This document shows positions 1 through 64,000 of a stretch of DNA of 64,000 bases, in pieces. The position numbers and the translations under genes were made by a program. Below the pieces are notes generated by a model, which saw nothing but the letters and a program-made list of their open reading frames with translations, ran no database searches and had not been told where the DNA came from. Position 1 is the first letter of the stretch, and every line of letters starts with the position of its first letter. This stretch comes from a virus (taxonomy: Duplodnaviria > Caudoviricetes): IMG/VR virus record IMGVR_UViG_3300035520_001075, positions 32,001 to 96,000 of that record; one strand, written 5' to 3'.

Positions 1-196
1 TAATAAAGCGGATAATCAGCAGCTAAATTCTTAGGTTTTGAAATAATTTTTCTAAAATTTTAAAGAAGAAGTTCAACGACTATTGGTGATGAATGTAGCC
101 AAGTAAGATTACTTTAATCTGAAATAGAAGACAGCTTTATGCTGAAGATATAGTCTACTCCCCTTAGTAAATATCGGGAAACCGAGGGTAGAAAGG
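1..196 (+). mobile_element. Group I intron TMP-I1 (5' end outside the window)
   Basis: Core motifs Q AATCAGCAGC, R GTTCAACGACTA and S AAGATATAGTCT. Terminal G at 196 is followed by exon sequence encoding IARFTEL. Confidence 0.85.
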
Positions 197-3100
197 AATA
201 GCCCGTTTTACAGAATTGTCTGAAAACGTCTCAGCAGAAGATTCTGAATTTGATGACTTAGACTACAATGATGTAGATACGGCATTAAAATCTGTAGGTA
301 TCTCATTAAAAGATGCCACAGGACAATTTAGGGATTTGGACGATGTATTTTTAGAGTTAAGCTCTAAATGGAGTACATTGGACCGTAATACCCAGCGTTA
401 TCGGATACCATTCCATTTTTTAAATGTGTTTGTATCACAAGAAAAACATTTTTAAAATATTGACTTTAATAATATTTTGTGATATAATATTATTAGTAAA
501 GGAAAATCTTTACTAAATATTATAGTTAGGAGTGATATGAAAATGGTTGAAGGAAAACCAGTTATAATTAATGGAAAGGAAACACAGTATTTTTTATTTA
601 AGAATGGAGATTTATATAATGAAAATACGCATAGAATTGCACAAGGTGCAATAAATCAAGGGTATATAAGATTTACTCTTGAAATTGATGGAGAAACTAT
701 AGGCATTTATAAACATCAATTAATGGCTCAATTATTTATTCCAAACCCTGAAAACAAACCTATTGTTCATCATAAAGATGGGTGTCCAAGAAATAATACC
801 TTAGATAATTTAGAATGGGTAAGCCAAGAAGAAAATCTTAATAAAATTATTAATCCAGTTGAACATAAAATAACTGAAAAATTAACATTAGAAGAATTAG
901 AAGAAGAAGAATGGAGACCTTTACAAAATAGTAAATACGAAGTATCAAATATGGGTAGAATTAAAAATTTACAAACTGGAAAAATAACTTTTGGTAGTAG
1001 GAATAAAAATAGTGGCTATATTAGGTGGACATATAATGATTTAAATGGAAATCGACAAGAAATTCAAGCTCATAGAGCTGTTTATATGGTTTTCCACCCA
1101 GATGAAAAAATCAATGTTATTAATCATATTGATTCTAATAGAGGTAATAATAGATTAAGTAATTTAGAGAATGTTTCTCAAAGAGAGAATGTTATAAAAA
1201 GTTATTATCAAACAAAAACAAAACAGACAAAACTAACTGGACAATATGATTTAGAGATGAATTTAATTCAAGTTTTTCCTAGTACCTCAGAAGCTGCAAA
1301 AAATATTGGATTAAACAATTGTTCAAATCTCTCTCGTGCGATGAAAACTGGCGGCATTAGCCATGGTTATTATTGGAGGGAAATTTCAAAAGCAGAATAT
1401 GATGAATTCTTAAATAAAAAATAATAAAGCTAGGTAACGTAACCCATTGAATTGCGGGAATCTCCTTTAAAATAACACAACCAAACAATTCTAAGAATTG
1501 CGGCGAAGGTAATGACTAAGGTATGGTAATATCGTGTTATTTTGGACAATCCGCAGCGAACTTATTTACTTTTTAGTGAATAAAGCGTTCAACGACTATC
1601 GAAATTATAAGTAGAGTAGATTTTTGGAAATCGAAGTAGTGGGGAGTTAGTTATTAACTCATGATATAGTCTAGCTATTATTGAAAGATAATAGAAAAAC
1701 TGATAGCAACTACTGCGGCTTGACTTTAAACGGGTCGCATAAAATCTTTTGAATTGCGGGGACATAATTAAATTTTGAAATACTAAGCAGAAGCGGCGAT
1801 GGGTAATTCCAAAGGTATAGTAAAAAGTTTCAAAATATTATAATCCGCAGCGAATTTTTCTAATAGAAAAAACGTTCAACGACTATCGAAAGCAAATTGT
1901 AAGTAGAGTAGATTTTATAGAGTCGAAGTGGAAGACACTCTAAAAGAGTGAAGATATAGTCTAATATTTATTAATATAATAAATATAGGGTTCTCGTTAA
2001 AATGCTGGCGAAGTGTACAGCCTAAAAAAACACAATTCTTTCAAATGCTGGGACATCTTAAAGCCCATTATACCACAGCACAAAGAGAAATCTTAAATGC
2101 GAAGGTTCTAAAAAATAATGGGATTTATAGGATACTATAAAATAGACAATCAGCATCCAAGCACCGCCAAGGTGAAGGTTCACAGACTTAAAAGAGAATT
2201 ACTAATAGTAAATTATATAGTCGAGCTTTATTGAAAAATAAAAGGAAGTGATTTAATATGTATAAAACAATTATGATTAATGAGTAGATAACAGAATATT
2301 TAATTTTTGATGATGGGCGTTTATTTAATAAAAAGACAAATCATTATTTAAAAGGAAGCATTAGTTCAACTGGTTATAGAACTTATTAGCTAACAGTTAA
2401 GGGCAAATACTATAATATGCTTGCTCATAGATTAGTAGCGGAATATTTTTTAGACAATAAAAATAATTTGCCTTATGTTTATCATAAGGACGGTAATCGT
2501 CTTAATAATTATAAAAATAATTTAGAATGGGTTAGCTTTTCTGAAAATTCAATAGAAGCCTATGCGGCTGGCCGCAGAACGTCTCATGCTACTAAACAAT
2601 ATATTACAGAAGAAGAATTAGCTAATAAAGAATGGAGACAAATTGAACAAACTCAATATTATGTTTCTGAGTATGGAGATGTTTATAATTCTAATACGAA
2701 AGCAAAATTAAGACCAAAGAAAGATGGCTATTTACGCTATTCAATTTTTATTGATAATGAAATTAAAATAATTCCTGCTCATATTTTAGTTTATAAAGCT
2801 TTTGTTAATAAGGAAATTCATAATGAAATAGACCATATAGATGGTAATAAACTAAATAATCACTATACCAATTTAAGAGATATATCTCATTCTGAAAATA
2901 TGATTAATGCAATGAATAATGGTCATAGAAATAAAATAGCGGTAGAGCAAATTGATGAGAATGGAAATATTGTTAAAATTTTCCCATCTATAGCTGCCGC
3001 CGCAAAAGAAATGAAATGCCAACCTGCTCTAATAAGAAGGGCAATAAAAAACAAAAACAAAACTCATAATTACTATTGGAAAAAACATATTAAATAATCT

Positions 3101-6100
3101 ACTTGCAGCAGAGTAGATTCTTAGCTTAAAATTTAAGGCTACAATATTTGAATTGCTGGAAACTCCTTAGAGCCTAATAAACTACAACATAAAAAGAAAT
3201 TTTAAGTGTGATAGTTTAAAAATTATTAGGATTGGACAATCAGCAGCCAAGCATCGTTAAGATGAAGGTTCAACGGTCATTACGTAGGAATAAGCATTCC
3301 GAAGCGGAGAATTTCTGGAAAGATAAGATATGACCTTTTCTTATAGGAAACTATAAGCCATATTGGAAAGTTATTTAGCGAATAGCTTTAAAAATAAAAG
3401 TTAATGGAAGATTACGATAGAACAGTGGAACTTGTTGAAACAGCACAAGATTCTACTGGTAAATCCTCTGAACAATTTGCAAAATATCAAGATACACTCG
3501 AAAATAAAGTTAATAAATTAAACGTTGCCTGGGAAAAATTAAGGTAGAAATTTGTTAGCTCAGATATATTTAAGGGAGCTATTGAAAGTATTACAAAACT
3601 TGTTGATAAATTAAATAGCTTTAGTATTGCGGATTTTGCAGCATTGGGAACTGTATTTGTTACACTTGGCAATACTGCTGCAGAATCTTTTTTAAATGGA
3701 TTTCGTTCTACTCTAAAAGGAGTCGGACAAATAACAACCATGATGTCAGAAAAGTTTACTTTACAAGCCTTTCCTGAATTTAGTAAAAATTCAAAAGAAA
3801 AATTACAAAAAGAACTTGAAAAAAGTAATAATTGGGTAGAAAGAGCAACATCTAATTTGGAAGCTAATAAAACAGCAAGGTCCGAAAATTATAGTCTTTT
3901 AAATTCTCTGAAACAAAAGTAGGTAAAAAATCTTGAAGAAGTTAAAAATTTGAAAAATTCTCAACTAATAAGTCTCATGCGTGGAGACAGTGATGAGGTA
4001 CTACAAAGAATTGAGAATAGTTTACAAGAAAAACAAAAAATAGGAGAACAAATAGGAGAAGATCTTCAAGCAACAGAACAAGAACAAGAGAAAATAAATT
4101 AGGCTATTGTAAAAGGAAAAAAGGATTTAGCTGAAGCAAAAGCAGACCAAAGTTTTAAGACTCAAAAACTACAAGATTCTGTAGTTGTAGATTCTACAGA
4201 ATTAGCTGAAACTGCAAAAAATTCTTTCGTTACTGCATTTACCACTGGTATTACAGTAGCTTTTGCAACTGAAAATCCTATTAAAGCAGGGCTTTCTGCG
4301 GCAGTGGCAGGGGCAGTAGCTTTCTTGCCTATTATTTTTAAAACAATAAAAACGTTAATGACAAAACAATCTTTGAGTTTGGGTCAAGCAGCTGCAAAAG
4401 CCTTTAATTCAGGATTGGGCCCTTATGCAATTATTGTCGTGGCTGTTGCTGCTGCTATAGCTGCAGTTGTAGCTGGAATAAAAAAATTACAATCAACCAT
4501 GGAAGCCAATTCTATTGGTGGCCGCATTAGTGCTCTTGAAGAAGATATTGATAATGCCACAGAATCTGCGACGAAGTTAAAAGAGGCTTTATCAAAAACA
4601 ACAGAAGAGAAAAAATCATTAGAAGAAATTAAAGAAACTTATAATGAGCTAAAAAATAAGCTAATTTTAACAGAAGAAGAGCAAGAAGAATATAATTCAA
4701 TGGTAGAGACTTTAAAAGAGAGTTATCCAGAATTAATTACTTACTATGATGAACAAAATAATAAAATTACAATTTCCAACTCTTTATTAGACGAACAAAT
4801 AGAAAAGGTTTCGGCATTACAAAAATTAGAATCTCAGCAAGTGTTAGCAGCGGATTATAAAACAGAAGGATTGCAAAATCAATATGATACGTTAAATGAA
4901 ATACTAAGCGGTTATTCTAAGTTTGGCTTTGATGCGACGTGGGCGACAGAAGATGACAATATATTTAAAGAATCTTCTTTTAATACTAACACTATAAGTA
5001 TGATTGATGAAGAAGGCTTATTAGATATTTATAATAAATATCTCAATAAAAGCACACCTGTTGTTTCAATGTCAGCGGAAGATAGGAACGCTGTTATAAA
5101 TGCAATACAATATGCCTTCTCAGGTGATTATGCTTATCTTTCAGGTATTTCAGACAATTATAAAGAAGGAGCACAAGCATTAGCTAATGCAGCAGAATCA
5201 GAAAGAGAAATCATAGATGGATTAAAGAATGACTTTGCGGAACTCTATAGCTATGCTACCGATTATTATAGTACAAACTATTCTGATATGACAGAATCTG
5301 AGCAGGATATACGAGGGGCAATTGCCGCGGCATATATTGACAAGTTAAATGATATTGTTATTTCTGATAGTACCGATATGTAGGACGTATTGACATAGGT
5401 ATCGGAAATTCTTGGAGATTCAGGGATTGTAAATTTAGATTAGTTTGAAAACCAATTTACATCAGCATATGCCAGTCTTAAAAGTGGGTGGAAAGGAGCG
5501 AATACTTTAGCTTAGAACGATGCTTCTGCTAGGTCATTATTAGCTCTTTTGGGTATTACCACAGAACAAGAATATGCTGACCTTGGTATAAAAGATTGGG
5601 GTAATGATGATATTTTAGCTTATATGAATAGTAATTTTATTCCTTTATTATCAGAACAAATAACAGAAGCTTTAGGAGAAGTAGAAATAGATAGTAATGC
5701 ATTATCTGTAGCAAATGAACTTTTTACTGACGTAAACGAGATGTCAGCAGAAGAATATGCAAATGCTAAAAACACTTTATCTGAGGCATTAACCCAATAT
5801 GATGATATTGATATAGATACTGTTTTGGGAGCTCTTTTTGATTAGACTACAATTGATAATGCCGTAGAAAGTTTACAGGCCTATAATAACACGTAGGATT
5901 TTACCATTAGTAATTACACTACAATGGCATCTGCTTTAGCTAACTTACAAGACCGTTTCGGTTCTTTAGATGCATATGCACAAGACTCTTTCCAAGATTA
6001 TATTAATTTTATTCAAGGACAAAATTTATCAAGTGATGTCGCAAATGCATTATTTAATATTGATGTTTCTTCTTTTGATGGACAAACAAGAGAAGAAATA

Positions 6101-9100
6101 AAAGAGGCAATAATTGAACTAGTATCAAATGAAGACCTCGAAGGGGCATTGGGAGAGAAAGAAGCAAAAGCTTTTGCAGAGGGCTATATTAATGAATTAG
6201 AAACAGGAGCTTTGGCGGATTTTAGCATTACTTCTGTTGTTGGTTTTGAATCTGAAATTGATGATATAAAAGAATAGGCTAAAACTATTACAGATTCAAT
6301 GTCTTCTATTACTGATGCAATTACCAATTAGGCGGAAAAAGGATACATTACCGTTAGCAATTATGCTACTTTAGCAGAACAATTAAGCAGTTTAGACTTA
6401 GATGTAGATGATTATGTTTCTGTTAATGATAATGGAGATTATAGTTTAAATGCAGAGGCTTTAAGAGATGCTTATGCAGAACAACTTAATGATAAAGAAA
6501 ACTTAGTTGAATTGGCAAAAGAAGATTTACAAAACGGTATTGATGAATTAGATATTCAAATTCAAATCCTTGAAAGTATGCTCAACGGAGTTAATGCAGA
6601 AGATGCAAAGGGAGAAGCCATTGCTCGAAACAATAGACTTTATGCGGAACAATTAGCATTATAGGCTGGTCAAGACGTTGATACTTATTTAACAAATCAT
6701 AATATAAGTTTATCTGATGCACAAAGTTCGTTAACGACTGAACAAAAGAAAATAATACAAGATCAAATTGATTCCCTGTAGGCTCAAAAAACAGATATGG
6801 AAAATAAAAAGAATAACTTAACTGAGGATGAAGCAGAAAAGATAATATCTCCTTATTTAAATGACCTTTTACGTACATATACTGAGGCTTGGGATGATGG
6901 AGTAGAAAAAGCAGAAGACGCAGAAGATATTGAAGACGCTTTAGAAGCTATTGAAGAAGCAGAGCAAGATGTAATTGATAAAACAAAAGAACTTCAAGAA
7001 GCATATCAGGGCTCAGCTTGGTATGAGAGTGCAGTGGATTAGCTGTATAATTATACTACTGCTTTGGATTATGTTGCTGATAAAATTAGTGATTTTAAAG
7101 ATACTCTTGATGATTTAAGTGCTGATGATAATATTACTGAAAATTTAAATGGATATTTAGAGAATATTAAGAAATATAATACAATTTCAGAAGCAGAGAA
7201 AAAAGTTCTTGAACAAGCTAATCAGTCAATTATTGATGGACTTGACAATACTTTAACTAAAGAATTACAGGCTCTTAGCGAAAAATATAGTGATTATAAG
7301 ATTGATACAAATGTTTCTGATTATTATACTTATGATGAATATAGCGGAACTTATATGGTTAATAGTAATGCACTGGCCGCCGCCAAGATGTCAGATACCA
7401 TTAAGAAAGAAATCGAAACACAAGTTCAGCAGTTAAATAGTAATTTAAGTTCAATAAACGATATAAATGAAAATGTAAAGAAATATGAGTAGGAATTAGA
7501 AGATTTACAAGAAACAGCATTAAACAATCAAGTTGCTCTTGAAGATGAAGTAATTTCAACCTTAAAGCAAAAGTATCAAGAAGAAATTGATAATGCTAAA
7601 GATAAATATCAAGCATTAGAAGATGCTAATGATGAATATCTTGAAGCTTTACAAGATGCAATTCAGAAAGAAAGAGATTTAAGAAGTGAACAGGATAGTT
7701 GGGACGACTTAGCTAAGAAAGAAAAGAAACTGTCTTTAATTTCAAGAGATACTTCTGGGGCAAATCAATCTGATATTCAAAGTTTACAAGATGAAATTGA
7801 TAATGATAGACAAACATTATTAGATGATACTGTCGATAATATTCTTGAAACAATGAAAGAACAATATGAAACACAGAAAGAACAAAATGATACTCAAATA
7901 GAAATTCTTGAAAATCTTCATAGCGACGAAGCAATCACAAAAGAAGCTGTAAGTCTTATCGCAAGTTGGCAAACAACAGATGATATGATATTATGGATGA
8001 CTCAAAATTCAACAGAGTATGAAACTTGGTCTGATTCTAAATATCAGCAAATGGTTGAATCTTGGGAAAAAGAATTCCTAGCAAAACAAGCAGCAGATGA
8101 AATATTATAGACAGATTTATTATCTCAGACTAAGACAGACGCGGAAGAAATTGAACAAACATATGAAGCTTATGACCAAACAGCAACAACTCAGATAACA
8201 ACTGCTATTGGAGACGATATAGATACTGTTTCTACAGAAATTAGTGATGCTAAAAAGGCTTTAGAAGAGGCACAAAAAACATTAATAGAAAAGCAAGAAG
8301 CTTATAATGAATTAATAACTAATATTGATGAAAATGTTGCAGATATAGCAAACGGAAAAACAGCGGATAATGATAATAACGATAATAAAGATAATGATAC
8401 CGTTGCAGACGAAACAGCAGCATATTATAAGGAACAATATGATAAAAATGCTAATAATCCAGCTGCTCAAAGTGCTATAATTTCAACAGCTAAAAATAAT
8501 GGATATAATTTTTCTAATGGATTTTTTTATAAATCGTCTAGTATTTAGAATAATGACGATGATACTTCTAAACTAACAGAAGCCAAGGCATTATATACAC
8601 AATATTTAGCTAATGAAGGTAATGCTAATGCACAAACACAAATTGGTAATTTAATATCTAAAACTGGTTATACTGTTGAACAAATCAAAGAAACATATAA
8701 CAATTCAGGATTATCGTTGATAAATAAAGCAACAGTTTCAAGTGAAGATGCCGTAAAAGAAGGTCAGTGGTATTCTGTAAACACAGGAACAACTAATGAA
8801 TGGACTGAATACGGACAAGTTCTATGTGCAGACACCCAAACAGAGTTAGAACAAATTATACAACTCGGCAGAAAATAGGGCTATCTTGCTAATATAGAAT
8901 TTGCTATGACCCATAAAGGAACCGATGAACCTACATACTTTTTTAAATCAGGCGGCCTTGTTGACTACACTGGTCCAGCATGGGTAGATGGTACAAAAAC
9001 CAAGCCAGAAGCTTTCCTCTCAGCATCAGACACTCAACGTATAGGAGAAGCCGCAGAACTTCTTGCTAATATTCCAATACTCAACTCAACATCAACTTCA

Positions 9101-9265
9101 GCAACCAATCTTGCCACAAATGTTGGAGATACAACAATTGAAGTTCACATTAATATAGAAGAAATCTCATCAGATTACGATGTAGATTCAATGATTGATA
9201 GAGTTAAACAAGACATTGTAGATGTTTCTAATCCAATAGGAACACAAGTAATGTTGTCGAAATAA
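197..9265 (+). CDS. Tape measure protein (5'-partial, spliced, TAG read-through)
   Basis: Exons 197-401, 1703-1720, 1989-1997, 3106-3126 and 3401-9265. The spliced product reads DTALKSVGISLKD..GQFRDLDDVFLELSSKWSTLDRNTQRY-IATTAA-GSR-QQSRFLA-LMEDYDRT. Track ORFs 3644, 4304, 5549, 5924, 6797, 7064, 7853 and 8906 share one frame broken only by TAG. The protein is coiled-coil and Ala-rich, ends GGLVDYTGPAWVDGT...TAA, and lies upstream of Dit. Confidence 0.9.
460..488 (+). promoter_or_regulatory. SigmaA-type promoter for the intron HNH gene
   Basis: TTGACT-17 nt-TATAAT with an extended -10 TG. Same consensus as the - strand early promoters. Confidence 0.8.
537..1424 (+). CDS. Intron-encoded homing endonuclease with two HNH domains and a NUMOD1-like C-terminus
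   Basis: Motifs VHHKDGCPRNNTLDNLEW and INHIDSNRGNNRLSNLE, NUMOD4-like EEWRP..YEVSNMGRIK, C-terminal F.S..EAA. RBS GGAG. No internal TAG. Confidence 0.88.
   Translation: MKMVEGKPVIINGKETQYFLFKNGDLYNENTHRIAQGAINQGYIRFTLEIDGETIGIYKHQLMAQLFIPNPENKPIVHHKDGCPRNNTLDNLEWVSQEENLNKIINPVEHKITEKLTLEELEEEEWRPLQNSKYEVSNMGRIKNLQTGKITFGSRNKNSGYIRWTYNDLNGNRQEIQAHRAVYMVFHPDEKINVINHIDSNRGNNRLSNLENVSQRENVIKSYYQTKTKQTKLTGQYDLEMNLIQVFPSTSEAAKNIGLNNCSNLSRAMKTGGISHGYYWREISKAEYDEFLNKK
1721..1988 (+). mobile_element. Group I intron TMP-I3 (no ORF, 268 nt)
   Basis: P1: exon GCGGCT pairs with GGTCGC. Core AATTGCGGG, AATCCGCAGC, GTTCAACGACTA, AAGATATAGTCT. Terminal G at 1988. Confidence 0.88.
1998..3105 (+). mobile_element. 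Group I intron TMP-I4 with an HNH gene in the P9 region
   Basis: IGS TGCTG-GCGA: P10 TGCTG pairs with 3' exon CAGCA. Core AAATGCTGG, AATCAGCA, GTTCACAGACT, ATTATATAGTC. Terminal G at 3105. Confidence 0.85.
2258..3097 (+). CDS. Intron-encoded double-HNH homing endonuclease with two in-frame TAG codons
   Basis: RBS AAAGGAAGTG precedes ATG 2258, in frame with track ORF 2417. The N-terminus MYKTIMINE*ITEYLIFDDGRLFN..GYRTY*LTVKGK aligns with the N-terminus of the 537..1424 paralogue. Two HNH motifs. Confidence 0.82.
3127..3400 (+). mobile_element. Group I intron TMP-I5 (no ORF, 274 nt)
   Basis: P1: exon TAGCT pairs with GGCTA. P10 TTAA pairs with exon TTAA. R GTTCAACGGTCA and S AAGATATGACCT show a compensated P7. 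Terminal G at 3400. Confidence 0.88.
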
Positions 9266-9320
9266 AGAGAAGATTGAGAGTTCTCTATGAGGACTCTCAT
9301 CTTCCTATAGATGAGGTGAA

Positions 9321-12104
9321 ATGATGAGACAGATAAAGGATTTTGTTGGCTTTAGATTTGGTAATGTCCATTCAAGTGAACTTAATTTATTAGTAGTATC
9401 TTCCAGTGATAGATATGAAAAGAATTTACTTCCAGACCCAACAGATTATACAACTGAAATCCCAGGTTCAGATGGAACTTATTACTTTGGACAAACCTAC
9501 AAAGACAGAACTTTTACTGTTAATGTTGCTTTTGATAGAGTAAGTGAACCAATCTTTAGAAAAATTTCTTAGTTATTTGCTAATGATAAACTTCAAGATT
9601 TAGTCTTCGATGAAATGCCTTTTAAAACTTACAAAGCAAAAATTAAATCTAATCCAGACTTTAAATTCATTTGTTTTACAGATAGAGATACTGGAGAACG
9701 AGTTTATAAAGGAGAAGGAACTTTAGTATTTATTTGCTATTTTCCTTATGCTTTTGGTTTTAATAAGTACGTTGTAAGAGCGGCAGACTTCTATAAGTGT
9801 GCTCAGCCGAAAGACATTATTATTAACAAACTTGAAGATAATCCATATAGAAAAAAGAAAAAGCCAAAGTTTTGGCCTGCTATTATAAAAGACCATTATA
9901 ATGTTGAATATAATATGAGAACTCCTTGGAAGGGCGGCTACCCTACAATAGAACAAGTTCAATGGGGAGAACTTTATTTTAAAGGCCCAGAAGATTCTGA
10001 GAAAAAAATGATTATTGATGTGCGTAATTATTGGAAGAATATCCCAGAATGGCAGGGAACAGCAAAGTTATTAACAACTCCTACTCTTGATTATGACCAA
10101 GAATTGATTTTTGCACCGCAGTTTTCAAAGTGCAAGTTTATTAATATGGACACTGGTTATTATACTGAAAATGATATGATGGGTAGTAGAATTTTAGTTT
10201 ATAATCCAGGTGATTTACCAATTGAATTTGAATTAAAAATGGAAGAGAATAAAAGAACTTTCTGGTCTTCAAGAATGGGCAATGGTTTTAGAATTAGTCG
10301 CTTTAATGTTGAAAGATTATCTATTGAACAAGCAGTAGATTGGACTGGATTAACAACATTAGAACAAGTAGATGATAAACCTTATAAATATGGTAATAGA
10401 TATTTTAAGTTAGACGATAGCGAACCAGATGATACAGAGCTTTTAAAAAATATTGATGAGTATACTAATAAGAATTGGTTGGAAGAAGACATTCTTATGG
10501 AAGAAGGAGATACTCATAATTATGGCTATTATGATAGAGAAGGTAATGAAGTTATTACAGACGTGATAGTAGATGGAAAAGAGGGTAATACTGCTTACAC
10601 AACTCCTAATGGGGCGGCCGCTAAAGAAATTGCATATAATTTACATTTAAAAGAATATCAAGATTCATTATATAATTTTATTGACGAAAAAACCGAATAT
10701 CGTTTATTAAAAGCAGCCCACCCTCATCACACTTATATTGCTGAGCCAATTCCTCGCCAAAAGCTTGGACACTATATCAAATTATTCTATTGGCAGTCAG
10801 AACAGCAGTTTAAAGATAACTCAAAAAAATTAGCAAACCTTTATCCACAGTTAAAGTTTGAAGATGGAATTAAGATTGCAAATAGATATGATGAGTTAAG
10901 AAGTCTTTGTATAAATGAAGATGAAGAATATGAGTTATATTGGGAAACTTTGAAAATGGCCATTCTTGATAAATACAAGGATTGTAATGTTTTTTCTGAG
11001 AAAACTTCTACATATTATGATTCAACTTATACTTATGAAGATTTTGTAGAGAGCTTCTTATATCACCCAATGGAATTTATTACAGTCGATACAGATAAGG
11101 AACTTGATTATGGTCAAGATACTTTAAATATCTATAATTATCCTCAATGGATTACAGAAGATTACTTAGAAATCGACCCATCAGCACTTGCTTATGATGA
11201 GGATTATAGAACTTATAATAAAACCGAAAATATGCCAGATGCACTTTTCCTTGACACAGAAGAAAGAATTCTTTTTGAGAATCAAAATCCAGATGACTTT
11301 TATAAATATAAACCTACTAAAATACTTTACAATGATTCTATTAAAAAAGGAAAATGGTTTAAGTTGCCGCCAGGTTGGAGCTTAATAGCAATTGAACCTA
11401 TTTCTGATGAGGAATATTGGGGTGGAAAACGTTGGTTAGATGCAAGACCTTTTGATTGGGGCTATGGCGGTGATGAGAATCGGAATCCACGAGAAGTTCA
11501 ACAGTTATTTGATGGCGTATATGATTATTGTGTTAATAAATTTCTCAAAAACTCAGAAGATGAGGGAACTTATTATAAAGAAGAAGCTTTTAGTCGAGAT
11601 AACGTAAATACATGGTTGGCAAAAGGCTATAATAATGGACTTTTTGATTTAAACGGTGGAAAGAATTCTCCAGCAGAAAAATCGTATATTAATAATGATA
11701 ATCAGCCAGTGTTAGACATAAATACACTTGATGATGAAGATAGAATGAAGATTAGGAATTGGTTCTTCTATTATAAGGAACAAGCGAAGTCAAAAAATGA
11801 TACGTTTGCTTATCAGCTCTATTGTAAAAGAGAAACACAAGCAGAATACTCTTTCTTAAAATTATTATATCGAGTTTGGAATAAAATTTCCCCTTACTAT
11901 TCTTGGACTGCAGGAAAAGGCGTTTTTGAAGATGGAGAAGATTTGGACGATAGCGGCCGCCCTAAGAGATGTATCAATGCTCATATCTCAGATTGGTGGT
12001 ATTATGCTTGCAACTATATGTGGGCAAATTTCCCTCCTTTGTATTGGGGACTTGCAGATTTATTAAACGGATTACAAATTAAATATGTTCCACTATTTTA
12101 TTAA
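9321..12104 (+). CDS. Distal tail protein (Dit-like) with a large insertion, about 927 aa
   Basis: Track ORFs 9321 and 9615 join through TAG 9570-9572. Dit-like N-terminus (F.FG...S..L, IPGSDG.YY, LVFDEMPFK.Y.AK). Directly follows the tape measure gene. Confidence 0.75.
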
Positions 12105-12115
12105 GAGGTGAGAAA

Positions 12116-15100
12116 ATGAGTGTAGTAAAAAAGGAATATGAGTTAAGCGTTTGGAGCGAAACACTTAATGAAAATGGTATTAAAGAAGAACGCCGCGGCC
12201 CAATTATTGGAGCACACGACATGACTTTTTTAGGAAAGGCAACTTCCGTTAAATTAAAAAGAGAGATTAAAGGAACAAACACTCTTACTTTTCAAATGCC
12301 TTCAAAATATTTTGATTCTAAAATTGGAGAATATGTGCACAATGAATTTTGTGATATAATTTTTAATGAGACTAAGATTAAGTTGTATTATATGGACACT
12401 TGGTTTGAATTTTTTGTAAAGAAAATAACTGAAACTAAGCAATTCAAAGCAATTATGTACGAATATTCTTGTGAAGATAGCTTTATTGATGAATTATCGA
12501 GAACAGGCTATGAAATAGAATTTTCTCAGGATTTAAATAACAGCGTTGAAGAAGCAGGCACTTTTACAGAAGATATTTTAGAAGATAGTATTTGGGATTA
12601 TACACCACAATATAATAGTGGAGATTTTACAGAATATACAGAATAGAGATTTTATAAAATACCATTGTCGTAGTTTGGCGGCAGTATTATTGGTTATCCA
12701 ATTAATTTAGAAATTACTACAGATATGTTGTTAGACTCAAAAGGAAAGCCAAAAACTTATTTGACCAATTACTTAAAAGAAAAAGGCTTAGTTTGGGACA
12801 ATATGTCAGATGCAGAAAAAGAAACTGTATTAAATGATTTATTAACAATTCATAATATTTTTACTAATGAAGATAGATTGCTCCAGTTAGGAGATGACTT
12901 AGCAAGAGAAAGAGAAATTTTCTGGGACGCTTATTATGCTGATAACGGAGTTAGTCTTATAGATGAAAGTAGAAAGGTTGCTCTTAGCGGCGATTATATA
13001 TATGTTCCTTTGGCTGACCTTTCTACTATATCTGGTAGTATTTATGAAGATGCTTATAGTGCAGTAGAAGAACTTGCAAAATATGGAAAATATGGAGATA
13101 CAGATAGAGGCTATGCTTTACAGCCTTCCTCTGACAATCCAAAAGATTTTGTTTAGTTTATTTTTCTCCAAGATGGAGACGAGTATCATATTGATGAGGC
13201 TAATGTTTTAGCAGACAATGATTATCACTATGTAATCCCGATTGAAGATTGGAACGATTTATTAAAGGCTCAACTTCCATCAAAAGGCGGCCTTATTTAC
13301 TGGACACAATCAAAGCCAACGACTTCTTCTGGTGAAGAGGCGGTCAAATTAACTACAAAATATACGGTTGAAGAAGTTGAAGGAGAGAATATTGGTTATA
13401 CTACAGATGCAAGACCAGAATCTTCAACGATTGATGACTTTATTTGGTATCCAGTTTATTATGAGGGCTTCTTAGAATCTATTAATGATACTGAGGTCTC
13501 AGAGGCAAGAAAAATATCAATTACTGATAGAACGGAATATAATAAAGAGGCAGACAGTTATATTACTGTTTATAATAATAAATCAAGTGATTATAGGAAA
13601 TTATATACAGAAGAAGAATTAACAGAACAAATTTCTGATAATACGAATGAGTTTAGGGTTTGCTCAAAGTTAGATACAAGACAAATTCTTCCAACTTTAG
13701 CAAGAAACATTGTTGATAATGGAACAAGCATTACTGAAACTACTGGTTGGGAGGCAAAAACACAGAATAGAAATAGCGATACTACAACTGGAACAGGCTC
13801 TTACTATTCATTACTTGAAGTTAATTTAAAGAGTACCTTGCAAACTAATGCAAGTGAAAGTAGTACAACAGTTGAGGATTTAGATGAATTAGAAGGCACT
13901 ATAAATGATGAAAGTGTTAGTGATTATTATCTTGAAATTCTTAGCCCTTGTATTAATAAATGCGAAGATTTTTCTTTAGAAGGACAAGTTGAAAAAGATT
14001 ATGTTTTGAATTTCGGTTTCGTAAGCCAAGAGACTTCCATTGAAAAAGGCAAAGTCTATGCTATGAGAATGAGAACTGGAAGCACTGAAACAACTGGAGT
14101 AAAGATTACTTCAAGAGCAGGAAATGGTTCATCAAGTTATTCAACAAATCTTGATACTATTATTAATGATTATGAAACTGCCTATGACGATTATTATACA
14201 ATAATAACTGCTTTTTCAAAGTCAACGGCGGCCGAAGCAAAAACATATATGGGTAGTGTTTATAAGGATGATATGGAGGATTCTATTAATGCCTTTTATG
14301 ATTTAATTACAAAATGGCCGAAGGATAGCGATACTCAAAAGACAAATAAGATAAATTTAGTAGATTCTATTTTAAAAGCTATCTTATTTGGCGGCACAGC
14401 AAAGATGTGGGTAAATAGCACTTCTACAAGCAGTGGGAGCACTCTTGCTACAACTTCAATAAGCCTAAAGGGCTTAATTCCAGCATATGATTCAAGCAAA
14501 ACGAACGTTTATCAAAAATTATCAAACATTGCTGTTAAACCAACGACATCTTCTGACGGAACAATATCTTATACAAAATCAGATACTAACTATCTAAAAT
14601 ATTATTTATATACCCATCTATCTTCAGCGGCATCAGCTTCTGTTAGTGCTTATTCTCTTTCATCAGTATCTCAATTAACTAAAACTATAGTAAAGCAATG
14701 GAAAACAACTTATATTGCTTATAATAAAGAATTAGTTAAGCGTTTGAATGAGGACTTAGATAAGCTTGTTATTGGAGAAGGTTCAATTGATTTACAAGGA
14801 AATTATAGCGTAGATGGTACTGAAAGCAGTGGTAGTGATACTATAAACAAAGGGAGTGGACAGTATATTTCATTTAAGGACATTTTTAATGAAGCTTATT
14901 ACTATGTTCCTTCAAAAGATTCTGATACTTCAAAATCCTTTATTGAGCCTATGTATCATAATAAATCAAATGGTAAATGGACTTGGAGTACAAAAGCAGG
15001 AGCAACTTCTGTAGAAGATGAAGCATTTTTCTTATTTAAAGCAAATCAAAACATTGCTAATCCATATATCGGAATTAAAGTTGAGTCTGGCCCGCTTAAA

Positions 15101-15508
15101 ATAGTTTTTGACTCAATTACTCAGAATACCTATTCATCTACAATTACAGATGGTATTCAAATTAATACTGCAACAAGTATAACAACAACAGCAGTAGAAC
15201 CTAAATATTGCGACGGAGATTCGATTAAATTAGTTCCTATTACGTCATATACTACTTCAGAAACTTTTAGAAATGCAATTCACTATGATTACACTACAGA
15301 AACTTTCACAAGTATTCCAACAAGTTTTTCATGGAATGATGATTATCTTTTAAGCTCTTCTGGAGCGTGGACAGGGACGACTTCTACAACTTCTCCATTG
15401 GTTGATGGAACTTTTCTTAAGAATACAACTAATTCTGGTAGCATTGCCTATTTAGTTTTTGTAAATGGAGAATGTCAAGGAATTATTTACTTAGAAGGAA
15501 CAGAATAA
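12116..15508 (+). CDS. Tail/baseplate hub (Tal-like) protein, N-terminal part, about 1130 aa
   Basis: ORFs 12116, 12725 and 13838 share one frame joined by TAG codons (12644, 12671, 13154). The N-terminus KLKREIKGTNTLTFQM..KIKL..WFEFFVKKI resembles prophage tail proteins. Ends in TAA. Confidence 0.7.
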
Positions 15509-15522
15509 GGAGGTGAGATTAA

Positions 15523-18500
15523 ATGAGTATTATTCTTGTTGAATAGTCAAATATTGGTAGTTATACTACTACCACGACAACTCCACCAATTAGAATAAAT
15601 AAGAACAATGGTAAAATAACAAGTGTCCAATATTTATCATATAATCGTAATGTTGCAGGAGACGTAAAAACATTAACAGTTAGTAGTGATAGTTCTTGGT
15701 GTGCCTTTTTTATACAAAGTGGAGCTAAATATACTTCTGGTAATGTTCCAACAGTTTTTAATCAAAGTAATTTATGGCCGTTAGTACAAGCATCAGCTAA
15801 TTCTAATTTAGTATATTTAAATTCACATGAAAATAATAAAGCTTTGGCAATAACTCCATCTCCTACTGCGGCCGAGGCATTATCAAAATTTGTTTGGACT
15901 TTTAGAAGCTGCATTACTCCTTTTATAAATAACCGATTCTTTTTAAACAGACCATCTCAATATACGATATGGGGCGTTGTTTGTCTTTTTGGAGTTCCTT
16001 TTCTTTTTGCAGCCGATAGTTTTAGTGATTTAATTAGAGAAGATAAATTTACAATAAATAATACTACTGTTGATACTACTTCCTCATCTTATAGTAATTT
16101 ATGGAACTTAGAATTGTCAACAGGTTTCTATACAGGTTCAGGTTATCAAGTATATAATTCTTCTACTAAAACAAGAAGTTTTACAAATAAAACGACCTAT
16201 TATATAGGAACAAAAGAATCTTCTGATTCTACTGGCACTTATTTATCTTGCAGTGCAATAACTCAAACGATATCTACAATTTCAAGCGGCGGCTGGACTA
16301 AATTTTATTTATTAAAGCGAGCAACAGGAAAAACCAGCGGTGCATATTATCAAGAAGTTGATAAATTTGGTAGTTTAAAAAATAGTTCAACAAACACAGA
16401 AACAGGGGCAACAACATCTACGCCAACAACCACTCAAAATACAGTTGTGCTATCTGACCCTTATAGTAAGGCGGCAAATGTTTCCAGTAGTTATATATCT
16501 AATTTTTCTAATTATAAAATCCATTTTATTCCTTGCAATAATAAAAGTGCAAAAGTTAGTGGTTTAAGAATTGATTTTCTTAATGTTTCTGGAACAACCA
16601 GCGAAATTTTATACCCTTATGTAAAGACAGAAACGACTATTGTTGATGAAGAGGAAATGTTTGGTCAAATAGATAAAGCAATTTCAAGTTCAATATCAAA
16701 TTTAAAAAATCAAAAAGATAGTAGAACATACTTAAATTATATTCTAAAAATTGAATCAAAAAGCGGCAATAAATCATTAACGCTTTCAGATTATTTTAAA
16801 GATGATTCTAATGTGGGAAAATATAATTTTAATTACTATGGAATTAATGGAACAACATATTCTACTTTAAAATCTGGAATTACTTTTTCTCAATTCCTTT
16901 CTGATAATCAAATTAAAATTAGAAATTTAACATAGAGAGATTATAGTGCATCTTTATCATTGGAGCAAGAAAGAAAATCTTTAAATCTCTATAGCTTGGA
17001 AATTTTTGAAGCTTATACAAGAGGACATGATTTTATTCAGGAAAATTATACCACTGTTCGTGCAGAAGAAATGAATCCGAATGATTCATCAGAAACTTCA
17101 AAAATAATGAGTTTTGATGATAACTACTTTACTTATAAATATACTGGAAGAGATATTGATATTTTCTGCGGCAATGGTAATGTTCAGAACTTTAAAAAGC
17201 AATTACCAAATGGTACATCAATAACTGACCCAGTTTATTGTGCACTGATTCATAGCTCTGATTTATTATTAGAATCAGACGTGACCCTAGGAGAAAGCTA
17301 TGGAATTAGAAACTATTTTATTGAGGCTTTAAAATACCCTAAATGGGAAGACGATACCGCAGATATTAAAACGATTAAATTGGATTCAAATAGCAAGCCA
17401 CAATATCTATATAAAGATAGCTTTAAAATAACAGATTATATTTCTGATGAAGGTCTTGACGGCACTTTGTACACTGACGATGATATAACCGTTTTAACTT
17501 CTAAGATTGATTTAACACAATGTGAATATTATCAGCCTGAAAAAGCAAACTATAGTAATAGATGGTGTGATTGCTCTTATAAGACTGGCGGCGAAGAAGT
17601 TTCCACAGAATGTATTTATTAGAAGAGCGGCTATTGTCCTTATCGTTTTGAAACTGAAAAGCATCCAAGACGAATTAGAACATTAGCACAATCAAAATCT
17701 AATCGCTTTAATTTAATTCAAGAGCTTTGTAAAGTTTTTGAATTCTATCCTTATTTCTATATTGAACACGAAAAGAATGGTAAAATTAAGTTAGATGAAA
17801 ACGGCAATATGAAAAAGCACGTTTTCTATATGACTGAGAAAGGTAGTGAGAAATATTCTGGTTTTAGATATGAGAAAAATTTATCAAGTATTACAAGGAC
17901 AACAGACTCATCTTCAATAACAACAAAATTATATGTTGAAAGTAATGATTCTTCTACTTCTTCAACAGGCTTGTGTTCAATACAAACTGCAGAAGATAAT
18001 CTTGGAAAGACATCTTACATATTAGACTTCTCTTATTATACTGAAAAAGGAATGTTGAATGCAGAACAAACTCAAAGAGATATCTATGGAATTGAATCTG
18101 GCGACTTTGCTTTCTTACCAAGAATCGGGGCATATAATGATTAGTATGATGATTATTCTAATTTAATTATTACTATGACTGGCGAAGAGCTAACTGATAT
18201 GGAAGCACAAATTGAAGTTTCTGTAGCTGGAATTACAAGTGCTTTGGAAGAACGACAGAAAGTTGCTCAGACAATGTATCAGTATAAAGTTCAAGCACAG
18301 CAGACGGCCGCCGCAAGTTCATTAACAGATTTATCTTCTTATACAACCTCAGATACTTATAAAAATTATGTAATAAAATATCGAGAACAAGCAACAATAC
18401 TTTGGGGATTAATTGAGACCTTATTTTTCTCTAATAACTACTTTTCATATCCTGTTAAGTTCTATGATAACAAAGGTAAAACAAGTTATAAGTTCTATAC

Positions 18501-21153
18501 TTTTGATTATGATTCTTGCCAAATGATTTCTACTAATGTTGGAAGTAGTAATAGATTAACATGGGTTGCTCATGAACTTAAAACTTATAAGAGTAAGTAT
18601 TGTAAGGGAGAAATGTTCTGGAGATTAGTTTTAGAAGGGTTTGATGATGGAACTGATAAAGAAGATAGCGATACAGATTTACAATTTGCAAATTGGCAAG
18701 ACTTTAAAGAAAAAATAGTTGATACTAAACTTTATGAAGTAAATGGAACAATGGGTAAATATAAAAGTCTTTATAATGAAGTTCAATATTGGAAAAGAGA
18801 ACGAGCAAAAATATTGAATAAAATTAATGACTTAAGCGAGCAATTCTATAAAAAGTACGAGCCTTATATTAAAGAAGGAACATTTAGTGATAGCAACTAT
18901 TTAACTGATAATGAATACTATTGGGCAGGAGTACAAGTTCTCGATGATTCTTGTAAACCGCAAGTTAGCTATAATATTTCTGTAATTGATATAAGTCCTT
19001 TAGAAGAGTATGCCGACGATTATACTTTTGAATTAGCAGATACGACTTATATAGAAGATATAGACTTCTTTGGAATTAATTCTAAAACAGGATTACCAAA
19101 TAGAGAAAAAGTTTTAATTAGTGCTATTGATTACGATTTAGACCAACCAAAAAATAATTCAATTACTGTACAAAATTATACCTCTCAATTTGAAGATTTA
19201 TTCTCATCAATCACAGCATCAGTACAATCTTTAAGTTTCAACGAGAATATTTATAAGAGGGCTTCTAATTTTACAGCGAAACAATATATTGAAACAGATA
19301 GTCTACAAGATACTTTAGATATAGGAGATTTAACTCTTTTAGATACAGCTAAAGATAATATTGTGCTTGATGAAAACGGTGCGGAAGGTAATAACATTAA
19401 TAATTCTTCAAGTCAGTATAAATTATCTGGAGAAGGACTTTACTTCTCAACGGACGGCGGCACAACATGGGATTACGGTGTTGGGCCAGGTGGCATTAAT
19501 TTAGATTATGCTAAATTTGGTTCTTTAGATTCTTCTAAAATTCAAATTATGGATAGTGATTATATCTATTTTCTTTGGGATAAAGATGGAATTAATGCTT
19601 ATCGAGACCCGTCAACAAGTACAGAAGGATTAGTTGATTTTGCAAGATTTAATCGCTATGGATTAAGCTTAATTGAGAATAATAATATTCGCTTAAGAGC
19701 AGGTTATGAATATAGGTCTAATGCTACAGGAAATAATATTACTGGGGCTTATGATAAAGAATTAGATTTATCAGACCAAAATATTGGTTTTTATCTTTAT
19801 AACGATAGCGGCCAGCCTATTTTTAAAACAGAAACACGCTCTTCATATGCAGATAGTGAAGATACAGATTATACTGCAAGATTATCTTTAACTGGAGAAA
19901 TTTTCGTGACGAATAAAGTTTTAGATAGTGCAGATTTAAGTTCTTCAAGTGGTTCAACTGTTGCACAGTTAAGTTGCCAATATATACTGAATTATGAAAG
20001 TACTTATACATACTCAGAAGTGGACGAAACAAAAGCAATGAAATATATGTTGCAAAATGACTCTGATTATGTTTTAGTTGATGGAGGAGGAAATCTATAT
20101 TCACAAATAACAGTAAATAGTAGTTCTACAACAACTTATACTCTTTACTATAAATATAAATTTAATACTGTTGCTGAGGGAGAAGTAGATTATATATTCC
20201 TTTATAATTACAATGGCGTATTAATTACTGCTACTGATGAGACTAAAATTAGTGCTGAAAAAGTTTATGGTATTATTAATGGTACAGCCAGTGATGATTC
20301 AATTAATGTTTCGTATAGTTCTTCAAGTAGTAAGAAAAGAAACTATTGCGTTCAGAGCGGCGATAATTTAGGTAAAATGGCAGTGTCTACTACTGGAGAA
20401 AATTTAATTCTTAGTGGTATCTATGAATCGGCAACATTAGATATTACTAATAGCAATTTAACTCCAAAAACCATTACCTATTTAGCAAACGGAGTTTCTA
20501 CTTCAACAGAGTTATATGTCTACACAAGCGGCAATCAAACAACATACTGGAAAAATTTAACTTCTGACTATGGTCTTACATCTACTACTTCAAATAGCGA
20601 TTACTATGCCTCTGAAATTGGCATTTATATTAATAATAAAAAAGCCCTCCACGCAGGAGAAAGCGGCTATGAAGATAGAACAGATACAGGTGATTAGAAC
20701 ATTGCGTCAGACGCAGATGCTACAGAAAAAATGAATACGATTCTCGCTGGTGCAGAAAGAAGTTTCATGATTTCAACTGGCGGTGTTGTGGATAATGCTT
20801 TACAATGCAATAACGTATTATCAGTATTAAAGAACGGAGTACTGTATATGGGCGGAACAATTACAGATTACTATGGAAAGCCGCTGAACATTTCAAGTTT
20901 ATCCTATATGCCAGATGAAGTAAGAATTGCTAATCCTTCAATTGTAATGTCCAATACTGGACAAATGTGGTGTGATTGGAGTAGATTCTATAATACTTAT
21001 GTTGATGATGATGGAGTAAGACAATATACACTTTATTCACTAACAGACTTAGTTAATGAAATTAATAGCAATCTTAGTAATCTTAGTAGTGGAACTACTT
21101 CTGATTCAAGTAGTACTGTTGCAGGCTGGTATATTCCTGACCCAGCAGGCTAA
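15523..21153 (+). CDS. Large tail/adhesion protein carrying the rest of the Tal-like hub domain, about 1876 aa
   Basis: RBS GGAGGTG precedes ATG 15523. ORFs 15844, 16960, 17809, 18175 and 20731 share one frame joined by TAG (15544, 16933, 17620, 18142, 20695). Motifs SNRFNLIQEL, GFRYEKNLSSITRT and PQVSYNISVID. Ser/Thr-rich inserts. Confidence 0.72.
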
Positions 21154-21166
21154 TAAATTAAAAAAT

Positions 21167-21195
21167 AAAATGGGTACATATTGTGCCCATTTTTT
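21167..21195 (+). terminator. Intrinsic terminator
   Basis: AAAATGGGTAC-ATATT-GTGCCCATTTT followed by a T-tract. Confidence 0.6.
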
Positions 21196-21210
21196 ATAGA
21201 GGTGAATTTT

Positions 21211-22317
21211 ATGGCTTATTTTTATTATCCATTGGAGAATTATGTTCAAGGAAAATCTGGTGCTTATTATAATGGAGCAAAGACCTATGATGGGCACGGC
21301 ATTGGAAAATTAGATTTTCTCGCAAGTCGAGGAGACCCAGTATATAGCATGACAGATGGAACCGTGACGCACGCAGGAAAAGCGAATTCTGGCTATTAGG
21401 CAATTGTTATTGAAGCAACTGGCTATGCTGTATCTCCAATATATATTCATTACTGGCACACAGAGAATTATCAATTTGAAGTAGGATAGACAGTTAAACA
21501 GGGTGATTTAATAGCTTATGTTGGAGACGATGATGTCTCTGGACAACATTTGCACGTTGACTTTAGAAATGCAAGTATGCAGAAAGAGGAAAAAAACTTT
21601 ATAGGACCACAATTAAGTAGTTATACAGCTGAACAAAGCGAGGCTATTGAATTTTGGAAAGGGCAAGCAACATCTGCAAATGATTATCTTGGTTATTGCT
21701 GGGAAGTCTTTGCAACACCAGCACAAAAAATGTCTGGTGGCAATGGAGTTTTAAATATTAATAAAGATATTGATACTTATACTTATCTCCAACGAGCAGC
21801 AGATATATTGGGTAATGAATTTACAGATGCTAATATTATCGCTGGAATTTTAGGAAATTTTTGGCAAGAAAGCAAAGGAAATCCTTTTGCTTTGAGCCAG
21901 TCAGGCTATTATGGATTATATCAAACTAATGATAGTAATTTTATTCAAATAATGAGCAATAATGGCTTATTAAAATATTTTAATGGAACAGATACTCCTA
22001 AAGATGAACATAAGAAAAAATGCGTTGACTTAACAATGAATTATTTAATGAGCAATTGGAATGGCAGTTCTAACTATCCGAGTCAAGCAAAAAATGGTAA
22101 ATTGGTTTCTACAGAAAATATGACAGAGGCGGCCGCACAAGCAGAGCTTTTTGCAGTAATGATAGAGAGATGTGTCGGTGGCTCAGATAGCGTTCTATGT
22201 GCAAAGGTATAGGATTATATGAAGAAGTATTACAATGGAAAAATATATAGCTATCAAAATTTGAAGGAAAGAAGAGATGCTGCGGATTGCTTCATAAATG
22301 GAACAGCTCCAGCATAA
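21211..22317 (+). CDS. Cell-wall hydrolase: M23 peptidase plus phage tail lysozyme-like domain, 368 aa
   Basis: ORFs 21181 and 21550 join via TAG at 21397, 21487 and 22210. M23 motifs H....LD, VG*TVKQGDLIAYVG and HLH. Lysozyme-like motif IAGILGNFWQES.GNP..GYYGLYQ. Confidence 0.8.
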
Positions 22318-22335
22318 TAAGGAGGTTGAATTTAA

Positions 22336-22713
22336 ATGCTATTAAAAAGAGATAAGGCTTTAGAGGTTCAAAAATTTTTTAACTTAATAAAAAATAAAAA
22401 ATTCAGCATTCATACTCAATATAAATTAATTAAAATAAAAAAAGCTTTAGAAGAAGAACAAAATATCTATCAAGAACAAATAAAACTTAACTGTTCTCAA
22501 TATTTTGAAACAGATGAGCAAGGTTCTCCAATAATCAATGAGCAAGGCGGCTATAAGATAAAAAGTAATAAAATGAATGAGTGCTATCTTGTTTTAGATG
22601 AAATAAATAAATGTGAAGTTCAACTTCCAGACATTTATTTCTCCTTAGAAGAATTAGAAGAATTAGACCTAACTTTCGAGGAACTTGAAGTTCTCAACCC
22701 ATTCATAAAATAA
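22336..22713 (+). CDS. Hypothetical phage protein
   Basis: RBS GGAGG, 125-aa ORF. Confidence 0.7.
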   Translation: MLLKRDKALEVQKFFNLIKNKKFSIHTQYKLIKIKKALEEEQNIYQEQIKLNCSQYFETDEQGSPIINEQGGYKIKSNKMNECYLVLDEINKCEVQLPDIYFSLEELEELDLTFEELEVLNPFIK

Positions 22714-22739
22714 TTTGTTAATTCTAAATAAAATAAAAG

Positions 22740-22797
22740 AAATGACGTATCGAAGTCTTTGTTTAAAACAGAGAATTTTTTCGATACGTCATTTTTT
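22740..22797 (+). terminator. Long hairpin with T-tract (terminator or structured leader)
   Basis: AAATGACGTATCGAA ... TTCGATACGTCATTT forms a 15-bp perfect stem with an inner stem-loop, followed by T's. Confidence 0.55.
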
Positions 22798-22860
22798 ATT
22801 TACTAAGTTTTCGCTTAATTTCCACTTTAAAAATGTAAGATGAAACGAGGTGATGAGAAA

Positions 22861-23292
22861 ATGGCTTATGCATATAATTCTAATAGCCAATTGCTGCAAA
22901 ATCAGAACAATCCTCAGCAAAATTATAATAATGCTCAAATGTTCCAACAGCAGCAAAATATTCAACCATTATTTCCTCAGCCGCAAGGTAATGTTTACAA
23001 TATTAATTCAACTCTTGAAGTTGCAAATGTTCCTGTTGGTGCTGGCATTTCAGTAGCTTTATGTTTAAATGAGGGAGTAATGTATATCAAATCAATGCAA
23101 AACGGCAATCCTCTATTTTGGGTTTATAAGATAGAGCCTTATAATGATTCTCCAAAAAATGAGGCGGCCGCACAAGAAGAAGCAACATCTCAATATCCTA
23201 ATTACGATGAACGCTTCTTGAAAATTGAAAAACAAATTGATGAAATTCAAACCAATCTTAAAAATCAAAAAGGAGGGGAATTTCAATTATGA
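22861..23292 (+). CDS. Hypothetical Gln/Asn-rich protein, gene 1 of the five-gene module
   Basis: RBS GAGGTG precedes ATG 22861. Q/N/P-rich N-terminus, coiled-coil C-terminus. Confidence 0.75.
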   Translation: MAYAYNSNSQLLQNQNNPQQNYNNAQMFQQQQNIQPLFPQPQGNVYNINSTLEVANVPVGAGISVALCLNEGVMYIKSMQNGNPLFWVYKIEPYNDSPKNEAAAQEEATSQYPNYDERFLKIEKQIDEIQTNLKNQKGGEFQL

Positions 23293-23528
23293 TGAATATG
23301 AATCCAATGCAGTTAATTAGTTTGGTTAAAAACAGGAATCCAGAATAGTTTGTCAGGGAAATGGTTAAAAATAGTAATATCAACAATCCCATGATTAATG
23401 AGCTAATCGGATATGCAGAAAAAGGAGATTTAAATAATATTAATAAAATAGCTGAAAACTATTTCGGACAGCAAGGGTTAAATTTTGGTCAGGAATTTAA
23501 CTCTTTTATGTCTATGATAAATAAATGA
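23289..23528 (+). CDS. Small hypothetical protein (79 aa, one TAG), gene 2 of the module; missed by the ORF track
   Basis: ATGA overlap with the upstream stop and RBS AGGAGG. Reads MMNMNPMQLISLVKNRNPE*FVREM...MSMINK then TGA. Confidence 0.75.
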
Positions 23529-23557
23529 ATTAAAAAACATATTAGGAGGTTTTTTAT

Positions 23558-24457
23558 ATGGGAGAAAATGGTTTAACAGTAGCAGATGCTTTGGCTCTGC
23601 AGAACAAAGATAGTAATTCAAATGATGGTAATGCCTTTGGTGCAAATGGTGCTTGGTGGGTAATTATCTTAATTCTTTTCTTCGCTTTTGCTGGATGGGG
23701 AAGCAATAGAGGAGGAAATGGAAACGAAGGAACAAATACTGTAGTAATTCCTGCAAATATAGGTGGTAATAATGGTTATAATGCTTGTTGCACACCAGCA
23801 ACTCAGCAGGGAGTTGTAGATGAATTTAATTTCAATAATTTAAATAATGGAATTCGTGGAGTTCAGAATGGATTGTGTCAGGGCTTCTATACAACAAGCG
23901 GTGAAATTGCTGGACTTGGAACTCAGTTGCAGGCAGCCAGCTATGAAACACAGGGAGCTATAAATCAGAATGCCAATGGAATTAATCAGAATTTAAATTG
24001 TGGATTTAATGGACTCCAGTCAGCAATTGCACAGACAAATTATAATATGAAAGATTGCTGCTGTGAAACAAGAGAATCTATAATGCAGGCCAACTTTAAC
24101 AATCAGGCTAATGCCAATAATATCCAGAACTCAATGCAGCAGGGCTTCTGTGGAGTTCAGAATGGACAGGAAGGATTAAAATATGCTCTTGCTCAATCAA
24201 CTTGTGATATTATAACAAACGCAGATAAGAATACTGATAGAATTATTAATCACTTAGTTCAGTCAGAAATTGATACTCTGAGAACACAATTACAGTCTGC
24301 TAATTTCCAGTTATCACAGCTTTCACAGACAAGCAACATTGTAAACGCATTACAGCCTGTACCTCAGCCAGCATATATAGTACAGAGTCCATATACCTCT
24401 GTACCACTTGGAGGGGCTTTTCCAATAAATGGTAATAATTGCGGCGGATGCTGCTAA
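23558..24457 (+). CDS. Membrane-anchored Gly/Asn/Cys-rich coiled-coil protein, gene 3 of the module
   Basis: Hydrophobic segment WWVIILILFFAFAGWG, motifs CCTPAT and DCCCET, C-terminal CGGCC. RBS AGGAGG. Confidence 0.8.
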   Translation: MGENGLTVADALALQNKDSNSNDGNAFGANGAWWVIILILFFAFAGWGSNRGGNGNEGTNTVVIPANIGGNNGYNACCTPATQQGVVDEFNFNNLNNGIRGVQNGLCQGFYTTSGEIAGLGTQLQAASYETQGAINQNANGINQNLNCGFNGLQSAIAQTNYNMKDCCCETRESIMQANFNNQANANNIQNSMQQGFCGVQNGQEGLKYALAQSTCDIITNADKNTDRIINHLVQSEIDTLRTQLQSANFQLSQLSQTSNIVNALQPVPQPAYIVQSPYTSVPLGGAFPINGNNCGGCC

Positions 24458-24477
24458 CTAAAAAGAGATGAGAAATT

Positions 24478-24906
24478 ATGAGTTGTTCAGCATCAAATAA
24501 ATTATGTGAGCATTTAGTAATCTCTCAATCTGTTGCCTTTACTAATAATCAGTTAGTAATCAATATTCCTGCAGGAAGTTATGAAGATGACGAAAAATAT
24601 TGTATTATAGTAGGTCAATCAATTCCTGCTACTACAACAATTGCCGCTAATGTAGTAATTACAATAGGAAGTGGAACAACTACTTATCCATTAGTTAATA
24701 ATGATTGTACAAATGTTAGTGCGTGCCAGATTAGCAGTCGTACAAGATACTCAGTAAGAGTCCACACAAATATCCAATCAGGAGTATTCAAATTAATAGG
24801 AAGAGCTAATTGTACCCAGTGTGGTTCTACAATTGCGGCACTTCCTATTACAAAGGCGGCTACGGCTATAACAGATTCAGAGCAAGGAGATGAAGAAGAT
24901 GCATAA
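24478..24906 (+). CDS. Cys-containing beta-rich hypothetical protein, gene 4 of the module
   Basis: 142-aa ORF in the operon. Confidence 0.75.
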   Translation: MSCSASNKLCEHLVISQSVAFTNNQLVINIPAGSYEDDEKYCIIVGQSIPATTTIAANVVITIGSGTTTYPLVNNDCTNVSACQISSRTRYSVRVHTNIQSGVFKLIGRANCTQCGSTIAALPITKAATAITDSEQGDEEDA

Positions 24907-25231
24907 GTTAGAAGAACGAGTTTCTAAAGAACTTGAAAACATTGCAGAAAGAGGTTTAACTTCTACAAATCTTGATACCACTTTTAAGCTAATTGATATT
25001 TATAAAGATATTAAAGAGGCCTGTTATTATGAGTTAAAGGCGAAGAAAATGGAGAATTGGGTAGAAAGTGAGGAAAAAGAGGAGCATTTCTTAACAGAAA
25101 CTCATGATGAATATATTAATAAAATAATGGATTATATTGATAAGTTAATTTATGAGCTTTATAATTATACTGGAACTAAGGAGGAGAAAAATATAATTAA
25201 AAGACACATCGAGAAACTTAAATCAATGTAA
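24890..25231 (+). CDS. Hypothetical helical protein, gene 5 of the module
   Basis: Overlaps the previous stop. RBS AAGGAG. Confidence 0.7.
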   Translation: MKKMHKLEERVSKELENIAERGLTSTNLDTTFKLIDIYKDIKEACYYELKAKKMENWVESEEKEEHFLTETHDEYINKIMDYIDKLIYELYNYTGTKEEKNIIKRHIEKLKSM

Positions 25232-25235
25232 AAGA

Positions 25236-25270
25236 AAAGAGAGTAGAAAATTAATTCTACTCTCTTTTTT
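25236..25270. terminator. Bidirectional terminator where the two gene blocks converge
   Basis: AAAAGAGAGTAGAA-AATTAA-TTCTACTCTCTTTTT, flanked by A and T tracts. Confidence 0.8.
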
Positions 25271-25994
25271 AGAACTCAATTATTTGTTGTGAAGAATTCT
25301 CATAAACTGCCCATCTTCCTATTAGTATTGCATCTGCAGTATCATTATCAACGCTAATATCATAATACTTTTTAACTTTAAGTTGTGCATTTACTTTCTT
25401 ATCGTTTCTTGTTTTACCTTTAATTTCATTATAAGCCCTCCAAGTCGCTGAAGAAACTACTTTATAAGGCATTCCAATTTCATAAAGATAATTTTTAAGA
25501 ACTCCTTGTAAATGAGCAAGTTTTTTAAAAGTAATAACTCCTTCTGAATTCTCTCCAAATTTTTGAAGTTGAATATCTTCAAGTATAACTAAATCAGGGC
25601 CATATTTTTCTATTTGAGAAATAAACCAGTATTTAGTCTAAGCAATTCTTTCTGTACTGCGGCTTCCGTTAGAACTCCATTTACCATGCCCAATTAAATT
25701 TCCGTCTTCAAACAAAGACCAGCCGCTTGTAATAGAAGCTTGGTCAAAAGCAAGAATTCTAAAGCCATTTTTCTTAGAGGGAGTATGAACTCCTTGAAAG
25801 TATGGATTGGTTTTACAAGTTGGACACTGATAATTTTTTCTACGAAATTTTTCTAAAGAACAGAAACAAATATGACCTTCTGGGCATTTTATTTCCAAAT
25901 CTGATTTTAAGTTAGAATATTCGGTTGACAGTAATTGCCAACCGTTTTTTTCTACCTCTTCTCTTATCTCTTTTATATCAATTTTCTTTCCCAA
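25269..25994 (-). CDS. ruvC: RuvC-like Holliday junction resolvase with an N-terminal Zn-binding domain (one TAG)
   Basis: ORFs 25638..25994 and 25269..25472 are in frame across TAG 25640-25638. Motifs ILAFDQASITSGW, PDLVILEDIQ and DNDTADAILIG. N-terminal CPEGH and CPTC. Confidence 0.82.
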
Positions 25995-25996
25995 GA

Positions 25997-26788
25997 TTAT
26001 TCTCCGCTACTTCCAAAGCCGCCTTCTCCTCTATCAGTATCATCAAGTTCTTCAACTTCTTCCCAAGTAATCATTGGAGATTTAGCGAGAATTAACTGGG
26101 CAATTCTGTCTCCTTTATTAATTATCTGAGAAAGATTTCCAGTATTTTCCATTATAATTCCAACCTCTCCACGGTATGCACTATCAATTGTTCCCGTAGA
26201 ATTGGCAATTCTAAGAGAAGTTTTAAGTGAAAGTCCTGAACGAGGACGTACCTGAATTTCATAGCCTACTGGAATGGCAATCTTAATTCCTGTTTTAATA
26301 ACCTGCGTTGTATGAGGTTTAAGAGTTGTTGTTTCCAAAGCAAATACGTCAGCACCAGCATCACTGTCATGAGCGTACTTAGGAATTATAGCATCTTCAC
26401 TAAGCTTCTGAATTTTTATTTTAACTTTTTCTCTTGGATTTTTATAAAGGTCATAGATTGAAAGAACTGTATTTTCAATTATAAGGCTGAGAAATTCTTT
26501 TTTATTATCAGAAATACTATCATCTTTTTTAATTTCTTCCAAGAAGTCCTTAATTCCTTTTGACTCTTCTTCAAAATTCTTAATTGGATTTGTTTCAAGA
26601 GTTTTAAGTATTTCGTCCTGAAAAGCTTTTGAGCTAAACACATCAAGTATCTTTTCTTTAAAAGAAGGATACATTGCATCAAACTGTTCATCAGGTAGTT
26701 CCAGAATCTGAGTAAACTGTTCCGCTGTATCTGCATTACTATTCTTTTCTAAAATTTCACTAATCTGTTCTTTAATTTCTTTATTCAT
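25997..26788 (-). CDS. dut: Trimeric dUTPase with a roughly 120-aa N-terminal helical extension
   Basis: Motifs AGADV, RPRSGLS, GTIDSAYRGE, RIAQL and RGEGGFGSSG. Probable start ATG 26788. Confidence 0.9.
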   Translation of the reverse strand: MNKEIKEQISEILEKNSNADTAEQFTQILELPDEQFDAMYPSFKEKILDVFSSKAFQDEILKTLETNPIKNFEEESKGIKDFLEEIKKDDSISDNKKEFLSLIIENTVLSIYDLYKNPREKVKIKIQKLSEDAIIPKYAHDSDAGADVFALETTTLKPHTTQVIKTGIKIAIPVGYEIQVRPRSGLSLKTSLRIANSTGTIDSAYRGEVGIIMENTGNLSQIINKGDRIAQLILAKSPMITWEEVEELDDTDRGEGGFGSSGE

Positions 26789-27560
26789 TATTATCTTCAC
26801 TCCTATTTTCTTCAATTATTATTTCTTCATTTTCTTCTTCAAACAAATCATCAATTGTATTAATAACTTTATCAATGACTCCAAAATTTAAAGCTTCTGT
26901 GCAATTAAGACACCAGTCGTCTTTAAAATGCTTATCATATTCTTCTGCACTAATCTTTGTATGATTTATCGTCACGCTTTTTAAACTATCAAGTTGTGCT
27001 CTATAAAAATCAACTCTTTGGAGAAATTTATGAGCATCACCCATATCTCCTGAAGAACCCTCATGGAAGAGGAAAGTACTATAAGGAAAAGCAAATCTCT
27101 TAGTTCCGCAAATTCCAATAAAGAAGCCGCCACTATAACTTGTTCCAGTTGTTATTGTATAAATTGGCGTTGTCGACGTTTCCATTGCTCCTATTATACT
27201 GAATACTGCTTCAAGTTCTCCGCCTGGCGAGTTAATAAACATTTTAATTGGCACTCTTGCTTCTTTTGGAATATTGTTAATATTATCAATTCTATTCCAA
27301 AAATAAATTAATTCTGTTATCTGATTTGCCATTAGAGAAGTAATTTCTTCTGATACATAAAGATGTCTTTCATAGAAATCAAATGTTCCTATCGTAGCTT
27401 CTACATCTACTTGTTTATCAGGATTTGTTAGTTCATCAAGAATATCTTCGCCGCAACTCATACAAGCTTTATCATAGAAATTCTCAACTGTTTGTAGAAA
27501 TTCTTCTTTTGTTTTCATCGTTCCATCATCATTATAAATTGTAATTAGTTCTTCATTCAT
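26781..27560 (-). CDS. clpP: ClpP-like protease
   Basis: PIKMFINSPGG, catalytic Ser in SYSGG, His in FLFHE, C-terminal EALNFGVID. Confidence 0.85.
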   Translation of the reverse strand: MNEELITIYNDDGTMKTKEEFLQTVENFYDKACMSCGEDILDELTNPDKQVDVEATIGTFDFYERHLYVSEEITSLMANQITELIYFWNRIDNINNIPKEARVPIKMFINSPGGELEAVFSIIGAMETSTTPIYTITTGTSYSGGFFIGICGTKRFAFPYSTFLFHEGSSGDMGDAHKFLQRVDFYRAQLDSLKSVTINHTKISAEEYDKHFKDDWCLNCTEALNFGVIDKVINTIDDLFEEENEEIIIEENRSEDNNE

Positions 27561-27738
27561 TCATTAAATCCTCCAAATGTGATTTTTCTTTTTCTAAGAA
27601 TACTATTTCGTCAATGAGTTCGCTTAATCTTGGATTTAAAACAAAAATATCAAGCTTAATTTTTTCAAGTTCATTTTTTCTTTCTTTAAGGTCAAAGCAA
27701 GTTTTATCATAAACTGATTTAATATCTTCACTACCCAT
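27553..27738 (-). CDS. Small coiled-coil hypothetical protein
   Basis: RBS AAGGAGG precedes ATG 27738, just downstream of a promoter. Confidence 0.65.
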   Translation of the reverse strand: MGSEDIKSVYDKTCFDLKERKNELEKIKLDIFVLNPRLSELIDEIVFLEKEKSHLEDLMNE

Positions 27739-27773
27739 TTTATTTCCCTCCTTTTTTCTCATTTACTATAATA

Positions 27774-27802
27774 ATTATAACACAATTTGTATTAAAAGTC
27801 AA
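27774..27802 (-). promoter_or_regulatory. SigmaA-type early promoter
   Basis: TTGACT-17-TATAAT, followed by TATTATAGTAAATGAGA. Confidence 0.8.
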
Positions 27803-28730
27803 TACTTTTACTTTCAAAAGTTAATGGATTTTGCTTTAATAATAGTCTAATTTCACTATCGCTTTTATTCATTAGAGAAATAGCCTTGCTATCTTCTTTA
27901 TAGAAATTATAGTAAGATAACTGCGAATCTGAGTAATACCATTTAAAAATTTTATTAGATAGTTCATCTTGGACTTTGTAATCTTTAGATAATTTAAGTT
28001 GTTGGCGGCCGCCTATTTTTTTGAGATAAATTATTGTTTTTAAATCTTTTATAGGATGGCCGCCTTTGTAGAGAATTTTAATCGGTTTATCAATATTATT
28101 GATAATGAATGAACTATCATAATCAAAATCAGCTATTAATTCTCTATTCTTAAATGATTTAGAATAATAAGCAAAATCCTCGCATAGTTGTTGGTCTGAG
28201 AAAATTAAAGGATACAAGAAAATGAATTTGTGATTTTCATGATAATCTCTTAAAAAGTCTAATGCATTTGATTGTTCTATAAAATTATAGTCTGCAATAT
28301 AAATATCTTTTCTCTCTGGTTTAAAACCGCTAAAATCATTTGTTCCAACTCTTATATAAGAATTTTTCTGCATTTTATCTAAAAGTTTTTTATCTGCTAA
28401 TCTTTCCGTAAATGCTACATAAGGGAGATATGAAGGAGGGATTGCCGCAATTTCAGGAATTAAATTTGGATTTTTATGATAGAAGTTATACCCTAAGCAA
28501 TCGACTTTTTTATCACCTAAATCAATTTTAATTTTCTTATTAATTAAAGTATTTGGTTTCTCTTTGAAGACAAATACTTTATTAAAACGTTCAATACTAT
28601 CTTGCGGCCGAAGCATAGCCACGACATGATTATTCTAATAACAATAATTATAAATCTTCATTAATTCTAAATTGGGGTAGTTCTTTCCGCCACCCCATAG
28701 GTCTAAATCTAAAAAACCGTATGAACTCAT
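27792..28730 (-). CDS. Hypothetical protein (one TAG)
   Basis: RBS AGGAGGGAG precedes ATG 28730, in frame with track ORF 28622 across TAG 28637-28635. The N-terminus MSSYGFLDLDLWGGGKNYPNLELMKIYNY recalls PNL.LMK phage proteins. Confidence 0.65.
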
Positions 28731-28744
28731 TTACTCCCTCCTTT

Positions 28745-31700
28745 TTATTCATCAATTTCTATTCTTTCTATTGCACTTGACTTAATATAGCCATTTTCGT
28801 CAATCTCTTCTATTTTTTCAAAGAGCGGCCATTCTGTATTTTTATATTTCTTTGGAACAAAAGTGTCTCCACGTCTTATTCCTGTTATAATTAATTTTGT
28901 ACCTTTTGTAAACCAAGACTTTTCAATAACGTGTTTTACTCCGTTATTATCTCTTTGAGAAATTTGTTTATCCCAAACAGCGTATTGATTCTTCCAAATT
29001 TTTACTGTGATAACTGAACCGTCTACTGTAAGAAGAATAATTTGACTTTTATTTTTATCTTTGTCAATTACCGTTCCTGCTATTCTATTTAATTGGAAAA
29101 TATTAATTTCAGTTCCTTCTTTTGTTTCAAATGAACGTTCAATTTCTGGCTCTGGATTTAAACAGCTAAAATTTGAGATTCCATAGGCATTATATTTAAT
29201 TTTTGCTAATTCATGTGGGTGATAGTAAAAGCTAAGGCTTTCCATTTCCCACTGGGATATTGAGCCGCCTGCATACTTTTGATAGGTTTCGTCCAATAAT
29301 GAAGAATTGAGTTTGTTGAGAATTTCTTCTTGATTATCCTTAAACCATTCTCTTATTTTATCCATTCCTTTTTTATAGATATTATCCCAAATATTTTGCT
29401 TAATTGATGCACTTTGATTATTGCCAACATTAACATCTTCTAATAAACTATCATCATAATTTTCATTAAAGAAATTTAAAGCAATCTCATCTAGAATATA
29501 ATATTGACCTTTCTTAAAAGATTTTAAGTACTTATTAAAATTAAATAATCTTTTTTCATAATCAAACTCTTGCGGTAAAAGATTTTTATCAATTAACATC
29601 TGCATATTTTGTAAGGTAATTCTTTTCTTTTTATCACTAACAGTATCTAAATATTTCTCCATTATTTTAACTCTATTGCCATTATAGAGATTATCAAAAG
29701 CTCCCGACTTAATTAAACTAATCATTTGGATTTTATTAATTTTTACTTTGGATAGAAAGTCTTCTAAAGAAGTGTAAGGTCTGTTATCAAAAATTTCATA
29801 AACTAATTGAGTCCCAATTCTTGTGATACCTTTCATTCCATAAATTATCGCATTATCTTTTATTGAAGGAATGAATATTAAATCTGATTTATTTATATCT
29901 GGTGGGAGAACTTTAATTCCTTTTGAGATTGATTCACCTATTGCTGCGGCGATTTTGCCATAATTAACAGTTTTATTCCTTTTCTTTTCATCATTATCTT
30001 CATCATTAAAATCAGATTCTAATAAATCTGAACCACCTGCGTTGACTATTAAACAAGCACAATTCCAATAAATTTCAGGAAAATTTGTTGCTAAGTATAA
30101 GGTTTGAATGCCTACAAACGAATAAGCCAAACCATGCGTATGAAATATAAAATTTCATTACTGACTATTTTTTAAACGTTTTACAATGATGACTAATTCA
30201 TTAACGTTTACACTATTTCCAGTTATGTATCAATAATAACTGTACTTCTCATCTCACTGAGAATAGTCGATACAATATTTTTAAGACAGAGTACCTAAGA
30301 TTTTTTGATTTTTTTCTTTATTTTTGTTTAGAGGATAATATAAATTTTTATCAACCCTACTTTTACCACTATTAATTTTTTTTATAGTTGAATAACAAAT
30401 ATTATATTTTTTAGAAATCTCTAATAAAGTCATATTTGAAAAAATAATATCATATTTACATTTTTTTGACCAACTATCTTTACTCCTATCATATAAGGGA
30501 TAATTATTATTTGGGTTAAACCATTTATCTCCTTTATTAATCTGAGATAAATAACTTCGTGAGATATGATATTCTTTTGCTATTTCAGTTAAAGAACGAG
30601 AAGTCTTTAGTTCTTCAATTATTTTTTCTTTTAATTCTTTACTATATTTTCTACTTTTTGAACCTTTTAATAAAGGATAATTTAAGTCTTCTCTTTTAAA
30701 ATTCCAACCAGTATTGATATTTTGAAGAAAACTATCTTTTAAAAAGGGATATTTTTTCTGAATTTCAAAATATTGATATTTTTCACATAACATTCTCTGA
30801 ATGTCTCTAACTTGTTCTTCATTTAAAATTTTTGACGCTTTACAACATTCTTCAAAAGTTTTCTTTGGCTTCGCGCAACCATCACCACCAACTGTAAGAT
30901 TATATCCATTTTGTGTGGTTAATGTCTTAAAATAATCTATAAAGAATATTTCTCTTTCATTTAAATAATCTCTACCCATTTCATCAGGAATTTCTTCTAT
31001 AATTTCAAATTTAAAATTTTCCCATCCATATTTTCTAATTGCATTATGAAAAGGGAGTTTATAACTATGACTTTTAGTATTATAACTATCTGATTTATGG
31101 CCTCTTTTTCTTTTTTCAATATTGTTAGTTTGGCCTATATATGATTTGGAATTTATTTTATTAGTAAATTTATATATATAAAGCATAATTTCACCTCCTT
31201 TTCTTAGTTAAATTTAGTCTGTCTTAAATTTATCACGAGATTTTACCCTCGTTAGCCATATAATTTATCTTTAGTCCTCAGATAAAATATTTTATATAAC
31301 CTCATTGATAAAATGATTAAGTGTATTAACCCCATTACAAGGTTTTGCAAACGCGTATGACATTTGAGGCATCATAACTGTTTCCCAAACATATTCTCCC
31401 ATCGCTACAGTCGGGCATTGAGAAATAAATTTTTTTCTTAATTCTGGAACTTTTTTTACTTGTTTTTTGGAGACAATTTTTCTGGCTACATTTGATTCGG
31501 CTAAAGTAAAATGTGCTACATTTTTATCCATACAAATTAACATCAAATCCTCTTGGCTAGCTGGTACACCAAAATTAGGAAGATAATATGGTTCTAATAT
31601 CTTTATTTCTTCTTCTGTTAATCCAGCATCTCTTACTTCTTGATACCATAAATCCATATTGTTTTTTAATCTACAATATCTGTCGAGAGGACGTTCTTTT

Positions 31701-33868
31701 CCTTTTTCACCCATTAATCTCATCAAGCAATTTGCAGAAGTTAATTGAGTTGGATTAATTGGTTTAATTTTTTTTGCAGTATCTAAGCCAACTCCTGTTG
31801 AAAATTGAAATACATCTAAAACAGAGCCTGCGGCCAAAGCGTTCCAAAGTTTTTCGTCTTTTGTGTTTAAAACTGCTGGGTGAAGATATTTATTGTAAAT
31901 TTGTCTTAATGTTAACTCTTTTTCAAAATAATTATCTTTTTGTAAAAGCTCAATACAAGTTGTAATTTTATTACAAACTTCCGTCACCAAAAAGTCAAAC
32001 TTGGTATCACCCATTTTATCTGAATCATGGAGTTCAAATTGAGTAGTTAAATCTCCGTTTGGACTTCTCATTAAGGCATTAGTATCAAATGGAGAATTAT
32101 TATACATCATTACTCCTGATGCGTGTTGACCTCGGCGGCAGACTAATCCTTCAATTGATTCTATTATTTCTAAAAGACCAGGATATTTATCAAGTTCGTT
32201 GACTAAAGCTTGAATTGGCTTCCAATCTTTTTCTTCATTTCCATAAACTGAATCATGAACTGAACGTAAAAAACCTCTTTCAACAGGAATTAAACTACTT
32301 AAATATTGAGTTGTTTCAACTTCCAATCCATTTGGAAATTCTTTACTTCGATAACCTCTCCCTGCCGCCGCAATTGCACTACGTGTGCCTTCTGTTCCAA
32401 ATGTAGCAACTTGAACTACATTTAATTCTCCTCGCTCTTTTCTAATTTCTTCAAAGATTTTTTTGCGTTTTGTTGGCGTTAAATCTATGTCGATATCAGG
32501 CAATTCCACTCTTTCTTTATTTAAAAATCTAAAGTAAGGTAGCTCCCATTCAATAGGGTCTAATTGAGTAATACCTAACAAATAATTTGAAAGATAGCAA
32601 ACAGAGCTTCCTCTTCCTGGTCCAACGATTGAGCCACAATCCCAGAATAAATCTATATAATGTTGAAAAGTATTGAAATACTCAAAAAGACAATTACCTA
32701 ATTTTTCGCCAACTGTTTTTATTACATCAGCTTCAATTTCAATTCTTTCTATATAATTATCTTTTACTAAATTTTTATTATATAAACCTTCTAAACATTG
32801 ATTAATCCAATATCTTTCTTGATTATTTCCTTTTAATAAAGAAGTTATTATTGGATATTTTGACAAATTTATATCTTGATATTGGATTTGAATTGGATAT
32901 TCTTTAACCCTAACTTGTGGAATAATTGGATTATGATATAAATTATAACTCTCAATTTTGCCGTAAATTTCCATTGTATTACTACATATCTGTTTGAATT
33001 CATTTTCAGAATAGAAGTCTTTTAAGTTTTCATATGCTTCATTATTATCCATCATATGAGCGTCCCAATAAAATTCATCAACCTCTCTTTCACCCTCTTT
33101 TGAATTAAGATAAGCTTTATGAATTGGGCGTTCTTTTGCTGTTAAATAATGAGCATCAGACCCTATTATTATTTTTAAATTATATGCTTTTGCAATTGAT
33201 TTAATTCTTTGATTAAAAAGCCTTTGGTCTTTTGAACTTCCTGCAGCAATTTCAAGATAGAAATCATCATGAAATAAATTAATGTTCCATTTAATAAAAT
33301 CATCAATTTTTAATTTAATTGAGTAAATTTCATCTTCATTATTCTCTTTTTCTTCCGCTTTGATTAATTGCAAAACTAAATTATCTAATTCTGACCCTAA
33401 GCACGCACTTGAAGCTACTAATGAATTTGGATATTTTTTAATAATTTCTTCTAATTCATTCTTTTGAGTAGGAACTCTTGTCATTCCCCTTGAATTATAA
33501 CTATAATACCATGCTTTAGAACTTAATTCCCTTAAAGCTCTATGTCCCTGATTATTTTTAGCTATTAAAATATAGTGCCAATATCTTTCAATATTATACC
33601 TATCGTCAACTAAATAAATTTCATTTCCTAAAGCAACTTTAAAATCTTCTGGAAGTTTATTCTCTTTTTTTAATTGTTCTTCTGTTTGAAGCATTTTAAG
33701 ATGGCCGCAAAGGCATTCATGGTCTGTAAGAGTCAAACCTTTCATACCCAGATTATATGCTGTAGTGAGCATATCTGGTAGTTTATTGATTGCATCAATT
33801 AGACGGATATTTGAATATTCACTATGACAATGATTATCAAAACGAGGAACTAAATTTAAATTACTCAT
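28745..33868 (-). CDS. dnaE: DNA polymerase III alpha subunit (spliced, about 1300 aa)
   Basis: PHP motifs HCHSEYS and LTDHE, plus GPGRGS, PDIDID and GQHASG. Exons 33868-31340 and 30136-28745 join as SYAFAKP|HGLAYS. Confidence 0.92.
30137..31339 (-). mobile_element. Group I intron in dnaE carrying a GIY-YIG gene
   Basis: P1: exon AACCT pairs with GGGTT. P10 ATG pairs with exon CAT. R GTATCGACTA and S AAAATAGTCAG. Terminal G at 30137. Confidence 0.85.
30281..31186 (-). CDS. GIY-YIG homing endonuclease (intron-encoded)
   Basis: YIYKFTNKINSKSYIGQT, LNEREIFFI and GYN motifs, with repeated C-terminal HTH-like units. RBS GGAGG. Confidence 0.88.
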   Translation of the reverse strand: MLYIYKFTNKINSKSYIGQTNNIEKRKRGHKSDSYNTKSHSYKLPFHNAIRKYGWENFKFEIIEEIPDEMGRDYLNEREIFFIDYFKTLTTQNGYNLTVGGDGCAKPKKTFEECCKASKILNEEQVRDIQRMLCEKYQYFEIQKKYPFLKDSFLQNINTGWNFKREDLNYPLLKGSKSRKYSKELKEKIIEELKTSRSLTEIAKEYHISRSYLSQINKGDKWFNPNNNYPLYDRSKDSWSKKCKYDIIFSNMTLLEISKKYNICYSTIKKINSGKSRVDKNLYYPLNKNKEKNQKILGTLS

Positions 33869-33899
33869 AATTTCCTCCTTTTCCTTATTTTCTATATTT

Positions 33900-33928
33900 A
33901 TTATATCATAATTTAAAAGAAAAGTCAA
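33900..33928 (-). promoter_or_regulatory. SigmaA-type promoter of dnaE
   Basis: TTGACT-17-TATAAT with TG. 27 bp are identical to the promoter at 35529-35555. Confidence 0.8.
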
Positions 33929-34911
33929 ATATTATTTAACTTATTATATGCCATTGTTAAAATTTGATAGGCTTCTATAAAGCCAATTCTTTTTCTATTG
34001 TTATCTCGATAATTTGTTAAGCAGATATTATAAGTTGATTTTCTAAAATCATTTAAAATTTGATTGGCTTCCTTAATTAATTCCTTTTGAAAATCTTCAG
34101 AAAGTTTTTCTTTATAAGCAATTGTAGCCAAATTTCTGTCAGTTTGTTTGCCTATGATAGTATTTGTACTATAATAAAAATTAATTTTTTCATTTCTTTT
34201 ATCAATACACATAACATTAATATTTGTTGCTTGGCTTTTATTGTTTTCTATTACTCTTGAAAATATAGGCTCTGTTTGATTTAATTCATAAAAAAAATCG
34301 CCGCCAATTCTATAATCGTATAATTCTTCTAATGACAGCATTGTTTCTTTAATTTCGTTATCTCCATAAAGAAAAGTTTTTATAAGATTAGAATTATTAT
34401 TTTCTCTTCTTTTAAAAACAAAACTACAGACATTGTAATTAGTTTTTTCAAACATTGAATCGAAATAAATATTAAGTCTTTGTACTGAAAAATTTTTAAA
34501 GAAAAGTTTTCTGATATTTTTAGATTTTTCGTCTGCAAAAAAATTGATTGGAATTATTAAGATGCCGCCACAGCATTCTAACATTGTATTGATTGCTATT
34601 TTATATAAATCATCAAAATTATTATTAATAAAATATTTTTTATCTTTAGCTTTGTTTTTGGCTAAATAAGGTGGGTTCGTTATAACCCATTTATTTCTAT
34701 AATCTGGCGGATTTAATAAGGTATCTCTATAATGCTCTGATTCCTTACTAAAAGAAATATCGTAGTATTCTTTGATTTTTATATCCCTTACCATATCGCC
34801 CCTTCCATAAAAAGGTTCGATAATATAGGCATCATTAGGAATAAAATCTAATAAGCCATCTAATAATAGACTATTTATCGAGTAATGTTTTGTTTTTTCT
34901 ATATCAGTCAA
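33925..34911 (-). CDS. Amino (N6-A/N4-C) DNA methyltransferase
   Basis: Motif I IIEPFYGRGD followed by motif IV VITNPPY, and DDLYK. Confidence 0.75.
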   Translation of the reverse strand: MTDIEKTKHYSINSLLLDGLLDFIPNDAYIIEPFYGRGDMVRDIKIKEYYDISFSKESEHYRDTLLNPPDYRNKWVITNPPYLAKNKAKDKKYFINNNFDDLYKIAINTMLECCGGILIIPINFFADEKSKNIRKLFFKNFSVQRLNIYFDSMFEKTNYNVCSFVFKRRENNNSNLIKTFLYGDNEIKETMLSLEELYDYRIGGDFFYELNQTEPIFSRVIENNKSQATNINVMCIDKRNEKINFYYSTNTIIGKQTDRNLATIAYKEKLSEDFQKELIKEANQILNDFRKSTYNICLTNYRDNNRKRIGFIEAYQILTMAYNKLNNI

Positions 34912-35494
34912 ATACTATTCCTCCTTGAAGAATTTCATCTACACTAAAAATCTTTACCTTACTGTTATTTTGAAAATATTGTTTTAATTCATCTCTTTTA
35001 CTATCCCAAAAATCTCCATCTAAAATTGCCGCAACATAATGCTTGATACTTCCTTTGATTAAAAAAGAAACAACATCATTATACTGATTATCCTGCGACC
35101 CACCACAATCTTTTGTATATTTTTGCGTAATATAAGTGTTATTAATTTTAAAATCTGCTGATTTTGTTGTATTGATTTCTTTTTTATTAGTTATTTCTCC
35201 ATTATCATTAAATCTAATGGCGTTTTTACCGCTTTGAGGCAATGTTTTTGTATTTAATAAATCCGCTACTATTTTTTCAATATAATTTTGCTTTAGTGGG
35301 TTCTTTATAAAATATGATGCAACATAATCATTACACATAATTTGATTATTTAAATCGTCAATATTAAATCCATAAAGTTGACAATAATTTTTAACTTTAA
35401 GTTGGTATTCATCTGAAAATAGATTTTTTCTTAATTCTAAAAAATTATTTTTTATTAATTCTTTTCTCTTCTTTTCTATAATTTCTTTTAACAT
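34904..35494 (-). CDS. Putative restriction endonuclease partner of the methyltransferase
   Basis: Overlaps the methyltransferase start. Contains a PD-(D/E)xK-like stretch KSADF....YITQKYTKDCGGSQDNQ. Function is inferred from context. Confidence 0.5.
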   Translation of the reverse strand: MLKEIIEKKRKELIKNNFLELRKNLFSDEYQLKVKNYCQLYGFNIDDLNNQIMCNDYVASYFIKNPLKQNYIEKIVADLLNTKTLPQSGKNAIRFNDNGEITNKKEINTTKSADFKINNTYITQKYTKDCGGSQDNQYNDVVSFLIKGSIKHYVAAILDGDFWDSKRDELKQYFQNNSKVKIFSVDEILQGGIVFD

Positions 35495-35526
35495 TTTAAA
35501 ATTTTCCTTTCTTATCTATTATTAAT

Positions 35527-35570
35527 ACTATATCATAATTTAAAAGAAAAGTCAAGACAAAATCTTGACT
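35527..35570 (-). promoter_or_regulatory. Terminator hairpin fused to a promoter (TTGACT-17-TATAGT)
   Basis: On the - strand AGTCAAGA-TTTTG-TCTTGACT-TTT. The 3' arm of the stem is the -35 box. Confidence 0.7.
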
Positions 35571-35578
35571 ATTCTCTT

Positions 35579-35734
35579 TTATTCTAAAATCTCATCAATT
35601 TTACGAATCAATTCTTTTGCATCTTGTGATAATTCTTTTCTTTTCTCAAACTGATTTAATAGCTTATCAATTTGATTAATTTTCTTTGCATATCTTTTTG
35701 CTCTTGCTAATATTCTCTTATCAAATAACCTCAT
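35579..35734 (-). CDS. Small basic hypothetical protein (51 aa), below the track cutoff
   Basis: ATG 35734 follows the previous stop. Reads MRLFDKRILARAKRYAKKINQIDKLL...EILE then TAA. Confidence 0.55.
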   Translation of the reverse strand: MRLFDKRILARAKRYAKKINQIDKLLNQFEKRKELSQDAKELIRKIDEILE

Positions 35735-35738
35735 AATA

Positions 35739-35927
35739 TTACCATACCTTAACTAACTTAACAATATAATATAAGTCGTCTTTCTTTTCTTTTCTTGTTG
35801 AAGAATATGAAGTTAATTCATATCCTTCATTGTCTGGGTCTTCTTTTGCTTTCCTAATGAGGGCTTCTGCCTCTTCCTCAGAATTTGTTCTCCATTCTTC
35901 TGTTCTTTTTAAAATTATTTCTTCCAT
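35739..35927 (-). CDS. Small hypothetical protein
   Basis: RBS AAGGAG and an upstream promoter TTTACA-17-TATAAT (35993-35965). Confidence 0.7.
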   Translation of the reverse strand: MEEIILKRTEEWRTNSEEEAEALIRKAKEDPDNEGYELTSYSSTRKEKKDDLYYIVKLVKVW

Positions 35928-36044
35928 AATATTTTCTCTCCTTTTTTTCTTATTTACTATAATAATTATAGCATAATTTATTTAAAATGTAAAATCTTAT
36001 GATTAAGATAAAAAAATTACGTTCTATTTAGTATTTTGCATATT

Positions 36045-36509
36045 TTATAATGGCATTTTACTAAGAATCTCTTCAGGAGTTTCCCAATAATCTTTTTCTT
36101 CGTTATAACAAAAAACAATCGCATTGTTGTTGTTGTTGTTTGTTTTGTGGCAAAGAAGATTGTTTTTAAGACGACAAAAAAGACTTTTTTCTTTGTTTTG
36201 ATATTCCTTTTGTGTTTGTTCAAACAAATCTAATAAAAATTTTTGACAATCTTGATTACCAAAATAAATGGCCGTAATATTACTATTTATCTTTGTTAAA
36301 AAATCTTCAAAATTTTCGGGTGTACTTGTTAACATATCAAATTTTTTATTACTAATATCATTATCATAAAAATCTTGTTTTAACAAAATTGTATGAATAT
36401 TATCAAAAAAATTATCTTTGTTTATTTTATTCTCTTTTTTTTTCTTATCATAGTTCTGAAGAACAGAACTTTGAATCATCAAAGCTATATACGTTAATCT
36501 AGTTTTCAT
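36045..36509 (-). CDS. Hypothetical protein
   Basis: RBS AAGGAGG, 154-aa ORF. Confidence 0.65.
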   Translation of the reverse strand: MKTRLTYIALMIQSSVLQNYDKKKKENKINKDNFFDNIHTILLKQDFYDNDISNKKFDMLTSTPENFEDFLTKINSNITAIYFGNQDCQKFLLDLFEQTQKEYQNKEKSLFCRLKNNLLCHKTNNNNNNAIVFCYNEEKDYWETPEEILSKMPL

Positions 36510-36559
36510 TATCCTCCTTAAATCTGTTTATAATATATTTTAATATTTTTTGAATAAAA

Positions 36560-38904
36560 TTAAAATGAAACATCAATAATTTCCATCTCATCTGCTAATA
36601 TCTGCGGCTTTCTCTGGCCGCCCCATTCATTTATATTTGCTCTACCAGCAATCGTAATCATTAAATCATCACTAATATTATCAAGCATTTTAATTATTTC
36701 TTCTGCTTTAAATTTTATATAAGTAATTCCATTGTAAATAAGTCTTATAGTATCATGATTTTTACCAATTACAGAAATTTCATTTTTATTAATCTGAATG
36801 TTTTTTATAATAATAATTGGCTCATCATTACCTTGCGACCATAGGGCTTTTCCTTTATCCATTTCCTCAATTAAAGTGGATAATGCAGGATAGTTTCCGT
36901 TAACAACAAAATCAGCTTCATAGAATCCTTCATTGAAATTGATATCCGCCAATTCATAATTAGCATAATTAGTTAACTTATCAATATTAGAAATTTTAAC
37001 TGATTGCCCAAAAGCTTGAGAATGTCCTTCTGCAAAATCCATATAGCCACTATCTAAAAGAAACTGTCTAAAGTCCTGTAATTCGCTCCCATTGCGGCCG
37101 CGGCCTGAGCCTTTTAAAAATCCATCTGGACTTGTTCTGCCAAGCAGCACTGGCTTCTTATATTTAGCACTAACTCCCATTGCTATTAATCCTGTCAATG
37201 AATTAGGAACATCTAATTCATCAGCATTGAGAATTAATATTTTATTTTCATCTAAGCAATTTTCAAGAATTTGAATATCAAGTAATTCCATTGCTTTTTC
37301 TTTTTCTCGATTTTGTTTTGATTTTGCATTTACGCAATTTCTTACACTTTGGACGCTAACTGTTTCAAGTAGTCCTGATTCTCCTCTTTTTGTAGATGGA
37401 ATTTCTTTTGTGCCATTAATAAAAGATTCAAAAAGTTTTTCTTTTTCATTCATTGTTCCCACTCTTATTAAAGCATTAATAAGTGGGGTTAGATAAAATG
37501 CCACTCCTGTTGGTGTTAGCGGCCCAGTGCCTAATGAATAGGATTGTTTTTCAATTAAATCTTTTAGGAATTGATTATTGATGTGATTTAAACCATACTG
37601 GCAAATATAACGATTTTCAAGCGTTGTTAAGTAGCACATATCGCTTATTCAAGTACCCCTAAATTTCTTTAGGGCTTTGACTATATTTTACAATTAATAA
37701 TTGTACATCTCTTTCGGTTCTCATTAGCTTCGTTTCCTAAAACTAAAATACGTATTAATAGTATTCCTACTCCCCAGCTTTCCAACCTAAGGGATAGTCG
37801 ATACAGGTTAAATGTTTTTGTACATTTAAAAGAGAAAAAAACATTCATTCCCACGGTATTAGCATATTTTTCAACTTAGCCTTCACCGTTAGCCATTTTA
37901 AATGACTCTTATTAATAAAATAAGTAAAGATGTATTAGCACAATACTCTTATGCCTAATGCCACTAAATCTAAATACTTATCTGCGGCATTACCCAAATT
38001 AAATTGCTCATCACAATATTGAAGAAATTTATAAACAACTCCAACACCGCTTAGCTCTTTATTAGGATAGTTCTCAGATAATTGATTATTAATTACAACT
38101 GCATTTTCACTATAATGCGTTGTAAGATGGTGGTCTTCTACTAAAATATCATATCCTAAATCTTTGAGTATCTGATGCTCTTCAAAATCATTACTGGAAG
38201 AATCGGGGCAGACAATTAAATCACATATTTTTCCATTAGTAAATTCGTTCATAATCGTTGAAAGACCATGGGCTTTTGCTTCTGGGATATGATATTTAAT
38301 TTCTACATTAGGATATTTTTCTTTTAGATTATCATTAAAATAGTTAATAAAGATTGATGAAGAAGTGAATCCGTCAACCATTTATACCCTGCATTTCTGC
38401 ATATTTAAAAAGGGGATTAGACTATATCTTTTTAATCTTCTATTTCGAGAAAAACTCTACTCTACTTACACTTTCTGCTTTCGATAGTCGTTGAACATTC
38501 TACTCATTAGAGTTAGCTTTGCTGCGGATTATCCAATTCTTAATGATTTTACTATACCTTAGTCATTACCCTTGCCACTATATTATTACTAATATAGTTT
38601 AGTTATTAAGACTCTAAGGACGTTCCCGCAATTTAAAGGATTTTATTTTATGATTGAAACCTTGACTGAATTAATCACAATCAATAACAAAATATATTGT
38701 ACTATCATTATCTAAATGCTTTTTAAATAAACTAAAGCCTTCTTCCATATTATCTAATAAAGTTGGCTCTAATAAAAAACTTTTCTTAGGATTTGTAAAA
38801 TTCTCATAACTTTCATTAGAAGAGGTAATGATTTCTCTATCAATTAATAAATTCCTAAGAAAGTCGCTATTTATCTCTGTCTTAGTCTTTCTTACATACT
38901 TCAT
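36560..38904 (-). CDS. recJ: RecJ-like ssDNA exonuclease (DHH family; spliced, 582 aa)
   Basis: Exons 38904-38674, 38378-37951 and 37649-36560 give IDCD|VDG, EDHH, SGVGV, DLVALGI|ISDM, KGSGR and GHSQAFG. Confidence 0.9.
37650..37950 (-). mobile_element. Group I intron recJ-I2 (no ORF, 301 nt)
   Basis: P1: exon GGCAT pairs with GTGCT. P10 TATT pairs with AATA. R GTATCGACTA and S AATATAGTC. Terminal G at 37650. Confidence 0.85.
38379..38673 (-). mobile_element. Group I intron recJ-I1 (no ORF, 295 nt)
   Basis: Core AATTGCGGG, AATCCGCAGC, GTTCAACGACTA and AAGATATAGTCT. Removal restores DCDVDG. Confidence 0.87.
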
Positions 38905-38922
38905 TTTAAATTATCTCTCCTC

Positions 38923-39981
38923 TTATAGCCATATCGTATTATTATATAATTTCATAAATGTTTCTTTTCCCTTGTCAGTCGGGCTTTCTTTTAAAGACAA
39001 TAGATTTTGGAAGTCATAAATAAAACCCATATTACAAATGTTTTTATAACGACTACAAATTGTCTTCAATTTACTATAATATTTTTCTTTTTTCTTCCAA
39101 TCTTCCCCTTCCTTATCAAAAGCTAAGATAACTCTTTCTGCACCAGCGGCCAGCAGTAATTCAAGTTGATATTTATGAAACGAACTTCCGCAGGCCGCCA
39201 CAGCAATATTTTTATCATGACCTAAGATTGTATTTAATTGTAGAACTCCTTTTTCACCCTCTGTTATAATTGCTGTTTTAAATTTTTTAATATTACCCTT
39301 AATAAAATTTAACCCATATAAATTATAACCTAATGGGTGAGAATAGAGTTTACCTTCTATTTGAACAGGCATATATTTACCAACTTCAATATCATCTTCA
39401 TTAAGAGAACGACCTCTAATTCCAATTAAATAACCATTTGAATCATAATGAGGAATTATAATCTTATTTTCAAGAGAAGAATAGCGGATTTGATATTCTC
39501 TCATTGTCTGCTCGCTAATTCCATCACTTAACCATTCTATTGTTGGATAGAATTCATAGATATTTAAAAGAGCAGGGTTAATTTTAGGAATATTAACTTC
39601 TATCTTCTGTCTTTTATATCTATCAAATTCTGTTTCATATTTTTGAACAAATTCTAATCCTTTTTCCTGATAATTATTACCAGCTATTTTCAAAACAATA
39701 TCCTGATAGAAATTATATTTAATTCCTAATAATTTATATCGTTTTTTAAATAATTCAAAAATATTAAAATTTTCTGAGCACTCAGTGAAACAATGGAATT
39801 GTTTATTATTCTTATAATAATAAAGCTTTAAACTCGCTTCCGCAGGGTCAATATTATGACAGATTGTTTTAAAAATAATTGCATTTGGAGTATCTTTATA
39901 CTCATCTGAGCCCAACTCCATAACCAACTCGATAATTCTTTCATCATCAAGACTTTGCTCTAATTCTTTTAAATCTATCAT
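38923..39981 (-). CDS. dnaG: DNA primase
   Basis: Zn-binding CHN...HCFTEC, IIIPHYD..G.LIGIRGR, and TOPRIM motifs ITEGEKG and LAFDKE. Confidence 0.85.
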   Translation of the reverse strand: MIDLKELEQSLDDERIIELVMELGSDEYKDTPNAIIFKTICHNIDPAEASLKLYYYKNNKQFHCFTECSENFNIFELFKKRYKLLGIKYNFYQDIVLKIAGNNYQEKGLEFVQKYETEFDRYKRQKIEVNIPKINPALLNIYEFYPTIEWLSDGISEQTMREYQIRYSSLENKIIIPHYDSNGYLIGIRGRSLNEDDIEVGKYMPVQIEGKLYSHPLGYNLYGLNFIKGNIKKFKTAIITEGEKGVLQLNTILGHDKNIAVAACGSSFHKYQLELLLAAGAERVILAFDKEGEDWKKKEKYYSKLKTICSRYKNICNMGFIYDFQNLLSLKESPTDKGKETFMKLYNNTIWL

Positions 39982-41675
39982 AATAAATCTCCTATCTCAA
40001 CATCTTGTAATCGTTTCTTATTATCTTCATCATCACCAAATGCTTTCTCCACTGACTCTAATAAGCTTTCTGGCGGCTCTTCTGAAACCATAGTCAAACT
40101 CTCATCAAAATCTGGAGCGGCGATAATTTCACCATCATTGTAAATAGCTTCTAATTCTCTTATCTTTTTCGTATCTATTGATTCAAAATCAACGATTTGG
40201 AAGTCTTCAATTGGTTTATTGTCTGCCGTTGTGATAAATAAGTCATAAGTCCTACAAGTTCCCAAATCTTTTCTCGACCAAATTCTCACCATATTCCAGC
40301 GGCCGCGTCTATTTTTAAAGACATCGGTTATACAATTTGGGGTGAAGTTATAACGTTTTTGGAAATTTGCTATTTCTTTTAGTTCTTCATTTGATGGTCT
40401 TGACATTATACATCCGCAATCGACAAGGTCTGATATAGAACGTGAACCTCGAATTCTTTTATAATCTCTAAATCCGCCATTTTCGTCATCATCACCGCTA
40501 ATCTGAGTACTTGTTAAAATAAAAGCATTTAATTCAACTGCTAAATTCTTTAACGTTGTTGTAAACAAACGTAAACAAACGTGTTCTGGCAATTTTAAAT
40601 CTCTATACTCATTAAGCATTGCTGGAGATGAGAAAATATAATCGTAGAAAAAATTTTCAACCCCATATTGAAAACTATATTTTCTAAATAAATTTTTAAT
40701 AACTGAGGCACAGGGGTCTGGAACTCTTGCAAACAACATATTATCTTTATAAGTTTCCATTATACGGATAGCTTTATTAATTCGTCCCATATGTTCTTCT
40801 GTGTAAGTTCCATAGAGAAACATTTCTTCATTATAGCCCGTTAGATAGGCTAAAATCATCGTTTGAATTTCTGCTGGGTCTTGTTCTGTCATTACGTATA
40901 GAATTTTTTCTGAATGACCTGTTGCGACCCATCTTCCAATTTTTGGCTCATAACGAATTGGATAGGCAATGTTGCAGGCATCACCAACCATTGAACGGGT
41001 CTTGCCTATACTCGTTGAGCCTGACCTCAAATACATTTTTCCCTTGCGGCCGCCCCTAATAATTGTATTAAAAATATCACCTTGTAAAGGGCATCCAACT
41101 TCTGGAATCGTTTTTAATTCTTCAATTAAATCTTTAACACCATCATAAGCATTACTTTCTTCAATTACGCTATTTAAAACATATTTATTTTCAAAAGTTG
41201 CTATTTCTCCTTTTAAAGAATTAATTATATCTTCTGTGGTCATTACTTCAAATTTCTCATTAATTTTATTATAATTAGCATCCAGCGGATTTTCAGAATA
41301 GAATTCGCTAATATCTCTTCCAGCTTTTTGCAAATCTCTTAATAAATTAATTTTCTTTAGTTTTGAGTAGTAATAATTAAAATTTTCAATTTCGCAATAA
41401 GCTTCACAATCCTGCAAAAAACCAATTCCATTTTCTTTTTGCATGATATCTTTGGCTAAAGAATTTGATTGTAGGTACATATCTATATCAATTGTGTGTA
41501 TACTTTCTGCACCGCCTTGATATAGGTTATAAATTGCAGAGAAGACAAACTTATCTAATTGGTTTGTAAAATCGCTAACTTCTAATTGATATTTATCAAT
41601 ATCGCTTAAGATTTGTGGTCTTTTCATTAGACAGCCAAGAATTTGAACTATTATTTTTCTATCAGTTTTAATCAA
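39978..41675 (-). CDS. dnaB: Replicative DnaB-like helicase
   Basis: Walker A GSTSIGKT, Walker B FFYDYI, plus TSTQI and FKNRRG. Confidence 0.82.
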   Translation of the reverse strand: MIKTDRKIIVQILGCLMKRPQILSDIDKYQLEVSDFTNQLDKFVFSAIYNLYQGGAESIHTIDIDMYLQSNSLAKDIMQKENGIGFLQDCEAYCEIENFNYYYSKLKKINLLRDLQKAGRDISEFYSENPLDANYNKINEKFEVMTTEDIINSLKGEIATFENKYVLNSVIEESNAYDGVKDLIEELKTIPEVGCPLQGDIFNTIIRGGRKGKMYLRSGSTSIGKTRSMVGDACNIAYPIRYEPKIGRWVATGHSEKILYVMTEQDPAEIQTMILAYLTGYNEEMFLYGTYTEEHMGRINKAIRIMETYKDNMLFARVPDPCASVIKNLFRKYSFQYGVENFFYDYIFSSPAMLNEYRDLKLPEHVCLRLFTTTLKNLAVELNAFILTSTQISGDDDENGGFRDYKRIRGSRSISDLVDCGCIMSRPSNEELKEIANFQKRYNFTPNCITDVFKNRRGRWNMVRIWSRKDLGTCRTYDLFITTADNKPIEDFQIVDFESIDTKKIRELEAIYNDGEIIAAPDFDESLTMVSEEPPESLLESVEKAFGDDEDNKKRLQDVEIGDLL

Positions 41676-41679
41676 ATTC

Positions 41680-42369
41680 TCACTCTCCTATCTCATTTAA
41701 ATTGATTAGTTTTTTCTTCTTATTACTTCTCTTGCCACTTGGGTTATATCTAATAGTAAGTCTACCTTTCTCTAACTGCTTCTGAATCGCAGCATCAATT
41801 TCATCTTTTCTTTTTGCCTCTTTCTGATAATACTGTTTAGATTTATCCCAAATATATGGGATTATTCCGATTGAGCCGTTAGCTTTTTCAATTGGGCTTT
41901 TCTTAACCTCAAAAAAATATTTTAAAGCTAATAATTGTCCTCTATATGGCATTCCTTGTTTTTTAAAACGGTTCATTTGAACTAAATTCCAAGAACTTAC
42001 TGGTTGTTCTTTTGAACATTCACCAAATAAGTCGCAAATGTAATAATATAGAGCTTCTTTATCATCGCCTTGTTTTGACAAAATTTCTAAACTTTCTTCG
42101 TTAAGATGCTTTTTTACTGTTGATGTCGCACAGCCAAGTTCCCTTGCAACCATTGTTATTTCCTCATATTCTTTAAATTTTTCATTAATCAATTTAATTG
42201 TCTCTTCATCAATTCTTACTTTGCTTCGCGGCGAGTCGATATTTGATAGAGCCAAATATTTGGACACCGTTTGTGCTGAAATACCCATTTCTTTAGCTAC
42301 TTTAGCCTTACTACCAAGTTCATTATAAAGCTTAATCATTTCTTGAATCTTTTCTTCGTTTATCTTCAT
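41680..42369 (-). CDS. HTH-containing protein upstream of the helicase (possible loader or regulator)
   Basis: Two HTH-like repeats (KVAKEMGISAQTVSKY and MVARELGCATSTVKKH) and GIIPYIW. Promoter at 42402-42430. Confidence 0.65.
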   Translation of the reverse strand: MKINEEKIQEMIKLYNELGSKAKVAKEMGISAQTVSKYLALSNIDSPRSKVRIDEETIKLINEKFKEYEEITMVARELGCATSTVKKHLNEESLEILSKQGDDKEALYYYICDLFGECSKEQPVSSWNLVQMNRFKKQGMPYRGQLLALKYFFEVKKSPIEKANGSIGIIPYIWDKSKQYYQKEAKRKDEIDAAIQKQLEKGRLTIRYNPSGKRSNKKKKLINLNEIGE

Positions 42370-42401
42370 AATTTTATCACCCTTTCTCATTTACTATAAT
42401 A

Positions 42402-42430
42402 ATTATATCATAATTTGTGAAAAAAGTCAA
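42402..42430 (-). promoter_or_regulatory. SigmaA-type early promoter
   Basis: TTGACT-17-TATAAT, followed by TATTATAGTAAATGAGA. Confidence 0.8.
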
Positions 42431-42467
42431 ATATTTATAAGGGAGGCATATTGCTATGCCTCTCCAT

Positions 42468-43742
42468 TTAAAGAATTTCAGAATCTTCTAACCACTCGGC
42501 TGCCTGTGCAGTAAAACTGCGTTCAGTTTTAACAAGATTAACAGCAGCGAAGATTTTTGAATATAATTTTGAAAGTCTTAATTTAAAAAGAGATTTCAAA
42601 CCATTTTTATTCTTAAAAGTTTTCTTATCAATTTGATAGAGGCTTCCATCAAAGAATATACGAGTTCCTTCACCGCATCTTGCTATTAAAAGCTTAATAT
42701 GGGATTCTGTTAAATTTTGAGCTTCATTTACAATAATAATACTATTATTAAAACTTCTTCCTCTCATATATCCTATTGGACATATTTCCAATTTTTCATC
42801 TTGAATTAATTTTGAGACATAATCAATTCCAATTAAATCTGTTAGTGTTCCAAACATTGGAGCTAATTTATCTAAAGCTTCTCCAGGCAGAGCACCTATA
42901 TCCATAGAGTCTTCTGTATAAGAGTTGTTAGGTACGTAGACTATTTTCTGGATATTTTCTTTTTCTAATTCTTGGAGGGCATAATTGTTTAGGATAAAGG
43001 ACTTTCCTCGTCCTTGCTTGCCGCCAGCACAGATAATTGAAATTTCTTTATTATTTAAAGCTTCAAATAAACACATCTGTTCCGTATTTCTTGGAACAAT
43101 ACAATTAATCCATTGATTCTTGATTTTAAGATTATCAACATAATGAAGTTTCTTATTTCGATAGACGAAAGTTGCCATTACTTCATAATCTTCAATTCCA
43201 TATTTATCCTTAATAACAGAATTCTTATTTTTAACAATTAAATATTGATTTTCAAACAGCTCTATATCCTCAGGCTTTTCTCCTGTTTGAAGAATATTAT
43301 CCAATATTTCATTATAACCATTCTCATCAAATTCCAGAATTAAGTATTCAATTCCAGTATAATTTTCCTTAATACTATATCCCTTAGTACTAATTCCATG
43401 AATAATAGCTTTAACCTTTAAGTAAACATCGTTAGTAAGTAAAATCCCATTAACTTTTTCTGTTATTTTAAGTAGCTGGTCATCAACTGGAATTTTCTGC
43501 CAATCTTCATTCTCACATTCATAGAACCAAGTTAAATTATCCAAATTATTTGAAATATAAACTGCTGCTTTTCTTGCGGCCGCCGCCGTCTCAGGATTAA
43601 TATTCTTTTTAAGTCCATCTAATTCCCTTAATACGCTTGTTGCAATTATCAATTTATTATCTGTCTTCTCAACTATTTGTGGATATTCTAAAAGTACACA
43701 AGTATCTATTACATAATTCTCAGCATTTTCGTAAGTTTCTAT
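42468..43742 (-). CDS. phoH: PIN-PhoH (PhoH2-like) ATPase, probably starting at ATA
   Basis: PIN motif YVIDTCVLL lies upstream of the track start. Also VLRELDGLK, LLTND..L, Walker A GGKQGRGKS, MRGRS and IVNEAQN. RBS AAGGAGG lies 8 nt before in-frame ATA 43742. Confidence 0.8.
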   Translation of the reverse strand: METYENAENYVIDTCVLLEYPQIVEKTDNKLIIATSVLRELDGLKKNINPETAAAARKAAVYISNNLDNLTWFYECENEDWQKIPVDDQLLKITEKVNGILLTNDVYLKVKAIIHGISTKGYSIKENYTGIEYLILEFDENGYNEILDNILQTGEKPEDIELFENQYLIVKNKNSVIKDKYGIEDYEVMATFVYRNKKLHYVDNLKIKNQWINCIVPRNTEQMCLFEALNNKEISIICAGGKQGRGKSFILNNYALQELEKENIQKIVYVPNNSYTEDSMDIGALPGEALDKLAPMFGTLTDLIGIDYVSKLIQDEKLEICPIGYMRGRSFNNSIIIVNEAQNLTESHIKLLIARCGEGTRIFFDGSLYQIDKKTFKNKNGLKSLFKLRLSKLYSKIFAAVNLVKTERSFTAQAAEWLEDSEIL

Positions 43743-43795
43743 TTTAATTCCCTCCTTAAATAAAAAAAGAGATAGGATTGCTCCTATCTCCTTAA

Positions 43796-45013
43796 TTAGA
43801 ATAATTCCTTTATCAAGATAAGAGTTTCTTTTAGCTTGTCAATATCTTCTGGCTTAATTTCTGAAAACTTTGTTGGTTTTCCAAAAACTTCTGCTAAAAT
43901 TCTCTGAGCCTCCTCTATCTTTTCATTTACAACAGCTTTATTCCATAATTCTTTTGCTTCTGTCATTAATTCGTCAAAATCCTGAACTAAATATGGATTT
44001 TTATCTTCTGAACTTTCACCGCCGCTATGAGCAACTTCTTCATCAATTGCGTCATGAATAGCATTAACAAAAGCATCATAATCCAATTCAATTTTTGGTG
44101 CTATATATTTAAAACGAGATTTACAAAGGAAACGCTCATCTCCCCTAAAGAACATATAACGTTTTCTTTCAATCTTATCTCCAATTTCAGTTGAGATTTC
44201 TCTTATATAACCAATTATATCAACCATTTTATTAATTAAATTAAATGGTCGATTCGGAAGAGCAGGAATTATTTTTGAGTATTCCTGACCTTTATCATCA
44301 GTGTAGGTTTTTTCTGTTTCATGAGAAATAAATACTATACCATAACCAGCATAAGTTAAATCTCTAAAAGGAGTTATGAAATTATCATCAAGCATCTTAT
44401 ATCCACCGCCATATGCCGCAATATCTCGTACTTGCTCAACTCCTGCTTGAGAACAAGTCCATTTCTCACAAAGCTTAAAAGCTTCATCAACAGTATCAAT
44501 AACTAATACGTTGAATTTTTCCTGCAATTCTGGCTTTTTAATTAACTGAGAAGCCATCTGTCGCCAATCCTGCCATGTTTTAACTGGCTGGACATAGATA
44601 TTATTTAAGGCGTTTGTCCTTTCTACCGTTCCTTTCGGAATACTTTAACACCCCTTAAGGGTCGGAGTAGACTATATCTTCTTCATTTTATTAATGAAGC
44701 GTAATATTTCAAAATAATTAATATTTTTACTTCCTAATGGAATAGTCGTTGAACCTTTCACTGGTTAAGTGATTTGGCTGCTGATTACCATATTAATTAA
44801 TTTAGGCTTTCCAGCAATTAATTACGTTATTCAATATATATTACTATATAAGGGAGCTACCAATTAACCCTGCTCGAATCCGCATATAAGTGCTTTGTCG
44901 AACTTCGATGCGAATGTTGTTTTTCCGCATCCAGGCTGTCCATAAATAAGAGAAAACTTCCCTCTTAAATCTCTACTAATTTTCTGTGGCTCTAAATTAA
45001 GTAAATCTATCAT
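43796..45013 (-). CDS. AAA_24/Sak4-like ATPase (spliced, 322 aa)
   Basis: Exon 45013-44867 has Walker A GQPGCGKTT and ends FEQG. Exon 44617-43796 begins TNALNN and has LVIDTVD, FISHE and CKSRF. Adjacent to an SSB-like gene. Confidence 0.82.
44618..44866 (-). mobile_element. Group I intron in the AAA ATPase gene (no ORF, 249 nt)
   Basis: Core AATTGCTGG, AATCAGCAGCC, GTTCAACGACTA and AAGATATAGTCT. Terminal G at 44618. Confidence 0.87.
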
Positions 45014-45063
45014 TTAATAATCCTCCTAAAAACAAAAAATCTAAAAGTAAAACTTAGGATTAA

Positions 45064-45954
45064 TTAAAATCCTAAGTCTCTTTTGACTGATTTGCTCTGA
45101 GGCTTACTTGAAGTCTTACTCTTTGCAATAAGCTCTTCATTACGAGCAGAACGTTCGCTAAGTACCTGCTTAACTGAATCTGCATCATATGAAAGAGATT
45201 CTTCAAGACCGCAAGGTGAACCGCCTGTGATAAGAAGTTCCTTTCTTGACTCTGTTCTTGAACGAGTGATTGGTTCTCCAAATCCCTGCTCTTCTGTCCA
45301 AGTGACGATTTTCTTGGTCACGTTAATTCTGCCAGTGACCTGAACTGTATCACCAACGTTCCAGTTAGTTTCAATGTAATCTCTCTTAGAACCATCAGCT
45401 ATCAAATCAATACGATTTGCCTTGCCGTTATAACCAATAACGATAAACTGAACAATTGCTCTACCTGTTTCCTCGCCTTCTCTATTATATTCTGGAATTA
45501 TTTTTCCAACTACTCCAGAGAAAATGAACTTCGCAGCCTCTTCATCTGAATCTCTTTTGTTGTTAATAAAGTTAGAAGTAAGCTGCCATGTAGAAACAAG
45601 CTGTCCATCCTTTGAAACAAAAGGATTCTCTTCAATCTTGGCGGAAACCGTTACCCTCGATGCCTGACTTTCGTCATCAGCGGCCGCCAGAGAAGTAAGT
45701 CTATCCTTATAACTTGCAATTATATCATAGATTTTATTATCTGAACCATCTTTCTTAGTTCTCATTGAAAACATTTTAATAGGAACAATATCTTCTGTCA
45801 TCTGACCATTTATTTCCTGATCAATTTTAACATTTGCTGTTCCTCTTATCCATTTTCTGCCGTCTTTTGTAATTCCTTCTACTATATCAAGTTCATTCAA
45901 AATACCGCTTACATATACTTCATTTTTACTTTCTACTTTTCTAATATCTAACAT
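45064..45954 (-). CDS. Single-stranded DNA-binding protein-like (tandem OB folds)
   Basis: NEVYVSGIL and VGDTVQVTGRI resemble OB-fold strands. Located next to the Sak4-like ATPase. Confidence 0.55.
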   Translation of the reverse strand: MLDIRKVESKNEVYVSGILNELDIVEGITKDGRKWIRGTANVKIDQEINGQMTEDIVPIKMFSMRTKKDGSDNKIYDIIASYKDRLTSLAAADDESQASRVTVSAKIEENPFVSKDGQLVSTWQLTSNFINNKRDSDEEAAKFIFSGVVGKIIPEYNREGEETGRAIVQFIVIGYNGKANRIDLIADGSKRDYIETNWNVGDTVQVTGRINVTKKIVTWTEEQGFGEPITRSRTESRKELLITGGSPCGLEESLSYDADSVKQVLSERSARNEELIAKSKTSSKPQSKSVKRDLGF

Positions 45955-46039
45955 AAATTAATTTCCTCCGACTTTTCTTTTAATTTTAATTTTAATTAAT
46001 AGTAGAAGAGAGGGTTAATCCCTCTCTAAATTAGTTTAA

Positions 46040-46309
46040 TTACTCAGCATCTTCTGGATTGTAAGATACTCCTGCTTCGTTAAGTGCAAAATATTTAACT
46101 TCCTTAATCTTACCATTTTCATCTTCAACAGATTCTACGAATCTTTCAATAAGACCTTTCTTTTCAAAACCTCTTACTGAACCTACGACTGCACCAGCCT
46201 TTTCAAAACCAAGTGCTGTCTGAACATCCTTAACTGTGAACTTTACTCCTGCACCTGCTGCCTGTAAGTAATTTAAAACCTTTGCTGAATTTTCTGTAAT
46301 TTTTGCCAT
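46040..46309 (-). CDS. Small winged-helix DNA-binding protein
   Basis: Pattern KVLNYLQ...FTVKDVQTALG...GFEKKGLIER...YFALNEAG. RBS AAGGAG. Confidence 0.6.
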   Translation of the reverse strand: MAKITENSAKVLNYLQAAGAGVKFTVKDVQTALGFEKAGAVVGSVRGFEKKGLIERFVESVEDENGKIKEVKYFALNEAGVSYNPEDAE

Positions 46310-46426
46310 AATAACAATCACTCCTTTAAAAAATTAATTAATTTAAAATATTTTTTTATAAATAAAAACTAATAACAGGTGTGATGAGATTTCATCAATT
46401 TTGCTATTGTTTTATTTTCTATTAAT

Positions 46427-46548
46427 ATTATATCATAAATTATTGATAAAGTCAAATAGTTTACTTTTGTTAATTTTTAATAAAATCTGGAAATTAGCTT
46501 TATCTCATTTACTATAATAATTATAACATAATTTTATTCTAAAGTCAA
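46427..46548 (-). promoter_or_regulatory. Tandem sigmaA-type promoters (46520-46548 and 46427-46455)
   Basis: Two TTGACT-17-TATAAT matches 93 bp apart. Confidence 0.75.
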
Positions 46549-46929
46549 GTCTTTTGGTATTTCAGACATTAACTTTTCTGTGATATCCTCAATTTCCTCG
46601 CAAGCTTTAGTTATTTGTTCTACTTGTTTCTGCATTTCGAGTTTGCTATAATAGAACACAATACCAATTCTTGCAATTTCAGCGAGAGATAAATTAAAGT
46701 CATCTGATAAGATTTTCTGTCTAACAATTTCAAATCCAGTTGCTTTTTCTCGAAGGTCGAGAAGGTAAGTTTCAAGTTTTTCATCTCGTTTTAATCCTTC
46801 TTTTAATTTATTATCCTTATCAAAGAAAGTATCTGTCATATTATAAATTTTATCAAGATATCTATTAAAAGCGGCAACAGCCGCATCTTTATTTTCTTTA
46901 ATTAAAGATATTTTTTCTTCTACCGTCAT
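46534..46929 (-). CDS. Hypothetical protein
   Basis: 131-aa helical ORF directly after gyrA. Confidence 0.65.
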   Translation of the reverse strand: MTVEEKISLIKENKDAAVAAFNRYLDKIYNMTDTFFDKDNKLKEGLKRDEKLETYLLDLREKATGFEIVRQKILSDDFNLSLAEIARIGIVFYYSKLEMQKQVEQITKACEEIEDITEKLMSEIPKDLTLE

Positions 46930-46939
46930 AAAATAATGT

Positions 46940-49900
46940 TCACTCCTTTATTAAATCAATAGCAAAATCTCCCTCACCTAAATCAATACCCTTAACTCCA
47001 ACGGCTGTTCTTGATAAAGGTCTTAATTCAGAAGTTGAAAATTTAATGCATTTCTTATTTACTATAATAATTATATCACAATCTGTTGAAATAGCCAAGC
47101 ACTTTATTATTTTATCATTGTCTTTTACATCAGATATTCGCTTACCTTTAATTCCTCGATTACAAGTTGGAAAATCATTAAGACTTGCTTTTTTAATTAT
47201 TCCTTCTTTTGAGAGGGTTATTAGATATTTGTCTGTTTCTTCAACTAAATGAGCATCAATTATAAAATCGTTCGTAGCCAAATTCATTGCTTTTACACCA
47301 GCGGCCACTCTGCCAATAGCATTAATTTCTGTTGAGTTAATTATTATATAGTTGCCATTATTAGATAATATTCCCATTCGTTCGTTATCTAAAAATAGAA
47401 CTTTTACAACTTCATCATCTTCTTTGAGATTAATTGCTTTGATAGACTTTCCTCTACGAATATTATATTCTTTCGCCTCGGTTTTCTTTATTAAGCCTTT
47501 TTTAGTTAGGAATACATAATATTTCTTAGAGTCTTTCTTATTAAATGATGTAATTGCAGTTGGGCGTTCATCACCATTAAAGTCAAATAATTGATTTATA
47601 TTAATTCTACCATTAATTGGCAAATCGTCTATTGAAAGATGATACATTTGACCTTTATTGGAGAATACTAATAGAGAATTAAAGTTGTCATCTCTAATTG
47701 TTTTAATAATTGCTTCATTATTAGCTAACTTAATTTTCTTACCTGAGCCGCCACGTTTTGAAGTTAAAAGAGTTGTAGTTTCTTGGGTGTAGATATTACC
47801 AAGATTTGTATAGTGGATTAAGAGCTCTTTCTTTTCAATTGGTTCTGCATCTTCTTCTTCGGAAGTAAAGTCGAGATTTATGCATTTGGTTTTTCTTTCA
47901 TCTCCATATTTATTTTTAATTCTTAAAATTTCGTCTATAACAATTTTTTTAAATTTATTCTCATTTGTAAGAATAATATTAATATCATTAATATTATTAT
48001 TCAATTCAGCTCTTTCATCAATTAATTTTTGTAATTCTAAATTAGCAAGTCTTGAAAGTTTTAAATTTAAAATTGCTTGACTTTGCTCTTCTGATAAATT
48101 AAAATTTTCTTGTAATTTTATTTTTGCAAGAGATGTTGAAGGGGATGACTTAATAATTTTAACTACTTCCTCAATATTCTGAATAGCGATAATCAATCCA
48201 TCTACAATATGAAGTCTTTGTTTTAATTTCTTTAAGTCAAATTCATATGATTTTCTAAGGACGTTGCAAAGATGTTCCAAGTATGTTTCCATCATTTCTT
48301 TCCATGTAAAACACTTAGGATATTTCCCATCCGCGAGCATATTCATATTGATTCCATAGCTACCCTGTAGTAAAGTGTGCTTATATAATAATTTAGTAAT
48401 TCTGTTTACATTAGCGTTCTTTGATAATTTTATAACTATTTTTACTCCGTCAAGGTCTGTTCCGTCAAATACGCTTTCAATACCATAAATTTTCCCTTCA
48501 TCTATTGCATTCTGTATAGAAACTGTAGCATTAGAAGAAAATACCATATAAGGAAGATTGGTTGCTATTAATTCATTTGCATCTTCATCATATACCATAT
48601 CTGCTCTAATAATAGCAGCCTTTCCAGTTCCTCTTTTATGACTTTCTTTAACTTCTTCGGAATTAATTATAGTTCCTCCTGTCGGAAAATCAATTGGACA
48701 GTAAATTTCATCAAAATCAATCTCAGGATTATTTAATAATTTTATTAAAGCATCTGAAACCTCATTTAAATTATGAGAAGGAATAGAAGAAGCTAAACTT
48801 ACTCCAATTCCAAAGTTTCCATTCACTAAACTATTTGGAAAAGTTGTTGGGAAATAAGTTGGATATTCTTCTTCTTCCGTATAATTAAGTTTCCATTTAT
48901 CAATAGTTTCCTTTTGTAGCAAATTCGTCATTTCATCTGCAATTTCGCCGCTTCTCATCTCAAGATATCTATCTGCTGCATAATCATTGTTGTGCATTAA
49001 ACTGCCATTATTTCCATGAGTATCAATTAAAGGATAACGCAAAGAAAAGTCTTGACTCATTCTTACAGCATTTCCATAAATACTTGCATCCATATTATTC
49101 CCACATTTCTGTAGGTATCGACTATATCTTATCTATAAAATAGAAATACCCATTTCAGAGAAAATAGTTCTCTTACTCCTTCGTTCCAAGGATAGTCTGT
49201 ACAGGTTTTAATTTATTTCTTTATAGGTTTTTCTTGTTAGCATTTGCCTAAAAGCACTATAAGAGCATTGTATATTATATTTATCATAAAGTATTTTTGA
49301 CTGATGTCCATTATTGTTATACTCTTCTCGATACTGCTTGACTTCATCATCTGAGAATATTCTTCTAGCCCCTTTTTGCTTAAAAACTCTAATTGGATAG
49401 GACATATTCTCGTGCTTATAAGTAATACCATGATTAATTTCAGAAATAGCATTAAAGCAAATATTATATCTTTTAGCTATCTCTCTATCACTTAAAATAT
49501 TTTCTTTTAATAATTTATATATTTCTAATACTTGCTCTTCTGATAACTTTGCCCGAGAAGCTTTTTCTCCTCTGGCAACTTTGCAAACTTTTTTCACCGT
49601 ATTATATAACAAATTTTTATCATATTTATTAATTTCCTCTTGCTCTTTTTCTTCCAGTTCAGAAAGTTTACATTCACAGAGAATTTCAAAAGTAAAATTA
49701 TCAATACCAAAAGTATACATATCATTATATAATTTATTAATTCTTTTATCATTATAAGTTTTACCAAATCTAAAATGATATTCTTTTCTATCTTCTATAT
49801 GAGAAGAGCTTCCTATGTAAACCATATTATTTAAAAGATTAGTTATTTTATAAATTCCAACCATTTTTTCACCTCCTTTATTTTAGTACAAAAAAGAAAT

Positions 49901-50235
49901 AAATTAATTCCCACGGGATTAGCATAGAAACCCTTAGCTTTCCCCGTTAGCTTTTACACCCTCATTACTGAGAAAAGGTATAACAGGCAATATTATTTAC
50001 CATGTGGACTGAACATCATTGCTGCTGATTTTGTAGCTGTGGCTTTTCTTCTTTTGTTCTTAAAAGTATTCTTATTTTTATACTGAGCGTATAAAATAAA
50101 ACGTGCTCCTGTTTTTAATCCATCTCTTGCATCTGGTAATGCTCTTGTTTGAATTACATACGATGCATAAGGAACATAAAAATTAGGAAGAGCATCAGAT
50201 ACTTCTAATTCTCCATCTATAACAATTTCTCTCAT
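46940..50235 (-). CDS. gyrA: Type IIA topoisomerase subunit A (gyrase A-like; spliced, 795 aa)
   Basis: RALPDARDGLK in exon 50235-49999, joining exon 49090-46940 as SPHG|DASIY. Catalytic AADRY, PDF-like IDFPTGG, and C-terminal beta-pinwheel repeats. Confidence 0.9.
49091..49998 (-). mobile_element. Group I intron in gyrA carrying a GIY-YIG gene
   Basis: GCTAACGGGG...AATCCCGTGGG before the ORF, GTACAGACTA and AAGATATAGTC after it. Terminal G at 49091. Removal restores PHGD. Confidence 0.85.
49208..49864 (-). CDS. GIY-YIG homing endonuclease (intron-encoded)
   Basis: MVGIYKITNLLNNMVYIGSS and LYN motifs, with a C-terminal HTH. RBS AAGGAGG. Confidence 0.88.
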   Translation of the reverse strand: MVGIYKITNLLNNMVYIGSSSHIEDRKEYHFRFGKTYNDKRINKLYNDMYTFGIDNFTFEILCECKLSELEEKEQEEINKYDKNLLYNTVKKVCKVARGEKASRAKLSEEQVLEIYKLLKENILSDREIAKRYNICFNAISEINHGITYKHENMSYPIRVFKQKGARRIFSDDEVKQYREEYNNNGHQSKILYDKYNIQCSYSAFRQMLTRKTYKEIN

Positions 50236-50265
50236 ATAATCACTCCTTTTTTTTACTATATATTT

Positions 50266-50294
50266 ATTATATCATAATTATAACAAAAAGTCAA
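50266..50294 (-). promoter_or_regulatory. SigmaA-type promoter of gyrA
   Basis: TTGACT-17-TATAAT. Confidence 0.75.
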
Positions 50295-50297
50295 ATA

Positions 50298-52393
50298 TTA
50301 ATCAAGGGCATCAAAGTCTGCATTTTTACTAATATATTTTTTACGTTCTTCAATATTTTCTCCGAGCAATACATCAAAATAATAATTTGCTTTTTCCGCA
50401 TCTTCAAAACTAAAAGGAATATATCTGCCTTTTTCTGAGAAAAGTGTATTCTTAAAATCTTCTGGTTCAAGCTCACCAATTCCTTTTGCTCTTAAAATAT
50501 CACCATCTGGCAATGATTCAAGTTCTTTTTCTGTATACGCATAATAAATTTTATTCTGCTTAGTGGTGACTTTAAACAATGGTGTTTGTCCCCAAAATAT
50601 CTTTTTTTGTCTTAATAATTCTGGATAATATTTATACATAAAAGCCAGTAGCAAACACATGATTGAGTAACCATCTTCGTCTGCGTCGCATACAAAGACA
50701 ATTCTTCCATATCTCATTTTTTTCATATTAAAATTATGATTAAAGCCTGCTCCAATAGCAGTATGAAGATTTTTTAAAACTTCATTTGAGAATTGCTCAT
50801 CTTCTGTACTTTTTAATACATTAAGGATTTTACCAGTTAATGGAAAGGCGGCTGTATAATCACTATTTCTTGATTTTACTATGCCTCCAAGGGCTGACAA
50901 TCCCTCCACTACGATTAGTTGAGATTTTTCATCATGATATCTACAGTCAGCAAGTTTACCAGCTAAAACAGTCTTCTTTCTTAATTCTTTACTGATTTCA
51001 CTATCTTGCTTTAAAGCATTTTCTCTTGCTCTATCCGCTGCTTTTTCAGCCTTCTCAAATCTACTCATCATCTCAATAATATTACTACATTCTGGAATTC
51101 TTGAAAATTCTTCTAAGCCCTCTTTTAGAGCTTTAGTCGTTAGAGTTCCTAAAGAAGGATTTAAAATATTATTTTTTGTTTGATTAGAAAATGAAGGCTC
51201 TCTAACCTTACAATTAATAGCATAAACCAATCCTCGTCTTATTGATTCTGGAGAAAAAGATTGATTACTAATTTTCTTAATTGAATTTGTAAAAGTTCTT
51301 TTTGCCGCAGTTATAGGAGAGCCGCCAGAGCAACAATAGAGTCCATTTGCAAAAACATAACTATTTTCTGTTCCACCTGTCCAAAGAAAAGCAACTTCTA
51401 CTTCATCAATTCCATCAGTAGCGGAACAAATAATTGGCTTTTTCATTAAAGGCTTCTTTGCAATATCTACTATGAAATCTGCAATTCCATGTTCTGAATA
51501 GAATTCTTTTTTCTTTATTTCTTTATTATTATCATCAACTGCAGTAATATTAAAATAAATACCTTTATTGAGATAAGCAATGTTCTTAATTTCATCACAA
51601 ATTCTATCAAAAGAAAAATTCTCTGTGGTATTAATAAAGACTTCACTATCTGGTTTAAAAGTAATTGTAGTACCAGTTGGAAGAGTTGTTGACTCTTCTT
51701 TATATTCCATTAGTATACCTTGTTTAAATTTTGCTGTCGCCGCCGTCCCATCTCGTCTACTTTGAACAGTAAACTCATAAGAAGACATACAAACAGCTGT
51801 TCCTCCAATCTTACTATTCAGCAATACTCATTAATTTATTGCTCGTTAATAACCGCTTATAGTTTCCTATAAGAATAGACTATATCTTCTGTGGATTCTT
51901 TTTCGAGTTATTTAACTCTACTCTACTTTGATATTATTGATATCATTTCGATAGTCGTTGAACATTCCCCAACTTGTTATTACAGGGGCTTTGCTGCTGA
52001 TTCTCTTTTAAGAGTTCCAGCAATTAAAAATCTTTTATAACGGCTATGGTATTAACCGTTTAAACCACTACTATTTTTATAAGAATTTTTATCAAATTTA
52101 CCGCCAGTATGGGCTTCTGTAAAAATAGCAACAAGAGTATTATGTCCATTTTCGCAAGAGAATGGAATTCCACGTCCTTCATCTGTTATGCTAACATATC
52201 CGCTATTTTCATTAATCTGGATATCAATTTTATTTCCATATCCAGCCAAAGCTTCATCAGTAGAGTTATTAATAATTTCTTTTAAAGCTTGATACATTCC
52301 TTCTAAATCTGCACTGCCTAAATACATAGGAATCTTTTCTCGCATTGCTTCACGAGTATCAAGATGTCTAATACTATCTGCATTATAACTCAA
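50298..52393 (-). CDS. gyrB: Type IIA topoisomerase subunit B (gyrase B-like; spliced, 616 aa)
   Basis: EIINNSTDE, DEGRGIP and HTGGKF in exon 52393-52055, joining exon 51809-50298 as SGLNG|IGG. TOPRIM motifs VEGLSA, PLTGKILN and DADEDG. Confidence 0.9.
51810..52054 (-). mobile_element. Group I intron in gyrB (no ORF, 245 nt)
   Basis: P1: exon AACGGT pairs with GCCGTT. Core AATTGCTGG, AATCAGCAGC, GTTCAACGACTA and AAGATATAGTCT. Terminal G at 51810. Confidence 0.87.
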
Positions 52394-52425
52394 TTAACTT
52401 CACTCCTTTTTTATTTTCTATTATA

Positions 52426-52470
52426 ATTATATCACAATCTAAATAAAAAGTCAAGATTTTTAATCTTGAC
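52426..52470 (-). promoter_or_regulatory. Terminator hairpin fused to the gyrB promoter
   Basis: GTCAAGATT-AAA-AATCTTGAC-TTTTT, with TTGACT-17-TATAAT. Confidence 0.75.
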
Positions 52471-52474
52471 CATT

Positions 52475-53002
52475 TTAATCTTCTATTAATTCTTTAAAAA
52501 TTAAATCTTTAGGTAAAAAATCTTTACAAACATAAATACTTGCAAAACTAATTCCTTTTAAAACCTCTTTAGTTTCCCAATCGTTAAAAAAGTTAATTCT
52601 TTTATCAAAAATTAGTGCTTGACAGCCTTCTAAATATTTAAACCTTTTTCTCCCTTGTAATGAAGAAAGCGGCAATAAAATAGCGAAAGGCTTATTTAAT
52701 TCATATAATCTTCTAAGCACTTCATCTTTTAGAGAAAACGGAGCATTAGAGATAATACAGTCATATTCCTCCTCGGGCTCATATTTAAAGAAATCTTGTC
52801 CATTATCAATATGAGAATTAATAACCTTAAATCCTTTTGCCCTTAAAAGTTGAACATACTCACTTTGCTCCATATCAAAAGGACACCAAATTACAGAATT
52901 GGGCTTAATATATTCTATAATTGGTTTAACCGCATATGCAGGAGTATATTGTTCATCAGATTCTTTGGTTCTTTCTCTTTTTATATAACCCACATTAGCC
53001 AT
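52475..53002 (-). CDS. Small phage adenine methyltransferase-like protein
   Basis: Motifs SDEQYTP, IWCPFD, GQDFF, and ISNAPFS (NPPF variant). Confidence 0.65.
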   Translation of the reverse strand: MANVGYIKRERTKESDEQYTPAYAVKPIIEYIKPNSVIWCPFDMEQSEYVQLLRAKGFKVINSHIDNGQDFFKYEPEEEYDCIISNAPFSLKDEVLRRLYELNKPFAILLPLSSLQGRKRFKYLEGCQALIFDKRINFFNDWETKEVLKGISFASIYVCKDFLPKDLIFKELIED

Positions 53003-53556
53003 TAATCTTCTCCTTTCTCCTTGAAATACTCATCACTTATGAAATACTCATCACTTATATTAAAATAGCCAATTACATCTCTACTTTCATTTATTATAGG
53101 GTGAATGGCTTTCTGATTAGTGCTGCCTCGATAGTCTAATCCTTTAGTCGGCTTTGTTTTATCATATCTACCCTCAATTAATATACTTATAATTGATAAC
53201 AAATGCATATATTTTTCTTTACCCCAAATTTCTTTTAAAGTATATCCAGTATAAACAATTATAGTAATGCCAGGAACATTCTTATAAATCTGTCTACATA
53301 ATTTAATAGTATCGTCTATATTTTTTGGATGCAAGGGGTCGCCGCCGCTTAGTACAAAATTTTTAATATGAGTGTTTTTTAAAGATTCAATAATTTCTTG
53401 GATTTTATCTTGTGTTAATTCTTTCCCACTATCAAAACTCCAAGTTTCCTTATTAAAACAATCTTCACAATGATGCTCACAACCGCTAATCCAAAGAACT
53501 GTTGATAGTCCTCTGGCATTTGCAGTATCAAAATAATTAATTTTTTGATAGTTCAT
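53002..53556 (-). CDS. nrdG: Anaerobic ribonucleotide reductase activase
   Basis: Radical SAM motif GCEHHCEDCFN, plus LSGGDPL, VYTGY and RGSTNQ. Confidence 0.9.
   Translation of the reverse strand: MNYQKINYFDTANARGLSTVLWISGCEHHCEDCFNKETWSFDSGKELTQDKIQEIIESLKNTHIKNFVLSGGDPLHPKNIDDTIKLCRQIYKNVPGITIIVYTGYTLKEIWGKEKYMHLLSIISILIEGRYDKTKPTKGLDYRGSTNQKAIHPIINESRDVIGYFNISDEYFISDEYFKEKGED
53023..53058. repeat. Perfect 18-bp tandem duplication (ISDEYF twice) near the nrdG 3' end
   Basis: GAAATACTCATCACTTAT occurs twice in tandem. Confidence 0.9.
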
Positions 53557-53986
53557 TCTTATTCACCTTTAATTTCTTATTTCTTTCATAAATGTTTTCA
53601 TTGTTTTCCGCCCATAAAATATCTCTTTTATCTGGATAAAGACGTGCATCATCATCAAATAAAGTTCTCCATCTATCATCAAGAAAATATTCTAGCTGAT
53701 AGATTTTTCTTTTTAAAATGTAGATTTTATTTGGGTCAGTTTCTTCTTCTAAACAACGATTATAATACTCATAATCTCTTTCAATAATTGCTGGTAGATT
53801 TTTATCAAATACCTTGTGATTTTTTGCTAAGTACTTGGAATCCTTTAATATCTTGTTCCAAAATTTTACACCAAATGGACTATCATAATCATGAATTCGC
53901 TGGTTTTCCTTTACCAAATTTTTAATTACGTTCTTACGAACACGCTTAACTGGCTTCTTCGGGCCTTTCTTTTTCTGCTGTTCCAT
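53537..53986 (-). CDS. Basic hypothetical protein
   Basis: RBS AAGGAGG, 149 aa. Confidence 0.7.
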   Translation of the reverse strand: MEQQKKKGPKKPVKRVRKNVIKNLVKENQRIHDYDSPFGVKFWNKILKDSKYLAKNHKVFDKNLPAIIERDYEYYNRCLEEETDPNKIYILKRKIYQLEYFLDDRWRTLFDDDARLYPDKRDILWAENNENIYERNKKLKVNKNELSKN

Positions 53987-54202
53987 TTTAATTTCCTCCT
54001 TAGTTTTTATTTTATTATATCATATTTTAAATAAAAAATTAAGTTATTTTATTATATTCCTCTTTATAATTTTTTAATTTATTAAAAACTCTACTTTTGT
54101 CTGTCTTTATGAATTGTGATATACGTAGGACTAACATTCCTTAAATCTTTTTTTTAAAAATTAAGTAAAAGATATATAATCTTTTACTATCTTTTTTATT
54201 GA

Positions 54203-54553
54203 TTAAAATAAAAGATTATTAAAAAAAAGAAATAAATGTGCTGTATTTTTCATTGTAATTTCAAATATTTCTCCTTCAGAACCTATGCCAGTTTGAAGAA
54301 GAATAGAATAGTCTGGCTTGCTTTTATCAAATCCTAAATTTGACTCATAAAAAATTTTATTCAAATAAGGAACTATACTTTTTTTACTATAATCCTCTCT
54401 TTCTTCTTGCGATGTAAAATAATCAGAATATTTTACTGGAGAAAAAGTTAAATAATATCCCAAAAATTCTATTAGTTCCTTTCTCTTTTGTTCATTTTCC
54501 TCTTCAAGAATATCATTAAATATCCTATCAAATTCAAAATAATTATACAACAA
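54203..54553 (-). CDS. Hypothetical protein
   Basis: RBS AAGGAGG, TTG start, own promoter at 54587-54615 (TTGACT-17-TATAAT). Confidence 0.6.
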   Translation of the reverse strand: MLYNYFEFDRIFNDILEEENEQKRKELIEFLGYYLTFSPVKYSDYFTSQEEREDYSKKSIVPYLNKIFYESNLGFDKSKPDYSILLQTGIGSEGEIFEITMKNTAHLFLFFNNLLF

Positions 54554-54621
54554 TTCAGTTTCCTCCTTAGTTTTTATTATACTAATATTATATCATAACT
54601 TTAATAAAAAGTCAAATATTA

Positions 54622-55038
54622 TTAAATCTCTATTTGAAAGTCTTCATATCCTTTTACTTCTTTTGGACTTTTACTAATTAATTCCTTTAAATTAATTATT
54701 TCTGGTCTACTAAGTCCGCCTGCATTACACATCGGAATGGCTATTTCTTTGAAATAATCATCATCATCAATTTCATTATCCCATAGCATCAGGTGGCTGC
54801 GAAATCCTCTTGCATTCAAAGCTTCATATGAAAGAATTTGAAGCCTATTTTCTGAATATTTATAAATAAATTGTGAAACTTGTTCACAACGTTGAGTCAA
54901 AACATATTCTTTTTCAAGATAACTTTTAGTTTGTTTTACTCTTTGTAAATTTTTACAGACTATAGCTAAATTATAACCAATATTATGATGATATGATAGT
55001 AGTAAGTCTACTATCATATCAATTTTTTTATCTTTCAT
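54622..55038 (-). CDS. Hypothetical protein
   Basis: Starts 3 nt after the spliced nrdD stop, 138 aa. Confidence 0.65.
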   Translation of the reverse strand: MKDKKIDMIVDLLLSYHHNIGYNLAIVCKNLQRVKQTKSYLEKEYVLTQRCEQVSQFIYKYSENRLQILSYEALNARGFRSHLMLWDNEIDDDDYFKEIAIPMCNAGGLSRPEIINLKELISKSPKEVKGYEDFQIEI

Positions 55039-55040
55039 TT

Positions 55041-58000
55041 TTAATTTTCCTCAAAATTTAAATGTTTACATCTAAAATAAACGTCTTCTGACCTTCCTCT
55101 ATTCGGCGTGTAATTACTAATATCATTACTACCCTCAGTTTCCCGATATTTATTAGGGTTTAGACTATACCTTCATTATTATAATAATGTCGCTATTATA
55201 GTCGTTGAACGTCTCTCCTTTTCTTAAAAAGGAGATTTCGCTGCGTTTGGTTATCCAATCCTTAATGATTTTACTATACCAATCCCATTACTGATTGCCA
55301 TTATAATATTACTATTATAATTTAGTTATTAAGGCTCTAAGGACTTTCCCGCAGTTTAAGCGATTTAAAGTGACCTATTAGTTAAGCCACATATTCTATA
55401 GCTTGTTCTAACTTTTTCTGGGTCTTTTTCTCCACATTTTGGACATTGCCAGCGAATAGTTCCATCTTCCACCAAAATCTTCTTAAAATCATACCCTTCA
55501 AAGCCACAGGTCTTGCAGGAAGAAATTTCTGAGTTAATTTCTGAATATAAACAATTTTCTCCAATAAAATTAATTATTTGTAAAATTCCTTCGATATTAT
55601 TGCTCATATTAGGAACTTCCACATATGAGATTGAACCCGATGTGGTTTTATCGCTAAATTGTTCTTCATCTAAAAGTTTTGTAAAAGCATCTACTTTATC
55701 TCTTACGTGATGATGATAAGAATTAGTAAGAAAATGACTCTGAGTTCCATCGCCAATTTGACCAAAATTCTTAATACAAGCTTCTGCAAAATCATCTGTT
55801 GTTGATTCCATCATTTAATACCCTCGGTTTCCCGATATTTATTAAGGGGATTAGACTATATCTTCTTCCTTTAAAAAGGAAGCTCTACATTTCGATTTTT
55901 TGATATTATCTCATCTACATTTCGCCCTATTATTAAGCCTACTCGGTTCAGTTTTATAACTGCCTTTCCCTAGTCGTTAGACTTTTATTATTTTACTTAT
56001 TTACTTGATACTTTTAAAATTCTATTTTGTCATTTTATTTTTACTTCTTTTTTTTGTATTATTAATCATAAATAAGTAAAATAAATTTAGTACGGTATTA
56101 CCTCTATCCAAAGGACTTAGGCTCTCTTACCAGCTTATTATTAGTATTCAGCTATGACCGTTTAGTAGAGTTCGCATTAACAATTACTCATTAATGCCCC
56201 ATGTATATCTAGGAGTCCCATATAATCCTGCGGCAAGACCTGTTGTGGCTGTCAACTCGTCGTTCCTCTGATTCATATAATCAATAATTTTATGAGCTAA
56301 TTTATTACCTTTTTCACCGAATTGGTCTTCATCACAAATATAATAAACAGCTTCTCGCAGGCCCGCATAGCCCAAAGAAATTGAAAAATATTGATTATAC
56401 ACATATTTTTCAAGAGTCTCTTCTGGGTCAAGTCTTAGAATTCCGCCGTAAACAAAATGAAGAGGATTATCTTTTGCTTTTATTTTAGCTATATGATTAG
56501 CTCTCCATAACATATCTCTTTGAGCAATGTCAATATAATGAGATAAATTTTCAAATAATATTTTTTCGTCTTTATTAGGATTATTTTCCATTGCAATATA
56601 CGGAAGATTTAATGTCTGAACGCCGAGGTTTCCACGTCCAAAAACCACGTAATTACCATCTTCGTCTTGCCATGGATTTAACATACTTCTACACGTATTA
56701 TCCTTTATCGCTAAAGGTACTGACTATATTATCTATCACTTTTGATAGTCTTCTGCTTCGAGAAAAATCTCTACTCGGCTACATTCATCACCGATAGTCG
56801 ATACACCTATTAATTGGCACGGTCTCAACAATTAATGCCCTAACCGTTTTCAAAAGATTTTAAATGGGCTATAGTATTCGCTTACCCATTGGACAAGTTG
56901 GAACTTTTTTAAGCTCTCTATGTTTTTTAACACTTAAATAATCTGGAACTAATCTTTTAGCGCTACATTCTGCACAAAGCTTAGTAGTATTATAATATTT
57001 TCCGCCTTCCATAGTATTTTTATCAAGAAAATATAGAATTTTTGGAAAATTAGGATTTAAATAAGTTCCATCTTCTTGTCGCATTCCCTGTATTCTTTGT
57101 CTAATCATTTCTTCAAAAACAAGAATTAAATCTTCAGAATATTCTTCATCTTCACTAAGCCAACAACCAACACTTAAAAAGGCCGCCTGACCAGTTCCCG
57201 AACAAAGAGTATTTGTTTGATACAAGAATGTTTGAATTCCATCTTTAATTTCTTTCTTTAGTCTTTTTTCAGTAATTCTATTAATATCTTTTTCATTAGC
57301 AATTCCAACAGATTCTAACTCTTCAGCGACTTCTTTTTTAATTTTTTCTCTGCTAACACGAACAAATTTTGCTAAATGAAGTAAATTAATCGTTATACCT
57401 CCATATTGCGAGCTTGTTGCATGGGTCAGAGCCTGACTTGCTACTGTACAAGCTGTTTTAAAAGATTTTGGAGTTTCAATATAAATTCCATTAATATTAC
57501 AACCTTTAAACATCTCTTCTAAATTCCAATTGCAGCAGTTAAACATGGCTCGGGCACTATAAGAAAAATCATGGAATTTAACCACGCATCTATCATGAGC
57601 ATCTAAACAATCTTTTGGTAGTAATTTTCTCATCATTTCTTTACTTGGAATTTCCGCAAGATAGGCATTTTTAATATGAACTAAATGAGGATTTTTATTA
57701 CCATTTTCATGCTCAATTTCTGGATTAACATAAAGAACTTTCTCAATTTCTGTGGGGTTCTTTATTGCTCTCTCCTTATCCATCTTATAAGCACTATATT
57801 CTCTTGCTACATCTGGAACTTCACTATAGAGAACGCTCATAACAAAATTTTCAATTCTTTCAACTTCAATTTCATCCTTCTTATTATTTTTGGCTTCTTT
57901 CTGTACCAAAATGTTAACTACATTAACCAAATCATTAATTTTATTAAAGTCTGGATAACCAATCTGATTCCAAGCTTGAGTTATTGCGTGCTGAATTTTA

Positions 58001-58044
58001 GTATCATCATAATCAAATTTTCCAGTTTTCTTTATTACTATCAT
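55041..58044 (-). CDS. nrdD: Anaerobic ribonucleoside-triphosphate reductase (spliced, 717 aa)
   Basis: ATP-cone N-terminus, NCC and SSQYGG. Exons 58044-56884, 56693-56211, 55811-55385 and 55123-55041 give PMG|CRS, YGTP|MES and the glycyl-radical motif RICG-Y-IS (split within the Tyr codon). Confidence 0.92.
55124..55384 (-). mobile_element. Group I intron nrdD-I3 (no ORF, 261 nt)
   Basis: P1: exon GTGGCT pairs with GGTCAC. R GTTCAACGACTA and S AAGGTATAGTCT. Terminal G at 55124. Confidence 0.87.
55812..56210 (-). mobile_element. Group I intron nrdD-I2 (399 nt)
   Basis: P10 CAT pairs with exon ATG. R GTCTAACGACTA and S AAGATATAGTCT. Terminal G at 55812. Confidence 0.83.
56694..56883 (-). mobile_element. 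Group I intron nrdD-I1 (no ORF, only 190 nt)
   Basis: P1: exon ATGGGT pairs with GCCCAT. R GTATCGACTA and S AATATAGTCAG. Terminal G at 56694. Removal restores MG|CRS. Confidence 0.85.
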
Positions 58045-58077
58045 TCTGAAAACCTCCTTTTCATTTACTTTACTATA

Positions 58078-58121
58078 ATTATATCACAAATAATAGAAAA
58101 AGTCAAGAGATACTCTTGACT
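58078..58121 (-). promoter_or_regulatory. Terminator hairpin fused to the nrdD promoter
   Basis: AGTCAAGAG-TAT-CTCTTGACT-TTTT, with TTGACT-17-TATAAT. Confidence 0.78.
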
Positions 58122-58129
58122 TAATCTTT

Positions 58130-58573
58130 TTAAAATTCTTCCCATTCTTCCATATTTTGTGTTATTGTTTTTACATAAGAATTTCCATTAAGACGGGTAT
58201 ATCTTTCATATAAAGAAAGCCAGTCCTATTTGGCTCGTGTTGGAATTCGTTTTTCATCCTTATAAGCGACATACAGAGTAGTAATCTCGTGTCTTAACAT
58301 TACCAAATCATTTTGATTCTGAGCATTTAGCTGTCCCTTAATGTCATCTAAAACAGCCTTAATATCACTCATATCCTTATTAATCTGATTAGTATTCTCG
58401 CCTTCTTTAATTCCTCTTTCCTCATACGCTTCTGCGGCGGCCTCTTTGGCTATTTTCTTAATCCAATCTCTTGGCTTTTTAAAAACCATCCCCCATAATG
58501 CCGCTAAAGTAATAATTGCTCCAGCCGCTCCGCCAATTGTTTTTAGTATTTCTAAAAAATCTAACCAACTCAT
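58130..58573 (-). CDS. Putative holin-like membrane protein (one TAG)
   Basis: N-terminal hydrophobic helix IGGAAGAIITLAALWGMVF, then a coiled coil and LRHEITTLY. After TAG 58228-58226 the frame continues LYERYTRLNGNSYV...EEF to TAA, a C-terminal pattern typical of Firmicutes phage holin-like proteins. Confidence 0.6.
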
Positions 58574-58574
58574 T

Positions 58575-58988
58575 TCAAAAACCTCCATGTGATATAATAT
58601 AATCATTATGATATATATCCCTCACACGATAAGAAGGTTCTGTTATTATTTTGCCCAAAGTTAATCCTTCTAAATCCCAATAAGGAATTCTTATCAATGG
58701 TATATTATGTAGTATGCAATATTTGTTTTTACGTCTATCCCATTCTCGTTGCTTTTTAAAACCGAAAATGTTCTTATGAAAATGTTTTGTAAATTTGTAG
58801 TGTTGAATCCCATCTACTTCAAGGAGAAATAATATTTTATTATTCTTATAAACAGCAAAGTCAAATCTTAATGGAACTTGCTTTTTACCTACTAAATCAG
58901 TAAATGATATTTCCCTTTTAAATGCTATTCCGTTCTTATTAAAAATATCAATAAGTTTTTGTTCACCTTTAGAAGTCTTAATACTCAT
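58575..58988 (-). CDS. PD-(D/E)xK nuclease (DUF559/Vsr-like)
   Basis: Motifs SKGE, LRFDFAV, LEVDGIQH, D..KNKYC and IPLIRIPYW. Start ATG 58988. Confidence 0.75.
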   Translation of the reverse strand: MSIKTSKGEQKLIDIFNKNGIAFKREISFTDLVGKKQVPLRFDFAVYKNNKILFLLEVDGIQHYKFTKHFHKNIFGFKKQREWDRRKNKYCILHNIPLIRIPYWDLEGLTLGKIITEPSYRVRDIYHNDYIISHGGF

Positions 58989-59781
58989 CTCTATCTCCTC
59001 TTCTAATAGGCTTTTCTCTGAATTCTGTAGGAACTGGATAAGGCGGCAAAACGCAAGGAAAACCAGTAGGGATTTCTTTTGGTTGTTCCATTTCCTTAAC
59101 TTTATGCGGCTCAATATGATATGTTGCCACATGATGAAGGTGTGGATAATCTTCTGGTCTTTTCTTTTCTTTATTAAATTCGTAGAACTGACAATCTAAT
59201 TCAGCAGTGAAGTAGGTTGTGTTAATAAGGTCTAACTCTTTTCCGTCTTTTTCTTTTTTCTCCATATCTTCTCTCCAAACTAATAAGTTAATTTGGAAAT
59301 TCTCTACGGTTTCATCGGTTAAAGTATATTTTAAATGATAAAAGATTTCCTTGCCTTCACTAATATCATATTCATTTGTCTTATCGTTCCAAATAGCAGT
59401 TATTATTGCTAAATAATCTTCAAAATCACAGAGGAATTGTATAAAGTCTTTATTGTGATATTTAACTTCTTTTATTGAGCCAGATTCTTTCTTATCCTGT
59501 ATTGTGGCGGCCATATCAAAGGTAAAATAATCAGCATAGTTTTCTAAATCAAATCCTTCAAAGTTTGGCAGCGGTCTTGGAAAATACTTAGATTTGTACC
59601 ATTTAAGCTCTAAATCCTTATTTGGATTACCAAGCAAATTTTCAATTAATGAAGCCGCTTTTAAATAATCCTTACGAATTGAACAAATAGGAAACTTCTT
59701 ACAAGAATAACATTTTGGCTGAACTTTCGTAGGCTCTGGCGGCACATTATTAGCTGGCTTTAAATAACAATTATTTCTCAT
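58978..59781 (-). CDS. Hypothetical protein with a Cys cluster
   Basis: CYSCKKFPIC near the N-terminus, Pro-rich ends. RBS AAGGGGTG. Confidence 0.7.
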   Translation of the reverse strand: MRNNCYLKPANNVPPEPTKVQPKCYSCKKFPICSIRKDYLKAASLIENLLGNPNKDLELKWYKSKYFPRPLPNFEGFDLENYADYFTFDMAATIQDKKESGSIKEVKYHNKDFIQFLCDFEDYLAIITAIWNDKTNEYDISEGKEIFYHLKYTLTDETVENFQINLLVWREDMEKKEKDGKELDLINTTYFTAELDCQFYEFNKEKKRPEDYPHLHHVATYHIEPHKVKEMEQPKEIPTGFPCVLPPYPVPTEFREKPIRRGDRDEY

Positions 59782-59862
59782 TCTATCACCCCTTTACATA
59801 AAATAAAGAGAAAAATCTCTTCTCTATGTTAAGTAAAAGGGCTTCTTTTAAGTTCTAATATT

Positions 59863-60996
59863 TTAATTATTTTCAATTTGCGACCAATCACAGTCGGCGG
59901 CCGCTTTATCAGGACGTTCTTGGACTATTTTACCATGTCTTAAAGAATAGTGTCCTGATATATATTCAAGCTCCATGCAAGTAAGTTCATAGACCTTATT
60001 AAGGTATTTCTCAGGATTTTCAACAATTCCTTGCTTCATTTCATCTGTAATTCCAGAAATCCAGCCTATACGAATTGGTTTTCCATCTTTCATTACTGAG
60101 AACGAAATTGCACTTGCCCAGCCATAATAATAAGCTTTTGTAATTGGAGTTAAAGCTCTACCTTGGTAATAATCATAGTACATATTTTTATTAATCTTTT
60201 CTCCTGTTTTATCATTAATCCAGTAATTCCAATTCTCAATTTCTTTGCCATTATATTCTTTAGTAGGGCTCTTATATTCTCCATCAATAAAAGCGTCTAT
60301 TGTCTGTTCTATTTCCATTTTAACTTTAAGAGTTTTTCTACTTGTTCTCTTGCCTGGCTCAGCAATTCCGTTCTTTTTGTAAAGTACCATTCCTTCGTCG
60401 CCACGTTTTAAAATTTCACCTAATTCATTCCAAGCCTCTTCTCCTTCTAAATATTTAGCTATATCTATATATTCTTTTCCCTTACTGGCGGCCGCTATAA
60501 AAGTATCTAAATATTTTCTAATTCTATCTTCAAATTTAGTATTGAGTAGACTTTTTCCATTATAAGCCCAGACATCAAACACATAGTAGTGGAGTTTCTC
60601 ACCTTTTTCTTGTCTATCAAGAGCTTTATTAAGTAAACACCCAAGTATTGTTCCTACTTTACGACTTCCTCTTTGTTCAGGAAGATATAATTCTCCAAGT
60701 AAACAAGTTCCATTAGGTAGACTATCAAAGAATTCTTGGCACTGAGGTGTCCATTCTATTTTATTTAAATATCCTCCTTCTACACTTTCAGAGCGGCCTT
60801 GTAATCTCATGTTTCCATTATTATCTTTTATAAATCTTGCATAGTGGCCATCATTCTTTAGAGCTCCAAGGTACTGTTTAGAGAGGAACATTTGTTTTGT
60901 TTCTTCTTTTTTATTACCTTTATAGGATTTAGCAAATGACCAATAACGTTCTGCAGGAAGTTCTTCAAAATCTACATTATCAATTATCATACTCAT
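59863..60996 (-). CDS. lig: ATP-dependent DNA ligase
   Basis: Motif I KNDG, III LLGELY, IIIa YYVFDV, IV EGMVL, V LKVK, and VI SLRHG..RPDK. Confidence 0.85.
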   Translation of the reverse strand: MSMIIDNVDFEELPAERYWSFAKSYKGNKKEETKQMFLSKQYLGALKNDGHYARFIKDNNGNMRLQGRSESVEGGYLNKIEWTPQCQEFFDSLPNGTCLLGELYLPEQRGSRKVGTILGCLLNKALDRQEKGEKLHYYVFDVWAYNGKSLLNTKFEDRIRKYLDTFIAAASKGKEYIDIAKYLEGEEAWNELGEILKRGDEGMVLYKKNGIAEPGKRTSRKTLKVKMEIEQTIDAFIDGEYKSPTKEYNGKEIENWNYWINDKTGEKINKNMYYDYYQGRALTPITKAYYYGWASAISFSVMKDGKPIRIGWISGITDEMKQGIVENPEKYLNKVYELTCMELEYISGHYSLRHGKIVQERPDKAAADCDWSQIENN

Positions 60997-61112
60997 ATTT
61001 TATCTTATCTCCTTATTATTATTATTATTATTAATTATATTATATATTATATACTAATGATAATATATAATAACCAATATCAACCAACCTATTTCTTTTC
61101 TCCAAAACTTAT

Positions 61113-61913
61113 GTGAACGGCTACGAGCGGAGCGAGTAGCGTTCACCGCCACTCGATGCACAACTTGTTGTGCATCCTGTGGCGTTTTGTGTAGGCATAT
61201 CAATGTAGGCACATCAGTATTGAAAAGACGGCATTAAATGTTGTATGCCCTATAGGCTACTGATTTTTTGATATTTCACCCATCACAAGAAATAAAAAAA
61301 AGAATTATTGAAATTCTTTATTTCACTTTCAACTATCGTTAATTTAGTTTCTTACGAAATCTCTGATACTTAACAGTTCAATTAACAGTTGCCCTTATAG
61401 CGTTCTCCTTTAAGGGAAAGTATTTTCTAAAACTATCGCCCCAACCTCAACTTTTATTATAATACGTTTATAATAGGTTTTAACTACCTTTTTGACGATT
61501 AAGATTACGTTGAGATTCATAACCGCTTACGAGTTATTAGGCATACTAAATATTTAATCTTAATAGAAAATAAATGTACCCTCAAATACAGAGTAAGAAT
61601 TGTTCTCAAATTCTTAAACGAGTAGATTTACGCTGCAAGGCTTACCAAACCATAAAGACGTAGAAAAACAGAGCCTATCATCTCGACAGTCCCTGTTTCC
61701 CTTTTTGATATCGCAGTGTCTTTTACAGTGTCATCACTGCGTTAAGGTATAATCTAACTTTAATCTCCACAGAGAGTTGAACATTGACCTTAAATTTGAA
61801 TGTACAGTGGTATAATCCTTTTGTTATATCAGTTCCATTCTATTCAATTGTTAGCCGTAATTTACGGAGATAATCAGGTTTTAATAACCAGAAATGAGTT
61901 TTTCTCATTTATT
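61113..61913 (-). ncRNA. Candidate large structured non-coding RNA
   Basis: A region of about 950 nt without a credible gene, directly downstream of a consensus promoter. It has many local hairpins and several long-range complementary pairs. Confidence 0.5.
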
Positions 61914-61919
61914 ATAATA

Positions 61920-61948
61920 ATTATAACACATTTTTATTTAAAAGTCAA
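61920..61948 (-). promoter_or_regulatory. SigmaA-type promoter firing into the non-coding region
   Basis: TTGACT-17-TATAAT with TG, followed by TATTATAATAAATGAGA. Confidence 0.8.
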
Positions 61949-61953
61949 GTAGT

Positions 61954-62508
61954 TTAGTATAATGACTTGGCGGCCGCAGCAGTTTTAATTACAGAATAGA
62001 TTTCTTCCCAATCATTACATCTATGAATAGAGGGGTCAATAACATTCTTATTCCACGGATAAGCAAGACAAATTTTTAATGGTTGAGTTGTACTAAAATT
62101 GGATAAGCAATCATCTATTAAAGCATCACCAATGACCATACTTTTATCATAACAAACAATCAGATGCTTTCTTATATCCATATAAGGGAAAATTCTTTGG
62201 AGATAAGATTCTTTTTTAGGAGCATTCTTCATTTCTGTTTTAGTACAAAAATAAATTTCGTGTCCATCATTAAATAATTTTGCCATATATTTCTGAACAT
62301 TTGGTACTAATTTCATTCTATTCCATGTTCTTTTATCAAGAAAATAATGATAGAATGTTTCCTTATACTGCGGCTTGACAAAATTTTCGATATTATACTT
62401 AGTAATTTTATCTACAGTAAGATTATCTTCACTATCTTCATTATAAACATCTAATACTGCTGTAGTTAAGTCTCCTACTACATTATCAACATCACATAAA
62501 ATTCTCAT
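61954..62508 (-). CDS. 5'(3')-deoxyribonucleotidase (HAD, NT5C-like)
   Basis: Motifs ILCDVDNVV, K..YL...FP, DK......LIDD and PWN. Confidence 0.85.
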   Translation of the reverse strand: MRILCDVDNVVGDLTTAVLDVYNEDSEDNLTVDKITKYNIENFVKPQYKETFYHYFLDKRTWNRMKLVPNVQKYMAKLFNDGHEIYFCTKTEMKNAPKKESYLQRIFPYMDIRKHLIVCYDKSMVIGDALIDDCLSNFSTTQPLKICLAYPWNKNVIDPSIHRCNDWEEIYSVIKTAAAAKSLY

Positions 62509-63057
62509 TTAGTCCTCCCATCTTAGCCTAATAATACTACAATTTCTCATTTTTCCATCTACATATCTTTTTGATTCTACTACATCAAAGCCTTTAGAGA
62601 TAATTTCTTTTTTGACAGTATTCCATTTTAAGATATTGCCTCTTTTATCTTTGATTTTAAAGAATTGACTTAATTGGTCTTTATCTTCTTTAAATAATGG
62701 CTTTTCAAGTAAAGAAGTTATCATTCTAATAATTTCTTTTTTGGAAGGCGGCAAAGCCTTTTTTGAGTCAAAAATATTCTGGGCGGCCGCTATCTTATTA
62801 TAGCCATTATTAATAGTATCGTACTTTTCAATATAATATTTTTCTTTATCACTTAGCTCTTCTTCTTCACATAATTCTATAATAGAAAAAGTAAAGTTAT
62901 TAGAATTGTGATAAAGATTAAAATGGAATTCGTCATCAATAGAAGTAGAATATTTACCTTGTTCTAAATGCTCATTCCATCTACGAAAAATATCAATTGA
63001 TTTTCCAATATACTTCTTTTGAGTAGTTTTATTTTCTATACAATAAATACCAATCAT
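62509..63057 (-). CDS. Free-standing GIY-YIG endonuclease
   Basis: MIGIYCIENK...KYIGKS..I.RRW.EH, E.YYI and GYN. Own promoter at 63089-63117. Confidence 0.8.
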   Translation of the reverse strand: MIGIYCIENKTTQKKYIGKSIDIFRRWNEHLEQGKYSTSIDDEFHFNLYHNSNNFTFSIIELCEEEELSDKEKYYIEKYDTINNGYNKIAAAQNIFDSKKALPPSKKEIIRMITSLLEKPLFKEDKDQLSQFFKIKDKRGNILKWNTVKKEIISKGFDVVESKRYVDGKMRNCSIIRLRWED

Positions 63058-63124
63058 TTTTATTGTCCTTTCTTAACTTACTATAATAATTATAACATTA
63101 ATTATAAAAAAAGTCAAAACTTTT

Positions 63125-63637
63125 TCAGTTTTGACCTTTAATAAACAATTCATAAAATGTTGTAGCTTCTTCTTTTAATTCTTCAATGCCTTGTGTATTA
63201 TCAATTTCAATATCATAGCCGCCTTCTCTAACATTATCATCAGCTCTATTACCATAGGATTGTTCTTCTACATCTCTTTTAATAGTAAGAGTTAAAGCAT
63301 TATAGTCTTTAGATAGTCTTTCAATGTCTTTATCTTCTCTACAATCTACAAAAACCGCTTTAGAGCCTAATTTTCTATGTTGTTCTATTTTAGATATCAA
63401 TTCTCTATAAGGGTAATCATTCCATTCTTCTAAAACATCTTTTAGGTCTGCAAGCATTTTTCTATCATTAGCATCTTTTTTCCCATTCCAACCAGCAAAT
63501 AGTGCTACATCTTTAATACTATCAACAATAGAAAGAACTCCCACATCATCTCCATTATTGGCGGCTGCCTCTCTGACAAAGGACTCAAAAAGAGTTTTTC
63601 CTGTTGTTGGTTTTGAATTTACTATAAATACTTTCAT
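63125..63637 (-). CDS. P-loop nucleotide monophosphate kinase-like protein
   Basis: Motifs VNSKPTTGKT, GWNGKKD..DRKML, VFVDCRE and YDIEIDN. Confidence 0.65.
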   Translation of the reverse strand: MKVFIVNSKPTTGKTLFESFVREAAANNGDDVGVLSIVDSIKDVALFAGWNGKKDANDRKMLADLKDVLEEWNDYPYRELISKIEQHRKLGSKAVFVDCREDKDIERLSKDYNALTLTIKRDVEEQSYGNRADDNVREGGYDIEIDNTQGIEELKEEATTFYELFIKGQN

Positions 63638-64000
63638 TCAAAAATTTCCTCCTCTAATTCTACAAATTTTCCATCTATATATTTATAAGGACGTTTAATG
63701 ACTTTATCATCTTTCCAATGAACTTCTATAATTTCATTTCCCCATCTTTCGGCTAAATATTTAGGTATGCTTAAATCATTATAATTGTAATATTCCAATT
63801 TTGGTATATTTGTTTTATTCTTCAAATATAAAGGAAAATAGCTCTTACTGATGATTTCTGGCTCTTCTAAACTGTCATACCACATATAGAATATCATATC
63901 ATTTAAGTCTTGCACTTTTTGAGCAATTTTTTTATCAATCTCAAAATTATTTTCCCAAAAAACAACGTAAATTTTTTTCTCTGTATGCCAAGTATAGCCG
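63634..64000 (-). CDS. Hypothetical protein (5' end outside the window)
   Basis: The frame of track ORF 63634..63915 stays open to the window edge. Confidence 0.6.
   Translation of the reverse strand, partial: GYTWHTEKKIYVVFWENNFEIDKKIAQKVQDLNDMIFYMWYDSLEEPEIISKSYFPLYLKNKTNIPKLEYYNYNDLSIPKYLAERWGNEIIEVHWKDDKVIKRPYKYIDGKFVELEEEIFE

What the first reader, a model, noticed from the sequence alone, without database searches (positions are those of the whole stretch)
61185..61913. Promoter-driven, highly base-paired non-coding region: candidate large ornate RNA
Seen in sequence: this is the only long gene-free stretch in the window, and it starts right after a consensus promoter. Local hairpins on the - strand include CCGTAA/TTACGG, GCAGTG/CACTGC, AAGAATT/AATTCTT, ATAAC..GTAA..GTTAT and AAAGAATT/AATTCTTT. 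Long-range complements include 61787-61793 with 61742-61748, 61775-61781 with 61328-61334, and 61539-61546 with 61243-61250. It lacks group I R/S motifs and flanking exons. Established: ROOL and GOLLD RNAs (roughly 600-800 nt) occur in Firmicutes and their phages. Inference: a member of such a class or a new one.
Basis: partly seen in the sequence, partly recalled or inferred. Interest (0 to 1): 0.7.

Follow-up and report, generated by a model that had tools for sequence, protein, structure and literature searches.

The report
New large structured phage RNA gene
The gene-free stretch holds a separately transcribed, roughly 625-nucleotide folded non-coding RNA that matches no catalogued RNA family, is kept by a small group of large gut/rumen phages, turns up in gut metatranscriptomes, and has no known function.

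Summary
Window 61000-61950 has no credible ORF and starts behind a consensus extended -10 promoter, one of 42 near-identical ones in this 157-kb phage.

The real unit is 61913->61288 on the minus strand (~625 nt), ending at a hairpin plus U-run terminator. It recurs as a promoter-to-terminator cassette in six sequence lineages of related phages, between different nucleotide-metabolism genes (NT5C, RNase H, NrdD, NrdG, ligase).

The secondary structure is conserved through compensatory changes:
- Core domain: 26 of 56 pairs changed on both sides, against 12.6+-2.0 in shuffles.
- Whole-RNA consensus energy: -93 against -59 kcal/mol for column-shuffled alignments.

RNA contigs from four gut metatranscriptomes cover only this unit. 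No Rfam family matches, so it is not ROOL, GOLLD, OLE or a group I intron.

One caveat concerns "highly base-paired". The core folds no better than shuffles (z -1.4). The z of -7 comes from an extra 290 nt of lineage-specific GC-rich hairpins (61286-61000).

Best reading: a new class of large, trans-acting structured phage RNA, function unknown. Rivals are a cis leader or attenuator, and an RNA-primed origin. The same stretch was noted once before in this scan, in an overlapping window.

The parts
61920..61948 (-). Sigma-70-type promoter: -35 TTGACT (61948-61943), 17-nt spacer, extended -10 TGTTATAAT (61928-61920)
   Evidence: 11 of 12 matches, TG present. One of 42 TTGACW-N15-TGNTATAAT sites in the genome. 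Conserved in front of every homologue.
61288..61913 (-). The non-coding RNA gene (~625 nt), from the predicted start (~61913) to the end of the U-run
   Evidence: Six homologous lineages. Covariation. RNA contigs lie within 61333-61898. No conserved small ORF.
61892..61910 (-). 5'-terminal hairpin AAAUGAG-AAAAA-CUCAUUU. Two RNA contigs end at 61898, inside it
   Evidence: Other lineages have a hairpin at the same place with a different sequence, as read from the alignment (inference).
61855..61867 (-). Hairpin CCGUA/UACGG. Relatives have CUCCGA/UCGGAG here
61742..61793 (-). Composite hairpin (helices 4-6) with the invariant apex UCUC-UGUG-GAGA.
   Evidence: In one search, helices 4 and 5 each have 3 pairs changed on both sides. 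In one search, helix 2 has 6 of 7 pairs covarying.
61644..61714 (-). Long hairpin (helices 8-9) topped by the cap below
   Evidence: In one search, helix 7 has 6 of 16 pairs changed on both sides and 97% of cells paired.
61673..61691 (-). Most conserved element: hairpin cap GGACUGUCGAGAUGAUAGGCU. It has a 5-bp stem with an invariant G-U, a GNRA-like loop (GNGAU), and an A-G mismatch below the stem
   Evidence: Invariant. The loop is a plain GGGA tetraloop in L147 and L148. The same cap sits on covarying stems in unrelated phage contigs.
61520..61610 (-). Insertion of about 90 nt found only in this lineage, folding as local hairpins (AAGAAUU/AAUUCUU, AUAAC..GUUAU) inside helix 11
   Evidence: Gap in all other lineages.
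61457..61490 (-). Two adjacent hairpins: AAGGU-AGUUAAA-ACCU(A) (stem invariant apart from the closing pair) and UUAUAA-ACGUA-UUAUAA (covarying)
   Evidence: In one search, helix 13 never varies apart from one unpaired cell, and helix 14 has 3 pairs changed on both sides.
61288..61321 (-). Intrinsic terminator: weak A/U-rich hairpin (61321-61301) plus U-run (61300-61288)
   Evidence: Relatives have GC-richer hairpins of unrelated sequence, each followed by a U-run, at the same place. One low-depth RNA contig reads across it.
61250..61287 (-). Partly conserved box just after the terminator (relatives: AGGGnAAAAUCUAU..AAnUC)
   Evidence: Read from the alignments. Role unknown.
61000..61249 (-). 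Lineage-specific block of strong hairpins, including CGCCAC..GUGGCG (61184-61147) and GUGAACG..CGUUCAC (61146-61113). It is not part of the conserved RNA and runs up to the ligase ribosome-binding site
   Evidence: z -5.0. Absent from L032 and L039. Found only in near-identical contigs.
61954..62508 (-). Upstream gene: 5'-deoxynucleotidase (NT5C)
   Evidence: Pfam PF06941, E 1.8e-27.
59863..60996 (-). Downstream gene: ATP-dependent DNA ligase
   Evidence: PHROG 114. Pfam PF01068.

Best explanation
Window 61913->61288 (minus strand) is a stand-alone gene for a ~625-nt structured non-coding RNA of a family not in Rfam.

Shown:
- Transcription signals for the host sigma-70-type RNA polymerase: a consensus extended -10 promoter, and a hairpin plus U-run terminator at the other end.
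- A conserved multi-helix fold with a better-conserved core (61835-61641) and 3' domain and a variable 5' part. The fold is maintained by compensatory substitutions and is specific to the minus strand.
- The cassette sits between different nucleotide-metabolism genes in six lineages of related 120-180-kb phages.
- RNA of this unit, but not of its flanks, is assembled in gut metatranscriptomes.

Inferred (about 55% likely):
- The RNA acts in trans as a stable, abundant, self-folding molecule during infection. It would work as a scaffold, sponge or RNA-only assembly, in the manner proposed for ROOL and GOLLD.
- The invariant GNRA-type hairpin cap would serve as a tertiary-contact or protein-binding module.
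- Leaky termination would feed low-level expression of the next gene.
For: ORF-free in all frames and under any single stop reassignment. No small ORF conserved across lineages.

Promoter: and one of 42 near-identical sites.

Homologues:
- L032, L039, L074, L133, L101.
- Covariance-model hits over the full length of the core in three further phage genomes, E 2e-29 to 7e-17.
- Each has the same promoter, 575-630 ORF-free nt, and its own terminator hairpin.
- Flanking genes differ from lineage to lineage.

Covariation:
- Full length, 6 sequences: 27 pairs changed on both sides, against 7.4+-2.2 in shuffles (0 of 500) and 0-4 in slid controls.
- RNAalifold on column-shuffled alignments: 13.6+-3.5 such pairs (max 23) and -59 kcal/mol, against 32 pairs and -93 observed.
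- Core domain, 7 distinct sequences: 26 of 56 pairs, against 12.6+-2.0 in shuffles and 2-5 in slid controls.
- 3' domain: 18 of 47 pairs against 3.9+-1.9, and energy -23.4 against -6.1+-2.3.

Strand: the forward consensus energy beats the reverse complement (-93.4 against -78.7 for the whole RNA, -33.7 against -22.5 for the core). About a tenth of paired cells are G-U.

Expression: 8-9 RNA-seq runs hold the stretch. In four of them, contigs at 100% identity cover 61333-61898 and nothing beyond 61930. Two end at 61898, one of those with an adapter attached.
Against: - The single-sequence folding energy of the core is unremarkable (z -1.4).
- There are only six sequence lineages, several pairs of them close. 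The core alignment was fitted to the model, which favours the structure.
- Contigs cannot show strand, transcript ends or abundance. The runs were picked because they hold this stretch.
- No function, partner or multimer has been tested. The trans-acting and scaffold part is inference by analogy.
- In four lineages the next gene starts 60-90 nt after the terminator with no promoter seen between them. That layout also fits a cis-acting leader.
- The RNA is absent from 6 of the 9 other related phage records searched, several of them incomplete.
Confidence: 0.6

Rival explanations
1. It is a very long cis-acting leader or attenuator. The folded RNA would control read-through of its own terminator into the next nucleotide-metabolism gene (NT5C, NrdG or ligase), either by sensing a metabolite or factor or by making RNA polymerase resistant to termination.
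For: The RNA always points the same way as the next gene. In L032, L039, L147 and L148 that gene starts 60-90 nt after the terminator, with a conserved box and no visible promoter in between. The downstream genes all bear on the dNTP supply. One RNA contig reads across the terminator.
Against: - At about 600 nt it is several times larger than known riboswitch or attenuator leaders (established knowledge).
- The downstream gene differs between lineages. In this window it is 290 nt away, and in L146 more than 330 nt away and TAG-recoded.
- RNA contigs cover the RNA and not the downstream gene.
Confidence: 0.15
2. It is an RNA-primed replication origin. The structured transcript would act as a pre-primer, like ColE1 RNA II or the T4 oriF/oriG transcripts, and the hairpin block downstream (61286-61100) would serve as single-strand initiation structures.
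For: - The unit lies in the replication and nucleotide-metabolism module. It is 2-2.7 kb from the switch in GC skew and transcription direction at genome position ~96 kb.
- In L032 an RNase H gene sits directly upstream.
- Strong hairpins, stable on both strands, follow the RNA in this lineage.
That is a lead only and was not tested here.
Against: - A terminator is conserved in every lineage and would release the RNA.
- The hairpin block is missing from all other lineages.
- GC skew in this genome simply follows gene orientation.
- The cassette changes position relative to its neighbours.
Confidence: 0.1
3. It is decayed coding sequence, or the remnant of an intron or homing-endonuclease element, with no function of its own.
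For: The genome is rich in group I introns and homing endonucleases. Relatives carry small ORFs upstream of ligase where this phage has the RNA.
Against: - No protein similarity to any neighbouring ORF of the relatives.
- No frame can be opened.
- No group I model hit here, although the same scan finds three introns elsewhere in the window.
- Compensatory covariation, a conserved promoter and terminator, and expression.
Confidence: 0.03
4. It is a divergent member of an already described RNA family such as ROOL, GOLLD, OLE or HEARO.
For: Its size (~600 nt), phage origin and gut/rumen-type samples recall ROOL (PMC12286853).
Against: cmscan against all 4227 Rfam 15 families gives nothing in this stretch at gathering thresholds, and nothing credible at E<=10 over the locus or at E<=5 on the distant member L147. 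It is not near tRNA genes. Literature searches found no description of it.
Confidence: 0.03

Closest known systems
ROOL RNA (Rfam; forms an RNA-only homo-octameric cage, PMC12286853)
   Same: A non-coding RNA of about 600 nt encoded by phages, with an elaborate multi-helix fold, its own transcription unit, no known function and no known protein partner.
   Different: No match to the ROOL covariance model. Not beside tRNA genes. Sequence and helices unrelated. Multimer formation not tested.
GOLLD RNA (Rfam; 14-mer cage, PMC12286853)
   Same: A large phage or prophage RNA with a better-conserved part and a variable part. Here the core and 3' domain are conserved and the 5' part varies.
   Different: GOLLD often exceeds 800 nt and sits in tRNA arrays. 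No model match here.
OLE RNA (~600 nt, Bacillota; ribonucleoprotein)
   Same: Similar size and degree of conservation.
   Different: OLE is chromosomal, lies in a fixed operon with the oap genes and is membrane-associated. No model match.
Lambdoid boxB hairpins (GNRA-like pentaloop on a 5-bp stem)
   Same: The invariant cap is a 5-bp stem with a GNRA-like pentaloop (GNGAU). Two lineages have a plain GNRA tetraloop instead.
   Different: The stem and loop sequences differ. No N-like protein or boxA was identified. This resemblance is recalled from memory and was not tested.
ColE1 RNA II pre-primer
   Same: A structured transcript of about 550 nt from a strong promoter, in a replication context.
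   Different: RNA II runs into the origin and has no terminator in front of it. This RNA ends at a conserved terminator.

Membership tests
ROOL RNA | Match to the Rfam covariance model at or near its gathering score | tested here: not met
   No hit at gathering thresholds, at E<=10 over 60900-62100, or at E<=5 on L147.
ROOL RNA | Often encoded next to tRNA islands of phages and prophages (PMC12286853) | tested here: not met
   No tRNA in the 64-kb window. The nearest tRNA is at genome position 121319, about 27 kb away.
ROOL RNA | Forms an RNA-only homo-octamer | not testable with these tools
   Needs SEC-MALS or cryo-EM.
GOLLD RNA | Match to the Rfam covariance model, conserved 3' region, usually over 800 nt | tested here: not met
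   No hit. Length is about 575-630 nt.
OLE RNA | Match to the Rfam covariance model | tested here: not met
Group I intron | Match to RF00028, and interruption of a host gene with flanking exons | tested here: not met
   RF00028 finds three introns elsewhere in the window but nothing here. The NT5C gene gives a full-length Pfam match, and the ligase aligns over residues 1-377 with its relatives with a central catalytic-domain match in Pfam, so neither gene looks interrupted.
tmRNA / RNase P RNA / tRNA | Detected by ARAGORN or Rfam models | tested here: not met
Stand-alone bacterial-type ncRNA gene | Own promoter and own intrinsic terminator, conserved across homologues | tested here: met
Stand-alone bacterial-type ncRNA gene | Conserved secondary structure supported by compensatory changes | tested here: met
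Stand-alone bacterial-type ncRNA gene | A discrete transcript of the predicted size and strand | tested here: inconclusive
   RNA contigs are confined to 61333-61898, but contigs give neither strand, nor both ends, nor abundance.

The most novel reading that the evidence does not exclude
This is a previously undescribed class of ornate large phage RNA with an activity of its own. It might self-assemble into an RNA-only multimer as ROOL and GOLLD do, act as a new ribozyme, or bind a host factor through its invariant GNRA-type hairpin cap. That cap is shared as a module with other, unrelated phage non-coding regions.
Probability: 0.2. Interest if true: 0.85.

Novelty: new variant of a known kind. 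Interest (0 to 1): 0.62.

Why it matters
Very few large structured RNA classes are known in bacteria and phages. Those that are known (ROOL, GOLLD, OLE, raiA) have recently yielded unexpected RNA-only architectures.

This adds a well-bounded, expressed class of about 600 nt, with a defined promoter, terminator and consensus helices. It could go straight into in-vitro transcription, chemical probing and cryo-EM.

It also brings out a 19-nt hairpin cap that recurs in unrelated phage non-coding regions, which may mark a common RNA-binding partner.

The limits are a narrow distribution (six lineages of uncultured gut/rumen phages), an unknown host and no functional clue.

Tried and rejected
- blastn ('distant' mode) of the locus against 50,697 GenBank phage records: no match.
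- tblastn of every ORF around the ligase genes of relatives against the locus: only noise, so it is not a decayed copy of those genes.
- Alternative genetic codes: no frame opens.
- Using the window's own MFE structure as the test structure gave only weak enrichment of kept pairs. Among changed pairs 42-46% were kept against 32% expected; among pairs changed on both sides, 15 of 30 against 35% expected. The single-sequence fold is only partly right, so consensus structures were used instead.
- MAFFT misaligned the 5' region of distant members. Counts from those columns were not used.
- Exact-pattern scans: CTCTGTGGAGATTAAAGTT found only known members. The two-block pattern added one redundant contig and two random coding hits, L153 and L155.
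- The genome-contig scan with the cap motif found no copy of the large RNA in 185,579 species genomes, only random coding hits and a few isolated hairpins.
- A weak covariance-model hit in L032 at 6600-6750 (E 2e-4) overlaps the ligase gene's end and was dropped.
- No consistent terminal direct repeats flank the cassette.
- Searching papers for the cap sequence returned only primers and noise.
- TIGR arrays and IS605 omega RNA were considered for the hairpins and not supported.
- Parts of the 6-kb stretch without RNA cover, and contig depths, were not used to rank genes.

Full report
**Setting.** The window is bases 32001-96000 of a 157,483-bp virus record with direct terminal repeats and 31% GC. 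Around the finding, all genes lie on the minus strand and belong to DNA and nucleotide metabolism:
- a weak dNMP-kinase-like match (E 4.6e-05, no stretch passing on its own) and a GIY-YIG homing endonuclease;
- a 5'-deoxynucleotidase, NT5C, at 61954-62508;
- then the gap;
- an ATP-dependent DNA ligase at 59863-60996;
- an HNH endonuclease and the N-terminal part of NrdD.

**Observation.**
- Between 60997 and 61953 the longest ORFs are 52, 50, 36 and 30 codons. Each of the six frames has 20-34 stops, spread over TAA, TAG and TGA. No single reassignment opens a frame, including the TAG recoding that earlier notes report for this phage.
- A near-perfect extended -10 promoter, TTGACT-17-TGTTATAAT, lies at 61948-61920 on the minus strand. 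The genome holds 42 sites of this exact form (first seen), so it is a standard promoter of this phage for the host polymerase.
One of the three long-range pairs, 61787-61793 with 61742-61748, turns out to be a real helix.

**Boundaries.**
- Relatives with 42-69% identical ligase do not have this sequence upstream of ligase. They carry small ORFs there, and these ORFs show no similarity to the gap.
- Searching with the NT5C protein instead turned up L032. There a homologous ORF-free stretch (76-84% identity in blocks) lies upstream of NT5C rather than downstream.
- Pattern scans and nhmmer added L039, L074, L133 and L101.
- Homology runs from the promoter to a hairpin plus U-run and about 35 nt beyond. 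In the window that is ~61913 to 61288, with a partly conserved box down to ~61250.
- The last ~250 nt before ligase are not shared.
- The terminator hairpins differ completely in sequence between lineages, but each is followed by a U-run.

**More distant members.** A covariance model of the 199-position core (window 61835-61641) was searched against the whole records of ten related phages. It found matches over the full length of the core in three:
- G005, E 2.4e-29;
- G004, E 1.9e-19;
- G002, E 6.8e-17.

Each of these has the same promoter immediately upstream, 575-630 ORF-free nt, homology through the 3' domain, and its own terminator. That makes six sequence lineages. The neighbours differ from one to the next:
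- window: NT5C > RNA > ligase;
- L032: RNase H > RNA > NT5C;
- L039: unknown > RNA > NT5C;
- L146: NrdG > RNA;
- L147: unknown > RNA > NrdG;
- L148: NrdD C-terminal exon > RNA > NrdG.

So this is a self-contained cassette that stays within the nucleotide-metabolism module but not at a fixed site. No copy was found in GenBank phages or, using the cap pattern, in 185,579 prokaryotic species genomes.

**Structure.**
- On the six-sequence full-length alignment, the RNAalifold consensus has 135 pairs within the RNA. Of the cells, 96.5% are paired, and 27 pairs changed on both sides. Shuffles give 7.4+-2.2 (0 of 500 reach 27) and slid partners give 0-4.
- Because that structure was derived from the same alignment, I re-ran RNAalifold on 40 column-shuffled alignments that keep gap and conservation classes. 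They give 13.6+-3.5 such pairs (max 23) and -59.4 kcal/mol (best -70.4). The observed values are 32 pairs and -93.4 kcal/mol.
- On the model-based core alignment with seven distinct sequences, 26 of 56 pairs changed on both sides. Shuffles give 12.6+-2.0 and slid controls 2-5, with 94.2% of cells paired. This alignment leans towards the model.
- The 3' domain, on a plain MAFFT alignment of seven sequences, gives 18 of 47 pairs against 3.9+-1.9, and energy -23.4 against -6.1+-2.3.
- The forward strand scores better than its reverse complement for the whole RNA and for the core. About 10% of paired cells are G-U. This fits an RNA read from the promoter strand.
- No small ORF is conserved. The one recurrent frame has a stop in L146 and lacks a listed start in L148.

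**Thermodynamic caveat.** The 916-nt stretch folds far better than shuffles on both strands (z -7.3 and -6.4). The conserved 627-nt RNA alone does not: z is -1.4, and 20 control windows of the same genome average -1.0+-1.0. The excess comes from the lineage-specific 287 nt at 61286-61000 (z -5.0). That block contains two long GC-rich hairpins at 61184-61147 and 61146-61113 and occurs only in near-identical contigs. 'Highly base-paired' is therefore the weakest part of the original observation. The case for a structured RNA rests on covariation.

**Expression.**
- Eight metatranscriptomic runs of animal-gut samples hold 31-69% of the sampled words of the stretch, and a ninth holds 18%.
- Four runs were laid on 58000-64000. 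Their contigs at 100% identity cover 61333-61834, 61466-61898, 61580-61866 and 61523-61898.
- Nothing lies on NT5C or further upstream. Only short low-depth pieces lie on ligase and the next ORF.
- One low-depth contig (61180-61431) crosses the terminator.
- Two contigs stop at 61898, inside the 5' hairpin, one of them followed by adapter sequence.
- Uniform DNA contamination would not give this pattern. Even so, contigs cannot give strand, both ends or abundance, and the runs may all belong to one campaign.

**Known families.**
- Rfam 15 (4227 models) gives three group I introns elsewhere in the window and nothing here at gathering thresholds. Only noise appears at E<=10 over 60900-62100 or at E<=5 on L147.
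- ARAGORN finds no tRNA or tmRNA in the window.
- ROOL and GOLLD are the closest in kind: large phage RNAs, often beside tRNAs, that form RNA-only cages (PMC12286853). The defining model match and the tRNA context are both absent here.
- Literature searches found no description of this RNA.

**The hairpin cap.**
- The most conserved element is GGACUGUCGNGAUGAUAGGC at 61691-61673. It has a 5-bp stem with an invariant G-U, an A-G mismatch below the stem, and a GNRA-like pentaloop. In L147 and L148 the loop is a plain GGGA tetraloop.
- The exact 17-mer also occurs in unrelated viral and metagenomic contigs of 31-57% GC.
- In 24 non-coding contexts, 18 extend the cap with at least 3 closing base pairs of differing sequence. 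Only 7 of 57 coding contexts do.
- It therefore looks like a portable RNA or single-strand hairpin module. What binds it is unknown.

**Mechanism.**
- What is shown: the promoter, the terminator, the conserved strand-specific fold, the mobility of the cassette, and RNA presence.
- My best reading, at about 0.55: a stable, abundant, trans-acting structural RNA, with the cap as a tertiary-contact or protein-binding site. Leaky termination would supply the next gene.
- The cis-leader rival (0.15) draws on the short promoter-less distance to the next gene in four lineages, and on the dNTP-related function of those genes.
- The origin or pre-primer rival (0.10) draws on three things: the nearby switch in skew and transcription at genome position ~96 kb, RNase H adjacency in L032, and the hairpin block. 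The conserved terminator and the block's absence elsewhere argue against it.
- Decay or membership of a known family is unlikely.

**Verdict.** This is a real and apparently undescribed class of large structured phage RNA. It is of the same general kind as ROOL and GOLLD but not related to them, and its function is unknown.

Noticed in passing
window 61000-61286 (minus strand): A 287-nt block of very stable hairpins (z -5.0) between the RNA's terminator and the ligase start, including two adjacent GC-rich hairpins at 61184-61147 and 61146-61113. It is found only in near-identical contigs. On the plus strand these hairpins are followed by T-runs, like terminators. Purpose unknown.
   Followed up: partly
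L040, L041/L044, L043, L060, L070, L079, L100, L106, L117, L143 (positions): The 17-nt cap GACUGUCGNGAUGAUAGG occurs as an isolated hairpin, with closing stems of differing sequence, in intergenic spots of unrelated phage and metagenome contigs (31-57% GC). Examples: just upstream of a P22-type coat gene in L100, and as a terminator hairpin in L070.
   Followed up: partly
L077:8440-9766 (minus strand); also L078, L091, L098, L118, L123, L135, L042, L103, L093, L095, L108: Large metagenomic contigs (up to 477 kb), probably jumbo phages, carry ORF-free regions mostly 0.85-1.6 kb long. In the L077-type contigs these lie between an ATP-cone ORF and a 462-aa ORF. The regions hold variable numbers of hairpins with covarying stems and conserved UGUMAAAGG loops, then the same cap motif, a conserved AACCAAUG..CGUUGGUU stem, and CTAAGAAAA tandem repeats before the ribosome-binding site. 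This may be another large RNA or a long leader.
   Followed up: partly
L042:2001-2147: A strong match to the Rfam IS605-orfB-II RNA (145.7 bits), with no tnpB-sized ORF next to it, inside the ORF-free region of a 284-kb phage contig.
   Followed up: no
window 1399-1693, 1710-1982 (+) and 44648-44876 (-): Three group I introns above the Rfam gathering score. NrdD appears split: a 391-aa N-terminal part at 56869-58044, with an HNH endonuclease gene nearby at 58575-59132.
   Followed up: no
whole genome (G000): 42 copies of TTGACW-N15-TGNTATAAT, arranged in blocks by strand. GC skew and transcription direction both switch at genome positions ~57-58 kb and ~96 kb (about window 64000).
   Followed up: partly
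L146:2327-3193 and genome 121319-121393, 123400-123473: The relative G005 has an ORF that stays open only if 7 TAG codons are read as residues, which fits the TAG recoding noted for this phage. ARAGORN finds only tRNA-Gln(UUG) and one tRNA with an unreadable anticodon in the window's genome, and no obvious CUA suppressor.
   Followed up: no
window 61898: RNA contigs from two runs end exactly at 61898, about 15 nt downstream of the predicted start and inside the 5' hairpin. One carries adapter sequence. This could be a processed 5' end, a reverse-transcription stop, or an assembly break at the inverted repeat.
   Followed up: no
window 61250-61287; L032 ~3943-3985; the same place in L146-L148: A box (AGGGnAAAAUCUAU..AAnUC..CUC) conserved just after the terminator U-run in all lineages, whatever gene follows. 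It could pair with the U-run.
   Followed up: no
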